Origin: Thermoproteota archaeon
GTDB taxonomy: Archaea; Korarchaeota; Korarchaeia; Korarchaeales; Korarchaeaceae
Length of the DNA stretch: 64,000 nucleotides
Assembly: GCA_015522685.1 (NCBI GenBank)
Contig: WALU01000029.1
Span: forward strand, 2,042-66,041
Reading direction: 5' to 3'
The position numbers were made by a program, and so were the translations under genes. The notes below the pieces were generated by a model. That model worked only from the letters and a program-made list of their open reading frames with translations, was not told where the DNA came from and searched no databases. This document shows, one piece after another, positions 1-64,000 of the stretch; positions within the stretch are counted from its first letter, which is position 1, and every line of letters starts with the position of its first letter.

Positions 1-164
1 CGTGATTTTTCTGCTTAATTCCCTTAATTACTTGATATTTTACCTTTTTCGCTACCAAAGTCCAGAATCGGCATCAGTTAGATAGATTTTTCCATCGGAG
101 CGAGAACTAGAATCAGAAGTAACAAATGAATCGCTGTGGTATACACCCAATTTAAAAATAAAAA

Positions 165-956
165 ATGAAGAGCCATTTAAGGGAGATCCTTTTGGATGTC
201 ATAGCATGTGTCAAGCTTGTTTATGATGAGGCACAAATTCCAGTTGAAGATGGAAATCTTCTAATAGAGCAGGCTCCTGTCAAGATCAGCGATGCTGATT
301 TAAATGCACTAGAGGAAGCTGCTCAGATAAAGGAGAGAGAAGAAGGTAATGTTACAGCTATAGTTGTTTTGACAGGCCCCTTTGATGAAGCAGTTTTGAA
401 TGAGGTATTGGCCATGAACGTTGATAGGATTATCATCGTAGAAGGCAAGGAGGTCAGAGGACATAACCCTTACAGAACGGCTCAAGCCATAAGCAAGGTC
501 ATACAGAGAGAGAACATCAATTATGATATTATACTATGCGGGGAGGGAACTTCTGATCAGTACAGCTGTGCTTTACCTGCAATAGTAGGGGAAATGCTGT
601 CCATTCCGGTAATAACATTTGCTGGTAGGTTAGAAATTAATAAAGGCAGAATAAGAGCTGAGAGATATCTAGAAAGCGGGTTTGAGGTAGTAGAAGCTCC
701 ATTACCTGCAGTTGCTTCAGTAACTCCTGAGATAAATGAGCCCAGAATTCCAACAGTGCTGCAAATCATGAAAGCCAAAAAGAAGGAGAAAACCAAGGTA
801 AAGGCTTCAGATCTTGATCTAAACTATCCAGACATTGAATTAATTGACATGAAAGCGTATATGAGAGAGAGATTGAGACAAAGAATTGAAGGCGACATGA
901 ATAAGGCTATTGGTAAGATAATGAGGGTATTTGAGGAGAAAGGGGTGATAAGATGA
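165..956 (+). CDS. etfB: Electron transfer flavoprotein beta subunit (FixA/EtfB)
   Basis: D-NALE(E)A motif, G-x-x-TSD...LP, EPRIPT...IMKAKKK; stop overlaps the etfA start. Confidence 0.92.
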   Translation: MKSHLREILLDVIACVKLVYDEAQIPVEDGNLLIEQAPVKISDADLNALEEAAQIKEREEGNVTAIVVLTGPFDEAVLNEVLAMNVDRIIIVEGKEVRGHNPYRTAQAISKVIQRENINYDIILCGEGTSDQYSCALPAIVGEMLSIPVITFAGRLEINKGRIRAERYLESGFEVVEAPLPAVASVTPEINEPRIPTVLQIMKAKKKEKTKVKASDLDLNYPDIELIDMKAYMRERLRQRIEGDMNKAIGKIMRVFEEKGVIR

Positions 957-1843
957 GAGCATTGTTGTTTTCTGACCCTTCTAACCTACCTAAGCTAGTT
1001 TCCGCTTCTAAGGATATAGCCGAGGAGATTCATGCAATCACATGGGAAAAGATAGCTGTACCTGTCGATAGACTTGAAGTAATTAAGGGAGCTTTAGTCA
1101 ATGATTGTTGGGTTTCGCAGCTCCATGAAGAGATAAAAACTTTCGATTTAATGCTGATGCCAGCTACAAGAGATTCAAAAGAGATAGCCTCCAGACTTGC
1201 CGCTAAAAGGGGATTACCCTACATCTCTGGAGCCCTTAGCTTGAAGGCAAGCGATGGTCTACTCACTACTAGAGTGGTATTCGGTGGTAGGGGCATAGAA
1301 GAGCTGAAAATTTCCATGCCAGCAGTGATAACAGTCAATTTAGATGTATACGAACCCTCTTTCGGCGAGCCAAAGTCTGTAGAGGAGAGAAAAATTGAAT
1401 GCTCCTCTAAAATCTCATCAATAAAGGAAAGAGAAAGAAAGACAGATGTCGATCTTACCAAAGCTCAGGTCATAATCTCTGTTGGTAGGGGACTTAAAAA
1501 GAAGGAGGACCTATCAATGATAAAGGAATTGGCGTCCCTATTAGGAGCAGAAATATCATGCACAAGGCCTATCTCCGCTGATCTTAAATGGCTTCCCGAA
1601 GAAAGACATGTTGGTATGACAGGAGTTAAGGTGAAACCGAAGATATATCTAGCTTTGGGTATATCTGGACAGATACAACATGCAGTAGGCTTTAGAGATG
1701 CGGACACCGTAATAGCAGTAAATACTGATCCAGATGCACCTATATCAGAGATAAGTGACTATTTCATAGTAGAAAATCTATATGAGTTCGTTCCAAAGCT
1801 AATTAAGGCAATCAGAGAAAAGAGAAAAGAGAAAAGTAATTAA
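953..1843 (+). CDS. etfA: Electron transfer flavoprotein alpha subunit (FixB/EtfA)
   Basis: VSVGRG, TRP, HVGMTG..VKPKIYLALGISGQIQH..G, AVNTDPDAPI FAD-binding motifs. Confidence 0.93.
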   Translation: MRALLFSDPSNLPKLVSASKDIAEEIHAITWEKIAVPVDRLEVIKGALVNDCWVSQLHEEIKTFDLMLMPATRDSKEIASRLAAKRGLPYISGALSLKASDGLLTTRVVFGGRGIEELKISMPAVITVNLDVYEPSFGEPKSVEERKIECSSKISSIKERERKTDVDLTKAQVIISVGRGLKKKEDLSMIKELASLLGAEISCTRPISADLKWLPEERHVGMTGVKVKPKIYLALGISGQIQHAVGFRDADTVIAVNTDPDAPISEISDYFIVENLYEFVPKLIKAIREKRKEKSN

Positions 1844-3042
1844 TCCTCCAGTGGTTTCCCTCCTAATATCTTAATGGCGTCGTCCACTCCTCCTTTAGGA
1901 CCTGTCAGTATTAATATATCCCCTTCTCTCAATATTTCACTATCTTTCGGTGCATATATCCATCTTATTCCTCTTTTAATGGCTAGAATCCATATTCCTG
2001 TCTTCTCCTCCAGATCTAAGTCCCCAATTCTCCTTCCAATGGCATCACTCTTCTCACTAAGTGATATTCTCACTACAGTATCTTTACTTTCCTCCACAAC
2101 TATCTCAAGCACTGGGTGAGCTGGTATGCCTCGTTCTACAAGAAGCGCCATCCTTAAAGCAGCATCACCTAGTTTTTCTGATGCAGATGCTGCTCTTAGT
2201 ATCGGTATAAGCTCCTTAGGCCTCGAATTAGGCATGAGTCCACTAATGGCACTTATGAACAGGTCATCCTCAAGCTCATCCAGCTCGGATTCCAATCTAG
2301 AAACTTCAGCAGCCATCGTCGGGTTGTTATATAGGAGAGAGGCGTAAGCCAGGTATATAGATAGCTCGGAGAGACTTTTCATGCTGTTCAGCCTCTCCGC
2401 TATTTCCCTAGAATGCTCATCTACATTTTCTAGGGGTTTTTCTGGCAGAATAAATTTCTTATTCTCTCCTCTAGCTAGGGACTTGGCTGTTTCTATGCTA
2501 TCCTTGGTTCCCTCCAGGAGGAGAATATCTCCTGCTTCAAGCTCCAAGTTCGGTGGTATATCAAATATCCACTTTCCCTTCTTTTTAATAGCCAAGACAT
2601 CGCAGCCAGATATATTCGCAGGATCGTAAAACTCTTTACCTCTCATCGATATTAGAGGAGAAGATCCCTCCACTCTAACGAGACCTATTATTTCCTCAGC
2701 CGTGTAAAGCATCCAACTAAGTGCTGGATGGACAGGATACCCTCTTAAGACGAGCCTCACTAGGTCAGCCATTGCATCACTTATCTCATCGACAGCTATG
2801 CCTATATCTAGCAAAGCTGCCAACTCTTCCGCTTCCTTTGGAGACCTGCTTGCCATTATAGTCATCTTAAATAGGTTGTATCTAAGCTCATCCAGCTCAG
2901 ATTCGAGTCCCATAACTTCCTCGGCCAGCTCTCTATCTTGATACATGAGAGAGGCGTAAGCCAGGCTGGCTGCGAATTCGGAAGCATCTTTCATCTCAAT
3001 AAGTATATCACGGACGCTCATAGGCTCGTTCTCTGATGCCAT
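1840..3042 (-). CDS. Potassium-channel-associated protein with tandem PhoU-like + TrkA-C (RCK_C) units
   Basis: Two repeats of (MK..SE....LAY.SL.Y...A.EV..LE.ELD.L) followed by (ILAIK.G..WI..P....L..GDIL). Confidence 0.75.
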   Translation of the reverse strand: MASENEPMSVRDILIEMKDASEFAASLAYASLMYQDRELAEEVMGLESELDELRYNLFKMTIMASRSPKEAEELAALLDIGIAVDEISDAMADLVRLVLRGYPVHPALSWMLYTAEEIIGLVRVEGSSPLISMRGKEFYDPANISGCDVLAIKKKGKWIFDIPPNLELEAGDILLLEGTKDSIETAKSLARGENKKFILPEKPLENVDEHSREIAERLNSMKSLSELSIYLAYASLLYNNPTMAAEVSRLESELDELEDDLFISAISGLMPNSRPKELIPILRAASASEKLGDAALRMALLVERGIPAHPVLEIVVEESKDTVVRISLSEKSDAIGRRIGDLDLEEKTGIWILAIKRGIRWIYAPKDSEILREGDILILTGPKGGVDDAIKILGGKPLED

Positions 3043-3067
3043 TTCCCTTATTTCTCAGAAGTTTAGA

Positions 3068-4456
3068 TTAAAAATTTGATTCGTCCACATCATCCTGTCC
3101 TAAGTACTCTCCTGTGGTGATCTCTATCATCTCCAGTGGTATCTTACCGGGATTAAGGAGCTTATAAGACGATCCAACAGCTATCTGAAGTCCATTTCCT
3201 CTAGTTACTATTCTTTCTTTATTATTGATGAATATCTTTGCCGTTCCACTCAATACCTGCCAGTAAATGCTCCTATGATAATGCCTCCTAGGTCCGAACC
3301 CTTTTCCTGGATAGATTTTGACCCTCTTAGCCTCATAACCATCTCCCCTAAGCAAGGTAGTGGAGAGTCCCCAGTGCTCATAGATTACTCGATGCCTGAT
3401 AGCCTCTGGAACTTTTTCTTTAATCAGTCTCTCAATGAGGCCCTTGAGATCCTGACCGCTACCCTTGGGCATTACCAGAATGGCATCTTCATCGTCCACG
3501 ACTATCATATCTCTCACATTTACTAGAGCCACGAGCCTCTTCGAGAGGACCAAGTTTCTCCTTGAATTAGCTAGCATAACCCTTCCGCTCAGGGCGTTTT
3601 CCCTTTCATCCTTGCTCAGAAGCTCGTAGACCGATTCAAAGCTTCCGAGATCGCTCCACCCTAAATTTATAGTAGGTATTATGGTTAACTGGCTTGGTAC
3701 CTTGGATAGAGTACCTGAGCTTATATCTACCTTCTCCACGCTCATATAGGCCTCTTTAACATTATTTATCCTTTTAAGTGGCTCTGTAACTCCTGGAAGG
3801 GTTTTCTCTATTAGATTAAGCATATGAGATGCCTTGAATGACATTATCATTGTGCTCCAGTACCATCCACCTCCTCTTACCATCTCTAATACCTTTTCCC
3901 TTCCAGGCTTCTCCACGAATCTTTCAACGGAGTATATGCCTTCTTCCAACTTCTTTCCTGCCTTTATATAACCAAAACCTAGCTCGGGCTTAGATGGAGA
4001 TACCGAAACTAAGCCTACCTTATCGAGATCTGCTGATCTCTGAGCAAGATTTACTGCCTTAAAGAGTTCAGACTCATTAAGGATCATATGGTCAGATGGG
4101 AGGACGGTTACTAAAGCATCTTCCAAGTTAAACCTATCCTTTAGGGAAGATAGGCTGTAGTAAATTGCTGGAGCTGTATCTCTTCTAGCCGGTTCAAGCA
4201 CGAGGTTTTTCTCCCCTAAGTCTACTCCTATTTCTCTAGCTTGACCAATCGCTTGATATTTGTACATCTCTGATGTGACAACAACGGTTTCATCAGCTAG
4301 AATGCTAGCTCGTTTGAGTGACTGCTGATATGTAGAGAGATCTCCTACTATCTTTGTGAACTGTTTAGGATGCTCTTTTCTACTAAGAGGCCAAAGCCTT
4401 GTGCCAAAACCTCCTGCTAGGATCATAGATATCTTCTTAATATCCATAGTGCTCAT
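3068..4456 (-). CDS. manC: Mannose-1-phosphate guanylyltransferase / mannose-6-phosphate isomerase (cupin C-terminus)
   Basis: ILAGGFGTRLWPLSR..PKQF, EP..RDTAPA, LPSDH, FVEKP, WSDLGSF; C-terminal cupin with GEYLGQDD. Confidence 0.88.
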   Translation of the reverse strand: MSTMDIKKISMILAGGFGTRLWPLSRKEHPKQFTKIVGDLSTYQQSLKRASILADETVVVTSEMYKYQAIGQAREIGVDLGEKNLVLEPARRDTAPAIYYSLSSLKDRFNLEDALVTVLPSDHMILNESELFKAVNLAQRSADLDKVGLVSVSPSKPELGFGYIKAGKKLEEGIYSVERFVEKPGREKVLEMVRGGGWYWSTMIMSFKASHMLNLIEKTLPGVTEPLKRINNVKEAYMSVEKVDISSGTLSKVPSQLTIIPTINLGWSDLGSFESVYELLSKDERENALSGRVMLANSRRNLVLSKRLVALVNVRDMIVVDDEDAILVMPKGSGQDLKGLIERLIKEKVPEAIRHRVIYEHWGLSTTLLRGDGYEAKRVKIYPGKGFGPRRHYHRSIYWQVLSGTAKIFINNKERIVTRGNGLQIAVGSSYKLLNPGKIPLEMIEITTGEYLGQDDVDESNF

Positions 4457-4796
4457 AGACTACCAGTTATCCTCACAATTAATACCTATAAAGGAGCTGT
4501 TAACTTTTTGTATCCTTCATATGAGTAGTTATATATAAATGTTTTAAATGCATACTTCGGATAATATTTAGCTATATTCCCATTAATAATTTTATCTTCA
4601 ATTTTCATATGATTAATGTTATTATATGATAATAAAACAAGATATAGGATATTATAATGCCAAGGGCGACCTTCATTTATGCAAACAATTCATTCGCTGC
4701 TATCATTATGGAGAGAGCAGAAACGAGGTGAGGAAGAGCTAAAAGTTGTTATGAAAAGCTCACGTGTGATGTCGGCACCTAAGGTGTTATAGATGG

Positions 4797-5005
4797 ATGG
4801 ACTCTCTTGAATTGGCACTAAAGCTTGTTGGAGAGATAGTGGACATAGTGAGAAAACTTAGAGATGAGCAGAACAGAATGTCCACATGTCTTTGAAAGTA
4901 GCTGATTTTGGATATATTTTAGAGCAGAGAAGGATAGTTCTGTTTGGAGCCAAGGAAGAGTTAGATAAGATTAGGAAAATAGGAGAAGCATATCTGAGCA
5001 TGTAA
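4797..5005 (+). pseudogene. Two short overlapping protein-like ORFs (4797-4895, 4886-5005); possible frameshifted remnant
   Basis: MDSLELALKLVGEIVDIVRKLRDEQ.. then MSLKVADFGYILEQRRIVLFGAKEELDKIRKIGEAYLSM in a shifted frame; family not recognised. Confidence 0.3.
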
Positions 5006-5140
5006 TCTCCTCTTTTCTTTCCTCTATAGCGTTCCCTTTATATCCCTCTCACGTCAGTCCTGTTTAGATATGATTTACCGCTAATGTTGATTTAAGCTCT
5101 TGGAAAGATATATTACATTTTTATAGGAATTGAAAGATAT

Positions 5141-6031
5141 ATGAGAATAGTAAGTTTTTGGGGGAAAGGAGGAGTAGGAAAAACAACATGCTCTGCTTCT
5201 ATAGCTGCTGGTCTCTCTGAGCTAGAAAATAGAAAAGTTCTTCTCGTGACCACAGATCCAACACCTACATTATCAGATGTGCTAGGTGTTAATATAGGGC
5301 CAAGACCTAGGAAGGTTAATGGATTCACCAGTCTTTATGCGATGGAAATAGATGAGGAAACTGTGATCAATGAATGGAAGGAGAGATTCGGTGGCGAAGT
5401 TTATGGAGTTCTTTCATCATTTCTGCCAGTTGAAAGGGACGTAATAGATTATATATCGAGAGCTCCGGGCATTGCTGACCAGTTCGTGCTTTACGTTTTG
5501 TATAGGATATGGAAGAGACAGGGATATGACTTTGTAGTATGGGATACTCCTGCTTCTAGTGGAAGTATAAGACTCCTTAGGATCGAAGAAGAATTCTATT
5601 CTCATCTCGGGGACGCTATTAAGATGTACCTTAGACTGAGAGGGTTCCTTGAGAAGATGAGGAGGGAAGAGAAAGATCCCCTTCGCCTAATAGAGGAGTG
5701 GAGGGAACTGGCTAGAAGTATTTTTGATATATTGACATCCAGTGAACATTCTCTCTATCTCATTTCCATTCCAGAGAGGGTTTCTTATCTTATAACTAAG
5801 CGACTTTATGATGAATTGACGGAATTTGGAATAAATATACAGGCTATTATAGTTAATAGACTAATAAGAAAGTGTAATTGCCTTAAAAATATGAGAGAGA
5901 TCCATCTGAAGGTATTGAAAGAGTTTAAGGCTAACTTTGAAAGAGTACATGTGATAGAAAATGAAGATTATGAGCCCATTGGAAAAGATGGACTCCTGAA
6001 ATTTTACGGTCATTTAGGGGGATTACTATGA
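5141..6031 (+). CDS. ArsA/GET3-family ATPase (single domain)
   Basis: Deviant Walker A GKGGVGKTT, TTDP, VVWDTP..G.IRLL, PE..S. Confidence 0.85.
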   Translation: MRIVSFWGKGGVGKTTCSASIAAGLSELENRKVLLVTTDPTPTLSDVLGVNIGPRPRKVNGFTSLYAMEIDEETVINEWKERFGGEVYGVLSSFLPVERDVIDYISRAPGIADQFVLYVLYRIWKRQGYDFVVWDTPASSGSIRLLRIEEEFYSHLGDAIKMYLRLRGFLEKMRREEKDPLRLIEEWRELARSIFDILTSSEHSLYLISIPERVSYLITKRLYDELTEFGINIQAIIVNRLIRKCNCLKNMREIHLKVLKEFKANFERVHVIENEDYEPIGKDGLLKFYGHLGGLL

Positions 6032-6204
6032 GTAAGGATCAAGCTTATCTGATATGGAGCTTTCTCGTCCTAGCTCTTTCGTATTCAGTACCCTACTTCC
6101 TGCTTGAGGATTGTAAATCTCTAATCCTTTACGCCTTCTGGCTGGTGCTCACAGTCACCCACTTTGTTGTTTCTCTAGTCTATCTCAAGGGGCGGGAGTT
6201 ATGA
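6028..6204 (+). CDS. Small two-helix membrane protein (58 aa), probable accessory subunit of the sodium:solute symporter; absent from the ORF track
   Basis: MSKDQAYLIWSFLVLALSYSVPYFLLEDCKSLILYAFWLVLTVTHFVVSLVYLKGREL; ATGA overlaps at both ends. Confidence 0.7.
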   Translation: MSKDQAYLIWSFLVLALSYSVPYFLLEDCKSLILYAFWLVLTVTHFVVSLVYLKGREL

Positions 6205-7628
6205 ATGAGCTCTTAGCTGCTATATTAGCGCTTGCTTTATACTTAGCAATAGGAACGATCATAGCTCTCATATCCCGCAGAATGGGTATAAAGACCACTA
6301 GCGACTACTATGTGGCTGGTTACAAGCTTGGAGGAATAATAGCTGCGATATCGTATGCAGCCACGACGTATTCGGCTTTCATGATGGTAGGATTGGTTGG
6401 CCTGACATATAAAACTGGAGTTGGAGCCTTTGGCTTTGAGATAACCTACCTCCTTGCAACTATATTCATTCTAAGCTATGCAGCTCCCAAGGTTTGGAAG
6501 CTAGCGAGGGAGAGAGAATGGATTAGTCCTGCCGAGATGGTCGGAGATCTCTACGGATTCAAGTCGCTGGCAGTACTGGTGGCTCTAATGTATCTCATTG
6601 CTCTTATACCCTATGCATCTGCCCAACTGATTGCGGTTGGTAGAATGGTTGAAGGAATGACAAGCGGTTTATATTGGCTAGGAATAGTGATAGGCGTTGT
6701 CGCTGCGCTCATATGGACTGGCCTGTCTGGAATGTGGAGCCTCGCATCAACAGATCTTTACCAAGGTACCTGGATGATAGCTGCAGCTATTATATTTATT
6801 GCGTGGCTTTTTCTATGGGGAGGAACTGATATCTCAAGAGGAGTGACTTCTCTGGGCAAATCAGGTCTTCTAGGGATGAGTTGGTCCCCTTTGGTATTCG
6901 TTTCTTATACCATTCCTTGGATATTCTTTGCCATAACCAATCCTCAAGTAGTTCAGAAGGTTTACACACCTAGAGATGAGAAAGCTCTTAGGAGGATGGT
7001 CTCCCTCTTCGCCATATTTGGTCTTACATATACTGTCATAGTTACTCTTGTGGGGCTAGTCAGCAGGTCATTAACCGCTGCCGGTAAGCTTTCATTAGTG
7101 ACGATAGGAGATCAGGTCACTCCTCTCCTCCTATCATATGCACCCCTGCCTCTAGCAGTGTTCGTATTTACATCAATAGTGGCAGCAGCCATGACTACGA
7201 TGGATGCAATAATTCTAAGCCTTGCATCAACTATCTCGAGAGATATGTATCAGGGATACTTAAAGGGATCTGATAGAAAGGCCATAACATTAGGGAGATT
7301 ATCTATACTAGCTCTTCTCCTCGTACTGAGCTACGTGGCCTACATGAAGATAGGGTTCATTGTAGATCTATCCGTTTTGGCATCAGCCCTTCTCCTTCCG
7401 CTAGCCCCTGTGACCTTAATAGGCTGGTATACAGGTAAGAGGTTCGGAAAAATTGGTGGATATTCCGCTGAGGCATCCCTCATTTCCGGATTCGCTATAG
7501 GTCTTTACTGGGCCCTCATCCATGGAGCAAGAAAATCTTTAGTTACTCCAATCTTTGGAATCCCAACAACCCTCTTTATACTAATGGTCTCAACTGTAAT
7601 AGCATTGCTTCCCTTGGCTAAGAGGTAA
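6201..7628 (+). CDS. Sodium:solute symporter family permease
   Basis: DYYVAG..LG, ATTYSAF...G..G, SIVAAAMTTMD..ILS.AS..SRD; many TM helices. Confidence 0.9.
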   Translation: MNELLAAILALALYLAIGTIIALISRRMGIKTTSDYYVAGYKLGGIIAAISYAATTYSAFMMVGLVGLTYKTGVGAFGFEITYLLATIFILSYAAPKVWKLAREREWISPAEMVGDLYGFKSLAVLVALMYLIALIPYASAQLIAVGRMVEGMTSGLYWLGIVIGVVAALIWTGLSGMWSLASTDLYQGTWMIAAAIIFIAWLFLWGGTDISRGVTSLGKSGLLGMSWSPLVFVSYTIPWIFFAITNPQVVQKVYTPRDEKALRRMVSLFAIFGLTYTVIVTLVGLVSRSLTAAGKLSLVTIGDQVTPLLLSYAPLPLAVFVFTSIVAAAMTTMDAIILSLASTISRDMYQGYLKGSDRKAITLGRLSILALLLVLSYVAYMKIGFIVDLSVLASALLLPLAPVTLIGWYTGKRFGKIGGYSAEASLISGFAIGLYWALIHGARKSLVTPIFGIPTTLFILMVSTVIALLPLAKR

Positions 7629-8009
7629 TTGCATATGGAAGTTGGTCTGAAGGGCGAGTTCAAGTACCTAATTGATGAAAAGATGGATGCCAGACATCTT
7701 AAGGTGAAGGTTCTCTCAACTCCTAGCTTAGTTTCTTTAATGGAGATCTCTTGCCATAGATCTATAGAGAAATATCTAGGAGAAGGAGAGACCACCGTAG
7801 GTACTTACATATGCATTCATCATAGGGCACCTACTCCTGTAGGTGAGAATGTAAGGATCAACACGAAGCTTGTGAAAGTTGAAGGAAGGAAGCTAGTGTT
7901 CAAGGTAGCCGCTTATTGGAGAGGGAAGTTAATAGGCAGTGGAGAGCACCATCGCTTTATAATTAATGAGGAGAGCTTTGCCAAGAAGATTAAGGAGGAA
8001 GTTTCTTGA
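7629..8009 (+). CDS. Hot-dog-fold thioesterase (fluoroacetyl-CoA thioesterase FlK-like); start may be ATG 7635
   Basis: VLSTPSLV.LME, TTVGT.I.I.H.APTPVG, GEH.RFII. Confidence 0.85.
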   Translation: MHMEVGLKGEFKYLIDEKMDARHLKVKVLSTPSLVSLMEISCHRSIEKYLGEGETTVGTYICIHHRAPTPVGENVRINTKLVKVEGRKLVFKVAAYWRGKLIGSGEHHRFIINEESFAKKIKEEVS

Positions 8010-8692
8010 AGCTTGGTAAAGAAATACTGAGAAGGCTTCAAGAGACTTTAGAGTTCAGAGAGAATGAGTTTGTCTCTCTAGTGGCTAATAAATCAGGAAA
8101 TCCCTTTGAGGTGCTGGTGGCGACGATAATATCGCAGAATACAAATGATAGAAATACAATAAAAGCGATGAATAGACTGAAGACCTTGTTAGGTAGAGTA
8201 GACCCTGAGAAGATAGAGGAGCTCCCACTTAAGAAATTGGAGGAGATTTTGAAGCCAGCTGGCCTATACAGACAAAAAGCTAAGGTAATAAAGGAAGCAG
8301 CATCTTTTCTAAAGGAAGGAAAGCTAAATAGAATTCTGAGGATAGAAAATTTGGAGGAAGCTAGGAAGGAACTTATGAGTCTCCCTGGAGTTGGACCCAA
8401 GACAGCAGATGTAGTTCTTAGCCTTACATCCAGTAAGCCAACTATAGCTGTAGACAGGCATATAGCGAGGATATCCCTGAGACTCGGCTTGGTGAAAAAT
8501 GACAATTATAATGATATAAGAAATGCTCTTATATCTCTTTTTTGTTCTGAGGACTATCTTAAAGCTCATTTGCTCCTTATAAAGTTGGGAAGGACTTATT
8601 GCAGGCCAAAGAATCCTAAGTGTGATAAGTGTCCCCTCAGAGATTTATGTGAGTATGCAAGGAAATCTGGGAGAGCTGGGAAATCCAAGTGA
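8006..8692 (+). CDS. nth: Endonuclease III
   Basis: LVATIISQNT.D, HhH LPGVGPKTADVV, VDRH, 4Fe-4S cluster C-x6-C-x2-C-x5-C. Confidence 0.92.
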   Translation: MKLGKEILRRLQETLEFRENEFVSLVANKSGNPFEVLVATIISQNTNDRNTIKAMNRLKTLLGRVDPEKIEELPLKKLEEILKPAGLYRQKAKVIKEAASFLKEGKLNRILRIENLEEARKELMSLPGVGPKTADVVLSLTSSKPTIAVDRHIARISLRLGLVKNDNYNDIRNALISLFCSEDYLKAHLLLIKLGRTYCRPKNPKCDKCPLRDLCEYARKSGRAGKSK

Positions 8693-8699
8693 ACCTGAA

Positions 8700-10610
8700 T
8701 TACATACGTTCCGGCCTAGGAACACCTATTAGATCCAGAGCCTTACCCAGAACTCCTTTAACTCCCTGAACCAGTTTTATTCTAGCCTCCTTAATATCTC
8801 TAGGTGCGTTGAGAACTGGATGTCCCTCGTAAAACTTGTTAAATAGAGAAGCTAGATCATTAGCGTATTGAGATATAAGATCAGGCCTCATTAGTAAATA
8901 GGAACTCTGAATTCTCTCTGGGAAATTAGCAAGCATGTATATGAGTTCTATTTCTAGCTCCGATTTCAATTTTGATGGATCGTATGTTCCAGGGATTTGC
9001 TTTACTTTCTTCAATATATTATATGCTCTAGTGTAGGAGTACTGAACGAAAGGCCCGCTATTAGTTTCAAAGTCGAGAACCCTCTCCCACCTGAATTGAA
9101 CTACCTTCATGGGTGATACATTAATTAGAGCATACTTAAGAGCACCAACAGCTACCTTTTCCGCTATCTTATCTACCTCTTCCTCCTCTTTTATTCCTCT
9201 CCTAGCAAGTATATTGAGGACTTTCCTTTTAGCTTCATCTAGCAGATCATCTAGTGTTATATACACTGCCCTTCTCCCGGACATCTTCACTCCTATAAGA
9301 TTCACCATTTCATATGGTAGGTGAATTAAGAAATTCGGATCATATCCCATCAAAGCCAGACTGGCTCTGACTTCCCTCTGCTCAAGGGTCTGCTCCGTTG
9401 CTATGACGTTATAGCATCTATTAGCATTAGTCGATATCTTGTATAGAGAGTACGCCACATCTGTGCCGGTGTAGAGCCATGTACCGTCAGACCTCGTTAG
9501 ATAAAATCTTGGGGGAATGATCTCGTTGAGTTTCTCTTGAGATATCAATAAGTCCAGATGCTCCTTTGCGATTCCAAATACCTTCCTTATATTTTCTCTC
9601 TCTCTTACTGCTCTATTAAGATCTATATAGATGGCATCTCCTTCCCTTTCTAAGTAACCAGATTCTTTGAGCCTCTCAAGCGCTTTTAATACCCAGCTAT
9701 TCCATATAAGCTCGCTCTCCCAATCGAACTGGTCATATGTTATACCCATCCTTCTTAGGGTCTCAATGAATCCATTGAGTACAGATTCAGCTACATCCCT
9801 GAATAGGAGCTTAGTTTTCTCATCCCTCCTTTGATACCTCTTTAAAAGATCCATCACATAATCTTCCGTTATCTCCTTTACTCCTTCAGCTATTTGAGGA
9901 TCTTGTGTCCTTACCCTCTCGATGGTCTCCTTCCACTCATTTATGGGTTCCCCTTCCTCAGCAATTCCTTTTCTTATCTTCCACAGTTCCAGGACTGCAT
10001 TGGCCATAGCATATATTAGTCCATACCAATGATCCTTCTTACTCTTAGGCTTTAGCTTCTTTACCTTCGATCTCCCAGCCGCTAGTATAGCCACCTGCAA
10101 ATTGCAATCATTCACCAAGTAGTGCCTCTTAACATCCCATCCTAGATAATCCAAGATTCTAGCGAAAGAATCACCTATTATCGCGTTTCTACCACTGCCG
10201 ACGTGTAAGGGATGGACTGGGTTAACGCTCGTATGCTCCACCATTACTGTAACATTTTTTCTAACTCCTTTTCCAAGTTCTTCCTTTCCAGCTAGATCTA
10301 AAACGTCCCTAAAAAGCGCATCTCTTTCTATCACTACGTTCAGATACCCTCCGATGGTAATGAGTTTTGAGGCATAAGGAATTTTGCTTAGATCTATTGA
10401 TCCTGCTATCAACTTTGCTGCTTCTTTCGGCTTCTTATTTAGGTCTTTTGCGGCTTTAAATCCTACGGGAAGACCAAAGGATTTCTTATCCTTTGGCGAT
10501 CTTGCTACCTGAAGCAGGTTAAATGAGAGGGGAGATCCAAGTTGAGAAAGGACTCTATTGACCTCATGAGCGAATTCGTACTTGAAGGAGCCTAAGGGAT
10601 CTGTAGTCAT
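8700..10610 (-). CDS. argS: Arginine--tRNA ligase; probable start ATG 10610 rather than 10658
   Basis: VEHTSVNP.HPLHVGS.RN (HIGH), KMSGR (KMSKS), GPFVQYSY.R anticodon-domain motif. Confidence 0.95.
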   Translation of the reverse strand: MTTDPLGSFKYEFAHEVNRVLSQLGSPLSFNLLQVARSPKDKKSFGLPVGFKAAKDLNKKPKEAAKLIAGSIDLSKIPYASKLITIGGYLNVVIERDALFRDVLDLAGKEELGKGVRKNVTVMVEHTSVNPVHPLHVGSGRNAIIGDSFARILDYLGWDVKRHYLVNDCNLQVAILAAGRSKVKKLKPKSKKDHWYGLIYAMANAVLELWKIRKGIAEEGEPINEWKETIERVRTQDPQIAEGVKEITEDYVMDLLKRYQRRDEKTKLLFRDVAESVLNGFIETLRRMGITYDQFDWESELIWNSWVLKALERLKESGYLEREGDAIYIDLNRAVRERENIRKVFGIAKEHLDLLISQEKLNEIIPPRFYLTRSDGTWLYTGTDVAYSLYKISTNANRCYNVIATEQTLEQREVRASLALMGYDPNFLIHLPYEMVNLIGVKMSGRRAVYITLDDLLDEAKRKVLNILARRGIKEEEEVDKIAEKVAVGALKYALINVSPMKVVQFRWERVLDFETNSGPFVQYSYTRAYNILKKVKQIPGTYDPSKLKSELEIELIYMLANFPERIQSSYLLMRPDLISQYANDLASLFNKFYEGHPVLNAPRDIKEARIKLVQGVKGVLGKALDLIGVPRPERM

Positions 10611-10649
10611 CTCTTTATTGACATGTCTTTTATTTAAAATGGTGGTGAG

Positions 10650-11522
10650 TTGTCTCAACCTAAATTTCGAACAACTCTCATTGAGGTCTTAAGGAGCATA
10701 CCCGCTGGCAAGGTGACCACTTTTAAGTTAATAGCCGAGGCCATGGGTGATGTTAGAGCTGCATTAGCGGTCAGGAACGAATGCCTAAAGATAGCCGCTG
10801 AAATACCAGAAGTTCCTTGGTGGAGAGTAGTTTCGTCGGAGGAAAAGCCCTTACCGGGGGGTCTCAATAAGATAAGGGAGGAGGGAGGATTAGAAGATCT
10901 CTTAAGCGAGAGGTTCTATACAGGAATTCATGTACAGCCTATCTTCAAGATAATGGCTGAGGATCAGCTTTATCTCGCCAATAAATTGAGCTTGGTTCCA
11001 CTAGAGGAGGTAGAAGTTGCTGCTGGTGTTGATGTAAGTTATGGAGAGGATTACGCAGTCGGCGCCTGTGTAAGCTTAAACAGCAAGCTGGAGATCCTAG
11101 AGGTTAGGTTAGAAAAGTTCATTCCTCAGATACCCTATGTACCTACATACTTAGCATTTAGAGAGTTGAGAGGTATGTATCCTCCTTCCAGATTATGTGA
11201 CCTCGACGTCATATTCGTGGATGGCCATGGCCTTGCTCATCCAAGGAGGTTTGGTGAAGCATCTCACCTAGGTATCATCTTGAATAAGCCTTCTATAGGA
11301 GTGGCTAAATCCAAGCTTGTTGGTAAGATAGAAGGTAATTCCATCTTTCTGGACGGAGATTTAGTGGGCGTTCTGGTAAATGGAGGCTATGTGTCTCCGG
11401 GGCATTTATCTGATGTGAAAAGCAGTAAAGAAATTTCACTGAAATTTTGGAGAGATGGTAAACAACCACTACCTCTCATATTGGCACACAAATATTCTAA
11501 GGAGGCTATACGGGAACACTAA
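10650..11522 (+). CDS. nfi: Alkyltransferase-like (ATL) domain fused to endonuclease V
   Basis: N-terminal IPAGKVTTF...VPWWRVV (W replaces the AGT Cys); C-terminal AGVDVSY, PYVP.YLAFRE, VDGHG.AHPRR.G.ASH.G, SIGVAKS. Confidence 0.87.
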   Translation: MSQPKFRTTLIEVLRSIPAGKVTTFKLIAEAMGDVRAALAVRNECLKIAAEIPEVPWWRVVSSEEKPLPGGLNKIREEGGLEDLLSERFYTGIHVQPIFKIMAEDQLYLANKLSLVPLEEVEVAAGVDVSYGEDYAVGACVSLNSKLEILEVRLEKFIPQIPYVPTYLAFRELRGMYPPSRLCDLDVIFVDGHGLAHPRRFGEASHLGIILNKPSIGVAKSKLVGKIEGNSIFLDGDLVGVLVNGGYVSPGHLSDVKSSKEISLKFWRDGKQPLPLILAHKYSKEAIREH

Positions 11523-12948
11523 TTTCCTTGGGCCTGTTCCTCTCCAGATCAACCTTTAGAAGTACATCCTTACCTTCTGGGCTTATTATCTTGAGCTGGA
11601 GATCTTTTATATTGGAGTAAGCTGTCATTTTACCCTCTAAGTACTTTCTATCATATCTAAATATGCCCTTAACTTTAGATACTGATTTAAATCTCTCTAG
11701 CATCTCTACAGGGGTAGTGACCCATATACCCTTCTCCTGAGCATTTCTGACTAAGGAAATCGCTGATAAGTCATTTAAAGCATCAGCATCCACCAAGCAT
11801 TCCCATTTGGCTATAAAATTGGCAACTCTTCTAGCGGAATCCGTGGTTGAGATTCTAGCCACTACTGGTATGTTCCATACAAGGCCATCTGGTTTGAAGG
11901 GATATCCTATTCCCAATAGAAAGCCTATTCCAGTGGACAGCTCGCCAGCTAGGACATAGCTAGACTGGACGTATGCTGCTGACTTCCATGCATCAACTAA
12001 GGTTGATATTATCCCCTTGAACCTTATCCCTATGTTTCCCCTCTTTATGATATTTGTAAGCTCATCATACTCATCTGACATAGTCATATGGTCTATTGAA
12101 GCTCTAAGAGAGGCAAGAAGACCGACCTCATGCCCATTCTCCTCTAAAGATAGCAATAGACTCTTTACCTTGGGAAGGGTGTAGTCATCGCCCCTGCCTA
12201 CGAAGAATGATAGGAGATCTACCTGCTTTGCGAGGCTTTCTACCCATGACTTTGATCTTTTGAAAGGGTTTAACCTGAATCTTGATCTTCCAGTCCTAAA
12301 AACTGGTACAGATATCGATAGAGCCCCATTATAGCCAGAAGGTGGAACTTTCTTCATAATCAGGGGAAAACCTTCCCTCTTATGAAGGAGCAATATAGCG
12401 GAGAGTAAAAGCTTAGCATGAACGTCTACGATAGGTATTGAAGAGGATGCTCCCCTTATCTCCTCAAGCATCTGTGGACTAAATCTCTTATCGCTAGATT
12501 TTATGCTTCTGATTTTCAAGGAGGACTCTCCTCCTCTAAGGAAATAGCTTACATTCCTAAAGAGATCGTAGCCCAGTAATAAGTTGCTATTCTTGGCATA
12601 AAGGGGAGCCTGTCTGAGGATTTTATCTCCATTGAGCTCGTATTTAACCCCAAAGTAGGGAACTCTCACCTTATTCACGTAAAAGAAGCTAATAGGCTCT
12701 GGTGGAGAATTTTCTATCTCTTTTTTCTCTCCACCATAATAAGAAAGGGCCGTTTCGCCAATAAATATGGAGGGAATCATAACAGGGACGAACCTGATTG
12801 ATTCTGGAAAAATCGCCACGGAATGCCTGAGGGGATCTGGCTCCTCAACTTCCTCCCAGAATAATCCTAATGAATCTAATGCATATTTAACAGCATCCCT
12901 CACGTTCTTGTCTGACGACCTAACAGCAGCAATGTTCGTTGGGACCAC
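11506..12948 (-). CDS. Polysaccharide-deacetylase-like protein, apparently degenerate; probable start GTG 12948
   Basis: PIVDVHA..L then a NodB-like core (FFVG...Y...L...GHEVGL); H/D ligands replaced. The track's upstream extension runs through the tRNA. Confidence 0.5.
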   Translation of the reverse strand: MVPTNIAAVRSSDKNVRDAVKYALDSLGLFWEEVEEPDPLRHSVAIFPESIRFVPVMIPSIFIGETALSYYGGEKKEIENSPPEPISFFYVNKVRVPYFGVKYELNGDKILRQAPLYAKNSNLLLGYDLFRNVSYFLRGGESSLKIRSIKSSDKRFSPQMLEEIRGASSSIPIVDVHAKLLLSAILLLHKREGFPLIMKKVPPSGYNGALSISVPVFRTGRSRFRLNPFKRSKSWVESLAKQVDLLSFFVGRGDDYTLPKVKSLLLSLEENGHEVGLLASLRASIDHMTMSDEYDELTNIIKRGNIGIRFKGIISTLVDAWKSAAYVQSSYVLAGELSTGIGFLLGIGYPFKPDGLVWNIPVVARISTTDSARRVANFIAKWECLVDADALNDLSAISLVRNAQEKGIWVTTPVEMLERFKSVSKVKGIFRYDRKYLEGKMTAYSNIKDLQLKIISPEGKDVLLKVDLERNRPKEISVPV

Positions 12949-12963
12949 GCCCCCTACGGAAGG

Positions 12964-13100
12964 TGGTGGGGCCGGTGGGACTTGAACCCACGCCTTACGG
13001 GTCTCCCCCTCATTGCTCCAATGACTGGAGCCCGCCGCCCTGCCTTTCCAGGGCATTCTCCCCCAATCATAAGGAGAGAGCCAGACTGGGCCACGGCCCC
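12964..13100 (-). tRNA. trnW: tRNA-Trp(CCA) with two introns (38 nt in the D-loop, 13083-13046; 22 nt at 37/38, 13024-13003); CCA end encoded
   Basis: Acceptor GGGGCCG/CGGCCCC, D-stem GCCC/GGGC, anticodon stem GCGGG/CCCGT with CT-CCA-G, T-arm GTGGG TTCAAGT CCCAC, 3' ACCA; spliced length 77 nt. Confidence 0.95.
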
Positions 13101-13129
13101 TAACCCTCCTTCCTTTAAATTAGAGGAGG

Positions 13130-13139
13130 TTATATAAAT
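13130..13139. promoter_or_regulatory. Probable shared bidirectional TATA element for trnW (-) and the ttuA-like gene (+)
   Basis: TTATATAAAT about 30 nt from the tRNA 5' end and about 20-27 nt from ATG 13157. Confidence 0.55.
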
Positions 13140-13156
13140 AGTTTGTTTGATGTTAA

Positions 13157-14044
13157 ATGATGAAATGTCATTACTGCCAGCGAGAGGGTACTATATTCAT
13201 TGAGAATTTGGGGTATTGGACATGCGAAGATCATTTCGAAAGATACTTCCTGAAGAGGGTGGATAGGGTTCTTCGAAAAGTCAAGAGAGGAAGTTCTATA
13301 TTATTCGGGGTATCAGGAGGGAAGGATTCTGTAGCAGCTCTTCATTCTTCTAGCCTATTAGCTGAAAAGTATGATTTAAAGTTGGGAGCAGCTATAGTTT
13401 ACACAGGCTTGGCCTCTGATTGCCTAGAGATATTTAAATCTCTAATTAATGAGCTAGGATTGAAGAACTATGTAATAGATGTGAGAGAGTGGGGTATTAG
13501 GATCCCTCAAGATCCAAGAAGCGCTTGCCTAGTATGTGGAGTAGTAGACAGGTACTTGCTCAATAGGTACGCTATTGAGAAGGGATATAACTACGTCGCC
13601 ACCGGGCACAACCTCGATGATATGGCCTATTTTGGCCTCAATAACCTGATAAATCATTCCTTAGATTACCTCTTTTATCAATATGATTCTGTAACTCCTC
13701 CTCTCCCTGAATATAAGATGGCAGGTAAAGTTAAGCCGCTCTTCTGGCTCAGTGATGCTGACGCTTTAAACTACATCAAGGTTAAGGGACTGCGCACTTG
13801 CCTAACGAAGTGTCCTTATGAGGGTAGGGATAAGCAGGCAGTAATAAAGCCCCTTTTATACCAGATAAGGAGTAGATGGTCCTCTTCCTTGGTAAACTTC
13901 GTCAGTTCCTTGAGAAAGCTTGCTAAAATGTCAGAGCCACCACCTAGAAAAATAAATTTATGCGAGAAGTGCGGTTATCCAACATCAGGTAGAATATGCG
14001 CGTTTTGCAGACTAAGGGAGAAGCTAGGGGAGGAGGTGCTTTGA
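13157..14044 (+). CDS. ttuA: TtuA/Ncs6-family tRNA 2-thiolation protein
   Basis: N- and C-terminal Zn fingers, PP-loop SGGKDS, CLVC, ATGHNLDD, CPY. Confidence 0.82.
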   Translation: MMKCHYCQREGTIFIENLGYWTCEDHFERYFLKRVDRVLRKVKRGSSILFGVSGGKDSVAALHSSSLLAEKYDLKLGAAIVYTGLASDCLEIFKSLINELGLKNYVIDVREWGIRIPQDPRSACLVCGVVDRYLLNRYAIEKGYNYVATGHNLDDMAYFGLNNLINHSLDYLFYQYDSVTPPLPEYKMAGKVKPLFWLSDADALNYIKVKGLRTCLTKCPYEGRDKQAVIKPLLYQIRSRWSSSLVNFVSSLRKLAKMSEPPPRKINLCEKCGYPTSGRICAFCRLREKLGEEVL

Positions 14045-14806
14045 ATGAGAATGAAATTGTTTGATTCTCATTGCCACCTAGAGGACAATGCCTTTGATTC
14101 AGATAGAGATGAAGTCCTTAAGAGGGCCATTGGTAGCGGTATAGTAGGTATAGTAACCTCTCCTATATATCCAAGAGACTCCACTAAAGCATTGAATTTA
14201 TTCAGGAAAAGTAGTATTGTCAAGATTTCCATAGGCTTGGATGTAGCTGAATATGGCGATGATGAGAAGGTGAATATAACCTTAGATCTTACTAGGAAGC
14301 ATAGCGAGGAGATAGTTGCTGTTGGTGAGGTCGGCCTGGATTACAGAGTTGCAAGAAGAGGCCCTTCTAAGGAGAAGCAAAAAGAGGTATTTAGGAAATT
14401 CATAGGACTAGCTAAGGAGCTAGATAAGCCCCTAGTAGTGCATAGCTTATGGGCACAAAGACCCGTCCTTAGGATTCTTGATAAGGAAGGTGTAGAGAGA
14501 GTGATACTCCATGCATTTGGAGGAAAGAGCGAGGACGTTGAGTTTGCGGTGAATAGAGGGTGGATGGTAAGTATTCCAACAAACGTAGTTAGGTCGAATA
14601 ATGTTCAAAAAGTCGCTTTAGCAACACCTTTAGATCATATAGTCCTAGAGTCTGACTCCCCAGTCTTGGCGCCGGATCCCAACCAGAGAAATGAGCCTGC
14701 CAACATAAAGATCTCAGCTAGATTCATAGCTGATATGAAAGGATACGATGCCGAGGAGTTAGCTAAAGTAGTTACTTATAACGCCATTAAGGTGTACGGA
14801 TTGTGA
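14045..14806 (+). CDS. tatD: TatD-family nuclease
   Basis: DSHCHL, VGEVGLDY, VVHS, ILHAF, LESDSP...RNEP. Confidence 0.9.
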   Translation: MRMKLFDSHCHLEDNAFDSDRDEVLKRAIGSGIVGIVTSPIYPRDSTKALNLFRKSSIVKISIGLDVAEYGDDEKVNITLDLTRKHSEEIVAVGEVGLDYRVARRGPSKEKQKEVFRKFIGLAKELDKPLVVHSLWAQRPVLRILDKEGVERVILHAFGGKSEDVEFAVNRGWMVSIPTNVVRSNNVQKVALATPLDHIVLESDSPVLAPDPNQRNEPANIKISARFIADMKGYDAEELAKVVTYNAIKVYGL

Positions 14807-15615
14807 GCAGGAAGAAGTTTACGAGAATCCCCTACGATCTTGTAGGATCTAGGGAAACCGGTGCAGTAGCTGTTGTTGAGGTACCTGAGGGTTTATCCCC
14901 TTCGGATGTAGCAAGGAATGTGATGAAGAGGCACCCTCATGTGAAATCCGTGCTTAAGAAGGAAGGAGCTAGAGAAGGGGATTTCAGGATCAGACCTTTC
15001 AGTCTCATAGCTGGTTCGGAGGATACAGAAGTCATACACAAGGAATATGGTTACAAGTTGAAGCTCGATCCCAGATACGTTTATTTTTCGCCTAGGGAGG
15101 CCACAGAGAGACAGTTTATAGCAGAGCAGGTTAAAGATGGTGAATTTGTTCTAGTTATGTTCGCAGGAGTGGGACCCTATGCCATAGCCATAGCCAAGGC
15201 TAAAAAGGCAGAAGTTGTAGGAATTGAGTTAAATCCCATAGCTACAAGATACTTTCAGGAAAACGTTCTCCTTAATAAGATTGGTTATAAAGTATTTCCG
15301 ATAGAGGGAGATGTAGCCTTTGTAACTCCAGCTTTATATGGGCACTTTGATAGGGTAGTGATGCCGCTTCCAAAGGGAGCTTATCTTTTCATTCCATATG
15401 CTATTAGGGCCTTAAAAAAGGAGGGAGGAGTCATTCATTTTTACTATTGGGGAGGCCAAGATGCTTTCAGAAGGGCTGAGGGGATGTTTCAAGCCGAAGC
15501 CATGAAGATAGGATGGGGAGCTGCCTCTACCGGATTCAGAATAGTTTCCAGTTATTCCCCACGAATTTATAAGATAAGAGTGGATTTTTTGATAAAACCG
15601 ACGGACATCAAGTAA
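14803..15615 (+). CDS. trm5: Trm5/Taw2-family tRNA-37 SAM-dependent transferase
   Basis: H.EYG...KLD...VYFSPR..TER, MFAGVGPY, ELNP.A, FDRVVMPLP. Confidence 0.85.
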   Translation: MSRKKFTRIPYDLVGSRETGAVAVVEVPEGLSPSDVARNVMKRHPHVKSVLKKEGAREGDFRIRPFSLIAGSEDTEVIHKEYGYKLKLDPRYVYFSPREATERQFIAEQVKDGEFVLVMFAGVGPYAIAIAKAKKAEVVGIELNPIATRYFQENVLLNKIGYKVFPIEGDVAFVTPALYGHFDRVVMPLPKGAYLFIPYAIRALKKEGGVIHFYYWGGQDAFRRAEGMFQAEAMKIGWGAASTGFRIVSSYSPRIYKIRVDFLIKPTDIK

Positions 15616-15670
15616 ATTTTTAAAATGTAGGTTTTTAGTTCTATCTTGCCCTTAAAATGGGGGGTTATCA

Positions 15671-16453
15671 TTGGATGGAAATTCATCAGGAAATAGATCT
15701 ACTGTTTTCGACCATTATGAAGACCAGTTGAATAAAAAAGTTGAAGAACATTTAAAATATTTATCCAAAATATATCCATTGGATGAAGGTCCTGTATTTG
15801 ATCTTCTGACATCATATAAGAAAAACATGGAGGCGATAAATCACATCCCGATGCTTATAACTAACAGCCTCACAGACCTCTTCAGGATAAAAAAAGAGAA
15901 TTTTACCTCCCAATTCCAACAGGATATATCCTTCCTAATAAAATCCAAGGAGGTAAGGGAACTAGAGGAGAGGGAGATAGCTGTCATTACTCAGGCTGTG
16001 AAGGATCTTATGGAAGCTCTTTTTTCCATAATAATAAATAAAACTGGAGAAACCTTATCTAGCTATCTAAAATGGATGCCTAAGAGCAACGATACAGCAA
16101 ACGGTACCGTTGAGGAAGTAAAAGATTTCTTTGCCAGGCTGATGTATGAGATAGCAAAAGCTAGAGCTGAAAGAGACTTGTATAAGGAAGAAGTTGTATC
16201 TTTAAAGAAAGCGATGACTCCCCAAGTCAGTGGGAAGTATAGAGTACTACGAGTATTGGAAGAAGCTGGAAAACCCCTGAGACCAGTTGAGATTGCGTCT
16301 AGGCTTGAACTAGCAGAAGTAACGGTGAGGCGATACCTTAAAGACCTAATGGCAGAAGAATTTATAGCTAGAAATGAGAGCAGGAAGCCTTATACTTATA
16401 GGCTGGTGGATAGGAATTGGCTATCAAGGATCACGGGAAGAAGAAGGAAGTAG
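15671..16453 (+). CDS. Helical/coiled-coil protein with a C-terminal winged HTH
   Basis: KYRVLRVLEEAGKPLRPVEIASRLELAEVTVRRYLKDL...GFI-type wHTH; preceding heptad-like segment. Confidence 0.65.
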   Translation: MDGNSSGNRSTVFDHYEDQLNKKVEEHLKYLSKIYPLDEGPVFDLLTSYKKNMEAINHIPMLITNSLTDLFRIKKENFTSQFQQDISFLIKSKEVRELEEREIAVITQAVKDLMEALFSIIINKTGETLSSYLKWMPKSNDTANGTVEEVKDFFARLMYEIAKARAERDLYKEEVVSLKKAMTPQVSGKYRVLRVLEEAGKPLRPVEIASRLELAEVTVRRYLKDLMAEEFIARNESRKPYTYRLVDRNWLSRITGRRRK

Positions 16454-16683
16454 TAGTGCTTGTTTCCCCCATATGTGAATATTCGTTGAATGTCACTGTA
16501 TCCCTCAAGAAGTGGGCTAAGAGACTAGGCTTTAATTTTAGGGAGATCTCTCTTCTAGAGCCTGAGGGACAAGAGTACGTACTAGAACTTGGGATAAGGA
16601 GAGCGCCCGCTCTGATAATTGACGGAAAGCTGATCTCTGAGGGAAAGATAAGGCTCCCTGGTGTTGAAGAAATTGAAAACTGA
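16417..16683 (+). CDS. Thioredoxin/glutaredoxin-like small protein with a single Cys
   Basis: SPIC at the CxxC position; cis-Pro motif RRAPALIIDGK. Confidence 0.6.
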   Translation: MAIKDHGKKKEVVVLVSPICEYSLNVTVSLKKWAKRLGFNFREISLLEPEGQEYVLELGIRRAPALIIDGKLISEGKIRLPGVEEIEN

Positions 16684-17794
16684 TTTTTTGATCATTGGGG
16701 GAGGAATTTCTGGTTCTTCTCTGGCATATCTTCTTGCCAAATTGGGTTTTGATGTCACTATAGCAGAAAAGAAGTCAAAGATTGGATACCCACATCATTG
16801 CTCGGGAATTCTTGGCTTAGAGGCGATAAGTGAGTTAGTTCACTTTGATGAGGATTGGGTTTTATCTGAAATTAATTGGGCAAGATTCATATCTCCTAGA
16901 GGAATATCCTTGGAGATAAGGAAGCCTCTCGCTAAGGTTGTAGATAGAGAGTCTATGGATAGAGATACTTGGGAGATGGCTTTATCTGAGGGTGCAAAGG
17001 GCCTGCTCTCGTCTCCCTTTAAGGGATTTCTATCCAGAGATGAAGCCAGGGTAGGAAGAAGTAGTATTCATTTTGAGGCCTTGATAGGAGCTGATGGTAC
17101 TCTCTCTAAAGTGTCAGAGCTTATAGGTTTCGAAAAACTGCCATTTGAATTAGGAATCCAGAGATTGCTGAGGGGCAGGCCAGGGAATGGCTATATAGTG
17201 AAGATAATAAGAGGAAGCAAATTTACTTGGTTGCAGCCTTGGAGGGAGGGAAGAAAAGCGGGAGCCCTTGGAGATCCTAAAGATAACCTATTATTGTGGA
17301 CATATTCAATTAGCGATGAAAGATCGAGAGGATACGAGGGAGGATTGTTACCTGCAAAAACAAGGAGGAGGTTCCATAAGGGGAAGGTAGCGCTAATAGG
17401 AGATGCTGCCGGACAGATAAAGCCAATAAGTAGGGGAGGAGTCCTCTTAGCATCCAGAGCTGCTCGTATATTGGCAGAATCAGTATCTAGAAGAGAGGAT
17501 ATTGAGAGAGCCTTTAGGAGATATGAATCTAAATGGTGGAGGATTAATGGAAGGGAGATAATCTTAGGAAGGAGTATACGTATATACCTGGATCTGCTTT
17601 CGCCAAGCAAGATAGACAAGATATTTTCCCTGCTTAAGGAGGATGAAGATCTCTTGGAAAGGGAATTTGAGGTCGATAGACAAACTGCCCTTCTTTTAGC
17701 CCTTCCTGCTGTAAAAATTCTTAAATTAGCTACTGAGGATATTGCTGCAGGCGCTTCGGCTATAGCTGAGATGATTAAGTACATCGTACGGTGA
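16661..17794 (+). CDS. Geranylgeranyl-reductase-family FAD oxidoreductase
   Basis: IIGGGISG, IG.P.HCSG, DR..MD, GADG..S.V, ALIGDAAGQ.KP..GG. Confidence 0.82.
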   Translation: MLKKLKTDFLIIGGGISGSSLAYLLAKLGFDVTIAEKKSKIGYPHHCSGILGLEAISELVHFDEDWVLSEINWARFISPRGISLEIRKPLAKVVDRESMDRDTWEMALSEGAKGLLSSPFKGFLSRDEARVGRSSIHFEALIGADGTLSKVSELIGFEKLPFELGIQRLLRGRPGNGYIVKIIRGSKFTWLQPWREGRKAGALGDPKDNLLLWTYSISDERSRGYEGGLLPAKTRRRFHKGKVALIGDAAGQIKPISRGGVLLASRAARILAESVSRREDIERAFRRYESKWWRINGREIILGRSIRIYLDLLSPSKIDKIFSLLKEDEDLLEREFEVDRQTALLLALPAVKILKLATEDIAAGASAIAEMIKYIVR

Positions 17795-18447
17795 GTGCTA
17801 TGGTAACGCTCATGAATGTCTTGTTAGGGTTAGGTGTAGGTCTATCCATTTTAGTTTTACTGAAAATGTACTCTAATGTACCAGATGTTACAAATTTACT
17901 GCTTTCAGCTAATATAGGTATATATATCATAACAGCTCCCACCCTATTCAAGGCGAATGTAGGGATCCTTCGCTGGTACGGCAGTTCCGGTATCTATCTC
18001 CTGACTGGAAGATATGAGACCCTTATTACATCCATGTTCCTGCATGCGAATATCCTCCATATAGGCCTCAATATGTACGCTCTTTATATTCTGGGGAAGG
18101 TAGTCGAGCTGTCCATGGGAAAGTGGAAATACCTCCTCATGTACTTCGCTTCTGGTATAGTGGGAAATCTTCTTTCAGCCTTTCTGGACGTGAGAGCAGT
18201 TGGTGTAGGCGCATCTGGTGCAATAATGGGATTGTTAGGTTACATGGTGGCTATGGAGTACAGGATGACGGGAAAATTAAGCACTTCCACTGTATTCATA
18301 GCCCTCTTTGTTATATTTGGAGGGTTCTCCGCTAACGTTGACATATGGGCTCATGCAGGAGGATTCACAGTTGGATTAATATGGGGGCTCATGAGAAAGT
18401 TCAGATCTCAGCCTAGATATGGAGTTAGCTATGACCTCTATTACTGA
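17791..18447 (+). CDS. Rhomboid intramembrane serine protease
   Basis: TSMFLHAN..H...NM, GASG, AHAGG. Confidence 0.9.
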   Translation: MSAMVTLMNVLLGLGVGLSILVLLKMYSNVPDVTNLLLSANIGIYIITAPTLFKANVGILRWYGSSGIYLLTGRYETLITSMFLHANILHIGLNMYALYILGKVVELSMGKWKYLLMYFASGIVGNLLSAFLDVRAVGVGASGAIMGLLGYMVAMEYRMTGKLSTSTVFIALFVIFGGFSANVDIWAHAGGFTVGLIWGLMRKFRSQPRYGVSYDLYY

Positions 18448-18811
18448 GGTAATAAGCGGGGAGCACAAAATCCTCCTCCTCTTTTTAAGCAGGAAAATCA
18501 AACAGCTAAGGGGTATCATGTTCAAGGTGAAGGAGGCAAGGAATATTAGTGATGTTTCATGGGCTCCAGGATTGAAGCTGGTTCATCTTAAGAACGATCA
18601 AAAATGGCCAGATCAGTTTTATTCGGAGGAGGGTTATCATGTAGAGTTAAAGGCCCCTCTTTCTTATTACAAGGGTAGTTGGGTATCTCCGAGGGGGGTG
18701 TATGCTCTGGCTGACTATGAAATAGTTTTAAAGGGAAAGAGGATTAAAGTAAGGAGAGTTGTGCATGAGAGCGACCTTTACTTCCTAAAGGTTATTCAGG
18801 AGATGCTTTAA
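18419..18811 (+). CDS. Hypothetical protein (start may be ATG 18431)
   Basis: ORF fills the gap within the operon and overlaps the rhomboid stop. Confidence 0.55.
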   Translation: MELAMTSITEVISGEHKILLLFLSRKIKQLRGIMFKVKEARNISDVSWAPGLKLVHLKNDQKWPDQFYSEEGYHVELKAPLSYYKGSWVSPRGVYALADYEIVLKGKRIKVRRVVHESDLYFLKVIQEML

Positions 18812-18843
18812 TATATCCATGTTGATCAGCATAGGCGAAAAGA

Positions 18844-19395
18844 ATGTCCATAGCCAATCTGGTTCTAGTTCCAGCTGGATTCATTTATCATTGGATCCTG
18901 GAGTTTCTGGCTGATAAGATGCCTAAGGCCTTTCCAGTCGAGGTTAGAATAGATTTTAATAGTGTAGAGATCCCTCCTTTGTTATATAACCCTGAAAACT
19001 CCCAACTTAAAAGTGAAGATTTTCTAAGGTATTTGAGGAGTATAGATAGGTGGGCATCTGATGAGAAAATTCTTGTTATCATAGATGATGATGCCTTTGC
19101 TCCCGGAACTAACTTTGTCTTTGGCCAGGCAGAGCTAGGGGGAAGATTTGGAGCTGTTTATCTATCCAGGCTTAGGCCTGAGTTTTATGGGGAGAGGGAA
19201 AATAAGCCTCTCTTTCTCCTGAGGGCCTTGAAGGAGGCAAATCATGAGCTAGGTCACCTCCTAGGGTTAAGGCATTGCTCAACCTCCAACTGTGTCATGA
19301 GATTTAGCTTGTCCATCTGGGATGTAGATAAGAAGGATTGGAAACCATGCGATAGATGTCTTTCTAAATTAGGTGTCATAAATGTCAGAACTTAG
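18844..19395 (+). CDS. amzA: Archaemetzincin zinc metalloprotease
   Basis: NFVFGQA, HELGHLLGLRHC..SNCVM.FS....DVD.K....CDRC. Confidence 0.9.
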   Translation: MSIANLVLVPAGFIYHWILEFLADKMPKAFPVEVRIDFNSVEIPPLLYNPENSQLKSEDFLRYLRSIDRWASDEKILVIIDDDAFAPGTNFVFGQAELGGRFGAVYLSRLRPEFYGERENKPLFLLRALKEANHELGHLLGLRHCSTSNCVMRFSLSIWDVDKKDWKPCDRCLSKLGVINVRT

Positions 19396-20158
19396 GTTAG
19401 AGGATTATGATCTTCTCCTCATAGATCTTGATGGAGTTGTTTGGCTTAGAAATGAGCCAATAGCTGGAGCAGTAGAGACATTGAATAGGATCCATGATGG
19501 TGAGAAAATAGAGATTAGGTTCGTCACAAACAACTCGACTAGGCATAGGAAGGAGGTAGCAGAGACTCTCAGGAGAATTGGCATAAGATGGGCTGAGCAG
19601 TATCACGTCATAACTAGTGCAAGTACTCTAGCGGATCTCTCTTCAGTAATAGGCATCGAGAGATGTTTTATTGTGGGGGAGCAGGGCTTGTTAATGGAGC
19701 TGGAGGAGGAAGGAGTGGATATAGGAGGTAAGGGGGATGTATGCGTTGGGATGGACAGGAACTTCAATTATCAGAAGCTAACAACTGCTCTGAGGAACAT
19801 CTTAGCAGGGGGTCTCTTTCTAGCGACTAATGAGGATAGAACCTTTCCAACACCAGATGGTCCAATACCAGGAGCCGGTTCCATGGTCTCAGCAATATCT
19901 GGGGCGTGTGGACGGCCCCCAGATATCGTTATCGGAAAACCAAATCCTATAATGTTCTTAAGGATCTCTATTCAGACTGGAGCCAAAAGACCCTTAGTAA
20001 TAGGAGATAGAATAGAGACTGACGTCCTAGGAGCGTTGAGAGCTGGTATGGATTCAGCTCTTGTTTTGACCGGTGCTGCTAAAGATTTGAGGGAGGTAAA
20101 ACCACGCCCAAAGTACGTGCTGAGAAGCTTGAGGGATTTATTGAAATCTGGGGAATGA
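19382..20158 (+). CDS. HAD-IIA (NagD-like) phosphatase
   Basis: DLDGVVW, VTNNS, ATNED...P...G..PGAG, IGKP, VIGDRIETDV.GA. Confidence 0.9.
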   Translation: MSELRLEDYDLLLIDLDGVVWLRNEPIAGAVETLNRIHDGEKIEIRFVTNNSTRHRKEVAETLRRIGIRWAEQYHVITSASTLADLSSVIGIERCFIVGEQGLLMELEEEGVDIGGKGDVCVGMDRNFNYQKLTTALRNILAGGLFLATNEDRTFPTPDGPIPGAGSMVSAISGACGRPPDIVIGKPNPIMFLRISIQTGAKRPLVIGDRIETDVLGALRAGMDSALVLTGAAKDLREVKPRPKYVLRSLRDLLKSGE

Positions 20159-20583
20159 AGGGAGCTTATATTCTCATCATGAGATCGAAAGGAGTAACAT
20201 TAGATGTTGGTAAGTTAGGTAAGGTAAACATACCTAGAGGCTTGGTAGCTTACGTGGGATCGGCTAGGGGGCCTGGTGGTTTAGGGGCTAGGTTAAGTAG
20301 ACATTTTAGAAAAGGCAAGTTAAAGAGGTGGCATATCGATTACCTTACAGAGAGGGAAGAAATTGAAGTCATTGGAGCATTTGCTCTATTAGGAGGAGAC
20401 GAAAGCAGGGTTGCTTCCCTTATGATGAATGAATGTACACCTATAGTAGCTGAATTTGGCTGTTCAGATAAAAAAGATGATTTCACTCACCTCTTCTTAG
20501 TTAAAGATCTTGAGTCATTGGAGAATAGGTTAAATAAACTAGGAAAGCTGATAGAGCTCCAATTAGGAGCCAGAGAGACCTAA
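20155..20583 (+). CDS. DUF123-type GIY-YIG nuclease family protein
   Basis: KGAYIL, YVGSA.GPGGL.AR..RH, WHIDYL, FGCSD...THL. Confidence 0.82.
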   Translation: MKGAYILIMRSKGVTLDVGKLGKVNIPRGLVAYVGSARGPGGLGARLSRHFRKGKLKRWHIDYLTEREEIEVIGAFALLGGDESRVASLMMNECTPIVAEFGCSDKKDDFTHLFLVKDLESLENRLNKLGKLIELQLGARET

Positions 20584-21360
20584 ATCTTTGGGTGTCACGT
20601 AAAAAACCAACTTGTATCTGTGGTAATCCCTTATTATCTGTCTGGCTGCCTCGCTTAGATTGGGCTCTCCATCCTTAAACTTCCAGTCCCTTCTCAGCGC
20701 GAGTCGTTCCAGTATTTTAATAGGATCTTTCTCATCTATTCCATATACCTTCTTAACCAGTTTAGGATTAGAAAGTATTGCCCTCTGCAATAACGCTACA
20801 GCCACCCCTATAGAATCCCTTAGATCCTCAGGAGGATATCCATGTAATGCCATCTCGAGAGGTCCTCCTTCTGCTGGAATTATACCAGGAGAATCAAGCA
20901 GGTATAAGCTCCTATCTATCTTATAGAGCTGAAAATGCTTAGTGTATCCAGGATTCCCTGGTACGGAGCTGGTAGATGCTGAGCTATGACCCTTGAGGAC
21001 ATTTATTATAGAACTTTTCCCTACCTTCGGGAAGCCAGTTATGAATACCTCAGCTGGTAGCTGAGGCGCCTCTCTCTTTATGATCTTTCTCAATTTCAGC
21101 GTACCTAATCTCTTCCTAGCACTTATGTAAGTCGCTTTAATTCCCTCTCTCTTAAATATATCGATCCATTGATCCAAAATCTGCCTAGGAACCAGATCAG
21201 CCTTGTTTATTATCAAAAGCAATTTCTTACCCTTCCTCCTTGCTATGTCCTCTAGTTTTCTACTTCTAGTAGTCCATGGATCCCTAGCATCTATTATCTC
21301 TAGTATCAAATTAGTTTTATCCATTGCCGAGCTTATTTTCCTCCAGTTAGCTAGCTTCAT
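20563..21360 (-). CDS. Circularly permuted GTPase (RbgA/YlqF family)
   Basis: DARDP, NKAD (G4) precedes GFPKVGKSS (G1) and DSPG (G3). Confidence 0.9.
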   Translation of the reverse strand: MKLANWRKISSAMDKTNLILEIIDARDPWTTRSRKLEDIARRKGKKLLLIINKADLVPRQILDQWIDIFKREGIKATYISARKRLGTLKLRKIIKREAPQLPAEVFITGFPKVGKSSIINVLKGHSSASTSSVPGNPGYTKHFQLYKIDRSLYLLDSPGIIPAEGGPLEMALHGYPPEDLRDSIGVAVALLQRAILSNPKLVKKVYGIDEKDPIKILERLALRRDWKFKDGEPNLSEAARQIIRDYHRYKLVFYVTPKDLGLSGS

Positions 21361-21442
21361 CTCTTATACTTATAGAGTGTAGTCCAACCAACTTTATATT
21401 CCTATCGCTAAGAATTAAGGCTAGCTCTTCAGACATATATCA

Positions 21443-22483
21443 ATGAAGCTGATATATAGTCCTTTTATATCATCCTACGACTTCGGCTCTGGCCATCCAT
21501 TTAGAGGTGATCGGTTTCCATCATTCATAAGCTTTATTTTTAGAAGAAGAGAGCCCTTCGAAGTTATTGGCTACTTAGGCGATCCACCCAAGCTAGATGA
21601 TCTCACAGCTGTTCATAGCCTTAAGTACTTAGAGGAGCTGAAGAGAAAGAGCTACATGAATTATGGAATGATCTCTTTGGATACTCCAGTATTCAAGGAT
21701 ATGTGGGAAGCAGCTCTAAATCTAGTTCATTCATCTCTGTCTACAGTCAGAGTGGCCCTTAAAGATGGATCCGCCGCTGGATTCGGTGGTGCTCATCATG
21801 CCAGCATAGGCTATGGTGGAGGTTTTTGCCTTATTAACGATATTGCTGTAGCTGCTAGATGGGCCCAAAGAGAAGGGAAGGTTGAGTCCATTGCTATTTT
21901 TGATCATGATGCCCATCATGGCAATGGCACAATGGACATATTCTATGAGGATGATACAGTCCTTTACGTTAGCATACATCAAGATCCAACCACGATATAT
22001 CCAGGAGTAGGGTTCGCAAGACAAGTCGGAAAGGGAAAGGGAGAGGGATTTACTGTGAATATACCTCTCCCACCTGGAGCAGGACCTATGTCTTATAGTA
22101 TGGCATTTGAAGAGATAGTGAGACCTATCATAGACTCTTTTAACCCTGATTTACTGATAGCTCATGGAGGAAGCGATCCTCATTTCCTAGATCCTCTCAC
22201 TCAGCTTTATCAAACATTAAATGGGCTTTGGAGCATAGGAAAGTGGGTATTTGAGCTGAAAGCCAAGTTCAAGGCGGAGCTATTGATAAGTGGATATAAT
22301 CCTAAGATCAGAAACTGGGGATGGCTATCTATCCTTAGAGGATTTTCCAACATGAAGATGAGTTATAACCCGCTAGATGTGGAGGGCGAAGTTCCATTGG
22401 AAGATGGAAATATTATCAGAAGATCTAAACTCGCAATAGATGATGCTAAAGGAATATTGTCCAAGTATTGGAAGCTGTCTTAA
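21443..22483 (+). CDS. Histone-deacetylase-family (AcuC-like) amidohydrolase
   Basis: GHP, GGAHHA...GGFC.IND, DHDAHHGNG, G.D.H..DP. Confidence 0.9.
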   Translation: MKLIYSPFISSYDFGSGHPFRGDRFPSFISFIFRRREPFEVIGYLGDPPKLDDLTAVHSLKYLEELKRKSYMNYGMISLDTPVFKDMWEAALNLVHSSLSTVRVALKDGSAAGFGGAHHASIGYGGGFCLINDIAVAARWAQREGKVESIAIFDHDAHHGNGTMDIFYEDDTVLYVSIHQDPTTIYPGVGFARQVGKGKGEGFTVNIPLPPGAGPMSYSMAFEEIVRPIIDSFNPDLLIAHGGSDPHFLDPLTQLYQTLNGLWSIGKWVFELKAKFKAELLISGYNPKIRNWGWLSILRGFSNMKMSYNPLDVEGEVPLEDGNIIRRSKLAIDDAKGILSKYWKLS

Positions 22484-22537
22484 GAGTAATTTTTTACTTT
22501 AACCTGAAATCCGAGTCAATCGAGGAGGTCTCATCAA

Positions 22538-23578
22538 GTGATCAGTGTCATAATCCCAACATATAATGAGAAAGATAATCTGAACGAGTTATTCAGTAGG
22601 ATAGAAAGATCTCTCAATGGATTGAGCCACGAAATAATAATAGTTGACGATAAATCACCTGATGAGACTGCAGATAAAGTAAAAGAGTTATCTTCAAGCT
22701 ATCCTGTAAAGGTTATTGTCAGGCCAAAGAAGCTAGGTCTATCTTCAGCAGTCATGGATGGTCTGAGTATAGCTAGGGGGAATGTCATAGCTGTCATGGA
22801 TGCAGATCTCCAGCACCCCCCTGAGGTGCTTCCTACTTTGTATGAGAAGATAGAAGAGGGATGTGATATAGTTATAGCATCTAGATATATTAAAGGGGGA
22901 TCTGTGGAGAATTGGAGCTTGATTAGGAAGCTGATATCCAAGGGGTCTATAGTCCTAGCTTGGATCCTGCTTCCTCAAGTCAGATGGATTAAGGATCCAG
23001 TGTCGGGCTATTTCATGTTTAGGAGGCAGGTTATTAGAGATTGTAGGCTAAACCCTAGGGGGTTCAAGATACTTATGGAGATACTGGTTAAGGGGAATTA
23101 TTCCAGGGTATGCGAGACCCCCTACACATTTGGGCTCAGGAGAAGAGGCATATCGAAACTTGGAGCCAGCACCATCATAAGCTACGTACTTCATATTCTC
23201 GATCTCTCATCTCCAATAGTCAGGTTTGCTCTTGTGGGAGCTTTTGGTACATTGGTCAATTTAGGAGTGTTATGGATCCTTCGCTATGCCCTAGGCATAT
23301 TCCATGAGATAGCTTCAGCTTTAGCTATAGAGATATCAGTTCTAAGCAACTTTTCCTTAAATGATTTATGGACCTTTAGGAGGAAGAGAAAAGTGAGTGT
23401 TATTGAAAGCATTATAAGATATCACCTTGCAAATGCATCTGGCATATTAGTGCAGTATGCTACTTCAGTAGCTCTCTTCAAAGTTATAGGACTGGAATCC
23501 CTTACATCTCAGTTCATTGGAATAATATTCGGCTTCCTATTTAACTATGCATTGAGTAGGAAGATTGTATGGTGGTAA
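22538..23578 (+). CDS. Dolichol-phosphate mannosyltransferase (GT2) with a C-terminal GtrA-like domain
   Basis: VIIPTYNE, VDD.SPD, MDADLQHPP, DP.SG.F; C-terminal RFALVG..GTLVN...FNY. Confidence 0.88.
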   Translation: MISVIIPTYNEKDNLNELFSRIERSLNGLSHEIIIVDDKSPDETADKVKELSSSYPVKVIVRPKKLGLSSAVMDGLSIARGNVIAVMDADLQHPPEVLPTLYEKIEEGCDIVIASRYIKGGSVENWSLIRKLISKGSIVLAWILLPQVRWIKDPVSGYFMFRRQVIRDCRLNPRGFKILMEILVKGNYSRVCETPYTFGLRRRGISKLGASTIISYVLHILDLSSPIVRFALVGAFGTLVNLGVLWILRYALGIFHEIASALAIEISVLSNFSLNDLWTFRRKRKVSVIESIIRYHLANASGILVQYATSVALFKVIGLESLTSQFIGIIFGFLFNYALSRKIVWW

Positions 23579-23579
23579 A

Positions 23580-25940
23580 ATGGGGAGAACCTTCCTCTTA
23601 GGACTCGCTCTTGCTCTCCTAATAGCCACAGGTTTTTTCATAGTCACATACATGGATGTATCCTCTGGAAATTATAGAGGGGATGACTACTACGTAAGCG
23701 ATGAAGTATGGTATGCAACAGCTTCTAGAAACTTTCTGGATGAGATCCTCAACTATAATGCTGAGTATGTGAGGAATGGGTATGCATATGCAACCCTAGT
23801 CTTTTCATCCAAGAAGTATCTCGAGAATAACTTGAGCAAGATAGAGAATTACATTCATTCCTTGGAAGGGAGCATAGCAAAGTCTAACTATACAACGACT
23901 GGAGATAAGATTCCCATTTTATGGGTTAAAGTGCCCCAGTCCAACCTATCAAGGCTTAAAGAATGTAATGGAGTAACTGAAGTTAGGACGGGCTTTGAAT
24001 ATCCATCTAAGAATGGGATATATGATTACTTGAACCTAGAGCATCCACCTCTTGGTAAGTACCTGATAATGCTCTCAATGGTCCTGCTAGGAGACAGGCC
24101 TATTAGTTGGAGGATTCCTGGACTCATAGAAGCATTCTTCATGATAATATTTGCTTATTTAGCTGGCAGTAAGATGCTAAATCCATTTTGGGGGGTTGTA
24201 GCATCCCTTTCCTTAGCATTGGATCCCATGCTCAAAGCTATGAGTATGGTTGCGATGCTTGATATACACTTAGCTTTTTTCACATCCCTTGCTCTCCTCC
24301 TAGTCATCTATGATAAGCCCTTAACCGCTTCCATATTCGCATGGTTAGCTTTCTCAGTAAAATTCAGTGGATTATTCGTGGTCCTCGCAATTTACCTTTA
24401 CTTGAGGATCTACAGAAGGGAAAAAATAGCTACATCTCTGCTCAAGTCCCTTGTTCCTGCTTTATTATATCCCCTAGTTTCTATACCCTTAATACTCCAC
24501 TTTGGATTGGAAGGCTGGGTTCAAGAGAATTTAAGTGCCATTGCTTGGCACATAACCAGCAGGGGAAGCGGGCCAATACCTTCTCCACCTTGGGGCTGGT
24601 TCTTCAATGTAGCACCAATGGCCTTACATTATAATCCGGACCTCATCGCCAGAGTCAACTTGGTTAGCTACTCAATAGCTTTTCTCTTCATGATACTCCT
24701 GCTACCTGCTTTAATTGATAGAAAGAGGGATTACATACCGATGCTCTTCATAGCCTCTATCATCTTGGGATATACCGGAGTATTCATAAAGGGAAATAGA
24801 ACCCTTTATAGCTTCTATGCAGTTCAGCTATCTCCAGCAGTTGGTCTATCATTTTCTGTAGCTCTCTTCTATCTAATGGCCGAGGAGAGGGAGTTGGATG
24901 CCTATATAAGTGAGGGATGGAGGAAAATCTTTGATTGCCTTCTAGGCAGGAGTGAGGTGCCTCTCCCTGGAGAGCTATCCTTCCTTAAGGTTTTCTTAGG
25001 CATGGATCGCAGGGCTCTTGCCCTCATTATAGCAACTCTTATGTCAACTTTTTCCTCCTTAGTTCTCTACTACTTGGCTTTTCTGCCACAAAATCCAATA
25101 GTTTTGCTTAATTTAGAGGATTATGGATTATCGAATGTGCTTACAAGGTATCTAGGTCAGGTATCGACTGATATGTGGGTTAGGGGGATAGTGTATAGCT
25201 CTCTGATAATGCTATCATCCTTAATATTCTCGCTAGATTCTCAGGAATTAGCTCGTAAGATAGAGTATATGCCAATTCTAGCTCTTCTACTTTTATCAGG
25301 AGCTGATTGGACCCTTCTCTCTCTGGCTCTATCTCTTGATGGCCTCCTTTTCATAATTAGAGATAAAAGGCTTATTGGCTCGCTGATTATAGGCTTAGCT
25401 TCCGCATTAAATCCGCTAAACTTGGCATTATCTATTCCTGCAGTTTCAAAGAAGAGGAAGAGAGATCTTCTAGTCCTATTAATTGGCCTCCTCATATTCT
25501 CTCCAGTTAAAGGGTTTTTCAACTGGCCTAAAAATTCTATTGGGGGTATCTTATGGCCTCTAATCGGAAGTTACTCGGTTCTTGTCGGGGCATTAGCTGC
25601 TGCATCATTATCTATGTTATTCTTCAGGAGAGGATTTGAAGGCTCGGCAATAGCCATAGGAATATTCCTCCTGATAGCTGGTGGAAGGCCATCTTGGACC
25701 TTGATACCCCTCTCAATAGCTTCAATATCTGGAGCATCTGCAGGCCTTTCCATTCTAGAGATCTTGGCCATAATCCCGGCCCTTACCTGGTCAACCCCCG
25801 GTATGATCTCTGGACCTCTGTTCAAATGCAAACCTTCCGGTCCTACCAATCTATGCTCCGATCCATACTTATCAATGGTCATCTTCTCCATTCTGCTAAT
25901 TTACTGGGGAGTGAGGAAATATTTCGAGAGATCGCGATAG
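23580..25940 (+). CDS. Membrane protein mannosyltransferase-like GT-C with an extra C-terminal membrane domain; probable start ATG 23580
   Basis: YVSDEVWY, NLEHPPLGKY, MLDI, VKFSG, S.PWGW; about 330 additional hydrophobic residues. Confidence 0.72.
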   Translation: MGRTFLLGLALALLIATGFFIVTYMDVSSGNYRGDDYYVSDEVWYATASRNFLDEILNYNAEYVRNGYAYATLVFSSKKYLENNLSKIENYIHSLEGSIAKSNYTTTGDKIPILWVKVPQSNLSRLKECNGVTEVRTGFEYPSKNGIYDYLNLEHPPLGKYLIMLSMVLLGDRPISWRIPGLIEAFFMIIFAYLAGSKMLNPFWGVVASLSLALDPMLKAMSMVAMLDIHLAFFTSLALLLVIYDKPLTASIFAWLAFSVKFSGLFVVLAIYLYLRIYRREKIATSLLKSLVPALLYPLVSIPLILHFGLEGWVQENLSAIAWHITSRGSGPIPSPPWGWFFNVAPMALHYNPDLIARVNLVSYSIAFLFMILLLPALIDRKRDYIPMLFIASIILGYTGVFIKGNRTLYSFYAVQLSPAVGLSFSVALFYLMAEERELDAYISEGWRKIFDCLLGRSEVPLPGELSFLKVFLGMDRRALALIIATLMSTFSSLVLYYLAFLPQNPIVLLNLEDYGLSNVLTRYLGQVSTDMWVRGIVYSSLIMLSSLIFSLDSQELARKIEYMPILALLLLSGADWTLLSLALSLDGLLFIIRDKRLIGSLIIGLASALNPLNLALSIPAVSKKRKRDLLVLLIGLLIFSPVKGFFNWPKNSIGGILWPLIGSYSVLVGALAAASLSMLFFRRGFEGSAIAIGIFLLIAGGRPSWTLIPLSIASISGASAGLSILEILAIIPALTWSTPGMISGPLFKCKPSGPTNLCSDPYLSMVIFSILLIYWGVRKYFERSR

Positions 25941-26568
25941 GTAGGATTAGGATAGGATCACTGGCATCCTACTAACTGGGAGGATATACTTGACTCGGTA
26001 GGCAATTGCGAGGGCGTAGGCTTCTGCTATTCTTTCCAAAGCTCTCTTGAGGGGCTTGAGAGCCCTATTGGCCCTCTAATTTGAGGATAATGATCTTGCA
26101 TCAGATCTTATAGCCAAGAAAATAGCTGCTCTACTCTCTATATTTATTATCCAATGCCCTAATCAAGTTAATTACGTGCCTCCCCTCTGCTGGAGTATTA
26201 AGTAGGTAGGTAAGTATGTATATATGTCTTCTCACTTTCTACTAAGAGTTACCCTTTTACTTCCAAAGATTTTCTTCACGCATTAAGAGAAATCAATCTT
26301 GATTATTAGCAAATCTGATCTCTCTCCTCCTTACATTACATTACAAAATCTAGATAATTCATGTATGGGGTTTGCTCAAAGGGGTCTCCCCCTAGATCAT
26401 TGCGGAGGCCCAAGTTTACAGCTATCCATACTGAACCGTCCATACCAAGAGGACCTCGTAGTCGATCTTTCTATGAATCTATCAACCTCTAAGTCATTAC
26501 TCATATGCGTGCAAGGAAATTATTGTCAATCTTTTTTATCGATTACTATCTAAATATCTTGTGATAAT

Positions 26569-27768
26569 ATGAGCTGGTTTAGGAGAGATCTAACTAGTGA
26601 TTTAGTTTTAGTCAGAATCTTAAACACAAAGCTTGATAAATTCGAGAATTTCTGGCCCATTCCTAAGGGCACATCATACAACTTCTATGTGATCAAGGGA
26701 AGAAATGGTGTTGTTCTGATAGATGGAGCCGATTATAGGTTCTCTAATGAATTCTTTAATGCATTGAAGAGCATAGTGAAGCCTGAAGAGATAAGATACA
26801 TCGTAACGCAGCATACAGAACCAGATCACTCCGGTACGATAGCGGAGTTAATGAAGATCGCACCAGATGCTATCATATTGGGGACGAAGCAGGCCCTCTC
26901 TATAGGAGAGGCTTTAGCTGATTTTCCAATGGATAGGACCAGGGAGGTTAAGGATGGATCTGAGTTGAGCCTCGGTAATAGAACCCTGAAGTTCATCCTT
27001 GCGCCTATGGTACATTGGCCAGATACCATGCTTACTTACCTAGAGGAAGAATCTATACTCTTCACATGTGATCTGTTTGGGTCACATGGAGCTAATAGTG
27101 AGGTATTCTATGATGAGGATCCTGATGCCTTTGAGCTAATCGATTACTATGCCTCAATAATGATGCCCTTTGATAAAATGGTCTCTAAGGCTGTTGCAAA
27201 GGTTAAGGAAATATCCCCTAAAATAATAGCCCCTTCTCATGGTGCTCTTTACAGAAATATCGACCAGATAGTTTCCATATATGAGAAATGGGCCACATGG
27301 AAGCCATCTAAGAAGGCCTTAGTCGTGATCGGAAGCCAGTATGAGAATACAGCGAAAATGGCTAAAGCAGCTGCTGATGGATTAAAGGAAGCTGGCCTAG
27401 AGCCTATAGTAGTCGATAGCTCAGATGTTTACTATGACGATCTTCTGGCTTATACGCTGGAGGCCAGCGCTATTCTCGTGGCAACTGCTACTCACAATGG
27501 AAGACCTTTCTTAGGAGTCACTATATACATGGATCTACTGAAGGAATACAGGCCTAAGAATAAGGTAGCTGCTGTCCTAGGATCTTATAGCTGGGGGGGA
27601 GGGGGAACTAGGACAGTTACAAAGGAGTTTGAGAATCTAAGGATTCCTATTATAGAGGAACTGCCATTCAAGGGAAAACCGAGAGAAGAGGACCTTGTCA
27701 TGGCTAGGGAACTGGGGAAGAAGCTAGGAGGTGAGGCTTTAAGGCTGATAGGTCAGCAACAACCTTAA
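26569..27768 (+). CDS. fprA: Flavodiiron protein (FprA family, O2/NO reductase)
   Basis: SYN, HTEPDHSG, HWPDT, CDLFGSH, PSHG; flavodoxin domain with GSYSWGGG. Confidence 0.92.
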   Translation: MSWFRRDLTSDLVLVRILNTKLDKFENFWPIPKGTSYNFYVIKGRNGVVLIDGADYRFSNEFFNALKSIVKPEEIRYIVTQHTEPDHSGTIAELMKIAPDAIILGTKQALSIGEALADFPMDRTREVKDGSELSLGNRTLKFILAPMVHWPDTMLTYLEEESILFTCDLFGSHGANSEVFYDEDPDAFELIDYYASIMMPFDKMVSKAVAKVKEISPKIIAPSHGALYRNIDQIVSIYEKWATWKPSKKALVVIGSQYENTAKMAKAAADGLKEAGLEPIVVDSSDVYYDDLLAYTLEASAILVATATHNGRPFLGVTIYMDLLKEYRPKNKVAAVLGSYSWGGGGTRTVTKEFENLRIPIIEELPFKGKPREEDLVMARELGKKLGGEALRLIGQQQP

Positions 27769-28204
27769 ATGAATTTGATTCTTTATCTTAAGCTTTTAAA
27801 GAGGATTAGTGGGCTTACTATAGTGCTGGGCTTCGTTTACTTTACAGTAGGAGCTTTCTCACTTACATATTAGGGGTATATAGATGGCACATGATCTTCA
27901 TGAGAATTAGGATCATATCCTTCACTGCTGGTGTGAGTATCTCATTTTCTTCTCGCGATTTCATTGCCTATGATTTACTTAATTTTAAGCTCTTTTGGAA
28001 GCCTGTCCATCGCAATCATATCTTTAAGTGGTATACTTTATTCCTACTGAGTTAAGAAGTAATCAGATTCCTCGGCTTCTTCATTGGATATGCCTCTCTC
28101 GTAATCCTTTACTCTCCTGTCTCCCCTATAAAATATAGGATAGAACTTACCATTAAAGGTAGGTTTTCTCCTAATATTCCTACAAGCTTAGCTTGGGCGT
28201 ATTA

Positions 28205-28891
28205 TCACCCCAAGATCTCATGTATCTTGGAGGGTCTCCTCGGCACACTTATTACAACTCCCCTGACCAAACCAGACTCCCTTAGATCATCAAGTAATGC
28301 TTTATAGTCGACCTCTAGCACCTCTTCTACATTCATTGCCTTGAGGATATAGCCTTCAAGTTCGCTCAACGTTGGCATGATCATGGCGTAAAGTGGGATA
28401 TTTCCTATAAAGTCTGAGAGGGGAATTAACTCTTCAACCTTCTGTACAGGCTGTGTAACAACAAAATCGGCCCCAGCTTCTAGTTTCGTCTTGATCCTAT
28501 CATTGGGCTTCAGAGATGATGCTACTCCTATCTTTAAATCAATTTTCCACTCTTTTAGAAGGGAAATCGCTCTTATTGACTCTAAATTCGTCGGCTTTCC
28601 TATTATAGGAGGATCTCCTCCAACTAGAAGGATCCTATCTAAGCTCATCTCCCTAACTCCCATCATTTCAGATAGGAAAGATAGCTCGTTCCTATCTGTC
28701 AGCCTATAATTGGGTATGGATTTCATTCCTATAGCCTTGAGGAGAGTAGCTAGCATCAGAGATGAGGGAGCTGGCCTTCCAAAGGGAGAGTCGGGTATGG
28801 ATATGAAATCTACCTTTCCCATGAGACTAGCTACTCTCCTCAGGAATATGCTCTTCTTAGAGGGGAGTACTTCGACTCCTATTTCCATCAA
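28205..28891 (-). CDS. metF: Compact methylenetetrahydrofolate reductase
   Basis: DFISIPDSP, TDRN, LLVGGDPP, K.EAGADF.VTQ. Confidence 0.75.
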   Translation of the reverse strand: MMEIGVEVLPSKKSIFLRRVASLMGKVDFISIPDSPFGRPAPSSLMLATLLKAIGMKSIPNYRLTDRNELSFLSEMMGVREMSLDRILLVGGDPPIIGKPTNLESIRAISLLKEWKIDLKIGVASSLKPNDRIKTKLEAGADFVVTQPVQKVEELIPLSDFIGNIPLYAMIMPTLSELEGYILKAMNVEEVLEVDYKALLDDLRESGLVRGVVISVPRRPSKIHEILG

Positions 28892-30549
28892 ACCACTTCC
28901 AATACCGGGGGAACTATTTCATTTCTTCCTACATCGAACAGTCCTTTAGGCGTTAGTTTGAGCCTCGGTATCACCGGAAGGGCGAGGAAGGAGAGCTGCA
29001 TGAATGGATCCTCCAATCGACCACCAAGAGAGTGATATACTTCCTTAAGCTCTTCCTCCCCCCTAGCCACGTCATGAGCTTCAAGATCCGACATGAGTCC
29101 TCCTATGGGAAGAGGAAGCATAGCTCTCACTTTTCCTTCTGATACTATGACCTGCCCTCCTCCAAACTCCTCCAGCTTCTTTGAGGCGATGAGCATATCT
29201 TGGGCATCATTACCTATTACTATAAGGTTGTGGCTATCGTGAGCTACAGTAGAAGCCATAGCTCCTGAGAGGTTGAAGCCCCTAACGAACCCTCTACCGA
29301 CGTGGCCCGTCCTGCCATATCTCTCAACGACTGCTGCATAGAGGGTATCCCTACTTGCCTTTATCACATCTTCCTCTATAGGGAGCCATTCCTCCCTCTC
29401 CTCGGTCAGTAGGGAGCTAGTTAACTCTATTGTCCTGACCCTAGCCTTAGAACCTGATGCCTTAATAATAAAGTCATCTAAATTTAGGGCCGGCAGCTTT
29501 ATCTCGCCAATTTTCCTCTTAATTGCCCTCCTCTCAAATAGAGGCTTTCCTTCATGAGCTACAAGCTTTCCTCCTATATACACGCTAGTAGCCTCAAAGT
29601 TCTTTAGATCCCTGAGTATAGTCAAATCAGCAAGCCTGCCAGGAGCTATACCATCAAGTTCCCTTAACCCAAATCTCTCGGCGACATTTATTGTAACCAT
29701 CTGAATAGCTTCTATAGGATCTATCCCTTCTTCTAAGGATCTCCTTAGGAGATAATCTACATGTCCCTTGCTTACCAGGTCCGATGCACTCTCATCATCT
29801 GATACTAAGAGAATCCTTCTCTTCTGGGTTTTCAGGCATCTGATTATCTTCATATCCTTGGAAGCAGTCCCTTCCCTTATCATAACGTACATTCCCTTTC
29901 TCAGTTTTTCCAGCGCCTCCTCTGATGAAGTTGATTCATGATCCGATTCCACACCTCTGTATATGTAAAGGCATAGATCCAATCCCCTCACTAAGGGGGC
30001 ATGTCCATCAACTGCTTTTCTTCTCTTTCGAGCTTCATATATCTTACTTAGAACTTCTCTTTCCCCTCTTATAACGCTTGGAAAGTTCATAACCTCAGCT
30101 AATCCCACAGATTCGTTAACATCGAGCAACTTAGCTACATCGACCGGAGCGAGTTCGTTGGGCGACTCATCTGTGGGAGAAGCAGGAACACAGGAGGGGA
30201 CCATAAAGTGTATCCTTAGAGGTACTTGAGATGCTTCTTCCACCATGTAGAAGAACCCTTCTTTCCCAGCAACATTTACTATCTCATGAGGATCGGCAAA
30301 TACAGATGTAGTGCCCCTAGGAACTACAACACGAGCAAATTCAGATGGTACGAGCTTACTGCTTTCTATATGTATATGGCCGTCCTTCAGTCCCGGAACC
30401 ATTAATCCATCGACTTCTATTGTCTCTCTCGCTTCTACTTTCTCATCTGTGCAAAGAATCCTGCTGCCCTTTACTACTATATTGCCAGTTAGTATCTCTC
30501 CAGTGTAAACGTTTACATAATCTCCCTTAAGCAGAAGATCCGCTTTCAT
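28888..30549 (-). CDS. ade: Adenine deaminase; probable start ATG 30549
   Basis: DGHIHIESS, DPHEI.NV.G, DGHAP, DHE, REG, HDSHN, LSFLALPVIP.LK. Confidence 0.93.
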   Translation of the reverse strand: MKADLLLKGDYVNVYTGEILTGNIVVKGSRILCTDEKVEARETIEVDGLMVPGLKDGHIHIESSKLVPSEFARVVVPRGTTSVFADPHEIVNVAGKEGFFYMVEEASQVPLRIHFMVPSCVPASPTDESPNELAPVDVAKLLDVNESVGLAEVMNFPSVIRGEREVLSKIYEARKRRKAVDGHAPLVRGLDLCLYIYRGVESDHESTSSEEALEKLRKGMYVMIREGTASKDMKIIRCLKTQKRRILLVSDDESASDLVSKGHVDYLLRRSLEEGIDPIEAIQMVTINVAERFGLRELDGIAPGRLADLTILRDLKNFEATSVYIGGKLVAHEGKPLFERRAIKRKIGEIKLPALNLDDFIIKASGSKARVRTIELTSSLLTEEREEWLPIEEDVIKASRDTLYAAVVERYGRTGHVGRGFVRGFNLSGAMASTVAHDSHNLIVIGNDAQDMLIASKKLEEFGGGQVIVSEGKVRAMLPLPIGGLMSDLEAHDVARGEEELKEVYHSLGGRLEDPFMQLSFLALPVIPRLKLTPKGLFDVGRNEIVPPVLEVV

Positions 30550-30660
30550 ACCCGCTCGGCCAGAGTTTATGTAGGGAGATGAATTCATCATCCTAACGTC
30601 CAGTGTTTATCGTGCAAAATTAATAAACCCTTCCATGGAATAGAAAATAAGGTGTAGTTA

Positions 30661-32889
30661 TTGGGAAAGAAGCAGCCTTCCAAAAAGGAGGATAGAGACA
30701 CAAAGGATGTAACACTTATAGTTGCGGATGTATTGAAGCAGACAGATTTTGGCAGAGGGATAGTTAGGATAGATCCTGAAATAATGAAGCAGTTTAATCT
30801 CACTAGTGGCGATTATGTAAGAATATATGGATCTAGGGTAACTCATGCAAGGGTAATGCCCTCTGTCAGTATGGATGTTGGAACTAGATACATAAGGATG
30901 GATAAGATAATTAAGGGTAATGCAGGCGTGAGGACTGGAGAGAAAGTAAGGGTAAAGCCTGTTGAAGTTGGAGAAGCAAACAGGATAATTCTAGCTCCTC
31001 AAGATCACATGATAAGAGTAGCTCCTGACTTTAACAGCTGGGTTAAAAGAAGATTGTTCGATTTCTCCGTAACGAAGGGGGATATAGTGCTCATTCCGAT
31101 ATTTCAGAGATTTATCCCCTTAGTCATCGTAAATGTTACCCCCGGTTCATTCGGTAAGGTTGGTCCCAGCACCTTAATCGAGGTCAGAGAGAAGCCCGTA
31201 GAGCTCTCTAAGATAATACTTCCAACTGTAACCTATGAAGATATAGGAGGATTGAAGGAGGAAATCCAAAGGATAAGAGAGATGGTCGAACTCCCTCTCA
31301 AGCATCCTGAGCTATTCAGGCATTTAGGGATAGAGCCCCCGAAGGGAGTACTTTTATATGGACCTCCTGGATGTGGTAAAACTCTTCTAGCAAAGGCAGT
31401 AGCGAATGAGAGTAACGCTCATTTCATAAGCATATCTGGGCCCGAGATAATGTCTAAATACTATGGAGAGAGCGAGAAGAGGCTTAGGGAGATATTTGAG
31501 GAGGCTGAAAAGAATGCACCTTCAATAATATTCATAGATGAGATTGATTCCATAGCACCAAATAGGAACGAGGTTACTGGGGAGGTTGAGAGAAGGGTAG
31601 TAGCTCAACTACTTGCTCTCATGGATGGATTGAAGGGAAGAGGAGAAGTAATTGTTATAGGAGCTACAAATAGACCTGAGGCACTAGATCCAGCTTTAAG
31701 GAGGCCTGGAAGATTCGATAGGGAGATAGAGATAGGCGTTCCAGATAGGGAGGGAAGAAAAGAGATATTGCAGATACATACCAGAAATGTGCCTTTAGCT
31801 GACGATGTGGATCTAAATGAGTTTGCAGATATAACTCACGGATTCGTTGGAGCGGATTTAGCAGCATTAGTCAGGGAAGCCGCTATGGCATCTCTTAGGA
31901 GAGTTCTTCCTAAGATAGATCTTGAGGCCGAGACCATACCTATAGAGATACTTGAGGAGCTGGAAGTTACCAAGAACGATTTCATGGAAGCGCTAAAGCT
32001 TGTTCAGCCCTCTGCTCTCAGGGAGATATCAATAGAGGTTCCAAACGTTTCATGGAGCGATGTTGGAGGTCTTGAGAATGTAAAGAGGGAACTTAGGGAG
32101 GTTGTAGAACTCCCTCTGAAGAATTCAGATGCCTTCAAAAGACTAGGGATAGAGCCCCCGAAGGGAGTACTTTTATATGGACCTCCTGGATGTGGTAAAA
32201 CTCTTCTAGCAAAGGCAGTAGCGAATGAGAGTGAGGCCAACTTCATAAGTGTCAAAGGACCTGAGCTCCTGAGCAAGTGGGTTGGGGAGAGCGAAAAAGC
32301 CGTGAGGCAGGTCTTCAGGAAAGCTAGACAGGTCGCCCCAGCTATAATATTCATAGATGAGATTGATTCTCTGTTCCCTAGAAGAGGAGTCAACATAGAT
32401 TCTGGAGTCACAGAGAGAGTAGTAAGTCAGATGCTTACTGAGATAGATGGGATACAGCCCTTAAGGGACGTTGTTGTTATAGGAGCTACAAATAGACCTG
32501 ATTTGGTAGACCCAGCAGTTTTAAGGCCTGGAAGGCTGGAGAGGCTCGTTTACGTTGGACCTCCAGATCTGAACACAAGGTTTGAGATATTAAAGGTCCA
32601 GACAGAGAACATGCCTCTAGCTAAAGATGTAGACCTCTGGAAGGTCGCTCTAGCTACTGAAAGATTTAGTGGAGCGGATTTGGCAGCATTAGTCAGGGAA
32701 GCCGCTATGGCATCTCTTAGGGAGGATATTAATGCGAAAAAAGTTAAAATAAGACATTTTGAGCAGGCTCTCAGCGCGATAAAGCCGAGCCTTACGGAGG
32801 ACATGCTAAAGTACTTCGAGGAGGTTAAGAAGACATTAAGGGCTATCGTACCTCCAGAGGGAAGAAAGGAAGAGACATATGTCTATTAA
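30661..32889 (+). CDS. cdc48: Cdc48/VAT AAA+ ATPase
   Basis: N-domain (GRGIVRID) plus two AAA modules, each [14 protein letters not shown] and RPGR. Confidence 0.97.
31325..31413 (+). repeat. 89-nt exact repeat, copy 1 (cdc48 D1 Walker A region)
   Basis: Identical to 32144-32232 on base-by-base comparison. Confidence 0.95.
32144..32232 (+). repeat. 89-nt exact repeat, copy 2 (cdc48 D2 Walker A region)
   Basis: Identical to 31325-31413. Confidence 0.95.
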
Positions 32890-33066
32890 TAAGAATAGGG
32901 CATAAGATTCTTCTACTTTTTAATCCCTTACTTGATTAGTCAGCTTGATTCAATATGTTTTTTTTACCGATTAGCTTCAAAATCTGCATATGTTATACAG
33001 CGAGATGCAAATACTTATGAGGGATACCTTTTTAATTATCGATCTCTCGACCAGAGAAGGTGGTCC

Positions 33067-34632
33067 CTTGGAACTAGAGTAGCCTATATATCTAGCTTTG
33101 ATTCTTCCATTAGGAGAAATCTCAATCTTCCTGAGAGTGTTAGAATTTTTGATACAACCTTAAGGGACGGGGAGCAGACTCCAGGCGTCTCTCTTACCCC
33201 AGAAGAGAAGGTCGAGGTGGCCTTAGCTCTAGATGAATTAGGAGTAGATGTCATAGAAGCCGGGTTCCCAATAACATCAGATGGAGAAGCAGACTCGGTG
33301 AGAGAGATAGCCAAGACGATAAGAGATATAAAAGGAAGTGTGAGATCCGAGATATGCGCCCTTGCTAGATCAACAAGAAAGGATATAGATCTGGCTGCAG
33401 ATCTTGATGTGGATACCATCCATATTTTTATTGCTACATCCCCGCTCCATAGGAAATACAAGCTCAGAATGAGTGAGGAGGAGGTTCTTGATAGGGCAGT
33501 CCAAGCTGTGGAGTATGCTAAATCTAGGGGCGCTAATGTAGAGTTCTCAGCCGAGGATGCAACGAGGACCGAGCTTGACTTCCTAATTAAGATCTTTAAG
33601 GCAGTAGAGGAATCCGGAGCTGATAGAATAGATATACCAGACACCGTAGGAGTCATGTCTCCTCCAGCTATGAGATATCTTGTAGGTATCGTAGTTAGAG
33701 AAGTGAGGATCCCTGTAAGCGTCCACTGCCACAATGATTTCGGGCTCGCTGTGGCTAATTCACTAGCAGGTGTTGAAGCAGGAGCCCAGCAGGCTCATGT
33801 AACTGTAAATGGTATAGGGGAGAGAGCTGGAAATGCCTCTTTGGAGCAGTTTGTAACATCATTGCACTTTCTCTATGGTATAAAAATGAAAATTGATTTC
33901 TCAAAGCTTAGATCGGTATCTGAGCTTGTAGAGAGACTTACTGGAATTCAAGTTCAACCAAATTCGCCTATCGTTGGGGATAATGCCTTCTCACATGAAT
34001 CGGGGATACATGTTCATGGAATACTAGGACATCCAGGTACATATGAGCCTCTTTCCCCTGAGATCGTTGGAATGAGAAGACGCATAGTTCTAGGCAAGCA
34101 TACAGGGAGGCATGCTGTGGAAAGAGCAGTCAAGCAGCTTGGCTATGATGTAAGTAAGGAGGAGCTCGACCTAGTAGTTGAGAAAATAAAAGAACTGGGA
34201 GATAAGGGTATAAAAATAACTGAGAGAAGATTTTCGAGAATGGTAGCTGAAGTTGTGGGTAAAACTGGAGCTAGGTTCATGGAAGTGCCTGAATGGACCG
34301 TCATAACTGGAAGTGAAGTGACCCCCTCCGCATGGGTCAAGGTGAGGCTAAGGGGAAGGGAAATTAGGAGCGCTGGCTGGGGAGTAGGGCCCATAGATGC
34401 GATAGCTAACGCTCTCAAATCGATAGAGGAGATACCTGAGTTCAAACTTTCAAGGTTCAAGCTCAATGCAGTTAGCAAGGGGACTGAGGCAGTTGGAGAA
34501 GTTTACGTGAAAGTTAAGTCCAATGGCTTAGCTGCAGAGGGATTTGGCCTCAGCGATGACATAGTAGAGGCCAGTATGGAGGCCTTGGTCGATGCCTTAA
34601 ACAAGGTGATGGCGAGTGAAGACGGCAGTTGA
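33067..34632 (+). CDS. leuA: 2-isopropylmalate synthase (or citramalate synthase paralogue); start codon unresolved
   Basis: DTTLRDGEQTPG, EDA.R, PDTVG, HCHND.GLA, GIGERAGNA, HESGIH, C-terminal regulatory domain (G.GPIDA); adjacent to leuCDB. Confidence 0.88.
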   Translation, partial: LGTRVAYISSFDSSIRRNLNLPESVRIFDTTLRDGEQTPGVSLTPEEKVEVALALDELGVDVIEAGFPITSDGEADSVREIAKTIRDIKGSVRSEICALARSTRKDIDLAADLDVDTIHIFIATSPLHRKYKLRMSEEEVLDRAVQAVEYAKSRGANVEFSAEDATRTELDFLIKIFKAVEESGADRIDIPDTVGVMSPPAMRYLVGIVVREVRIPVSVHCHNDFGLAVANSLAGVEAGAQQAHVTVNGIGERAGNASLEQFVTSLHFLYGIKMKIDFSKLRSVSELVERLTGIQVQPNSPIVGDNAFSHESGIHVHGILGHPGTYEPLSPEIVGMRRRIVLGKHTGRHAVERAVKQLGYDVSKEELDLVVEKIKELGDKGIKITERRFSRMVAEVVGKTGARFMEVPEWTVITGSEVTPSAWVKVRLRGREIRSAGWGVGPIDAIANALKSIEEIPEFKLSRFKLNAVSKGTEAVGEVYVKVKSNGLAAEGFGLSDDIVEASMEALVDALNKVMASEDGS

Positions 34633-35866
34633 GAAGATATTGAGCAGAGCTTCCGGAGGAGAGGCCAGTGCTGGCGATATTGTGGAGGCTGAAATAGACG
34701 TTTACATGATTCACGACCCTATGGGGGCGCTAGTTGAAGATGCCCTAGATGAAATAGGTGCTGAGGTTAAGCATCCTGAGAAAGTTGTAGCGATACAGGA
34801 CCATTTTGTCCCAGCCAAGGACATAGAATCTGCAATATTGAGTAAGAGATTGAGAGAATTTCACCTACGCTTCAACTTCGGTGCCTATTACGAGGTCGGT
34901 AGGGGAGGCATATGTCATGTGGTCATGCCGGAGGAAGGCCATGTTGTTCCTGGAGATGTAATAGTTGGTACAGATTCTCATACTCCTACATCGGGAGCTC
35001 TTGGAGCATTCTCTGTCGGAATAGGGGCTACGGAAATGGCAGCTGCGATGGCGCTAGGTAAGCTATGGTTCAAGGTGCCTCCCACCATACTAGTGAAGGG
35101 AGAGGGAAGTTTTCGAGAGTTCGTTCACGCAAAGGATTTCATCTTGCAGGTTATATCGGAGATAGGAACAGATGGTGCTATATATAAGGCTATAGAATTC
35201 GATGGGCCGACTATCAGGGAGTTAAACATGGATGAAAGGTTTGTGCTGACCAACATGTCGGTTGAAGCTGGAGCTAAGACAGGATTCATATCGCCAGACA
35301 ATCTAACCTTCCAGTATCTGGAGAGTAGAGCTAGGAGGAACCCTAGACCAGAATATTCGGATAAGGGAAGCTTTGAAGATGAACTCCTTTTTGATGTAAG
35401 CTCTTTGGATCCTCTAGTTGCAGCACCTCACTCACCAGCTAATGTAAGAGCAGCGAGCGAAGTTGATGAGGAGATAGATCAGGCATTTATTGGATCTTGT
35501 ACAGGAGGAAGGCTCAGCGATCTCAAAGCAGCAGTTAAGATACTTAGAGGGAGGAAGATTAGTGATAGAGTTAGATTAATTGTAATACCAAGTAGCAGGA
35601 GAGTTTACAGGGAAGCTCTGAGGATGGGATTTCTAGAATCTTTAGTAGAGAGTGGCGCTGCTATAGGACCTCCTAGCTGTGGACCCTGCCTCGGAGCGCA
35701 CCTAGGAGTCTTAGGACCTGGGGAGGTGGGTATATCGTCCTCAAATAGGAATTTTAGGGGCAGGATGGGCCATCCAGATTCTAGGGTTTATCTAGCAAGC
35801 CCAAGTACCGTTGCAGCCAGCGCATTTACCGGCAGAGTAACTGACCCAAGGGAGGTATCGATATGA
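34616..35866 (+). CDS. leuC: 3-isopropylmalate dehydratase large subunit
   Basis: DH, GICH, G.DSHT, IGSCTGGR..D, SCGPC.G, NRNF.GRMG. Confidence 0.93.
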   Translation: MKTAVEKILSRASGGEASAGDIVEAEIDVYMIHDPMGALVEDALDEIGAEVKHPEKVVAIQDHFVPAKDIESAILSKRLREFHLRFNFGAYYEVGRGGICHVVMPEEGHVVPGDVIVGTDSHTPTSGALGAFSVGIGATEMAAAMALGKLWFKVPPTILVKGEGSFREFVHAKDFILQVISEIGTDGAIYKAIEFDGPTIRELNMDERFVLTNMSVEAGAKTGFISPDNLTFQYLESRARRNPRPEYSDKGSFEDELLFDVSSLDPLVAAPHSPANVRAASEVDEEIDQAFIGSCTGGRLSDLKAAVKILRGRKISDRVRLIVIPSSRRVYREALRMGFLESLVESGAAIGPPSCGPCLGAHLGVLGPGEVGISSSNRNFRGRMGHPDSRVYLASPSTVAASAFTGRVTDPREVSI

Positions 35867-36378
35867 TAAGGGGACGAGTAATAAAATATGGAAATGATGT
35901 AGATACTGACGTTATAATCCCTGGGCGCTATCTGAAGCATGGAGCTGACCCTGATGTGCTTAAGAGCCATGCAATGGAGGATCTAGACCCCGATTTTGGG
36001 GATAAGGTGAAGGAGAGGAGGATAATAGTTGCGGGTAGGAACTTCGGTTATGGCTCTAGTAGAGAGCAAGCCCCTCTAGCTCTAAAGTATGCGGGGGTTG
36101 AGGTTGTGCTAGCGGAGAGCTTCGCCCGTATATTCTTCAGGAACGCGATTAATGTAGGTCTTTCAGTGATGGAGGTTCCCGGGATAAGCAAGATAGTAGA
36201 GGATGGAGATTATGTAAAGGTTGACACGAAGTTAGGTGTTGTGAGAATTCCCGCAAAGGACAGGATGCTTAAGGGAACTAGGATCCCAAAATTCCTAATG
36301 GACATTTTAGATGCTGGAGGCTTAGTTCCCTATTTAAGGAGGAGATTTCATGCCAAGGATAGCTCTGATACCAGGTGA
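35863..36378 (+). CDS. leuD: 3-isopropylmalate dehydratase small subunit
   Basis: DVDTD.IIP, NFG.GSSREQA, SFARIF.RN. Confidence 0.93.
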   Translation: MIRGRVIKYGNDVDTDVIIPGRYLKHGADPDVLKSHAMEDLDPDFGDKVKERRIIVAGRNFGYGSSREQAPLALKYAGVEVVLAESFARIFFRNAINVGLSVMEVPGISKIVEDGDYVKVDTKLGVVRIPAKDRMLKGTRIPKFLMDILDAGGLVPYLRRRFHAKDSSDTR

Positions 36379-37333
36379 TGGTATAGGTCCTGAGATTATG
36401 GAAGCTGCTATTCCAGTACTTGAAGCTCTGGCAGATAAGCATAACATAACATTGGAGATGAAGCTGTATGAAGCTGGAGATGAGACTAAGAAGCGGAGAA
36501 GTACAGCTCTTCCGAAGGAAACCTTCGATGGAGTAAGGAGTTCAGATGCCGCGCTGATGGTGGCTGTTGGCGAGACTGCTAAGGATGTGATCCTTCCACT
36601 AAGGCAGAAGCTTAACTTATATGTAAATCTGAGGCCAGCTAAATCCTATCCAATTCCAAATGCCATTAAAGGATTCGATGTAACGATAGTTAGGGAGAAC
36701 ACAGAAGGGCTCTACGTTAAGGCCGGATGGTCAAGTGAAGAGGCAGCAGTTGATCTTAGGATAATAACAAGGAAAAGTAGCGAGAGAATATGCAGATATG
36801 GCTATAAATATGCAAAGGAAAATGGAAAGAGGAAAGTTTACGTGGTTCATAAGGCAAATGTACTTCTCGGTTGTAAGCTCTTCAGAGAGGTATGCTCATC
36901 CATAGCTGAGGATGAGGGCTTCGAATATAGGGAGATGTACGTGGATGCCGCTGCAATGAGGCTTGCTATGGATAGACCATTCGATCTAATCATAACTACA
37001 AACATGCCCGGCGATATCCTCGCCGATCTGGCAGCTGCTTACATAGGCGGACTGGGTATGTATCCTAGCGGGAATATAGGGAATGAGAAGGCGCTTTTCG
37101 AGCCCGTTCATGGAACCGCTCCCGATATAGCTGGCAAGGGGATTGCCAACCCAATGGCCACTCTCCTATCAGCGGCAATGATGTTCAGGTGGCTAAATTA
37201 TGAAGAAGTAGCAGCTGACCTAGAAAGAGCTATATGGAAGGCATGCGAACTCAGGTATACTACCCCAGACATTGGAGGGGGCATGAAGACTTCAGAGGTA
37301 TGCGCTAGTGTAAGGGATCTGCTAATGAAATAG
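36350..37333 (+). CDS. leuB: 3-isopropylmalate dehydrogenase
   Basis: PGDGIGPE, NLRP, RENTEG.Y, HKAN, GDIL.D, EP.HG.APDIAG...ANP. Confidence 0.92.
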   Translation: MPRIALIPGDGIGPEIMEAAIPVLEALADKHNITLEMKLYEAGDETKKRRSTALPKETFDGVRSSDAALMVAVGETAKDVILPLRQKLNLYVNLRPAKSYPIPNAIKGFDVTIVRENTEGLYVKAGWSSEEAAVDLRIITRKSSERICRYGYKYAKENGKRKVYVVHKANVLLGCKLFREVCSSIAEDEGFEYREMYVDAAAMRLAMDRPFDLIITTNMPGDILADLAAAYIGGLGMYPSGNIGNEKALFEPVHGTAPDIAGKGIANPMATLLSAAMMFRWLNYEEVAADLERAIWKACELRYTTPDIGGGMKTSEVCASVRDLLMK

Positions 37334-37352
37334 CTTCTAATTAATAAGATTG

Positions 37353-37410
37353 ACATTAATCTCCTAGATTAATGTATTTATCTTTTTCTTCTTTTCGTAA
37401 TTTTCCTCTT
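37353..37410 (+). terminator. Perfect 10-bp inverted repeat followed by a T-rich tract after leuB
   Basis: ACATTAATCT-CCT-AGATTAATGT then ATTTATCTTTTTCTTCTTTT. Confidence 0.55.
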
Positions 37411-37487
37411 CACTCAAGTTAGCTGATTTCAGTCAACTATCTAAGTTACCGCCATCTTTTTTTCCTAATGCCCGAGAAAATGTCTGG

Positions 37488-38282
37488 ATGAAGTGCGCAT
37501 TCCTTGACCTAGATCATACTATAATAAAAACGGGCTATAGACAGTATCTGATAGGAAAACCAGCTCAGCTATTATCTAGAAAGCTAAAGATAGGATTAGA
37601 TGATGCGATTAGCATCCTAAGAAGAGAAGTAAGGAAAATTATGAGGAAGAAGATACTCTCTGGGGACTATCTTCATGCCTTCGACTGGGATTTGATAATC
37701 CCTGAAGCCCTTAACCACTTAGGTATGAATATAGGTCGAGGAGACTTTGATGCTCTTTCTCTTCTCCTCGAAGCAGTTAAAGGAGGAGCCACAAGTATAT
37801 ACCCTGACTCTATCGAAGCCATTGAGAAGCTCAGAGAGGATCATAGGGTGTGCGCAATGACAGGAGGCCTCTCAAAGTACCAGATAGCGATACTTGAAGA
37901 ACTTGGAATCAAAGATCTCTTTGATGAAATCCTCACCACGGATAGGCTTGGGGTTCTTAAGGTAAGGCCAGAAGCTTTTAAGAGGGCCATAAACATATGC
38001 AAATGCAAAAAAGCCTTTCACACCGGAGATTCACCGAGTCATGATATAGCTGGCGCCAAGGAAGCAGGATTAGCTGTATTTCTCATGGCTAGAGAGTGGA
38101 CGAATCTAAAGCCCATGGATCCTATATCTAGAGTAGAACTAGCCCTTAAAAATGGGCTTCTGAAGGATTTGATGAGAAAAGACATACTTTACGGGTTTTT
38201 GCCTGAGAGCCTGATGGTTCCCGATGCCATCATAATAGAGCTGATCGAGATAAATGAGTTAGTGAGAAAGCTAGACTATTAG
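37488..38282 (+). CDS. HAD-superfamily hydrolase (subfamily IA)
   Basis: DLDHT motif I, TGG, K.RP, GDSP.HDIAGA. Confidence 0.82.
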   Translation: MKCAFLDLDHTIIKTGYRQYLIGKPAQLLSRKLKIGLDDAISILRREVRKIMRKKILSGDYLHAFDWDLIIPEALNHLGMNIGRGDFDALSLLLEAVKGGATSIYPDSIEAIEKLREDHRVCAMTGGLSKYQIAILEELGIKDLFDEILTTDRLGVLKVRPEAFKRAINICKCKKAFHTGDSPSHDIAGAKEAGLAVFLMAREWTNLKPMDPISRVELALKNGLLKDLMRKDILYGFLPESLMVPDAIIIELIEINELVRKLDY

Positions 38283-38376
38283 AAGATAACTTAGGAACAT
38301 TCAAAGAACTGATCGTGGTTGTGATATCAATAGAAGGACACCGAAAGCTTGATTAAGATTTGTTACCTCATTCATT

Positions 38377-39252
38377 ATGCATTTAGTCAGGTATCTTTAC
38401 AATAAGACAATCGATTATGGTGTAGAATCAGATGGCGAAGTAATTCCCTCCAAAGAGATAGGTAGGAAACTTGGCAAGGAGATGCCTCCCACCTTAGATG
38501 ATCTGGTAAAGCTTCCTCTTGTTGATTATGTCCTGAGACTTGAGGATAAAACGTTTCAAAGGAGCATTCTGCTTAAGGATGTCAGGTTACTAAAGCCGAT
38601 TACTGATCCTCCTAAGATTATATGCCTAGGGAAGAACTACGCTGAACATATCGCTGAAACAGGTTTTGAGCCTCCAAAGGAGCCAGTCATATTCATGAAG
38701 CCAAGAACCGCTCTAAATGGGCCTTACTCAGATGTGATCGTGCCTGATGATTACGTGAAAGAGGTAGATTACGAAGGAGAGATAGCATTCATCTTAAAGA
38801 GTGGTGGAAGGAGAATGAATGAAAAAACTGTGAAAGAATCTATACTTGGCTACTTAGTCTTTAACGATGTTACCGCTAGAGATTTGCAGCGAAGAGATGG
38901 ACAGTGGGTCAGAGGGAAGAGTATAGATGGATTCGCTCCAATAGGCCCTTGGATCGATACTTCTATTGGTTTTGATGAGCTGGGAATTACCACTCTGGTC
39001 AATGGTAGGAGGAGGCAGCATGCTAGCTCGCACCAAATGATATTCAAGCCTTGGGATATTCTAATGATCCTAAGCAAGGGTATGACAATGGAACCGGGAG
39101 ATCTTATAGCTACTGGGACACCATCCGGTGTGGGAGGCTTCTCAAATCCTCCTAGATTGCTCAACCATGGAGATATAGTTGAAATAGAGGTATGGGGAGT
39201 TGGTAAGCTGAGAAATAAAATCATATTCGAGAGCAAGCTTGAGAAGCATTAA
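38377..39252 (+). CDS. Fumarylacetoacetate-hydrolase-family protein
   Basis: KIICLGKNY.EH, DYEGE, NDVTARD.Q, W.RGKS.DGF.PIGP, GDLIATGTP.GVG. Confidence 0.92.
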   Translation: MHLVRYLYNKTIDYGVESDGEVIPSKEIGRKLGKEMPPTLDDLVKLPLVDYVLRLEDKTFQRSILLKDVRLLKPITDPPKIICLGKNYAEHIAETGFEPPKEPVIFMKPRTALNGPYSDVIVPDDYVKEVDYEGEIAFILKSGGRRMNEKTVKESILGYLVFNDVTARDLQRRDGQWVRGKSIDGFAPIGPWIDTSIGFDELGITTLVNGRRRQHASSHQMIFKPWDILMILSKGMTMEPGDLIATGTPSGVGGFSNPPRLLNHGDIVEIEVWGVGKLRNKIIFESKLEKH

Positions 39253-39379
39253 TTGCTGAAATTGCAAGAATTCGCAAATATTACGTCTTTCGTTCGCGCG
39301 CGGGTTATTTGATACCTTTTGGATTTAGAGCGGTATTTGCCTTCCTCGCGTGCGACGATGAGTATATACAGTTTATTGT

Positions 39380-40033
39380 AAAAAATGGCGCTATAAGCAT
39401 AGATACAGCAATTATATAAGCTAATCCTGTATATATGGCGCCTTTAAGGGCTTCCGATTCCCTCGGATCTTCTAGAGAGATATTCCGATGCTGCCATGGA
39501 TAGGCTAGCTGCTATCCCCATTATTAGGCCTGCCATTCCAACAATCCTAGAGTTCTGGAGTGCAAAAGAAAGGCCCGCTAGCGCTCCTGTCAATTCAACT
39601 AAGGCACATTAAGCTCTAGTACTATGGATCCTATATATTCTACCCTTTATTCCTTGATTAATTCTATTAATTCATTTTCATGCTCTTCTTCCTCCTCCTT
39701 GAGAAAGGTCGCTGCTTCAGGTATGTCTTCTATAATTAGATTGTAGCCTTCCTGAGCTATCTTTTCTCCTCTCTCCATCAGCTTTATTGCGAAGGTTACT
39801 CCAAAGATTTTAGCGGTTAGAGAGTATAGGAATATCTTTCTAGCATCGGGTTCCGCATCCCTGCCCGTATGCTTTTTAAGAATAGAATAGTGTCTAAGCT
39901 CGTCTTTAGCTATTCTCTTAAGCACCTCCTTGTTTTTACCTTTAGATTTGCTAGCTAAGCTTAGATATACATTGCATTCTGTTATCTCATTCCTTTGGAA
40001 TTTAAGAAGAAGTTCTTCTACATTCGGCTTCAT
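39380..40033 (-). pseudogene. Disrupted ferritin-like + VIT1/CCC1 iron-exporter gene
   Basis: Ferritin-like ORF ends at TAA 39647-49. Homology continues [13 protein letters not shown]; after a frameshift near 39605, [44 protein letters not shown]; after another near 39445, AIYTGLAYII; then truncated. Confidence 0.85.
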
Positions 40034-40362
40034 TGTTGAGTAAGCTGTAGATTGTAATAGGCTGCTGAGAAGGTTAGCTCTCAGAGAGAAACGTAGTAGA
40101 AGCCTTTCTTAGAATTTGCACTTTTAATCTTTGGCTGATGTTAAGTGCGCTTTGTACTTTGCTGGATCCCTTTTGAGAATCGAGAAAGCTTCAGGATCTT
40201 AAGCTTCCTTCATGGAACAATGGATCGCAAGCGAATCGGAAAATCTAAGAAATTCCATAAGATTTATGAAAAGATATAATTTGAAGATAAGGAAAATCTT
40301 ACTATGGGAAGCAACTTCCATAGATATCGTTGCATTGGAAATCTCTTCCATTCAAGAGCTTG

Positions 40363-40602
40363 TTAAGGCGAAGGAATACGTATTGACGCCTTATTCTCTA
40401 CATCTTCTGCTATAAATGCCACGATTTGTGGAGTGGAGAAGTGAATATACCTTACGCCTTTGCCAAGAGCGGTGAGCTTCCTTCCATCTTCAAGAGAAAA
40501 ACTTAGTTTTCTGTTCCACAAGAGCTCTATATAATATGAGTTACTATCGCCATATTCGCCATTATTAGAGTTCATATGAGGGGATAATAGCAGTGTGCCC
40601 AA
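40363..40602 (-). pseudogene. Short ORF or remnant, weakly DUF1801-like
   Basis: KLTALGKGVRYIHFS resembles the G.GK..RH.K. motif; flanks contain stops. Confidence 0.25.
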
Positions 40603-40626
40603 AGGGGTCTTAAGCTCTCTGAAGTC

Positions 40627-41469
40627 CTACGTGAATCTATATATTTTTCCCACAGCTAGTTGCTTGAAGTTCTCTTTATATTCATTCCTGAAGGCGCATT
40701 CAGCAGCTAAGCCAGTACAATGACCTGTGTATACCTCTTTCACACCTAATTCCTTAAAAGCTCTTACAGTACCTTCTATTCTCTCCTGATTGGCACTGAT
40801 TAGGTGAAATCCTCCTATTACGGCTCTAACAGGACCAGCCAAATTAATAGCATGCTTCACTATATTAACGATCCCTGCATGGGAGCAGCCAGCCAATATT
40901 ACTGATCCTCCTTTCATCTTCACGATCAGGGAGCTATCATCCATTAGATGATCTTTAATAAGCTTCCCGTTCTCTAGGGTATAAGTACCTATAGTCATTT
41001 TACTCTCCAATTCTGAAATCCTAGGCACCTCACCGGTTGTTATTACCCTAGGCAGAACCTTTATTGGATCTCTAGAGAGAATGAACTTAGCTCCTAGCTC
41101 CTCCAATTCCTCTCTTCCGTATGGAATACCTATATCTCTAAAAGGAAGCACAAAATTGGGTTTAAAGAGATCAGGGTGAGATATTATCGGAATTTCCCCG
41201 TTTAATTCCTTGAGAAAACCTTTCAAGCCTCCAGTATGATCATAATGCCTGTGAGACAGAACTAGCCCCACCAAATCATTAAGGTCTTCTTTTAGGATTG
41301 ATAAATTATGCTTTATCGGTTCCCAATTGTTCCCAGCATCGAAGAGGAGCTTATAATTACCTCTATCAGTTTCAATCTTAAGAAGAAAAGATATGCCATG
41401 CTGAGCCCAGAACATACCTGAAGCATGCTCTTCTGCAAGAACATATACCTCTAAACGATTAATACTCAT
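40627..41469 (-). CDS. MBL-fold metallo-hydrolase (MJ0448-like pterin biosynthesis family)
   Basis: HGISF, LFDAG, SHRHYDHTGG, DDSSL, GCSHAG..N, GGFHL, GHCTG. Confidence 0.88.
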   Translation of the reverse strand: MSINRLEVYVLAEEHASGMFWAQHGISFLLKIETDRGNYKLLFDAGNNWEPIKHNLSILKEDLNDLVGLVLSHRHYDHTGGLKGFLKELNGEIPIISHPDLFKPNFVLPFRDIGIPYGREELEELGAKFILSRDPIKVLPRVITTGEVPRISELESKMTIGTYTLENGKLIKDHLMDDSSLIVKMKGGSVILAGCSHAGIVNIVKHAINLAGPVRAVIGGFHLISANQERIEGTVRAFKELGVKEVYTGHCTGLAAECAFRNEYKENFKQLAVGKIYRFT

Positions 41470-41558
41470 ACGAGAGGTAAGGATTAGAGCTTATTTAAAT
41501 CTATAACGAAGAAAATGAATGAAATAAAATCTAGCTAATTAATTAATTTGGATCGATA

Positions 41559-41984
41559 TCACCAAGAGAAGTCATCCCACGGAACATCTTGGTTTTCGCA
41601 GGCCTTCTTATTGATTATTATATCTAAAATCTCCCCTGCTGATCTTGTGAATGCTTCCAAGTCTCCTGCTTCATCCTCCCTTATTGCTAGCACTATGACA
41701 TCGCACCCATTTTCATCTTCTAGTGATATATAACACTCTTTATCCATAACCTCGCTCAGCTCAGGATCATCTGCATCTAGTTCCATCCTCTCTATTCTAG
41801 CATACCATCTACCGCATTCATATACCACTGCCTTGGCTCCTAGAAACCTAGCGAGAGGAATAAGACTTTGCATCACTGTATTCCTAAGATCATTAGGTCC
41901 TAGCTCGAGGAATTCATAGGGATCTTTCCTTATCCTCTGGGAGAAGTGATCCCAGTTCATTCCTATTTGTTCAACTTCGTCCAT
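41559..41984 (-). CDS. Hypothetical acidic protein
   Basis: Protein-like 141-aa ORF with an upstream GAGG SD-like element. Confidence 0.6.
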   Translation of the reverse strand: MDEVEQIGMNWDHFSQRIRKDPYEFLELGPNDLRNTVMQSLIPLARFLGAKAVVYECGRWYARIERMELDADDPELSEVMDKECYISLEDENGCDVIVLAIREDEAGDLEAFTRSAGEILDIIINKKACENQDVPWDDFSW

Positions 41985-42075
41985 TTAGCCTCGGGGTCCT
42001 CAAAGGGTGGAGAGTAATAAGCCTTTTGTTTTCACTCATATAAACTAATTTAAGGTAACTATATCTGAAAAACAT

Positions 42076-43023
42076 ATGGAGTTCAGATATCTTGGAACTT
42101 CTGATGTAAAAATTTCTGCTGTTAGCCTTGGAACGTGGCAATTTAGTGATTCGTGGGGTGTGACAGATTATAAAAGCGCCAAATTCATAGTGGAGAGGGC
42201 TATAGAGCTTGGAATAAACTTCTTTGATACAGCAGCTGTTTATGGAAAAGGTATGAGTGAGCGGCTCCTAGGAAGAGCATTGAAAGAGCTGGGAGTAAGA
42301 GAAGATGTTGTTATTGCTACCAAACTCCCTGGAGAATTCTTATCAAGGCATGATGTGTTCAAAGGAACGAAAAAATGCTTGGAAAGATTAGGTACAGAGT
42401 ATATAGATCTAATGCAGGTCCATTGGCCGCCTCTGTGGAATAATTTCCCAACTTGTGGATACATGAGAGCTCTAGAGGAGCTTATTCACAAGGGAGTGAT
42501 TAGGTATATAGGACTGAGTAATTTTCCTGTAGAGCTAATAGACTCGGCTTGGTCCTGCTTATCCACTGAGGACTTAGTAAGCGAGCAGATTAGGTATAAT
42601 CTAGTGGAGAGAGATGCTGAGAAGGAGATAATACCCTACGCTGAGGCATATGGATTGAGCGTATTCACATGGTCTCCTCTAGCGAAAGGAGCTCTCACAG
42701 GAAAATACACTCCCGATAACCTGCCAGAATTCGATGATGTGAGGAGGGGATCTGCATTATTCCATCCAGATAACATGAAGCAGATATACAAAGTAGTTAG
42801 CATCCTCAAGGAAATCGGTGAGAGGCATGAGAAGGCCCCGGCTCAGGTGGCTCTAAACTGGCTACTAATGTCCAGCGATAATGTAATAGTAATACCAGGA
42901 GCGAAAAACCCGAAGCAGGTGGAAGATAATGCTAATGCTTCTGGCTGGAGAATGACTCTTGATGAGTGGCTAAGGCTTGAGGAGGCTAGCAGTAGGGTTA
43001 GGGTATCGAGAGTCGTTTGGTAA
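42076..43023 (+). CDS. Aldo/keto reductase
   Basis: LGTWQ, DTA.VYG.G.SE, ATK, DL.Q.HWP, IGLSNF, WSPL.KG.LTGKY. Confidence 0.93.
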   Translation: MEFRYLGTSDVKISAVSLGTWQFSDSWGVTDYKSAKFIVERAIELGINFFDTAAVYGKGMSERLLGRALKELGVREDVVIATKLPGEFLSRHDVFKGTKKCLERLGTEYIDLMQVHWPPLWNNFPTCGYMRALEELIHKGVIRYIGLSNFPVELIDSAWSCLSTEDLVSEQIRYNLVERDAEKEIIPYAEAYGLSVFTWSPLAKGALTGKYTPDNLPEFDDVRRGSALFHPDNMKQIYKVVSILKEIGERHEKAPAQVALNWLLMSSDNVIVIPGAKNPKQVEDNANASGWRMTLDEWLRLEEASSRVRVSRVVW

Positions 43024-43044
43024 AGCTTCGAGGAGGAAGTACTT

Positions 43045-43656
43045 TTGATACTACTAACAGGATTCAAAAGATGGAGTGATATACCAGAGAATCCAACAGA
43101 ACAGCTAGTGAGAGAATTGTGCGAGGGAGATGTCATGGGTAGGATACTCCCTGTATCCTTCTCAAGAGCTGGTTCTATCATTAAGAATCTAATAGAGAAG
43201 TATGAACCTGATGCCATCTTGAACTTGGGATTGGCGCCAGGAAGAGCTGCGATAAGGGTTGAGAGAATAGCAATAAACTTGATAGACACCATAATTCCCG
43301 ATAACGATGACGTAAAACCGGTGGATGAACTTATAGATGCTGACGGTCCGTTAGCTTATATGGCGACCATTCCCACAAAGAGAATAATCAATGCCATCAG
43401 ATCCGCGGGAATTCCTGCTTTTCTCTCTTACTCAGCTGGGACCTACTTATGCAACTACGTTATGTATAGAAGCTTGAGAACTGTGGACAAATTAGGTTTA
43501 GAGGCGGTATCTGGGTTCATTCATGTTCCTTATTCATCGGAAATTGCTTCCAAGGTTAAGAAGCCAGTTCCTAGCCTCTCAATGTCTACCTTAAGGAAAG
43601 CCATAGTGATAGCGTTAGAAGTAATTAGGAAAGTCATCTCCTCTTACCAATCTTAA
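43045..43656 (+). CDS. pcp: Pyroglutamyl-peptidase I
   Basis: LLTGF, NP, E(R)IAIN, SAGTYLCN (catalytic Cys), GFIHVP. Confidence 0.92.
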   Translation: MILLTGFKRWSDIPENPTEQLVRELCEGDVMGRILPVSFSRAGSIIKNLIEKYEPDAILNLGLAPGRAAIRVERIAINLIDTIIPDNDDVKPVDELIDADGPLAYMATIPTKRIINAIRSAGIPAFLSYSAGTYLCNYVMYRSLRTVDKLGLEAVSGFIHVPYSSEIASKVKKPVPSLSMSTLRKAIVIALEVIRKVISSYQS

Positions 43657-43939
43657 GTTTCATTATCTTAGCTAGGGCTCTCGCTTCATGAACTTTTTTC
43701 CTTGATAGGAACCACTCTAACGCTTCCTCTGCCTCCTTTTTAGGAATAGGATTTAGCTTGAGGAACTCAATCAGGCCCTCTTTAATTATCTGGTACTTTT
43801 GACCCTCGCTCAGGCCCTTGAATCCCTTGAATCTACCCGTTACATTGAGGTAGTGATGAGCTCTTCTGGCCCACTCGCTCATAAATCTAAAGGCTGAGGA
43901 GATCTTATAATACCTCTTCCTTATTCTACTATCATTCAT
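43634..43939 (-). CDS. Hypothetical basic protein
   Basis: 101-aa ORF translationally coupled to the end of the solute-binding-protein gene. Confidence 0.6.
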   Translation of the reverse strand: MNDSRIRKRYYKISSAFRFMSEWARRAHHYLNVTGRFKGFKGLSEGQKYQIIKEGLIEFLKLNPIPKKEAEEALEWFLSRKKVHEARALAKIMKLKIGKRR

Positions 43940-44913
43940 TTACTTCTCTGATTCATTATTATATATGCTGCTCCCCATAGAGTAAACACTATAATTAGGA
44001 AAGATGCTACAAGAGGGAGTTCGCTATATTCAGTTACTTTCCCTTTTGTCAGATTGATCTTGGAGAAGTTGCTGATAATATCTAAGAGCTTATTTGGGAT
44101 ACTCCTAGTCTCGAGAGGAGAAGGCACTACTATGCATGGAATACCTGATTCCTTTGCTAATTCCTTAGCCTTCAGGTTAAGCTGGGTCCTGCTACTGCCT
44201 ATAAGGATCATAACATCTATATTTCCAAGCATAGCTTCCCTTCTCATCTCTATCAGTTCTGGAGGAGTTGCAGGTACCCCTACATCCTTAAGGAGGAGAT
44301 ATTTCACCTTAACGCCGATCCATTCGACTGCGTATTGAGCGAATGGAGTTACAGCTACAGCTGTAATATTCATCTTCGGCGCTCTCTCTACAATTCCTTC
44401 AATTTCTGCCTTAATTCTCTCATAATTTTCGTTATAGATCGAGATACATGATGGATTTAGCTCACTCATGGCTCTCTTAAGATAATTCATAAATATTAGA
44501 TAGTTTTTGGGATCGTATATCGGCATATGATAGTTGGGTTGTCCTGTAGCTGGATTTTTCTTTATATTAATCCCCTTTATCTTAGGAATTTCAATTAGAT
44601 GCGCTTTAATCTCTCCATTAGCCACCTTCTCATAGATCATCTTCTCGAAGGGGGTATGAGCTGTTGATATAATTATATCAGCACCTATGAGTATGCTGAT
44701 ATCTCCAGGCCTGAGCTCATACTCGTGGGGATCCACTCCAGGTGGAACTAGGGACTTAACCTCATCAGAGTTACACGCTAGTAACCTCACATCGTAGGCC
44801 AGATTTGGGAATGTAGTTACTATCTTAAGACCATTTGGACTAGCAGAAGAGAGAGCTAGATGAATCAGCAGCAAAATCATTAGTAATAGCAGGAGAAGCT
44901 TTTTTGTATGCAT
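43936..44913 (-). CDS. Metal ABC transporter solute-binding protein (ZnuA/TroA cluster) with a C-terminal TM anchor
   Basis: Signal peptide, DPHEYEL.P.D, NYHM..DP, C-terminal hydrophobic helix. Confidence 0.85.
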   Translation of the reverse strand: MHTKKLLLLLLMILLLIHLALSSASPNGLKIVTTFPNLAYDVRLLACNSDEVKSLVPPGVDPHEYELRPGDISILIGADIIISTAHTPFEKMIYEKVANGEIKAHLIEIPKIKGINIKKNPATGQPNYHMPIYDPKNYLIFMNYLKRAMSELNPSCISIYNENYERIKAEIEGIVERAPKMNITAVAVTPFAQYAVEWIGVKVKYLLLKDVGVPATPPELIEMRREAMLGNIDVMILIGSSRTQLNLKAKELAKESGIPCIVVPSPLETRSIPNKLLDIISNFSKINLTKGKVTEYSELPLVASFLIIVFTLWGAAYIIMNQRSK

Positions 44914-44924
44914 TAATTTTTAGG

Positions 44925-44964
44925 TTGTGCACATCTTTATAAGTGTATAATATGTTTTGTGCAC
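44925..44964. promoter_or_regulatory. Divergent promoter flanked by two TTGTGCAC boxes (candidate NikR-family operator)
   Basis: TTGTGCAC at 44925-32 and 44957-64, with central TTTATAAG/TATAAT. Confidence 0.55.
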
Positions 44965-44972
44965 GATTGGAA

Positions 44973-45743
44973 ATGGTTCCTCCTGCAATAGAGGTATCTG
45001 ACCTAGCAATTTCATATGGAGATGAAGTTATATTTAGTAGAGAGAGCTTCAAACTTAAAGGATATGGCCTAACAGTGGTTATAGGACCCAATGGTGCGGG
45101 TAAGACCACCCTTTTCAAGGGGCTCTTGGGTCTCATTCCAGTAAGGGGTAGGGTACTCATCAACGGTATAGATGTTACTGGAAAGGCAGAAGAGGCCGGT
45201 AAGCTTGTAGGTTATGTCCCTCAGTTCAAAGCGGAGGATTACAGTTTTCCAATTAATGTGAAGGAGATTGTGGAGTCCGCCATTGCTCTCAGGAGAAAGC
45301 CTCCTAGGATAGGATTCCCAAGGGAAGTAAGAGCTAGGATAAGGGAGGTAATGAAGATGATGGGAATATGGGATATAAGAAGCAAACCTCTTCTAGAGCT
45401 AAGCGGAGGTCAGAGGCAAAGAGTGTTCATAGCAAGATCCCTAGTGTGGGATCCTCCTGTTCTGATAATGGACGAGCCTCTAACAGCAGTGGATCCAATA
45501 GGAAGAGCTGATTTAGTCAAAATGATAAAAGAGCTTGCCGAAAATAAGTTAGTGTTAGTAAGCAGCCATGATCCCAGCTTTTTCTTGGATAAGACGGAAA
45601 ACTTGATGGTAGTAAATAAGAGGATAGTGGCGCTTGGTTCTCCAAAGGAAGTGCTAAAGGAGGATCTTCTAAGCAAAGTTTACGGAAGGAGCGTCTTTCT
45701 TGTAGAGAAATGCGTCCATGTGGTGGATGGATATGCCATTTAA
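44973..45743 (+). CDS. Metal ABC transporter ATP-binding protein; probable start ATG 44973
   Basis: GPNGAGKTT, YVPQ, LSGGQRQR, MDEP, SHD. Confidence 0.9.
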   Translation: MVPPAIEVSDLAISYGDEVIFSRESFKLKGYGLTVVIGPNGAGKTTLFKGLLGLIPVRGRVLINGIDVTGKAEEAGKLVGYVPQFKAEDYSFPINVKEIVESAIALRRKPPRIGFPREVRARIREVMKMMGIWDIRSKPLLELSGGQRQRVFIARSLVWDPPVLIMDEPLTAVDPIGRADLVKMIKELAENKLVLVSSHDPSFFLDKTENLMVVNKRIVALGSPKEVLKEDLLSKVYGRSVFLVEKCVHVVDGYAI

Positions 45744-46536
45744 TCTCATAATGGACCCTAGATGGGTTATAGTTGTTGGCCTAGCATCGATAGTTTATGG
45801 AATTCTAAGTCCCGTCGTCGTCTCTAGGAAACTTCTATTCCTAGCGGGTACTCTTCCACATTCGGCTTTACTTTCTGCTCTTCTAGCAATAATAACTCTA
45901 AACTTGCTTGGATGTCCCTTCGAGATATGTTCTATAGCCTTCAGCCTTGCTTTGGTCTCCCTAGTATCTCTTCTCCTCTCTAAAGGAGTTAAATCGGACG
46001 AAGCCACCGCAATATTCGTTTCCATTAGTGTTTCTTTCACAGTAATAGCCCTTTACTATATCTTAACAGCATTTCCAATGGAAACTAGTGTTTGGGCTTA
46101 TATAATCGGTGATCCTCTACTCGTAACGTGGGAAGATGTATATTTCATGGTCGCTGTCTCTATTATAATATTCTTCTTTATAGTACCCTTCCTTCGTGAG
46201 CATATATTGATAGGTGTGGATAGGGACTTTGTAAAACTGTCCGGCATTAAGGTTTCATTGTATGATGCGATGATGGTCGCCTCCCTAGCCATAGCTACTG
46301 TAGGGCTTCTGAGAGCAGTAGGCTTCGTGGTAGAGCATGTAATGGTTCTCTTACCAGGCATAACAGCATCATCCCTAGCTAAAAGCGGGAGAAATGCTGT
46401 CTTGCTGGGACTGCTGCTTTCCTTGGCTGGAGGGATGATTGGATTAATATTGAGCGTGGCCACTGGTTTAGCGCCATCAGGTGTCATAGGAATCGTTATG
46501 TTAGTATTCTATGTAATATCATTGATGAGGAGGTAG
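45718..46536 (+). CDS. Metal ABC transporter permease (ZnuB/ABC-3)
   Basis: FLAG.LPHSAL, G.PL.V, D.D...L.G, AVG....LL.P. Confidence 0.87.
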   Translation: MWWMDMPFNLIMDPRWVIVVGLASIVYGILSPVVVSRKLLFLAGTLPHSALLSALLAIITLNLLGCPFEICSIAFSLALVSLVSLLLSKGVKSDEATAIFVSISVSFTVIALYYILTAFPMETSVWAYIIGDPLLVTWEDVYFMVAVSIIIFFFIVPFLREHILIGVDRDFVKLSGIKVSLYDAMMVASLAIATVGLLRAVGFVVEHVMVLLPGITASSLAKSGRNAVLLGLLLSLAGGMIGLILSVATGLAPSGVIGIVMLVFYVISLMRR

Positions 46537-46538
46537 GT

Positions 46539-46925
46539 ATGAAGAGGAGGTTCGGCATATCCCTCCCAGAGGAGCTCGTTGAGAAGATAGATAATCTCTC
46601 TAGGCATCTAGGCATAAGCAGATCTGAGCTCATACAGGATATTTTAATGGAGGCTATAGAGGACAGGTTGCATTTACTAACTCACCACACATGTCGTGGG
46701 ATATTGGTCGTTGTATCACAGAGGAGTGATGGAGAGAGAGTCTCTGAAGTATTGGAGAAGTATGGCGAGTGTCTCATTACCAGGACGCATCATCATGCAG
46801 GGAAGTCGTGTGTAGATATAGGCCTTGTGGAGGGAGATTCAGATACAATCTTAAGAATGGAGAACGAGTTAAGGAGGCTTAAGGGTGTCGGGGAGAAATA
46901 TCTCCCCTTCTGGTGCGTGAGGTAA
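46539..46925 (+). CDS. nikR: NikR-family ribbon-helix-helix metalloregulator
   Basis: RFGISLP.EL...RSELI (RHH); THHH.....C metal site. Confidence 0.8.
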   Translation: MKRRFGISLPEELVEKIDNLSRHLGISRSELIQDILMEAIEDRLHLLTHHTCRGILVVVSQRSDGERVSEVLEKYGECLITRTHHHAGKSCVDIGLVEGDSDTILRMENELRRLKGVGEKYLPFWCVR

Positions 46926-47509
46926 TATTATTAGCTCAAGCAGTTCATAGCTTTATGCCCACCCGACAAGAAAGCATTAATCTGCTCAATTTCTTCATCT
47001 TAGCATTTCTCAGGCCTACTGAGGAATGGCTAGTTGAGGTAGGGGAATCTTGGGAGAAGGTAAAGAATCATTTTCCTCTAACAGAGATTAAGCTGGTAGA
47101 TTCTAGCAACATGAATCAGGAGTATACTAGACTCTTTAGGTTTGGAAAGGAGGTTCCTTGTCCACCCTACGAATCTGTCTATAGGATGGAAGATAGGACC
47201 CTCATGTCCCACTATGCGATTGATGTGGAGAACAGAATGAGATCTTTCGGCGTAGAGGTTTCCAAGAACTTCAAAGAACCTCCAGAGCATATATCTGTAG
47301 AGTTGGAGTTTCTAAAGTATCTCTACCTGATAGGCGAAGGGGAGGCCCTTGAGGAGGCTGAATCATTCTTGGAGGATCATCTCATCCAGTGGGTTCCTCA
47401 GTTCTGCAATTGCATTATCAAAAACTCTAAGATTTCTTTCTATAAGGAAGTTTGTGTTCTCTTGAAAGAGTTCTTAAACGATGAGTTGAGGGATTTAAAG
47501 GCCATCTGA
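46913..47509 (+). CDS. TorD/DmsD-family redox enzyme maturation chaperone
   Basis: EYTRLF, PPYESVY, EP(P)EHI.VELEFL, FL..HL..W. Confidence 0.88.
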   Translation: MREVILLAQAVHSFMPTRQESINLLNFFILAFLRPTEEWLVEVGESWEKVKNHFPLTEIKLVDSSNMNQEYTRLFRFGKEVPCPPYESVYRMEDRTLMSHYAIDVENRMRSFGVEVSKNFKEPPEHISVELEFLKYLYLIGEGEALEEAESFLEDHLIQWVPQFCNCIIKNSKISFYKEVCVLLKEFLNDELRDLKAI

Positions 47510-47649
47510 TGGACTTAAGATGTATCTTTTAGAGGAAAGTAGAAGTGGTCAGGATAAATCGCGCGCGTGAAGCCGGTTTCGCTAGGTTAATTTGTAGGGT
47601 AGGTAGGTTGGATAGATAGCTTCGCTTTGATGCCTCCAGAAGTGAGGGA

Positions 47650-47952
47650 ATGACTAGGGCATTAGTATCATCAAAGTGGGTAGTAAAAGACTTTATAGAG
47701 TTATAGAGCTTACAGAATAAACTTAGAGGCTTCCTCGAAGTTGCAAGCGATATAGATGAGATAGAATTAGTATTCGATGAGTTATACCAGAAATCATTGA
47801 AAGAGCTTCTTCATATAAGGATAAATCATATTCCTCCCGAATTCGAGGAGTTCCATTGAGTTGAGTTAGCTGAGAATGAGGCTGATGTCGTTGAAGATGT
47901 TTTGGATGTTCTCAGAGCCATAGCCTTTAAGCATATAGCTTGGCTGTTATGA
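47650..47952 (+). pseudogene. Remnant of a DUF47/PhoU-like phosphate transport regulator with two in-frame stops
   Basis: ..IDEIELVFDELYQKSLKELL..*VELAENEADVVEDVLDVLRAIAFKH; stops near 47704 and 47858. Confidence 0.55.
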
Positions 47953-48455
47953 GTATGAGCATAAGTATAAGGAAACCATCCAATTTCTCCTTCATAAACG
48001 AGCATGTCGCAGGTTCTGCTTATATTAGTAACAAGGAGGAAGTTAATTGGATATATATGAAGGGGATTAGAGTCGCTATCTCACTGGTTCCTCTAAGCAA
48101 ATCAATCAGAGAGAGAATGAGAGAGTTGGAGATAGAGAATTACATTTTCGAGGTAGAAGAGTTCACAGCTCCGCCAATAGAAACCTTAGCTCAAATAGTG
48201 AATTTGATCTGGAGCAAAATAGGGGAAGGTAAGAGAACTCTAGTCCACTGCCTAGCTGGTTGTGGTAGAACGGGAACTGTACTAGCGGCCTATTTGATAT
48301 CGAAGGGAATGATGCCAGATGATGCCATTAAGCAATTGAGAGATTTGAGGCCGTGCTCTATAGAGACTCAACAGCAGTATAATGCTATATGGTTCTATCA
48401 CAGTTACAGATTCAAGGAGAGAATTCACTCTCAATCTCCTCAGCAAGAGCCTTGA
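47940..48455 (+). CDS. Dual-specificity/protein-tyrosine phosphatase
   Basis: HCLAGCGRTGT (CX5R), R.LRP.SIET..Q. Confidence 0.92.
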   Translation: MAVMSMSISIRKPSNFSFINEHVAGSAYISNKEEVNWIYMKGIRVAISLVPLSKSIRERMRELEIENYIFEVEEFTAPPIETLAQIVNLIWSKIGEGKRTLVHCLAGCGRTGTVLAAYLISKGMMPDDAIKQLRDLRPCSIETQQQYNAIWFYHSYRFKERIHSQSPQQEP

Positions 48456-48840
48456 GATCTCCCTCCTCATATGTAAGATCCCTTATTGAGAGAACACCTA
48501 TAGGAACACCCGCTTCATTCACTATAACTAAATGCCTGATGTTGCGCTCTTTCATAAGCTTAACAGCCCTATAGAGAACATCTGTATCCTTTATTGTAAC
48601 AACGTCCTTGATCATTAGCTCCTCAATTTTAGAATTCTCTTTATTGCTAGCTACGGCCCTTAGTACATCTCTCTCTGAGAGAACCCCTAAGAGTTTCCCC
48701 GGATCAGATGAGTCGACTACCACTAAGAAGCCTATTCCCTTTGATATCATCACCTTTGCAGCATCCTTGATGGTTTTATCTGGGGTGATGCTTACCAATC
48801 CATAACCCTTTAGAAGATCTCTTACCTTCATATGAGGCAT
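48412..48840 (-). CDS. Tandem CBS-domain protein
   Basis: Two CBS repeats (GVLSERD, GVLSIRD). Confidence 0.9.
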   Translation of the reverse strand: MPHMKVRDLLKGYGLVSITPDKTIKDAAKVMISKGIGFLVVVDSSDPGKLLGVLSERDVLRAVASNKENSKIEELMIKDVVTIKDTDVLYRAVKLMKERNIRHLVIVNEAGVPIGVLSIRDLTYEEGDLKALAEEIESEFSP

Positions 48841-49198
48841 AACTTCATCCCTCTTCTTTTATTCTAAAAGAGATATATCTAAAAGTTATGGTATATACAT
48901 AAAGATATGTTGGAGTATATGCGTTGCTAATGAGCTTTATTGGAATTTTTCTCTGTAGCTCATTATGCTCACTCTATTAAGTATTTAGATAGATATGATG
49001 TTCTCTTCATAAGCTGCATTAACTTCAGAACTTTCCGAAATATTGGAGCATTTAGAGGCTAATCTGAAGAAATTAGTAATATCGAGTAGTTCCATCACTT
49101 TATGGCTAACCCTTAAAAGGCTTGGAATGGGGATCTATCTTGGGCCTCGGATCTCTGTTAGAGTACATCTAGCCAGTTCACCAATTTAGAGAACAGAT

Positions 49199-50380
49199 TT
49201 ACTGAATAAACTTTCCCACGGCTTTCATTGACGATACGAACATTGTAACTCCAACAATTAGTAAACAGAGAGAAGAGAATGTAAAAGCCACCGAATAGCT
49301 GAATGCCGCTATTAAAGCGCCTGTTACTATAGGGGCTGGGAGCCTTGAGAGAGATATTGCCGTTGAGAGGAAAGCTATTGCATCTTGAGGGTTTCTGGGA
49401 GCTAGTTTAGATACTACTGCTGTTACTATAGGAGCATAGCTAGCTGATCCAAGTCCGAGCAGAACCGCTGCGGCTAGAAATCCGGGTATGCCGGCGGAGG
49501 GCATTATGTATACGAGTATTCCTAGAACCATGAATACCTCAGAGAGACCTAATATAACCCTCTTATCCCTGATCTTATCGGAGAGCCATCCGATAGGTAT
49601 GCTAAAGAATATTGAAGTTGCTCCTTCAAGCATTGCAGCTAGTGCTATATGCTCCACTCTGGCACCAAATATCGCAGGAGCCAGAACCAAGTGAAATGGG
49701 AAGAAAGAGTTCCTAGCGAAGTTATTGAGGAATGTCAAGCCAACTATTCCCCTTGTTTCTGATGTTAAGGAACCCTTCCAGAAGGTAATCCTCCCTTTCC
49801 CTTTAACTCCAAATTCTCCTATCAGAGGAGCTATCATGAAAGTAGCCAATAATCCGAAGAGAAGACCGAAGGATAGGGCCATGTTGCGGGTAGCGATAGA
49901 TATAAGGGCTACCCCCAATGCCGGCCCTAATATGGCTCCTATCTGCCAGGATACTCTCACAGAGCTGAAAACTGTTCCTGCTTTTTCCTTAAGGAGGAGG
50001 CTAGTTACCTGATTCCTTCCCATTATATGAAGAGCTCTCCCCATTCTAGCCAAGGCAAGAGAGGCGAAGATAATCAGTGGTGATATATTCATCAGGATTA
50101 TGCCGGAGGATGCCGCAATTCCTATAGACCCCAGCAAAAATGTCAGAGCTGGCGAGGAGAAGGAAGCGAAGATCCACCTAACTACGAATTCTAGGACATT
50201 GGCTCCTGATACTATAAGACCATATGTAGATGCATTGACTCCTGCCTCTTCCACAAGAAAGGGCCATATAGGCTGGTAGATATAGAGAGAAGTACCTACG
50301 AGGAAAGATCCTATAAGAACTGTCAGAAGACCTCTCTTTGATTTAAGAGCTATTTTTATCTCCTCCCTTTTCTCATACAA
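49199..50380 (-). CDS. MFS transporter
   Basis: About 12 TM helices; GWLSDKIRDKR motif A; ILGPALG. Confidence 0.87.
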   Translation of the reverse strand: MYEKREEIKIALKSKRGLLTVLIGSFLVGTSLYIYQPIWPFLVEEAGVNASTYGLIVSGANVLEFVVRWIFASFSSPALTFLLGSIGIAASSGIILMNISPLIIFASLALARMGRALHIMGRNQVTSLLLKEKAGTVFSSVRVSWQIGAILGPALGVALISIATRNMALSFGLLFGLLATFMIAPLIGEFGVKGKGRITFWKGSLTSETRGIVGLTFLNNFARNSFFPFHLVLAPAIFGARVEHIALAAMLEGATSIFFSIPIGWLSDKIRDKRVILGLSEVFMVLGILVYIMPSAGIPGFLAAAVLLGLGSASYAPIVTAVVSKLAPRNPQDAIAFLSTAISLSRLPAPIVTGALIAAFSYSVAFTFSSLCLLIVGVTMFVSSMKAVGKFIQ

Positions 50381-51205
50381 TTATCTCTCTTTCAATGCTT
50401 CTCTTCCTTCCTTTGTAATGGTTAGTATACTTCCAGATGGAGTTTTCCTTATCTCCAGTAATTTATTTTCCTCTAGCCTCTTTGCTCTTCTCCATAATGT
50501 CGTCTTTGGTATAGACAGCTCCTTCCTTAGCTCCGAGAGGGCCTTATCTCCATCAGCTAAGGAGGATAGTATCGAGAGGCCGACGCTATCAAGGCTGTAG
50601 CCGAACCTCCTAACTCTCCTCTTAGTATTAAACCACCAGAGAAAGGCGACAATAAGGGCGATTATTATCGAGGTGATATAAAGGTAGGGAGTTCCCTGCT
50701 TATTTTCTACCGGAGGAGAGGTATATACATATTCTATTGAGAAAGGTGCTCTCATTATAAATTCGAGGTAATTAGTGCCCTCCTTTATACTTAGTGGAGT
50801 GCTAGATATCCCAACTATGTCTGGAGCACCGATCAATCTTACTATGATAGGAGAGGAAAGATTCTCAGTCAAGTTAAGGATCCAAACTATGCCTTGCTTG
50901 AATGTCAAGCTCTGAGTATCATATGTTATGTTCAGGATGGTTGAAGCCTCAGCATTGACGATAAGAGTACGATTTTCCATAGTATAGTTGAGTGGGAGAC
51001 CTTCCTCATCCAATATGGTGATGTAAGATGGATCCCCAAGGAGAGGAATCTCCATTATGACATTAGATACATTTAGTACTTCTTCTACCCTACACCATCC
51101 ATCAGGATTAACTGTTATAGTTATCCCTTGATACTGTGCGGCTAGGTTTAGTTGAGATATCAGAATAACGTATGCCAGTAGTACCAGGACTAGAGCTTTT
51201 TTCAT
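50381..51205 (-). CDS. Membrane-anchored wHTH regulator: signal peptide, extracellular beta domain, TM helix, cytoplasmic HTH (COG2512-like)
   Basis: N-terminal signal, TM YITSIIIALIVAFLWWF, SELRKELSIPKTTLWRRAKRLEE..L. Confidence 0.8.
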   Translation of the reverse strand: MKKALVLVLLAYVILISQLNLAAQYQGITITVNPDGWCRVEEVLNVSNVIMEIPLLGDPSYITILDEEGLPLNYTMENRTLIVNAEASTILNITYDTQSLTFKQGIVWILNLTENLSSPIIVRLIGAPDIVGISSTPLSIKEGTNYLEFIMRAPFSIEYVYTSPPVENKQGTPYLYITSIIIALIVAFLWWFNTKRRVRRFGYSLDSVGLSILSSLADGDKALSELRKELSIPKTTLWRRAKRLEENKLLEIRKTPSGSILTITKEGREALKER

Positions 51206-51525
51206 GCAGATCGATCAGATATGAAAGAAAAAGTTATTAGGTTTAATTGATTCAGGAGATTAAAATAAATCTATGTAATGTAAGTTTATTTCTGGTTATC
51301 ACTCCAGACAAATTAAGCAGAAGATCTCTTAGGCTACTAAGAGGATCAGTAGGGCATCTCAGGCCTTCTCAACTTTAGTTAGAGCGGAGAGCGACTAGTA
51401 GATCGCACTTTACTTAAACTTGAAAGCGAAGCTCATTCCATCAAGTAAGATCATCAGCTTTCAAGATCTTGAGTAAAAGGAAAGAATATGAGGAGATAGG
51501 TATGGTAGGCCCCATTTTTGATTGA

Positions 51526-52389
51526 TCAATGCCTAAATCTACATAACCTAAGATATCTGATTAGGGTTCTAACATCACCTATGACTCTTTGCCTCTCTCC
51601 GTTTTTCATGTGCTCATGGAAAGACTCTAATGTGCGTAACATTTTGTTCTTGAGCAAGTTAACCTTATCTGCGGCGTTCATCCTGTTAGCGCTCTTCAAC
51701 CTATTTTCCAGGAGCCCAAGCTTGGCTATACATCTCTTGGCGTTGCCCTCAATGAACTTTATCCTTCTTATAATCTTCTCCCTCGTTAGGTTAAAGTGCT
51801 TCTTTGCCTCCTTCCCTATCTCTCTATATACATCTCTTAGTACTGCTCTTATATTTTTCAGCTTATTCTTAGTCCCATTCAAGTCTCCAGATGCTAGCAG
51901 TGACCTTGCTTCACCAAGCGAAGGCTTAATATTCTTGAGCTTTACTTCCACCAAGGACATATTTACTCCTCTTCTCTCAAGGTTTTTGGTCACAATCCAA
52001 GCCCTTTTTAGAGCTTCTGTAGATCTTTTGATGGAGTACTCCGATTTAACTCCTTCTTTTACCACATCTATATTTTTAAGACTTTTTAGCAGGTCTCTAA
52101 CGGATGAGAGAGCCTGCTTCAGTTTCTTTATGGCTGAAGTAATATTACCATTGGATAGGTCGTTTTTTGCATCCTCTATTAGCACATCATCCTTTGATAG
52201 AACTCTCTCTATTCTCTGAGCTGTTGAAGGGTCTACTTTGCCCTTCAAATTTTGCAGGAATGTTCTAAGGCTCCGATATGAGGATATAAGCTCCTGAGCT
52301 AGCTTATCTCCAGAATTGTATCCATAGACATAAACAGGGATTATTAGCAGAGATATCATAAATAAGACCGTGATTACCTTCATTTCCAT
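51526..52389 (-). CDS. Exported Lys/Arg-rich all-helical protein
   Basis: Hydrophobic N-terminal signal; repeated amphipathic helices (A...L..G....A...L..A). Confidence 0.72.
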   Translation of the reverse strand: MEMKVITVLFMISLLIIPVYVYGYNSGDKLAQELISSYRSLRTFLQNLKGKVDPSTAQRIERVLSKDDVLIEDAKNDLSNGNITSAIKKLKQALSSVRDLLKSLKNIDVVKEGVKSEYSIKRSTEALKRAWIVTKNLERRGVNMSLVEVKLKNIKPSLGEARSLLASGDLNGTKNKLKNIRAVLRDVYREIGKEAKKHFNLTREKIIRRIKFIEGNAKRCIAKLGLLENRLKSANRMNAADKVNLLKNKMLRTLESFHEHMKNGERQRVIGDVRTLIRYLRLCRFRH

Positions 52390-52422
52390 CCCAGAATTCG
52401 ACCATTTAATAATATATTAGGG

Positions 52423-52449
52423 AAGCGTTTGGAACAAGATGGAACGCTT
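52423..52449. promoter_or_regulatory. Candidate operator upstream of the exported helical protein gene
   Basis: AAGCGTT-N13-AACGCTT inverted repeat containing two TGGAAC at 10-bp spacing, next to AT-rich TATA 52407-52419. Confidence 0.45.
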
Positions 52450-52522
52450 ATATCAAACAGTTCTCCCCTAATTACAGATAATATTTATATTGAGCCGGCA
52501 ATCATCAGCTCAGGTGTCCCTG

Positions 52523-53891
52523 ATGGGAGGTCTCGTTGTTTTGAGAATGGATGGTGCCTTCCTTGGAGGTGTTAGCCTTTCAAGCCTCCGGGGTGGTGCC
52601 CTTTGGAGCGATTAGTTGCTCCTATTTCTGGGATTCGTGTGTCAGAGAGCTGGCCAATCACCTCGCAGGAATGAGGGAGGAAGACTTTTATAGCTTGGTT
52701 TCTCCCAGCAGGAGAGTAGACTGGCTCGCGGATGTAAGGGAGAGAGCTATTACGGCGTCATTGGGGTGGGGTCTAGCGCCAGCCGCCTCGATCTTAACTA
52801 GGCCCGATTTCCTAGCAGCTTCAGAACCAATATTTAATCATGGATATCTTTCTGATCTAGTTAATCCATATGATAGTTTTGGAGATGCTCTAGCTGCAAC
52901 TATGAGAATAACTAGGAAGCTAAAGGATGAGCTGGTGGTCATGAGTGATGTACCCACTGAATTAATCAACGTGAAGGAGGTCCCGCTAGGAGGGAACTTT
53001 TATATAGAGCCTCATGGAGAAGAACTCTTTCTAGTTGCAGATAACTTACCAGCAGACCTAGATTATGAGCTCGAGAGTCTTGGAGAGGTCACTAGGGACT
53101 GGAATAGGATGGAGGAGTCAACTGTGGTAGTAGTAAGGACTAGTAAAAAACTGGGTAAGAAGGAGATTAGATCGGCTAAGAGGCTAAAGCTAGTGATAAC
53201 AGCCACTCATGGGCTCGATCACATTGATCTTAATGAGGCAAAAAGACGAGCTGTTGTAGTTGAGAGGGTCCCTGTGAGAGCCAGAGCTGTTGCCGAATCA
53301 ACCCTTGGCCTAGTTCTGGATTTAGCTAGGGGCATAAGTCTAGGAGATAGGAAGATGCGGTCGGGTGAGTGGGCTAAGAAGAAGTTAAAGGGATTTGAGC
53401 TTGCAGGTAAGAGGGCTGGCATAATATCTATGGGAGTAGTAGGTTTTGAGATAGCTTCAATTCTGAGAAGAGTTGGAATGGATGTTTCCTTCTATGATAA
53501 GTATAGAGAAGGCAGTGAGCCTCTAGAGAAGCTTCTTAGAGAGAGTGATGTAATAGTGATAGCATCTCCTTTGACTGAAGAGACGAAGGGTATGATTGGC
53601 CGAAAGGAGCTTGAGATTGTCAAGGATAGAGCTATAATAGTTAATGTTGGCAGAGGGGAGGTCATAGATCTAGAAGCTCTATTGGATTACCTTGAATCAG
53701 GTAAGATTGGAGGAGCTGCTTTGGATGTCTTTTCAAGAGAACCGCCCTTCGACGATTCTGCATATGATAGGCTGAAGGAACTCGACAATGTGGTACTAAC
53801 TCCTCATATAGGAGGTAACACACTGGAATCTGATAGGAGAATAACGAGGGAGGTGATGATGATCCTTGCAAGATGGTTCAACGGTCATTAA
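52523..53891 (+). CDS. serA: D-3-phosphoglycerate-dehydrogenase-like domain fused to a possible alkaline-phosphatase-like N-domain; 1-nt frame discontinuity near 52600
   Basis: C-terminal G.DHID, G.EL.GK, NVGRGEV, DVF..EP, TPHIGG. N-terminal LVVLRMDG in the 52523 frame (SD AGGTG) and LVVMSD in the main frame. Confidence 0.72.
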
Positions 53892-54927
53892 CTTCATCCC
53901 CGGGCCAGTTACACCATCACGCAGGGTTATGAAGGCTTTAAGCTATCCCATGCCTTATCATAGAGGAAAAGAATTCTCAGATATTTATAAGGAGATCAGA
54001 TCGCTGCTTTCACCTTTATTTGGGGGGGATGGAGAAATTTCAGTGATAAGTGGATCATCTACGGCTGGAATTGAGGCTATGATCTCCGGTTTCTCCCTTG
54101 GCAAGAGAGCGGCTGTGATAGCAGATGGAAAGTTCGGTGAGAGGCTGGGGGATATAGCTTCCATCTACAGTAAGGTAAATTACATAAGAGCGGAGTGGGG
54201 GCAGACTCCCACTATCGATCAGCTGGATTCTTCACTTAATGAAGCTGAGTATCTTTTAGTGGTTCATAATGAGACCTCGACCGGAATCGAGCATAAGATG
54301 GATGTAATCTCGGATCTAGCCAGCGATAAAGGTGTGAGCCTACTAGTAGATGTTGTGAGTTCTATAGGAGGAATGAATGTTGAAGCTGAGACGTGGAACG
54401 CTAAAGCTTTAGCAGGTGGGGTTCAAAAGTGTATAGGCGCCCCTCCAGGACTAGCTCCTGTTATGGTGAGAGATTGGGGAGGATATTCAAGAGCTAGTTA
54501 CTACTTAGACTTAATGATATATAGGAAAATGAGTTCTATAGATCAAACTCCATTCACTCCAGCGCTCCCTCTGTTTAATGCTTTGAGAGAGGCATTAATA
54601 GAGGTACATGAGGAGGGCCTTAGGAGAAGAATCAAGAGACACAAAGCTATCTCAAAGATACTGAGGAAGGAGCTTATCAATTTGGGATTCAAGCTCTTTC
54701 CTGAGATGGGAGAAATTGGAAGGTATTCTAGCACAGTAACTGCAATAGTTGTAGGGAAAGCCGAAAAGGTAAGAGAATTGCTGAAGAAAAGAGGAATATT
54801 AGTAGCCGGTGGTCAAGGACCATTGAAAGGAAAAATCTTGAGGCTCGCTACGATGAGCAACATTACTGAGAGAGATGTTTATGCACTAGTCTCATCGTTA
54901 AAGAAGGTAACTAGGGAAGTCTCCTGA
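53866..54927 (+). CDS. Class V PLP aminotransferase (archaeal SerC/serine-pyruvate type)
   Basis: FIPGPV, HRGKEF, HNETSTG, DVVSS.GG, GGVQKC, QTPFTP. Confidence 0.88.
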   Translation: MQDGSTVINFIPGPVTPSRRVMKALSYPMPYHRGKEFSDIYKEIRSLLSPLFGGDGEISVISGSSTAGIEAMISGFSLGKRAAVIADGKFGERLGDIASIYSKVNYIRAEWGQTPTIDQLDSSLNEAEYLLVVHNETSTGIEHKMDVISDLASDKGVSLLVDVVSSIGGMNVEAETWNAKALAGGVQKCIGAPPGLAPVMVRDWGGYSRASYYLDLMIYRKMSSIDQTPFTPALPLFNALREALIEVHEEGLRRRIKRHKAISKILRKELINLGFKLFPEMGEIGRYSSTVTAIVVGKAEKVRELLKKRGILVAGGQGPLKGKILRLATMSNITERDVYALVSSLKKVTREVS

Positions 54928-56500
54928 GGATCTTCTCAGATAGCTCATCACCGAGTCTAGGAGAGAAGGTCCTTATGAAGGGATCTAGGTTCATCTCAAA
55001 GCTTTGTTCTTCTTCATTCCACAGATCAATAGGAAGCTGCCAGTTAGATGGTCCTATTGATAATAAGTAATCTATTTTTTCTAAGTGATCTTTGAAAAGA
55101 ATCCGAATAGATTTCATAACAGTTCCTATTATATGCTCATTTGCAAAGATTATGGCAATCATTCCAACAAGCCCACCACTAGTGAAGAATATTATTGGGG
55201 AGGAAACACTTGAAAAGGCCGCTCTAACTCTCAATAGATCCTTGTATGGTAGATTAAGCCTTACAAGTAAAGCTTCTCCTAGACCTACACCTGCTGGGTA
55301 GTACCCTTTAACGATTATTTCATGCTTTTTATACTTAGCAAACCTCTCTGCTGCGTTTGGTACACCAATCCTATGGAGGTATGTCCTAGAGGCTTTACCT
55401 CGGCTGTTAATCGCGCTTAATGCAAGCATATCTGCCTTATCTAGTTTGATTGGAGGCTTTGATGATCTATATATCTCTCTCCACTCTAGAGGAGTATCCT
55501 GAGCCGAGTTATAGCCCGATGCCATAAGCCCAAGTACCTCCTCAGGTTCAATAGTAGCCAAGGAATGTAAGTCAAATGAGAAACCCTCTGCTTTCCCTAG
55601 CCTCATCTCTCTTCCATTCAGCTGCGAGAACACGTTCTCATACTTTGATGGTATTAAGAAGTAGATATAATTGACATTCCTTAAGGTTACGTATGTAGTA
55701 TATGTATATGGAAAATTCTCAAGAAATTCTATCTCGTCTTTTGTTGGATTCTTCAGCTCCATTAGGTATGTAGAGAGGTTCATTTTAGGGAGATATATTA
55801 CATAAGGTCCGTAGATTACACCTTTACTTATTAAGTCTCTTAAAGCTCTAGATATTGAAGCTAAAGAAAGTCCAGTGTACTTTGAGAGACTCTCTAGTTT
55901 AGCTCCACCTAATCTTATAGCATGCACCAGAGATTTAAGCACTATCAATTCCCTTTTAGACATTCTCACTGAAGGATATTTCATTGCTATCATAGTAAGT
56001 GTGAGATAATCTTTCAACGATATTACCTTATCAGGATGCTGTTTATACAGAAAAAGGAGTGCTTTTGTTATGCTTTTGATTACTTGCCACCTATTCTTCG
56101 CTTTATACCACTGAAGTACCTCAGGAGCGAAGTATCTGGGCATAGTAGGTATATTAACCTCACTGGTGCATTTAGACCACCACTTAGGATCGGCATTGGC
56201 ATAGGCCCATGCTAGATCGTATACCTGAGGAAAATCAACTTGAGGTAAAAAAAGAGTAAAAGCTTCTCTTTTCATCACAACGTTCATCTTATCAGTAGAT
56301 AGATCCCTGCTAATAAGTAGATTTCCCCTTTCTTCTTTTACTCCACTTCTAATATTATTTTCTAATTTAACGTCTGCTAGAGTAACTCTCCTTGGAATTG
56401 GTCTTATAGGAGCCTCTTCTAACCCTTTTTCGATCTTCTTAACTTCCTCAATGAATATTGAAGTGTAATCCTCATTTTTTTCATAGATTCTATGTTGCAC
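54911..56500 (-). CDS. Large multi-domain regulator: unknown N-domain, wHTH, Lrp/ACT-like domain, second degenerate wHTH, C-terminal alpha/beta domain
   Basis: LESLSKYTGLSLASISRALRDLISKG HTH; LDKADMLALSAI..RG.AS second helix motif; leaderless GTG about 25 nt from TTTATTA. Confidence 0.7.
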   Translation of the reverse strand: MQHRIYEKNEDYTSIFIEEVKKIEKGLEEAPIRPIPRRVTLADVKLENNIRSGVKEERGNLLISRDLSTDKMNVVMKREAFTLFLPQVDFPQVYDLAWAYANADPKWWSKCTSEVNIPTMPRYFAPEVLQWYKAKNRWQVIKSITKALLFLYKQHPDKVISLKDYLTLTMIAMKYPSVRMSKRELIVLKSLVHAIRLGGAKLESLSKYTGLSLASISRALRDLISKGVIYGPYVIYLPKMNLSTYLMELKNPTKDEIEFLENFPYTYTTYVTLRNVNYIYFLIPSKYENVFSQLNGREMRLGKAEGFSFDLHSLATIEPEEVLGLMASGYNSAQDTPLEWREIYRSSKPPIKLDKADMLALSAINSRGKASRTYLHRIGVPNAAERFAKYKKHEIIVKGYYPAGVGLGEALLVRLNLPYKDLLRVRAAFSSVSSPIIFFTSGGLVGMIAIIFANEHIIGTVMKSIRILFKDHLEKIDYLLSIGPSNWQLPIDLWNEEEQSFEMNLDPFIRTFSPRLGDELSEKILRRLP

Positions 56501-56563
56501 ACCAATTAGTGTCGTTAGAGCTAATAAATTTTTTCTTTAGCAATAATAGATTGTAACTCTGCT

Positions 56564-56588
56564 TATTACCCCGGTATTACCCCGGTAT
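56564..56588 (+). repeat. Perfect 11-bp tandem direct repeat TATTACCCCGG x2 plus TAT (candidate operator)
   Basis: Read directly; period equals one helical turn; lies just upstream of TAAATAAAAA (56599-56608). Confidence 0.85.
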
Positions 56589-56666
56589 AATGATCTACTA
56601 AATAAAAAGGGCTATACTAGGTCTATAGATACGGTCAACATATAAGGAGAAGAAGAAAGGAGGTTG

Positions 56667-56717
56667 ATGGATATGGAGTATGGACCAGTATGCCCACCTT
56701 TACCCCCAATAGATTAA
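56667..56717 (+). CDS. Candidate micro-peptide (MD)MEYGPVCPPLPPID; absent from the ORF track
   Basis: SD AAGGAGGT 56657-64, ATG at 56667 and 56673, TAA 56715-17, T-tract immediately after. Confidence 0.5.
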   Translation: MDMEYGPVCPPLPPID

Positions 56718-56719
56718 GT

Positions 56720-56783
56720 CCCTCTTTATTTATTTTCTTATCTATTCGTTTTCTATTCTTTCTTGCACTTTCTTTTGTTTTTT
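56720..56783 (+). terminator. Long T/pyrimidine-rich tract (archaeal-type terminator)
   Basis: CCTCTTTATTTATTTTCTTATCTATTCGTTTTCTATTCTTTCTTGCACTTTCTTTTGTTTTTT. Confidence 0.6.
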
Positions 56784-56876
56784 GAAAGAAATGTAGGTAA
56801 GTAAAATTAAAACGGTAAGCATTGTTCTTACCAAGGGATTCTCATAGCTAATAAAAGCAATAGAGATAACCGAGCA

Positions 56877-57890
56877 GTGTACATTGTAGCACTGGTAGAG
56901 AAAAATATCCCAGGGAAAGGATTGACAGATTCAGTTGAGCCGATATCTACTATCCTAGAGAAAAAGTTGGGAGCTGATTGGAATGTTTCATACAACGCTC
57001 TAGGGAAAGTTAGAATATATAACTTTGGAATAGCTGTTGCTGAGCAGACAGACCCTCCTGATGAATGGGCAACTAAAGTTTATCCATTAGATAGGGGTTT
57101 TGAGCTGCATACTTCCTCTGAGAGCATCACGTTAGAAGGAAGGGATCTAAGGAATCTTAGAATAGCAATAGATCTTGCTGTCATGAGTCTCTTTGCCTTC
57201 AAAGATCCTCTCATGTGCCTGAAAGAGGAGCTTATCAGAGCGGGCATATTCTATCTGAATCCAAATCTCTGGTCAGATCCTTATCTAGTAGGTAGAGATC
57301 TGGCTGAAGCTTTCTCTTTCATATCAGAAAAACTCGAGCTAGAAAGGAGGTATAATTCGTTCGTGAGATCCCTGCACTTCTTAAGTCAGCTTAATCATTT
57401 GCCGAAAATAATGAACTCTCTTAAATCCTTAGCTGTTTTGGGGATAGAACCTCCCCTAAACAAGAAAGATCTTTTTTACACAGAGCAGCTCTCGCCTATC
57501 GAAATAAAGGTTCTAACCGCATTGAGTGTAAAGGAGGCGATAGATAGACTCTATGGGTTAGATGCAAGGAGGATCGTATCCTTGCTATCGGATTTGATGG
57601 GGCTGAGCTCGGAATCTTTTGATAGAAGAAAACTCCTCAAATCTCTTTCTCAGAGGGAGTTAAGGGAGGGGCTTACCCTCAGCGAGATATCTCATGTACT
57701 CGGTATAGATAAGGCTTACCTGTGGAGGAGCATTCTGCCTAAGATGATAGATAGGTTCCTTGTGATAGTAAGCGATGACAGATATAGAGGCAAGGTTGTT
57801 AAAACGTATAGGCCCAATATATCTCTTCCTCCAATCAGCGATATGGTTATTTCGTTCTCCCTCAACCTGAGCTATCTAGTAAGAGGTTAG
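56877..57890 (+). CDS. Hypothetical protein with a C-terminal winged HTH
   Basis: GLTLSEISHVLGIDKAYLWRSILPKMIDRFLV...G..VKTYRPN. Confidence 0.65.
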   Translation: MYIVALVEKNIPGKGLTDSVEPISTILEKKLGADWNVSYNALGKVRIYNFGIAVAEQTDPPDEWATKVYPLDRGFELHTSSESITLEGRDLRNLRIAIDLAVMSLFAFKDPLMCLKEELIRAGIFYLNPNLWSDPYLVGRDLAEAFSFISEKLELERRYNSFVRSLHFLSQLNHLPKIMNSLKSLAVLGIEPPLNKKDLFYTEQLSPIEIKVLTALSVKEAIDRLYGLDARRIVSLLSDLMGLSSESFDRRKLLKSLSQRELREGLTLSEISHVLGIDKAYLWRSILPKMIDRFLVIVSDDRYRGKVVKTYRPNISLPPISDMVISFSLNLSYLVRG

Positions 57891-57895
57891 ACTTA

Positions 57896-58477
57896 ATGCT
57901 AAATAGAGAATTCTTCTGTAGGGATCCTGTTTTAGTGGCTAGAGACCTCCTAGGTAAACTCTTAGTTAGAGATTACGATGGAAGGAGACTATCAGGGATC
58001 ATTGTAGAAACTGAGGCATATCTTGGGATATATGACAAGGCATCACGGGGATATGGAGGTAGAATGACAAATTCTATGAGGCCTCTATATGAGGATTGTG
58101 GACTTCTCTATGTGTATCCTGTTCATATGTATTTGATGCTTAATGTCACTGCAGCCCCACCTAAGGAGCCTACTGCAGTTCTCATCAGGGCTTTGGAGCC
58201 CTTGGAAGGTATAGATACTATGACAGAGAACAGAGAAATAAAGAATATCAAAAAGCTCTGCTCAGGCCCCGGACGATTGACTAAGGCCCTTAGAATAACT
58301 AAGGAATTCAATGGGTTGAGTGCAGTCAATGAACTCATTCACTTTGAGGATTACACGAAGGTTAAGGAGAGCGAAATAGTTGCAACTAAAAGAGTAGGTG
58401 TTGATTATGCAGGTAGGCATGCAGATCTCCCTCTGAGGTTCTACATAAAAGGTAGCAAGTTCATATCTAAGCATTGA
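57896..58477 (+). CDS. mpg: 3-methyladenine DNA glycosylase (MPG/AAG family)
   Basis: VARDLLGK.L, GIIVETEAY, LYVY..H...LNV, VLIRALEP, GPG.L..AL.I, RVG, LRFY. Confidence 0.92.
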   Translation: MLNREFFCRDPVLVARDLLGKLLVRDYDGRRLSGIIVETEAYLGIYDKASRGYGGRMTNSMRPLYEDCGLLYVYPVHMYLMLNVTAAPPKEPTAVLIRALEPLEGIDTMTENREIKNIKKLCSGPGRLTKALRITKEFNGLSAVNELIHFEDYTKVKESEIVATKRVGVDYAGRHADLPLRFYIKGSKFISKH

Positions 58478-58485
58478 TCTCATAT

Positions 58486-59274
58486 TTAGAGGCCACTTTT
58501 CCGTTCCTCTCCAGTAACCATCCTATATTCTCTTTCCACGAGACTTTGAGCCAGATCTAAGTACACTTCAGTAGTTCTAAGGCTGCTGTGCCCGAGGATG
58601 CGCTGCAGTACCCTAGGATTCCCTCCCTTTGAGAGAAACCAGACAGCGAATGCATGTCTTATCGCATGAGGATGCGTATTCAGGAGGCTGGAAACCCACC
58701 TCCTAATTGTCCTGTCAGTAATACCAAACACTAACTTACCTCTTCTGGGTAGTTCCCTCAGGAGGCTGGTTGTTCTCTCGGTGAAGTAGACGTACCTGTA
58801 CTTGCCTCCCTTTCCATGAACCCTAGCTCTCTTGTTAGTCATGTCAACATCATTCCACCTCAGAGATACCAGCTCGCCAACACGCATTCCAGTTTCAGCT
58901 AACATCATTATGGCTGCCCTTTGCAGGGGTTTAGCATCTGAAAGCAGATTATCAATCTCTTGATACGTCCTTATCAGATCCTCATCTACCTTAGGCATTG
59001 GAGGAGGTGCTCTTATCTCCTTCGCTAGGGCTCGAGCCTCCTTGCTTAGATTTTCTCTGCCAGCTATTCTGAAGAGCCTCGATAGCATATAGAGCTGTTG
59101 CTTAAGGGTGCGCCTGCTTACCCTAGACTCCCTCTTAGATGCCCATATCCTCACATGAAGGGAGCTTGCCTCATTAAGTGGGATCATTCCAAGAAAGGAT
59201 CTGAATACTGGGAGATATTTTCTTTTACTTGAGCTTGAGAGCCCTGCAAGAGCTGCCTCCACAAGTTCATCCAT
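58486..59274 (-). CDS. xerA: XerA-like tyrosine recombinase
   Basis: TGMRVGEL (R), GKGGK (K), HPHAIRH (HxxR), LGH, TT..Y. Confidence 0.85.
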   Translation of the reverse strand: MDELVEAALAGLSSSSKRKYLPVFRSFLGMIPLNEASSLHVRIWASKRESRVSRRTLKQQLYMLSRLFRIAGRENLSKEARALAKEIRAPPPMPKVDEDLIRTYQEIDNLLSDAKPLQRAAIMMLAETGMRVGELVSLRWNDVDMTNKRARVHGKGGKYRYVYFTERTTSLLRELPRRGKLVFGITDRTIRRWVSSLLNTHPHAIRHAFAVWFLSKGGNPRVLQRILGHSSLRTTEVYLDLAQSLVEREYRMVTGEERKSGL

Positions 59275-59492
59275 TAATCTCCCACCTTAAGGAGCTTTTC
59301 TCTAGATCTATGTCCTCTTACTATCTCAATTTTTGATTTAGGAATATTGAGATACTTTGCTACCAATTCAATCACTCTTCTATTGGCTTTTCCTCTTTCT
59401 GGAGGATCTCTTACTTTAATCACTAGTTCTCCATTCTCTTTTGCTATGCTCTCAGCTCTGGCCCTCGGTATAACTCTTACTTTCAAGATCAT
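59274..59492 (-). CDS. DUF167 (YggU/UPF0235) protein
   Basis: VRV.P.A, V..PPE.GKAN..VI..VA, I.RG..SR.K. Confidence 0.9.
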   Translation of the reverse strand: MILKVRVIPRARAESIAKENGELVIKVRDPPERGKANRRVIELVAKYLNIPKSKIEIVRGHRSREKLLKVGD

Positions 59493-59877
59493 CGGCCAGC
59501 CTCCCAGATATGTTCATCATGCTCTCGGCAGCATAGTAGATACTCTTTAAGAGGTAATCCTTCGTTAGGTGGCACCTATCTAGATCTATCTCCACTACAG
59601 CGGAGCCCATATTGGCTCCAACTTTACAAGGGATCCCTCTATCTACCAGATCCCAAGAAACTCTTAGTAGATCGAGCTCCTTTCCCTTGATGCTCACTGG
59701 GGGGTATGCAGTTGCCATCACGTAAACTGCTCCCTTCTCCTCTTCTGCTACCATATATATCACTATCTTCTTTTCCTTCTCTCTGACCATAAGAGCGAGA
59801 ATATTCTTCTCTCTAATAGGAGAAAGATCCTCTTCTCTCAGAATGGATTCTATCTCATCTAGCAACAAGACTATCAC
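59452..59877 (-). CDS. Possible YbjN-like (type III chaperone fold) protein
   Basis: Alternating strand/helix pattern paralogous to the upstream ORF. Confidence 0.45.
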   Translation of the reverse strand: MIVLLLDEIESILREEDLSPIREKNILALMVREKEKKIVIYMVAEEEKGAVYVMATAYPPVSIKGKELDLLRVSWDLVDRGIPCKVGANMGSAVVEIDLDRCHLTKDYLLKSIYYAAESMMNISGRLADDLESKSYTEGQS

Positions 59878-60229
59878 CTAATTTCTTCAGGAAAGATAAG
59901 GTAATGTAGAAGTTCCTCTTGAAGGAATTCCTGATGCACCCACTTCTCAAAAAGGATATAACTACGACCTCATTATCCTTATTGAGCTGATAGGAAGCGA
60001 AGTTTAGTTTGAAGTTATTTTCCAAGAGCTGCTTAGCCATTTCAGCTGTCGGGATAAAGGGAGGATCCGTCCTGCCCACTATAATCGTCATGTTCTCATC
60101 TGCAAATATTATAACATCATAAGATAATTCGCCATCCTTGAACGATGTGAAGACTGCCTGTTTCACTCTCCTGAAGTTTATATTCTCATTTCTCAGCTGT
60201 TCTTCTATTTGTCCTAGGAAATCTTCCAT
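59855..60229 (-). CDS. YbjN-like protein
   Basis: LLENNFKLNFASYQLNKDNEV resembles the YbjN LL..N.....GKF.LD.DG.V motif. Confidence 0.6.
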   Translation of the reverse strand: MEDFLGQIEEQLRNENINFRRVKQAVFTSFKDGELSYDVIIFADENMTIIVGRTDPPFIPTAEMAKQLLENNFKLNFASYQLNKDNEVVVISFLRSGCIRNSFKRNFYITLSFLKKLGDSLVAR

Positions 60230-60851
60230 ATATCTTTTAGTTACGGTTCAATTACTAAAGCTTTTGCTACCTAGATCCTTCAATGAGATAGGAGACCACA
60301 CCCCTTCAGGCTGAATAGAAGCTTAAGGCTAGATCTTACTCACCGTAGGCTCTAGTAAGGTAAAAGCGAATTATGCGAAGCCTTCCCATGCCCGTCAGTT
60401 CATCGTCCATCCCAGACAGCCTCGCTAAGAAGCTCTCTTTAGATAATTGGAACTATAAGATCTCCTGCTTATGCATTAAAATGTCCTGTTTGCTATCTGG
60501 TAAGGGATCCTTGGCTCAGGCTTAAGATCAAGGCCTCTAAGAATTGTTATTCCTGCTTTATCTATAGAAAGAGTCTTAAATAGTCATAAAACAGCGTATT
60601 TGAGATCACCTGACCAGAATGTAAATTCAGGATATCAGGTACTCAGTTGAGGAAAAGTCCGGTGTATACCAATCAGCTAAGAAAAATAGCCTTTTCCAGA
60701 TAAAAGATTCTTGAATATCGGGTCAATAAGCGAGCATTTCTTCCTATGCCTAATGTTAGTTAAATGTAGTATATTTAAATTTAATTTAAGATTACACCCT
60801 TTTATGGGAAAAGTGTATTAGTATTTCTTTCCTATCATTCTAGGATGAAAC

Positions 60852-62363
60852 ATGAAAGTCATGCTGATAAATCCTCCAACTACCTCAGAGATAAAAAGCG
60901 TTTTGGGAGTCAATGGGGTTCCCTTGGGACTTGCATATCTGGCTTCCGTCGCTAGAAATGAGGGACATGAGGTAAAGTTCTTAGATGCTTCTGCTGAGAG
61001 CATAGATCTAAAATCTCTTAAGAGTAGAATAAGAAACTTTTATCCTGATCTAGTCGGAGTAACGGCAACTACTCCTGCTTTCTATGATGCATGTGATGTA
61101 GCTAGAGTTTCTAAAGACGTAAATGAGAGTATAATCACTGTGATAGGAGGTCCTCACGTTACATTCGTGCCTAGGTACACGCTGAAGAAGTGCCCCTACT
61201 TAGATATTGTAGTTAGAGGAGAGGGTGAAATAACATTCAAGGAAATTCTAAATTCTCTAAAGAAATCCGGTGAAAATGTAGATTTATTAAATAGCATTTT
61301 GGGGCTGACTTACAGGAGGAAGGATGAAAAGATAGTTCAAAATCCTCCAAGGCCTCTCATACCAAACATAGACGATCTACTAATCCCTTCTTTTGATCTC
61401 ATAAACTGGGACGAATATAAATATGGAAAGTTGAGGTATGGCGTTATTATGACCTCTAGAGGATGTCCCTTCAATTGCGTGTTCTGCTCATCTTCGCTCC
61501 AGTTCGGAAAGAAATGGAGAGGACATAGTGTAGAGAGAGTAATTAAGGAAATAAAGATTCTCCATGATGATTTCAATATAAGTGAGATAGAGTTCCTAGA
61601 TGATACCTTCACCTTGAACAGAAAGAGGGCCCAGCAGATCTCTGATGAAATGGTTAAGGAGGGGATAGATGTATCATGGTCCGCATCCTCTAGGGTAAAT
61701 ACAATTGATAGGAAAACAGCCGAAAAGATGAAGAAGGCTGGAGCCCATACAATTTACTTCGGGATAGAGTCAGGGACCCAGAGGATCCTGAATTTCATTG
61801 GGAAGGGTATAACTCTAGAGCAAGCAATCAAAGCAGTTAAAACAGTAGTAAAAGTTGGGCTTAATAGCCTGGGTTCATTTATAATAGGTTTTCCAATAGA
61901 GAAGAAAGATGATATATATCGAACTGTGAAATTTGCCAAGAAGCTCAATGTCTCCTATGCCCAGTTTACAATAGCGACCCCTTATCCAGGTACTAGGCTT
62001 TGGTACTATGCGCTTAAGAACAAGCTCCTCAAAACCCTTAACTGGAGGCTCTACACCACCACTCACTCTGTAATGAAGAGCTTTTACCTTACCACTGAGC
62101 AGATAGAGAGGGCGCTCATTAGAGCCTATCTCTCTTTCTACTTGAGGCCTAAGTATGCTGTGAGGGACCTCCTTAAAGGTAAACATTCTCTTCTAAGGAG
62201 AACGGCTCCTGCCATCATGAGATCTATCAGAACGCTGATGAAAGTGGGAGTATCTGAAGAGGAAACATTAAATGAGGAAGATCTTGAAGAAGTTTCACAA
62301 GAGCCGAGGGTGGAGTTTCCACTGATAGAGATATCTGAATTGCCAAAATCTAAAATATCATAA
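60852..62363 (+). CDS. B12-binding radical SAM protein, GDGT ring synthase (Grs)-like
   Basis: PLGLAYLAS, GGPHVT, RGEGE, TSRGCPFNCVFC, DDTF, YFGIESG, YAQFT.ATPYPGT, NW..YTT. Confidence 0.8.
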   Translation: MKVMLINPPTTSEIKSVLGVNGVPLGLAYLASVARNEGHEVKFLDASAESIDLKSLKSRIRNFYPDLVGVTATTPAFYDACDVARVSKDVNESIITVIGGPHVTFVPRYTLKKCPYLDIVVRGEGEITFKEILNSLKKSGENVDLLNSILGLTYRRKDEKIVQNPPRPLIPNIDDLLIPSFDLINWDEYKYGKLRYGVIMTSRGCPFNCVFCSSSLQFGKKWRGHSVERVIKEIKILHDDFNISEIEFLDDTFTLNRKRAQQISDEMVKEGIDVSWSASSRVNTIDRKTAEKMKKAGAHTIYFGIESGTQRILNFIGKGITLEQAIKAVKTVVKVGLNSLGSFIIGFPIEKKDDIYRTVKFAKKLNVSYAQFTIATPYPGTRLWYYALKNKLLKTLNWRLYTTTHSVMKSFYLTTEQIERALIRAYLSFYLRPKYAVRDLLKGKHSLLRRTAPAIMRSIRTLMKVGVSEEETLNEEDLEEVSQEPRVEFPLIEISELPKSKIS

Positions 62364-62802
62364 TTTTTACCTTAAATTTAGTTTAGATGTGGGTTAATTA
62401 TGATTATGGAGATTTCATGACCGATATTAATAACTTTATTTTAATTAAAACCGCTGTACCGCTTATTTTTAGGCCTAGGATGCAGGCTCGCTTTCTATAG
62501 AGCAGTTTAGGACTATGTTCCCTAAGCTTCTTAAAGTGCTTCCTACCAAGAGTGATTAGGATAAGCCCATTCGCTATAGGGATGGATTCTACACTATATC
62601 CCTGTTATCTAAGGCCTCACTTTTCCTCCTCAGATTAATTCATATCCTCATATACTATAAAGTCGTATTGATCATTATATTTTAGATTTATAGTAATATG
62701 AGCTTATATACTAGAATAGTAGGGTAATATGTACAAGCAATCAATAAAATTAAAGTCAAATTAATGCAAACTATTTTATTAGACGAATGGAACGATCGCT
62801 AG

Positions 62803-63888
62803 ATGACTGTCTCTCAGAAATTGAATGAACAACTGGAACCTCAAGCCTTTGCTGGGGACATATTCAAGATAATCAGCCATCCTGCTATGCAGGAGATTTA
62901 TAGGTTCAGGCATCGTGTTGCCGTGTCTATAAGGGAGTTTTTAGATAAGGAGGGCTTCGTGGAATTCGATCCTATAATGTTGGGGCCTATAACAGATCCA
63001 GGTACAAGAGGAGCCTCCGAGTTTCGAGTTTCCTACTATGGGAGGGAGTATAGGCTAATGAGGAGTGGTATCCTCTACAAGCAATTGTTAGCTTCGGCTA
63101 TGGAGGAGGGGAGGATATACTTCTTCTATCCTAACTTAAGGCATGAACCTATAGATGCTAACAAGACAGGACGCCATCTAGTTGAGTTCGTGCAAGTAGA
63201 CCTAGAAGTGAGAGATGTTGATCACTTCCAAGTGATGGAAATAGCTGAGAAGTTGCTCAAGCATGTGGTCAATGAGATGGAGAGATATGAGGACCGCCTG
63301 AGATCTGTATGGAAGTTCTTCGGCTCGGATAGGGAGAGTTTGCCTGATGTCAAGCTTCCTTTAGAGAGGATGACTCACAGAGAGGCGGTCGAACTGCTAA
63401 TGGAACAAGCTAGGAATGAGGGCATAGTAAAGGAGCTGAAGAGAAAGTTTGGAGTTAAGAGACCTCAAGATAGATTAAGCTTCAAGGCTGAAATCCCATG
63501 GGAATGGGAATGGTACTTATCTAGGATGCATGATCAGCCTTTTTTTGTTCATGATTATCCTAGGGGAGCTAGAGGCTTCTATGACCGTGAGTATCCTGGG
63601 AAACCTGGTATACTCATGGATTTCGACCTTATAGCTCCAGAAGGACATGGAGAACTTTCATCGGGGGCTGCTAGAGAGTATGAGATATTTAAGGTGTTCG
63701 CGAGGATGAGAGAGACCAATGAGAATCCTGAATTGTACAGATGGTATCTTCAATTTCTTCGAGATCATGGTAGACCGACGGCTGGTTTTGGCGTAGGTAT
63801 AGAGAGGCTTGTCAAGTATATCTGTGATTTACCATCAGTTCACTTGGCAAGGCCAGCGCCAAAGGTACCAGGGGTGTATTCACCATGA
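62803..63888 (+). CDS. asnA: AsnRS-like archaeal asparagine synthetase (class IIb catalytic core without an anticodon domain)
   Basis: No OB-fold N-domain; motif 2 R.EP.....TGRHL.EF.Q.D.E; GELSSGA.RE; motif 3 GFGVGIERLV. Confidence 0.82.
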   Translation: MTVSQKLNEQLEPQAFAGDIFKIISHPAMQEIYRFRHRVAVSIREFLDKEGFVEFDPIMLGPITDPGTRGASEFRVSYYGREYRLMRSGILYKQLLASAMEEGRIYFFYPNLRHEPIDANKTGRHLVEFVQVDLEVRDVDHFQVMEIAEKLLKHVVNEMERYEDRLRSVWKFFGSDRESLPDVKLPLERMTHREAVELLMEQARNEGIVKELKRKFGVKRPQDRLSFKAEIPWEWEWYLSRMHDQPFFVHDYPRGARGFYDREYPGKPGILMDFDLIAPEGHGELSSGAAREYEIFKVFARMRETNENPELYRWYLQFLRDHGRPTAGFGVGIERLVKYICDLPSVHLARPAPKVPGVYSP

Positions 63889-64000
63889 CAGATTATCCCA
63901 TCAATGAGATCTTCAGAAGAGCCAAGATGGGACGACTTGCGATTTATCCTCCTAAAGACGAATTCGGCTACAACGTGTTCGGTGCCGACGTCCATGCCAA
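63885..64000 (+). CDS. 5' end of a CDS truncated by the window edge (possibly an FMN glutamate-synthase-like subunit)
   Basis: ATGA overlap with the asnA stop; MTDYPINEIFRRAKMGRLAIYPP.. open to the end. Confidence 0.4.
   Translation, partial: MTDYPINEIFRRAKMGRLAIYPPKDEFGYNVFGADVHA

Follow-up and report, generated by a model that had tools for sequence, protein, structure and literature searches.

The locus described here lies in a window of 64,000 nucleotides from a korarchaeal genome (contig WALU01000029.1). Its main open reading frame (52551-53891, 446 aa) opens at ATG 52551 and is in the +1 frame relative to an upstream ATG at 52523. The frame of ATG 52523 is called frame A below, and the long frame of the main ORF, at +1, is called frame B. 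The features of the locus are as follows.

52484..52491, + strand: TATA-like box TTTATATT, some 39 nt before ATG 52523
52512..52516, + strand: Shine-Dalgarno (SD) core AGGTG, 6 nt before ATG 52523
52523..52615, + strand: frame-A ORF MGGLVVLRMDGAFLGGVSLSSLRGGALWSD, 30 codons plus a TAG stop at 52613-52615
52561..52593, + strand: predicted mRNA hairpin, in which CCTTGGAGG (52561-52569) pairs with CCTCCGGGG (52585-52593), with candidate site 1 in the loop
52565..52571, + strand: internal SD-like GGAGGTG, 5 nt upstream of candidate site 1
52577..52582, + strand: candidate +1 shift site 1, CTT_T and then TCA, a Ser codon in frame A ((C/T)TT_TCG in other sequences)
52578..53018, + strand: frame-B part of the N-terminal domain, predicted to hold a helical cap and core strands 2-5 resembling HAD phosphoserine phosphatases
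52590..52595, + strand: second internal SD-like element GGGGTG, 5 nt upstream of candidate site 2
52600..52606, + strand: candidate +1 shift site 2, CCTTTGG (CTT TGG in frame A, TTT GGN in frame B)
53019..53891, + strand: D-isomer 2-hydroxyacid dehydrogenase domains, PGDH or glyoxylate-reductase-like, with no ACT domain
53866..54927, + strand: class V aminotransferase of AGXT or serine-pyruvate type, whose first 26 nt overlap the dehydrogenase gene

The dehydrogenase part matched two Pfam families above the gathering threshold (PF02826, 173.6 bits, E 3e-51; PF00389, 52.6 bits, E 5e-14), and R368, E397 and H419, at the catalytic-triad positions, were invariant across 20 sequences including Pyrococcus SerA. 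The best solved relative was the PGDH 1wwk (E 3.5e-54). Scores against the more specific models stayed below their cut-offs, i.e., 208.6 bits against 454 for the PGDH equivalog TIGR01327, 190.7 against 404 for PRK11790 and 174.4 against 455 for the glyoxylate reductase model PRK13243. The enzyme downstream had been described as a SerC-type aminotransferase. A class V aminotransferase (PF00266) does follow, but it is not of the SerC type: it scored 43 against PRK05355 (cut-off 253) and 35.2 against TIGR01364 (cut-off 443.6), and its best solved relatives were AGXT-type class V enzymes (PucG, alanine-glyoxylate and serine-pyruvate aminotransferases). It adjoins the dehydrogenase only in the subclade containing the window.

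In one korarchaeal genus, 18 of the 20 genomes have an N-terminal extension of about 165 residues before the dehydrogenase core; relatives share the fusion only within that genus. The Pfam matches begin at residue 185 of the 446-aa ORF and the first dehydrogenase strand (EELFLVADNLP) at about residue 157, close to the roughly 170 extra residues reported in the initial annotation; the strings LANHLAG and DELVVMSDVP given there are both present, and ATG 52523 is indeed led by a Shine-Dalgarno sequence. The N-terminus had also been written as one continuous peptide beginning MGGLVVLRMDGA. As a direct reading this does not hold, since that peptide lies in the other frame and ends at the TAG, and the string RGGAFGAISCS is obtained only if one base is skipped near 52600. 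The fused, corrected protein that it implied is nevertheless supported by the comparative data, because the frame break is kept in every locus compared and both parts are under purifying selection.

The comparison covered 25 loci (18 distinct sequences, with protein identity down to about 45%). The frame break was found in all 25 with the same layout throughout, and no uninterrupted in-frame version was found among them. The TATA box, the SD sequence and ATG 52523 were all conserved. At the TATA column, TTTATATA, TTTAAATA or CTTAAGTA occurred in 17/17 aligned loci, and from archaeal promoter geometry the leader would extend only about 10 nt from the predicted transcript start. In most relatives the SD sequence is GAGGTGATC, spaced 5 nt from the ATG, and its GGTG core is invariant in the alignment; the pattern G[AG]GGTG-N5-ATG occurs 44 times in the source genome. 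Taken from the aligned sequences, these conserved signals and the coding pattern described below show that the two-frame layout is not an error.

Within the first 14 codons, 11 of the 20 variable columns were frame-A third positions (P 0.04), with synonymous exchanges such as GGT/GGG/GGC, AGA/AGG, GCC/GCT and CTT/CTA, while ten frame-A residues (G3, L4, R8, D10, A12, F13, L14, G15, G16 and V17) were invariant. The CTT-to-CTA exchange, silent in frame A, creates a frame-B TAG in 8 of the 18 distinct sequences (seven species genomes). The frame-B ATG 52551 precedes this TAG in those eight sequences, and candidate site 1 lies 3' of it. A conserved, SD-served start for frame B was sought in the alignment and none was found; Met41 of the window is GTG, TTG, ATA, GTC or GTA in relatives. 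Frame A closes 1-5 codons past CCTTTGG in every sequence. CCTTTGG itself is invariant in 25/25 loci, frame-B synonymous positions included. Between 52566 and 52606 synonymous-only changes are similar in number in the two frames, and between the two candidate sites both frames look equally constrained; purifying selection acts on the frame-A part as well as on the frame-B part.

The region 52510-52610 is more conserved at the nucleotide level than the downstream coding sequence, and its RNA, in the window's own sequence, folds with z = -3.7 and a conserved hairpin. These features would fit a structured regulatory RNA, such as a riboswitch-like leader, in place of frame-A coding, a reading which we consider very improbable. 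RNAalifold kept the six GGAGGU/ACCUCC pairs in 18-19 of 19 sequences with one-sided changes only, none of the 25 predicted pairs showed a compensatory change, and an Rfam search of 52200-52900 gave only chance-level matches. Moreover, the changes seen in the first 14 codons fit the codon positions of frame A, and both the ATG and its SD are conserved. An RNA element and a frameshift could coexist. A bulge-helix-bulge intron was also considered and is unlikely, as the predicted structure has no 3-nt bulges spaced by a 4-bp helix.

A further possibility is that the locus holds two separate overlapping genes and no frameshift: a conserved upstream ORF of 28-31 codons, whose product would be a leader peptide, a regulatory peptide or a strand completing the domain in trans, and a dehydrogenase gene starting at an internal frame-B GTG (52569 or 52593). 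Both GTG codons are invariant, the similar numbers of synonymous-only changes in 52566-52606 are as expected of overlapping translated frames, and gene callers report stand-alone proteins of 406-462 aa. However, both GTG codons form part of the SD-like motifs and are not preceded by an SD at a distance suited to initiation, and the predicted starts differ among species. At least five different N-termini of this protein are found in databases, an example of gene-caller mis-starts. A protein started at GTG would also be devoid of the central strand implied by all structural matches to the model, and the upstream peptide resembles precisely that missing strand. We regard the two-gene reading as rather unlikely.

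The reading that we moderately favor is a single protein of about 455 residues, made through a +1 shift, in which a strongly diverged HAD-fold domain (of the SerB/PSP kind with a C1 cap) is joined to a D-2-hydroxyacid dehydrogenase of phosphoglycerate or hydroxypyruvate type. Translation of the gene probably involves a programmed +1 ribosomal frameshift, because the first strand of the domain is encoded in another frame in every relative. We infer both the shift by the ribosome and its position. Transcription from the conserved TATA box would give an mRNA with a short leader, translated from the SD-led ATG 52523. Some 18-27 codons would then be read in frame A, giving HAD strand 1 with a degenerate motif I (LVVL-R-M-D-G-A-F-L), and a +1 move at some point in 52566-52606 would bring the ribosome into the long frame. 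Ribosomes that did not shift would finish after 28-31 codons.

Two equivalent candidate sites lie in this interval, (C/U)UU_UCR at 52577 and CUU_UGG at 52601, with YUUU invariant at 52577-52580 and CUUU at 52601-52604. At site 1 TTTC is invariant in the alignment, and at both sites the frame-B synonymous positions show no variation. An SD-like element (GGAGGUG or GRGGUG) that could pair with the 3' end of 16S rRNA stands exactly 5 nt ahead of each. The first, which also lies in the 5' arm of the predicted hairpin, is invariant but for an A-to-G exchange in one locus (L011); the second reads GAGGTG in most relatives, with GGTG invariant. As this 5-nt spacing equals that between a genuine SD and its AUG, pairing with 16S rRNA would hold the slippery Leu or Phe codon in the P site, as at the CUU_U of prfB.

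In the 1.48-Mb genome G[AG]GGTG-N5-CTTT occurs nine times, and two of the nine are found here, 24 nt apart. The combination of a closing 0 frame with an open +1 frame of more than 400 codons was met genome-wide only at the two sites of this locus, and none of the other 14 SD-like-N5-YTTT sites of the genome (0/14) showed a frameshift signature. There is no homopolymer run longer than 4 nt at the candidate sites. A tRNA-Leu(GAG) is present in the genome. UCG is the rarest Ser codon of the genome (7%), the window itself having UCA at site 1, and the incoming +1 codon at this site is a very rare CGN in most species; UGG, the A-site codon at site 2, is not rare.

The tandem SD-like-N5-YUU_U modules could conceivably act as an amino-acid-sensing translational switch, with the N-terminal domain sensing phosphoserine or serine, though this extension of the frameshift reading is speculative and on balance improbable. 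Anti-SD pairing would park the slippery codon in the P site, with a Ser (UCR) or Trp (UGG) codon in the A site still to be decoded; scarcity of the charged tRNA would then cause more +1 shifting and thus more of the serine-pathway enzyme. Such a regulated +1 frameshift, if real, would be without precedent among archaeal cellular genes.

The N-terminal domain was hardly recognizable by sequence searches. A phmmer search against 1.84 billion representative proteins returned only its own cluster, Pfam scans of the domain in 17 members gave nothing, no Pfam or NCBIfam family (HAD included) matched residues 1-180 at E values up to 1-10, and a features search of the ESM Atlas with the domain had no match at >=0.9. 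Structure prediction was of low confidence: AlphaFold gave the domain a pLDDT of 36-67 in the 446-aa frame-B ORF and of 57.7 in a model of the frame-B part without its first strand (m052bdfe4d5c3). With the latter model, the best VIA-align match was the phosphoserine phosphatase 1f5s_A (Z 6.0, 139 of 147 residues aligned, chain residues 18-211), a Z of 6 falling inside the range of unrelated models. Other leading matches were 7qpl (5.8), 4ap9, 3kd3 and 1rku, and the top phosphoserine phosphatases aligned 123-141 of the 147 residues at Z 6.0-5.4. Among the best 50 rows nearly all were HAD proteins in VIA-align and about 30 in Foldseek, where the best E-value was 0.5. The structural matches all start at chain residue 14-28, directly past HAD strand 1.

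The frame-A peptide was also aligned by hhalign with a 246-column profile of 28 korarchaeal SerB-like proteins. Alone, it aligned to the strand of motif I (columns 11-25, P 0.023), and the rest of the domain followed in HAD motif order (P 0.09-0.1, with reversed controls at 0.4-1), values of P 0.02-0.1 not being significant alone; global mode gave nothing for the domain. Together with the low-confidence model, we infer that the domain has a HAD fold. A class III nucleotidyl cyclase fold was tried and rejected. The top PDB-profile match was the cyclase 5oyh (E 1.1, over GYLSxLxNPYDxFG...MR), and hhalign against eight plasmid cyclase domains gave P 0.025-0.05 over 32 columns only, a signal lost with the fused profile.

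The initial annotation had placed the domain in the alkaline phosphatase superfamily, with the cofactor-independent mutases (iPGM) and NPP, on the likeness of hhhhDG and hhhSD strings. This likeness is at the level of motifs only, and there was no profile signal for it in Pfam, NCBIfam, the PDB profiles or the 1.84 billion proteins. About 165 residues are too few for the core of that superfamily, the HG metal ligands are absent, and the strand compared with SDHG reads SDVPT, with no His in 16/16 fused sequences. As both searches with the AlphaFold model returned HAD proteins almost exclusively, and no alkaline phosphatase title appeared among the best 50 rows of either (the model being of low confidence and without the first strand), the domain appears to map to another fold and membership in that superfamily is extremely improbable.

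For the function of the domain, a phosphoserine phosphatase of non-SerB type, a mutase or an inactive regulatory module had been proposed. The likeness to phosphoserine phosphatases was partly borne out, although the kind suggested by the model is SerB/HAD and not non-SerB. The motif I strand reads L-R-x-D-G-A-F-L, i.e., RxDGA instead of DxDGT: the invariant R8 stands at the position of the nucleophile, the Asp two residues on is retained as D10 and the Thr is replaced by A12. In the low-confidence hhalign alignment, the motif II position is occupied by G81 and that of motif III by F119, and S141-D142 corresponds to the GD of motif IV, where G146 stands for the second Asp. If these weak alignments are right, R8, G81 and F119 have taken the place of the nucleophile Asp, the Ser of motif II and the Lys of motif III, respectively.

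A bifunctional PSP-PGDH, in which the frameshifted fusion carries an active non-canonical phosphatase for phosphoserine or another phospho-ester, would be in line with several observations. Phosphoserine phosphatases are the top structural matches, D10, K134, D135, S141 and D142 are invariant, and the domain is paired with a dehydrogenase and, in one subclade, also with an aminotransferase of serine metabolism. All SerB-like proteins of the phylum score below the SerB cut-off. On the other hand, the best register has R8 for the nucleophile Asp and Ala for the motif I Thr, Gly for the motif II Ser/Thr and Phe for the motif III Lys. Moreover, a separate SerB-like HAD protein is encoded in 37 of 43 genomes of the phylum, this one included, so the genome does not clearly lack serB, a point that the initial annotation had proposed to check; the protein present is below the family cut-off. 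We therefore hold an active phosphatase to be quite doubtful. Since the catalytic motifs look degenerate, the third of the proposed options is favored, and a pseudo-phosphatase that binds a ligand or has a regulatory role, and may stand in for the missing ACT domain, is more likely than an active enzyme.

The dehydrogenase part is comparable to the short archaeal PGDH and glyoxylate/hydroxypyruvate reductases (P. horikoshii 1wwk; 2dbq, 5aov), with which it is 38-45% identical and shares the Arg/Glu/His triad positions, an NAD-type fold and the lack of ACT and ASB domains. It differs from them in the extra N-terminal domain, in having SMGVVG for GxGxxG and THGLDH for GVGxDN, and in scoring below every equivalog cut-off. 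HAD phosphoserine phosphatases (SerB; M. jannaschii PSP 1f5s, T. onnurineus 4ap9, ThrH 1rku) were the best structural matches to the N-terminal model over nearly its whole length, with a predicted helical C1 cap and Rossmann-like core, the motif order I, II, III and IV in the profile alignment and a context of serine metabolism. However, the N-terminal domain has no significant sequence similarity to them and no HAD match in Pfam or NCBIfam, its motif I is RxDGA, the motif II Ser and motif III Lys are apparently replaced, and it is fused to a dehydrogenase with its strand 1 in another frame. If the reading is true, a degenerate SerB-like domain on an ACT-less SerA-like dehydrogenase would be a new enzyme build, probably regulatory.

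Among archaeal cellular genes, experimental proof of a frameshift exists only for fucA1 of Saccharolobus solfataricus (PMC1616953, PMC8211752). A review from 2021 gives its -1 shift as the sole demonstrated case and +1 events only as suspected, in one haloarchaeal virus (PMC8211752). In that gene, as here, an enzyme is encoded by two ORFs, a short one for the N-terminal and a long one for the C-terminal part, with an overlap of a few tens of bases and with rare codons and a putative stem-loop close by. In fucA1, however, the shift is -1 at A-AAA-AAT and relatives are uninterrupted, whereas here it would be +1, and 0/25 loci are uninterrupted. The candidate shift described here is kept across the whole genus, offers two clean, easily mutated sites and comes with a structural reason for joining both frames, and it is a directly testable case for recoding research.

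Another parallel is prfB, the gene of bacterial release factor 2. Both genes begin with a short ORF in the 0 frame and continue in the +1 frame, which encodes the main body. The slippery sequence, a candidate here, is CUU_U, on which peptidyl-tRNA-Leu is able to re-pair at UUU; it has an SD-like element shortly before it and a stop of the 0 frame not far away. The A-site codon is UGA in prfB but a sense codon (UCR or UGG) here, and the SD-like spacing there is 3 nt, which stimulates +1 shifting, in contrast to the 5 nt of initiation spacing at this locus. Unlike prfB, the present gene is a metabolic gene of an archaeon, has two tandem modules and shows no obvious release-factor autoregulation, and it raises the question of whether SD/anti-SD pairing operates during elongation in archaea as it does in bacteria.

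The dehydrogenase of this locus lies in a long ORF (frame B), which is in the +1 register relative to a short reading frame (frame A) opening at ATG 52523. The long ORF, and the elements of the start region seen in the DNA alignment, are placed as follows:

52484-91, + strand: TATA-like box
52512-16, + strand: SD, AGGTG in the window and GAGGTGATC in most relatives
52523, + strand: ATG, start of frame A
52551..53891, + strand: long ORF (frame B), 446 aa

In Pfam searches the D-isomer 2-hydroxyacid dehydrogenase NAD domain occupied residues 252-421 of the 446-aa ORF (E 3e-51), and the catalytic domain began at residue 185, matching profile position 35. The N-terminus of Pyrococcus SerA aligned with the first strand of the dehydrogenase, EELFLVADNLP, at about residue 157, so that about 155 frame-B residues stand ahead of the enzyme core; neither Pfam nor NCBIfam gave a model for them. 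The initial annotation had started the fused protein at ATG 52523. This ATG is preceded by the SD, but its frame differs from that of the main ORF, reads MGGLVVLRMDGAFLGGVSLSSLRGGALWSD and ends at TAG 52613-15. The strings LANHLAG and DELVVMSDVP quoted from that protein were both found in the ORF; RGGAFGAISCS could be obtained only by skipping one base near 52600, and the "corrected protein" therefore presupposed a +1 frame change.

When the 60 nt preceding the frame-B alignment were translated for 18 loci, conservation continued unbroken past stop codons. Frame B has a TAG in seven species where the remaining ones carry TTG, because of a CTT-to-CTA change that is silent in frame A. In the DNA alignment, the approximately 85 nt after ATG 52523 were far better conserved than the downstream coding sequence. 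From the ATG to 52564 there were 20 variable columns, falling on frame-A codon positions 3/1/2 as 11/5/4 (P 0.04 for position 3), with synonymous series in frame A (GGT/GGG/GGC, AGA/AGG, GCC/GCT, CTT/CTA), conservative replacements (V/I/L) and invariant residues G3, L4, R8, D10, A12, F13, L14, G15, G16 and V17. CCTTTGG (52600-06) is invariant, the frame-A stop always lies 1-5 codons past it, and beyond it ordinary protein conservation is seen in frame B (CSYFWxPC, REExFY, GWGLAP and others). The main rival explanation, in which a GTG-initiated gene overlaps an upstream ORF and no frameshift takes place, is considered unlikely. No conserved SD-served start in frame B was found among the aligned loci. 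At the codon of the window's Met41, other species have GTG, TTG, ATA, GTC or GTA. In 8 of the 18 distinct sequences the gene-caller start, ATG 52551, has the frame-B TAG downstream of it, and database entries for the protein give five or more different start positions. If the two frames are joined, as is preferred here, the join must fall after the frame-B TAG (52563-65) and before the first stop met in frame A in any sequence (equivalent to 52607-09), an interval of about 41 nt.

Two candidate +1 shift sites were recognized:

52565-71, + strand: SD-like element of site 1, GGAGGUG, exactly 5 nt upstream of the site
52577-82, + strand: candidate site 1, (C/U)UU_UC(G/A)
52590-95, + strand: SD-like element of site 2, G(A/G)GGUG, exactly 5 nt upstream of the site
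52601-06, + strand: candidate site 2, CUU_UGG

The 5-nt spacing is also that of the gene's genuine SD to its AUG. In the 1.48-Mb genome, G[AG]GGTG-N5-ATG occurs 44 times and G[AG]GGTG-N5-CTTT only nine times, two of them at the locus, 24 nt apart. Among all 16 SD-like-N5-YTTT sites, the locus pair alone has a 0 frame closing within 12 codons and a +1 frame that runs on for over 400 codons without a stop. In both YUUU motifs the frame-B synonymous positions were invariant across the 18 distinct sequences, a sign that frame-B coding is not the only constraint on them. In the stretch that separates the sites, no codon position was favored among the variable columns, and a hand tally of variants gave each frame a similar number of changes synonymous in that frame only; either site, or both, may be used. 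UCG is the rarest Ser codon of the genome (7%), and a tRNA-Leu(GAG) is present. CGN codons are nearly absent (each 0.6-1.2 per thousand, with AGA and AGG making up 93% of Arg), and despite this CGG, CGA or CGC lies between the two sites in most species. In the 92%-complete assembly ARAGORN did not find tRNA-Trp, tRNA-Tyr, tRNA-Ser(GCU) or tRNA-Ser(CGA), which is probably caused by multiple or non-canonical tRNA introns. Around site 1 a hairpin was predicted in which CACCUCC is the pairing partner of the 5' SD-like element; 6 bp were retained in 18-19 of 19 sequences, with zero compensatory changes among them. The fold of the window's own sequence had z = -3.7, and Rfam gave no match.

Sequence methods gave no identification of the N-terminal domain, and a weak PDB-profile match to class III cyclase failed profile-profile testing. 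The frame-B part alone (52578-53018, 17-sequence alignment) gave a poor model (pLDDT 57.7, pTM 0.48). Foldseek returned nothing significant with this low-confidence model (best E 0.5), about 30 of the best 50 rows being HAD superfamily members (ThrH, phosphoserine phosphatases 1l7o and 4ap9, phosphonatase, epoxide-hydrolase N-domain and P-type ATPase P-domains). VIA-align, which is independent of Foldseek, was run against 48,161 representative chains and placed Methanocaldococcus jannaschii phosphoserine phosphatase 1f5s_A first (Z 6.0, rmsd 3.6, 139/147 residues), followed by Brucella SerB (Z 5.8), 3fvv, T. onnurineus PSP, a Francisella PSP-like protein, ThrH and MtnX. HAD proteins made up nearly all 50 rows listed; a Z of 6 is not decisive on its own, and the weight comes from the uniform list and near-complete coverage. 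The structural matches all began at chain residue 14-28, directly past HAD strand 1 and the DxDxT motif, so the strand missing from the frame-B protein is precisely the central one of the fold. The frame-A peptide, with four hydrophobic residues and then R-M-D-G-A-F-L, fits the form expected of that strand. Against a SerB-like profile (28 korarchaeal proteins, 246 columns), this peptide alone fell on the motif I strand (columns 11-25, FDmDGTLi, P 0.023), and the fused domain aligned in the order motif I, cap, II, III, IV (P 0.1 vs 0.4-1 for reversed controls). In this weak register the invariant Arg8 would take the position of the nucleophile Asp, Ala that of the motif I Thr, Gly81 of the motif II Ser and Phe119 of the motif III Lys, with D10 as the retained Asp+2 and D142 as the retained first Asp of motif IV; these assignments should be held lightly.

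Comparative genetics, in which two frames have to be joined, and the fold, in which the short frame can provide an N-terminal strand absent from the long one, are separate and concordant. From these two lines, the second with a low-confidence model, we think that expression of the gene proceeds through a programmed +1 ribosomal frameshift. The trans-frame protein predicted from sequence comparison, this model and the weak profile P values would join a pseudo-phosphoserine-phosphatase (HAD) domain to a PGDH-like dehydrogenase. The ACT domain is the serine-sensing route of many SerA enzymes. Since most catalytic HAD residues are seemingly replaced and an ACT domain is absent, ligand-binding regulation is the preferred putative function of the N-terminal domain; an active, unusual phosphatase is possible.

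The best solved relative of the dehydrogenase was P. horikoshii PGDH 1wwk (E 3.5e-54), with glyoxylate/hydroxypyruvate reductases close behind, and the korarchaeal enzyme scored far under the cut-off of every equivalog model. Throughout the genus the dehydrogenase (53019-53891) has SMGVVG in place of the family GxGxxG and ATHGLDHID vs AGVGLDNID in relatives, motif differences suggestive of a change in how cofactor or substrate is handled. The aminotransferase proposed initially as a SerC-type partner is present, but it is of the AGXT/serine-pyruvate type, which would equally fit a non-phosphorylated serine-hydroxypyruvate-glycerate route. In tblastn searches this class V gene (53866-54927) adjoined the dehydrogenase in the window's subclade only (11 loci). 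In the other subclade (loci L012-L018, L024-L026) the dehydrogenase gene is monocistronic, the gene after it is convergent and encodes 517 aa, and the dehydrogenase proteins carry a basic C-terminal tail of 15-30 residues. The genome also encodes an SHMT, two further 2-hydroxyacid dehydrogenases and a 214-aa SerB-like HAD protein (L035, G000:C32:68402-68962; 85.6 bits vs the SerB cut-off of 144). Such proteins occur in 37/43 genomes of the phylum, and all 37 are under the cut-off, which leaves the phylum's true phosphoserine phosphatase without assignment.

Elsewhere in the window, a small dual-specificity/PTP-type phosphatase gene (PF22785, PF00782; 47940-48455, +) lies a few kb upstream of the locus, and a gene for a two-CBS-domain protein (48412-48840, -) converges on and overlaps it. 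ORFs 54911-56500 (-, 529 aa), which shares 17 nt with the 3' end of the aminotransferase gene, and 56877-57890 (+, 337 aa) have no Pfam family. A methylpurine-DNA glycosylase gene (57896-58477, +) adjoins a tyrosine recombinase (phage integrase family) gene (58486-59274, -), and the pair may be the edge of an integrated element.

The N-terminal 155 residues were searched against 43 genomes of the phylum, with matches in 18 of the 20 further members of the genus and no match in the 22 genomes from nine other genera. Orthologs of the dehydrogenase part at least 60% identical were confined to those same genomes, the best matches elsewhere being paralogs of about 340 aa (35-43% identity). A phmmer search of 1.84 billion representative proteins with the N-terminal part returned only its own cluster, and a metagenome scan added seven loci.

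No paper tying Korarchaeum to this gene or to frameshifting was found in the literature. A 2021 review lists S. solfataricus fucA1, with its -1 shift, as the sole archaeal cellular gene in which frameshifting has been shown (PMC8211752). For +1 shifting it names one haloarchaeal virus only, as a suspected case, and it refers to a frameshift predicted, with no direction given, in methanogen Mg-chelatase (PMC8211752). The korarchaeal sites resemble prfB in having a P-site Leu CUU followed by U and an SD-like element, but differ from it in their sense A-site codons, 5-nt spacing and tandem design.

Follow-up and report, generated by a model that had tools for sequence, protein, structure and literature searches.

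Between two genes for winged-helix-turn-helix (wHTH) proteins in the 64,000-nucleotide korarchaeal stretch analyzed here (the window) lies a 14-codon, proline-rich micro-gene, P, which by its pattern of codon conservation is a real gene under protein-level selection. By synteny and homology, P and its neighbors A and B form a three-gene module found repeatedly in Korarchaeota, frequently within CRISPR-Cas loci; it appears to be undescribed, a literature search having returned no description of it. In our preferred reading, P is translated from a transcript of its own into a micro-protein that partners A/B, probably as an intracellular ligand; the complete explanation set out below, with the window locus as the chromosomal core copy of this regulatory module, we regard as an even bet.

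The micro-gene and its conservation

Micro-gene P (56673-56717, forward strand) was recognized from its ORF, from synteny and from a codon test, and encodes MEYGPVCPPLPPID, 14 aa followed by a TAA stop. The frame runs from ATG 56667 or ATG 56673 to TAA 56715-56717 and reads (MD)MEYGPVCPPLPPID*, for which the initial annotation had allowed 14 to 16 aa; as the upstream ATG is absent in one close relative (L066), the conserved start is ATG 56673 and the peptide is the 14-aa form, the 16-aa alternative falling away. When the regions between orthologues of the two wHTH genes were compared, the small ORF proved to be kept in all syntenic loci examined (18/18), with the consensus M-x-G-P-[IVF]-x-P-P-x-P-P-[IV]-x. 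Among 17 orthologues, the six invariant Gly/Pro codons never differ at their first two positions (12/12), while all six vary at the third (6/6, mean 1.35 bits). Full synteny combined with this division into fixed and free codon positions places the ORF far beyond chance. The stop codon, Shine-Dalgarno sequence (SD), A-rich box and T-tracts are conserved alongside the ORF, and within the peptide so are the Gly-Pro start and hydrophobic positions 3 and 10. The description of P as a Pro/Cys peptide does not extend to its relatives, in which the Cys position is occupied by C, Y, H, A, I, V or F. Family members measure 11-23 aa and are proline-rich. A DNA probe built on the core, GGNCCN7CCNCCN4CCNCC, matches the 1.48-Mb source genome three times (control matches, 0), and each match adjoins one of the three A-family genes of that genome.

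Candidate expression signals and cis elements

The coordinates first given for the repeat, TATA-like box, SD, ORF, T-tract and both flanking ORFs were all confirmed. An A-rich TATA-like box (TAAATAAAAA, 56599-56608, forward strand), the putative promoter of P, lies ~65 nt 5' of ATG 56673 and is kept as CTACTAAATAAAATGAGC or AAAACAAAATAAGC at all orthologous loci. The SD (AAGGAGGT, 56657-56664, forward strand) is read 8 nt before the ATG, and its conservation, suggested earlier as a check, is borne out by GGAGGT or GAGGTGAT, which stands 6-10 nt 5' of the start in every orthologue and in most paralogues. Downstream, a T-rich stretch with several T4-T6 runs (56720-56782, forward strand) is a probable archaeal oligo-T terminator of the P transcript, and T-tracts likewise follow the P stop codon in orthologues and most paralogues. 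From this layout we infer that P is transcribed on its own from the A-rich box, ending at the oligo-T tracts, and that its mRNA has a leader of roughly 35-40 nt with a strong SD. On the opposite strand, an intergenic alignment block marks the likely promoter of gene A, a TATA-like box (TTTATTAGCT, 56519-56528) ~20 nt 5' of the GTG start, a spacing that suggests a leaderless gene A mRNA.

Between these two divergent promoters lies a tandem repeat of two 11-bp TATTACCCCGG copies (56564-56585) followed by TATA (56564-56589 in all), which the initial annotation took for the operator. The exact 11-mer has only two copies, and at least two matches to it arise somewhere in 9/100 shuffles of the window. 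Its conservation is limited to the clade: in the nearest clade it survives only as TTATTAC-N5-(T/A)AT(T/A)AC half-sites and in the K. cryptofilum clade a palindrome, GAGGTTACTGAACCTC, stands in its place, which leaves the repeat as a candidate clade-specific regulator site. As judged from alignment, the conserved cis element is instead an inverted pair of TGAAAAAAATG boxes that had been overlooked. The left box (56473-56483, reverse strand) falls within gene A codons 6-10, where its DNA is nearly invariant across 14 species while the adjacent codons vary. The right box (TGAAAGAAATG here, TGAAAAAAATG in relatives; 56783-56793, forward strand), 310 bp from the left box and directly 5' of a TATA-like box at 56803-56812, is better conserved than any other element of the intergenic region. 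The pair is locus-specific, the TGAAAAAAATG 11-mer having only two copies genome-wide in two complete or near-complete genomes (G012 and G017), both at the P locus.

The flanking proteins

Gene A (54911-56500, reverse strand, divergent from P) encodes a 529-aa protein with an N-terminal domain without assigned family (aa 1-175; no sequence match in Pfam or PDB), two tandem Lrp/AsnC modules (wHTH + RAM) and a C-terminal tail carrying a conserved W-x-x-P-x-x-L-W motif. The wHTH and Lrp-like modules had been proposed at the outset, and they are recovered in an AlphaFold2 model (pLDDT 92.7, pTM 0.87) for which Foldseek returns NirDL as top match (4ch7, E 7e-7), followed by Lrp/AsnC proteins such as 2cyy. 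Orthologues within the genus share 44-84% identity; weak HTH_24, AsnC-type and MarR sequence matches come from distant full-length homologues, and the first HTH weakly matches that of Csa3/CasR (E 2e-4 to 3e-6). On the basis of the modeled tandem Lrp/AsnC fold, A is predicted to be a DNA-binding, ligand-type regulator. Like NirDL, a fused double-Lrp protein that is an enzyme and not a regulator, A folds over residues ~180-500 into two wHTH+RAM units on a single chain; relative to Lrp/AsnC (FFRP) regulators such as Pyrococcus PH1519/FL11 (2cyy), A adds the 175-aa N-terminal domain and the conserved Trp-rich C-terminal tail.

Gene B (56877-57890, forward strand; 337 aa) combines a beta-rich N-terminus and a helical middle with a C-terminal wHTH (aa 268-313), the latter as originally suggested and now seen in the predicted structure (pLDDT 87) and in a fold search, in which weak MarR/PadR wHTH matches were the only ones. 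No family was found for it in Pfam, NCBIfam or PADLOC. B belongs to a family of 470-535-aa proteins that end in a wHTH, of which it is a short representative; it is homologous to proteins of 478 aa (E 3e-12) and 534 aa (E 4e-27) encoded in paralogous modules.

Recurrence of the module and CRISPR-Cas context

Genomes hold up to seven A genes (G002), the source genome three, and B homologues accompany the paralogous modules. Across genomes, most full-length A paralogues have an opposite-strand Pro-rich micro-ORF, 120-320 nt upstream or 13-230 nt downstream of A; under the loose definition of such ORFs applied here, the background of 0.063 per kb gives ~0.03 expected per A gene. Peptide type tracks well-supported A clades, and P is shown by these comparisons to be strictly co-located with A and to have diversified along with it, although linkage alone would also cause P to be inherited with A, and the match between tree and peptide type is no proof of physical interaction. 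A clear P was not found at five A genes (L020, L027, L030, L038 and L088), the two most divergent among them; in one subfamily 2/4 P copies are without a canonical start codon, and Baldrarchaeia homologues of A carry in the same slot a K/E-rich 44-48-aa gene that is not Pro-rich.

Paralogous modules adjoin cas3-like, Cas6, RAMP and CARF genes and a 17-repeat CRISPR array, and by gene neighborhood the module is frequently CRISPR-Cas-linked; the copy in the window sits in a housekeeping neighborhood. The initial annotation made no mention of this linkage. With Csa3/CasR-type CRISPR-associated regulators the module shares wHTH regulators within CRISPR-Cas loci and the weak HTH match, but A has no CARF domain, is otherwise built and comes with B and P, and its window copy does not adjoin cas genes.

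Alternative readings of P

After an intracellular partner, the reading that survives best, though we think it improbable, is that of a stall-prone translation reporter: the PP-x-PP core needs aIF5A and Pro-tRNA, and A/B would sense translation or proline status through how fast P is made or through the ribosome stalled on its mRNA. Every P family member retains at least two di- or tri-prolyl motifs, A is of the Lrp/AsnC "feast/famine" type, and P is leadered with a strong SD whereas A is apparently leaderless. In 9/17 orthologues the first PP is followed by G, D or N; in E. coli, PPG, PPD, PPN and PPP rank with the strongest motifs for EF-P-dependent pausing (PMC13602936). The remaining orthologues have PPL or PPA, which are outside that list. 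A bare stall signal would moreover have no need of the conserved Gly-Pro start and hydrophobic positions, and that P has diversified together with each A paralogue points to its product being specifically recognized. Nor is it evident how a stalled ribosome would communicate with A/B, and convergent layouts have no downstream gene to control.

Its own signals, the tie of the micro-ORFs to regulators and the tracking of A clades by peptide type give the locus a layout resembling bacterial peptide/regulator pairs, on which the initial annotation had modeled it. Like the RRNPP and Rgg/SHP pairs of Firmicutes (Rap/Phr, PlcR/PapR, AimR/AimP, Rgg/SHP), it sets a tiny peptide gene beside a cytoplasmic transcription regulator, with several diverged pairs per genome and a peptide sequence that diversifies with the receptor. 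That much of the proposal stands, but a secreted autoinducer, sensed by A on re-import, is quite unlikely despite this adjacency and RRNPP-like multiplicity. The 11-23-aa peptides show by inspection no signal peptide or hydrophobic, SHP-like export segment, and no exporter, processing protease or Opp-type importer is among the identified module genes, several neighbors being without a family match. The systems share no homology: A joins tandem Lrp/AsnC modules to its N-domain in place of the TPR+HTH receptor, P is Pro-rich and devoid of export or processing signals, a third protein, B, is present, and the host is archaeal, often with a CRISPR-Cas context.

Slightly less credible still is a cis-acting leader peptide (upstream ORF) regulating transcription or translation of B. 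In this subfamily P is always 160-190 nt 5' of B in the same orientation, and B is without a canonical start codon in three species, a hint of unusual expression. P and B are, however, separated by T-tracts, the conserved right box and then a separate TATA-like box, a consensus over 18 sequences of this interval has 0 predicted RNA pairs, and other subfamilies place P either convergent with A, with no co-oriented gene 3' of it, or ahead of a different gene. The Salmonella mgtL/mgtP leader ORFs are similarly very short and dominated by Pro codons, and translation of both these and P is expected to depend on EF-P/aIF5A and Pro-tRNA supply. The mgtL/mgtP ORFs are part of the 5' leader of the operon under control and work via alternative RNA structures, whereas P stands alone and often has no gene downstream of it, and no conserved RNA structure was found.

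Least plausible of all are a non-coding DNA/RNA element and the RiPP precursor considered initially. The CCNCC repeats, being C-rich, might in principle base-pair with a G-rich RNA, but a strict three-base periodicity in which only wobble positions are free, together with the conserved SD, start and stop, fits coding and not base pairing, and Rfam has no match at the locus. As for a RiPP, the peptide has no leader/core organization and no modifying enzyme occurs among the identified genes of any A/B/P module, several neighbors again being without a family match.

Proposed mechanism

In the preferred reading, the P peptide would pair inside the cell with its cognate A paralogue, and possibly with B as well, serving as a ligand or co-factor that alters the occupancy of DNA by A/B. 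Counting against P as ligand, Lrp/AsnC RAM pockets bind single amino acids, not 14-mers; known Lrp/AsnC proteins take free amino acids or small molecules as effectors, and to our knowledge none has a dedicated peptide gene. The likely A/B targets would be the inverted TGAAAAAAATG boxes, one overlapping the 5' end of gene A, the other situated 5' of the B promoter. Through these boxes the module may autoregulate, and in CRISPR-Cas loci it may also control the adjacent cas genes.

Coding Evidence for a Pro-Rich Micro-gene

The gene for the 529-aa protein A (54911–56500, minus strand) and the divergent gene for the 337-aa wHTH protein B (56877–57890, plus strand) flank a Pro-rich micro-ORF encoding 14 aa, P (56673–56717, plus strand), as the initial annotation had described. 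The smaller elements listed there are also all present at the coordinates it assigned, and comprise a tandem repeat of two copies of TATTACCCCGG (56564–56585), the A-rich box TAAATAAAAA (56599–56608), the SD AAGGAGGT (56657–56664), ATG codons at 56667 and 56673, a TAA stop at 56715–56717 and a T-rich stretch ending at 56782. The small ORF is conserved between A/B orthologues, with a micro-ORF in all 18 intergenic regions compared. The K. cryptofilum peptide is MNGPIIPPDPPIG, and further examples are MNMEYGPVYPPLPPID, MRNGPIAPPLPPIV, MDMMIGPIHPPAPPVK, MIGPIAPPAPPVI, MNVPPAGPPAPP, MDGPIIPPGPPIG, MNGPIIPPDPPIV, MDGPFFPPGPPIG and MSGPIVPPGPPIG. The SD is conserved as well, being GGAGGT or GAGGTGAT located 6–10 nt upstream of the P start in every orthologue, with an A-rich box ~65 nt upstream of the start and T-runs after the stop, a layout that would make P a transcription unit of its own. 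Because the first ATG (56667) is absent in one relative, ATG 56673 is taken as the conserved start, with MEYGPVCPPLPPID as the product. The Cys residue that had led to the description as a Pro/Cys peptide is not conserved.

Among the 17 orthologues that could be aligned, zero variation is seen at 12 of 12 first and second positions of the codons for G1, P2, P5, P6, P8 and P9, and all six third positions are variable (mean 1.35 bits), while the sequences flanking P have diverged freely. Such strict codon periodicity amid freely diverged flanks indicates, from sequence comparison, that P is under selection on the encoded peptide. No gene is called at the orthologous micro-ORF in any fetched record; genes of 12–16 codons escape gene callers.

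Pairing of P with the A Family

A DNA probe for the peptide core (GGNCCN7CCNCCN4CCNCC) was searched in the genome of the window, with the reversed probe as control. The probe gave three matches and the control none, the matches being the window P, MGPKLPPSPPPLPD on contig C47 and MSGPGIPPSPPPTPIE on contig C62; the three P peptides of this genome read EYGPVCPPLPPID, GPKLPPSPPPLPD and SGPGIPPSPPPTPIE. The genome likewise has three A-family genes, that of the window, one split over contigs C47 and C55, and one on contig C39 that lacks its 3′ end, the start of C62 fitting the missing part, and each of the three micro-ORFs adjoins one of the three A genes. For comparison, a loosely defined "Pro-rich micro-ORF" occurs genome-wide at a background of 0.063 per kb, so that the flanks of a single A gene should contain ~0.03 on the opposite strand. 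Beyond this genome, the majority of full-length A paralogues have a Pro-rich micro-ORF, always on the strand opposite A and either divergent at 120–320 nt upstream or convergent at 13–230 nt downstream, and an SD and T-tract are present at most of these paralogous P. In a maximum-likelihood tree of 23 A proteins there is one peptide type per well-supported clade. At the level of sequence, the P family appears to be locked one-to-one to the A family of tandem-Lrp proteins (see next section), with five A genes, the two most divergent included, having no clear P partner (L020, L027, L030, L038 and L088).

Further observations concern individual A and P copies. In the subfamily with the peptide (M)GLPPS[TA]P[VI]PP... 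(L028:1421–1474, L033:4747–4788, L034:2434–2487 and L035:5503–5556), the codon right after a perfect GGGAGGTGA varies between species (ATG, TTG, TCA or CCG), and most other differences in the Pro-rich frame are synonymous, which suggests non-canonical initiation or recent decay. At L034 and L035, two A genes in tandem have their own, differing micro-ORFs on either side (order P1, A1, A2, P2), every P being oriented away from or towards the A it belongs to, and an inverted pair GTCCTTCGAACG/CGTTCGACGGAC, ~265 bp apart, lies around the A1–P1 region. An A-family copy with internal TGA and TAG stops (G002:C4:875907–877056), ~14 kb from an intact tandem A pair on that contig, is apparently a pseudogene.

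Predicted Structures of A and B

In the model of A (pLDDT 92.7, pTM 0.87), the wHTH and Lrp-like modules noted at the outset take the form of two predicted wHTH+RAM units in tandem, at aa ~180–340 and ~355–500. The best Foldseek match is the fused double-Lrp protein NirDL (4ch7, E 7e-7), followed by Lrp/AsnC proteins including 2cyy, 2pmh and 8q90, with TPR absent among the fold matches of the model. Distant full-length A homologues give Pfam HTH_24, AsnC-type HTH and MarR matches at both HTH positions. The N-domain (first 175 aa) and the conserved Trp-rich tail have no matches; W98, W108, Y123, W487 and W494 are invariant. Pfam scanning of 22 N-domains and a profile search of PDB gave noise only and no peptidase. 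The secondary structure of the N-domain, a helix, three strands and a helix with conserved R78-E79-A80, follows an order compatible with the zincin-like ImmA/IrrE (COG2856), whereas the His ligands of the ImmA/IrrE HExxH metal site are absent. A Foldseek comparison of A with the viral structures of BFVD returned nothing below E 0.01, and searches of A and B against Pfam, NCBIfam, PADLOC and PDB sequences returned only sub-threshold HTH matches. Like Lrp/AsnC (FFRP) proteins, A has a wHTH followed by a RAM (beta-alpha-beta-beta-alpha-beta) domain, in A present twice; whereas those proteins are single ~150-aa units that form dimers or octamers and respond to an amino-acid effector, A is a 529-aa two-unit fusion with a 175-aa N-domain.

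Protein B (model pLDDT 87) is predicted to end in a wHTH, in line with the initial annotation, and its fold matches are weak and MarR/PadR-like. B is homologous to 470–535-aa proteins beside paralogous A genes (E 3e-12 and 4e-27), and with B homologues accompanying A in this way the unit comprises A, B and P. Within the Lrp/AsnC superfamily the architecture of A is new; no known family includes B or P. B orthologues are annotated at 294 to 361 aa, and in three species (L004, L005 and L015) there is no ATG, GTG or TTG upstream of the conserved N-terminal NTIYI segment of the 337-aa gene.

Sites Flanking P

The most conserved non-coding element is TTGAAAAAAATGTCGG, located 65–85 nt past the P stop and reading TTGAAAGAAATGTAGG in the window (56782–56797). 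An inverted copy of the box at this position (right box, 56783–56793) lies in codons 6–10 of A (left box, 56473–56483), where DNA conservation exceeds that of the neighboring codons. In two Korarchaeum genomes that are complete or nearly so, the 11-mer TGAAAAAAATG has only two copies each, which lie at the locus as an inverted pair ~308 bp apart (in G012, C1:174407–174417 and 174715–174725) with one arm within the A coding sequence; the 11-mer is also rare in the genome of the window. No further TGAAAAAAATG sites that could define a regulon were found, the box being essentially unique to the locus, and in paralogous modules inverted box pairs were seen in one further subfamily only. The right box is just upstream of a TATA-like element preceding B and the left box falls shortly after the start of A. 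The TATA-like box of A, ~20 nt ahead of the start codon, implies a leaderless A mRNA. This geometry would suit repression of A and control of B by one regulator. The 11-bp repeat earlier proposed as operator does sit between the divergent promoters, but is conserved merely as half-sites in the nearest clade.

A small ORF from the ATG inside the right box reads M*, MSEHNI* or MSGGID* among species and was rejected as a gene because it is not conserved. The 10-mer AGCTAATAAA is shared by the TATA-like region of A (56519–56528, minus strand) and 56846–56855, the latter copy ~20 nt upstream of the GTG of the 337-aa gene.

Genomic Setting and Distribution

The window is on contig C29 of an archaeal genome of 1.48 Mb in 63 contigs. 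Neighbors of the locus are housekeeping genes (2-hydroxyacid dehydrogenase, class-V aminotransferase, methylpurine-DNA glycosylase and Xer-type integrase), and close relatives keep this gene order around A–P–B. Synteny of the divergent A/B pair extends to at least 13 further species of the genus (44–60% identity) and to four closer relatives (66–84% identity). Rfam (gathering threshold) and ARAGORN gave no known RNA or tRNA at the locus. Elsewhere in the window, Rfam finds a 134-nt tRNA at 12967–13100 (minus strand, 46.6 bits) that is absent from the ARAGORN output and is probably an intron-containing archaeal tRNA.

A is present in 31 of the 43 genomes of the phylum examined, and 40 close clusters and ~110 full-length relatives of ~540 aa emerged when 1.8 billion representative proteins were searched with a profile. 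One paralogous module has a cas3-like helicase gene, a CARF gene of the APE2256 type and a CRISPR array (at least 17 repeats) around it, and other paralogous modules adjoin Cas6, Cas3-like C-terminal domain, RAMP or CARF proteins; the identifiable neighbors of these modules are cas genes, several others having no family match. This CRISPR array (L023:5409–6449; genome G015, contig C2), with at least 17 copies of GAATCCCGAAGAGGGAGTTGAAAG, adjoins a Cas_APE2256 CARF gene, the micro-ORF MSGPLIPPSPPPT, an A paralogue, a 534-aa B homologue and a cas3-like helicase fragment. Among the distant relatives traced, some belong to Baldrarchaeia (Asgard, a link sampled through three contigs) and lie beside Cas6 and Csa3-like genes, and one from a hot-spring assembly lies near Cas4, with MEVKEVNPPRPWPEPTPPDTED in the divergent upstream slot. 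On Baldrarchaeia-type contigs (L090:3579–3725 and L091:3577–3711) that slot holds a K/E-rich 44–48-aa gene that is not Pro-rich. The first HTH of A is weakly similar to that of Csa3/CasR; in those proteins a CARF domain is fused to the wHTH, whereas A matches by HTH only (aa ~155–230; 20.8 bits against TIGR01884, with a curated cut-off of 60.2) and has no CARF region.

Proposed Mechanism and Alternatives

Given coding selection on P, its co-location and co-diversification with A, and the folds of the two proteins, the reading we favor, at about even chances, is that P is a stand-alone translated micro-protein that would act inside the cell with its own A paralogue, and perhaps B, most likely as a ligand or co-factor altering A/B DNA binding at the boxes. 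The main rival, which we consider unlikely, holds that the signal lies in the act of translating the PP-x-PP core. The strongest EF-P-dependent pause motifs include PPG, PPD, PPN and PPP (PMC13602936), and G, D or N follows the first PP in 9 of 17 orthologues; the remaining orthologues, however, have L or A there, and the non-proline positions of P are conserved too. Three other explanations are weaker than this one.

The first of these, that P is a secreted autoinducer, touches on the bacterial peptide/regulator pairs (RRNPP, Rgg-SHP) to which the locus had been likened. The pairing layout of that analogy stands: a peptide gene lies beside its regulator, there are several pairs per genome (here three A/P pairs), and P type follows A clades. 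The receptor and the pro-peptide do not carry over. RRNPP and Rgg-SHP receptors join a TPR peptide-binding domain to an HTH, whereas A is modeled as NirDL- and Lrp/AsnC-like; their pro-peptides are exported and processed, whereas P is 11–23 aa long, starts M-(x)-G-P and by inspection is without an N-terminal hydrophobic segment. With no export feature in P, and no exporter or protease gene among the genes identified in A/B/P modules, secretion is very unlikely. Judged by its sequences, the module would work like a bacterial peptide/regulator pair but without the defining features of RRNPP/Rgg. A full-text literature search retrieved no description of the A/B/P module and no described peptide-regulator pair in Archaea; the module is new as a system, whose function we infer.

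A role for P as cis-acting leader of B is highly improbable. Leader-peptide attenuators (trpL, mgtL) have their ORF on the transcript of the gene they regulate, within its 5′ leader, and alternative RNA hairpins downstream of the ORF. In contrast, at least 10 loci have P convergent with A and no co-oriented gene after it; P and B are set apart in the window by T-tracts and a distinct TATA-like box; and for the stretch downstream of P in 18 orthologous loci, RNAalifold found no conserved RNA structure between P and B (0 predicted pairs). That P is a non-coding element, or the RiPP precursor suggested initially, is likewise highly improbable: the codon pattern speaks against it, and no modifying enzyme is among the immediate neighbors (A, B, aminotransferase and DNA glycosylase) or the identified module genes.

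A broader proposal, also unlikely, is that the module is a translation-status sentinel, possibly common to Korarchaeota and Asgard archaea. P would be constitutively transcribed, aIF5A-dependent and stall-prone, its output dropping when infection or starvation perturbs elongation; paralogue-specific A and B would read the level of their own P and switch genes on or off, the targets being CRISPR-Cas genes for paralogous modules or a core response for the window copy. If true, this would be a new wiring of archaeal immunity and physiology to ribosome state.

P offers what appears, from codon-level comparison, to be a very clean signature of protein-level selection in a micro-gene. Should it be the ligand of A, as in the intracellular partnership favored here, this would be the first case, to our knowledge, of an Lrp-type regulator with a genetically encoded peptide effector. 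Archaeal CRISPR-Cas expression control is poorly understood outside Csa3, and the A/B/P module, many copies of which have cas genes on one side and CRISPR arrays on the other, is a candidate device for this control.
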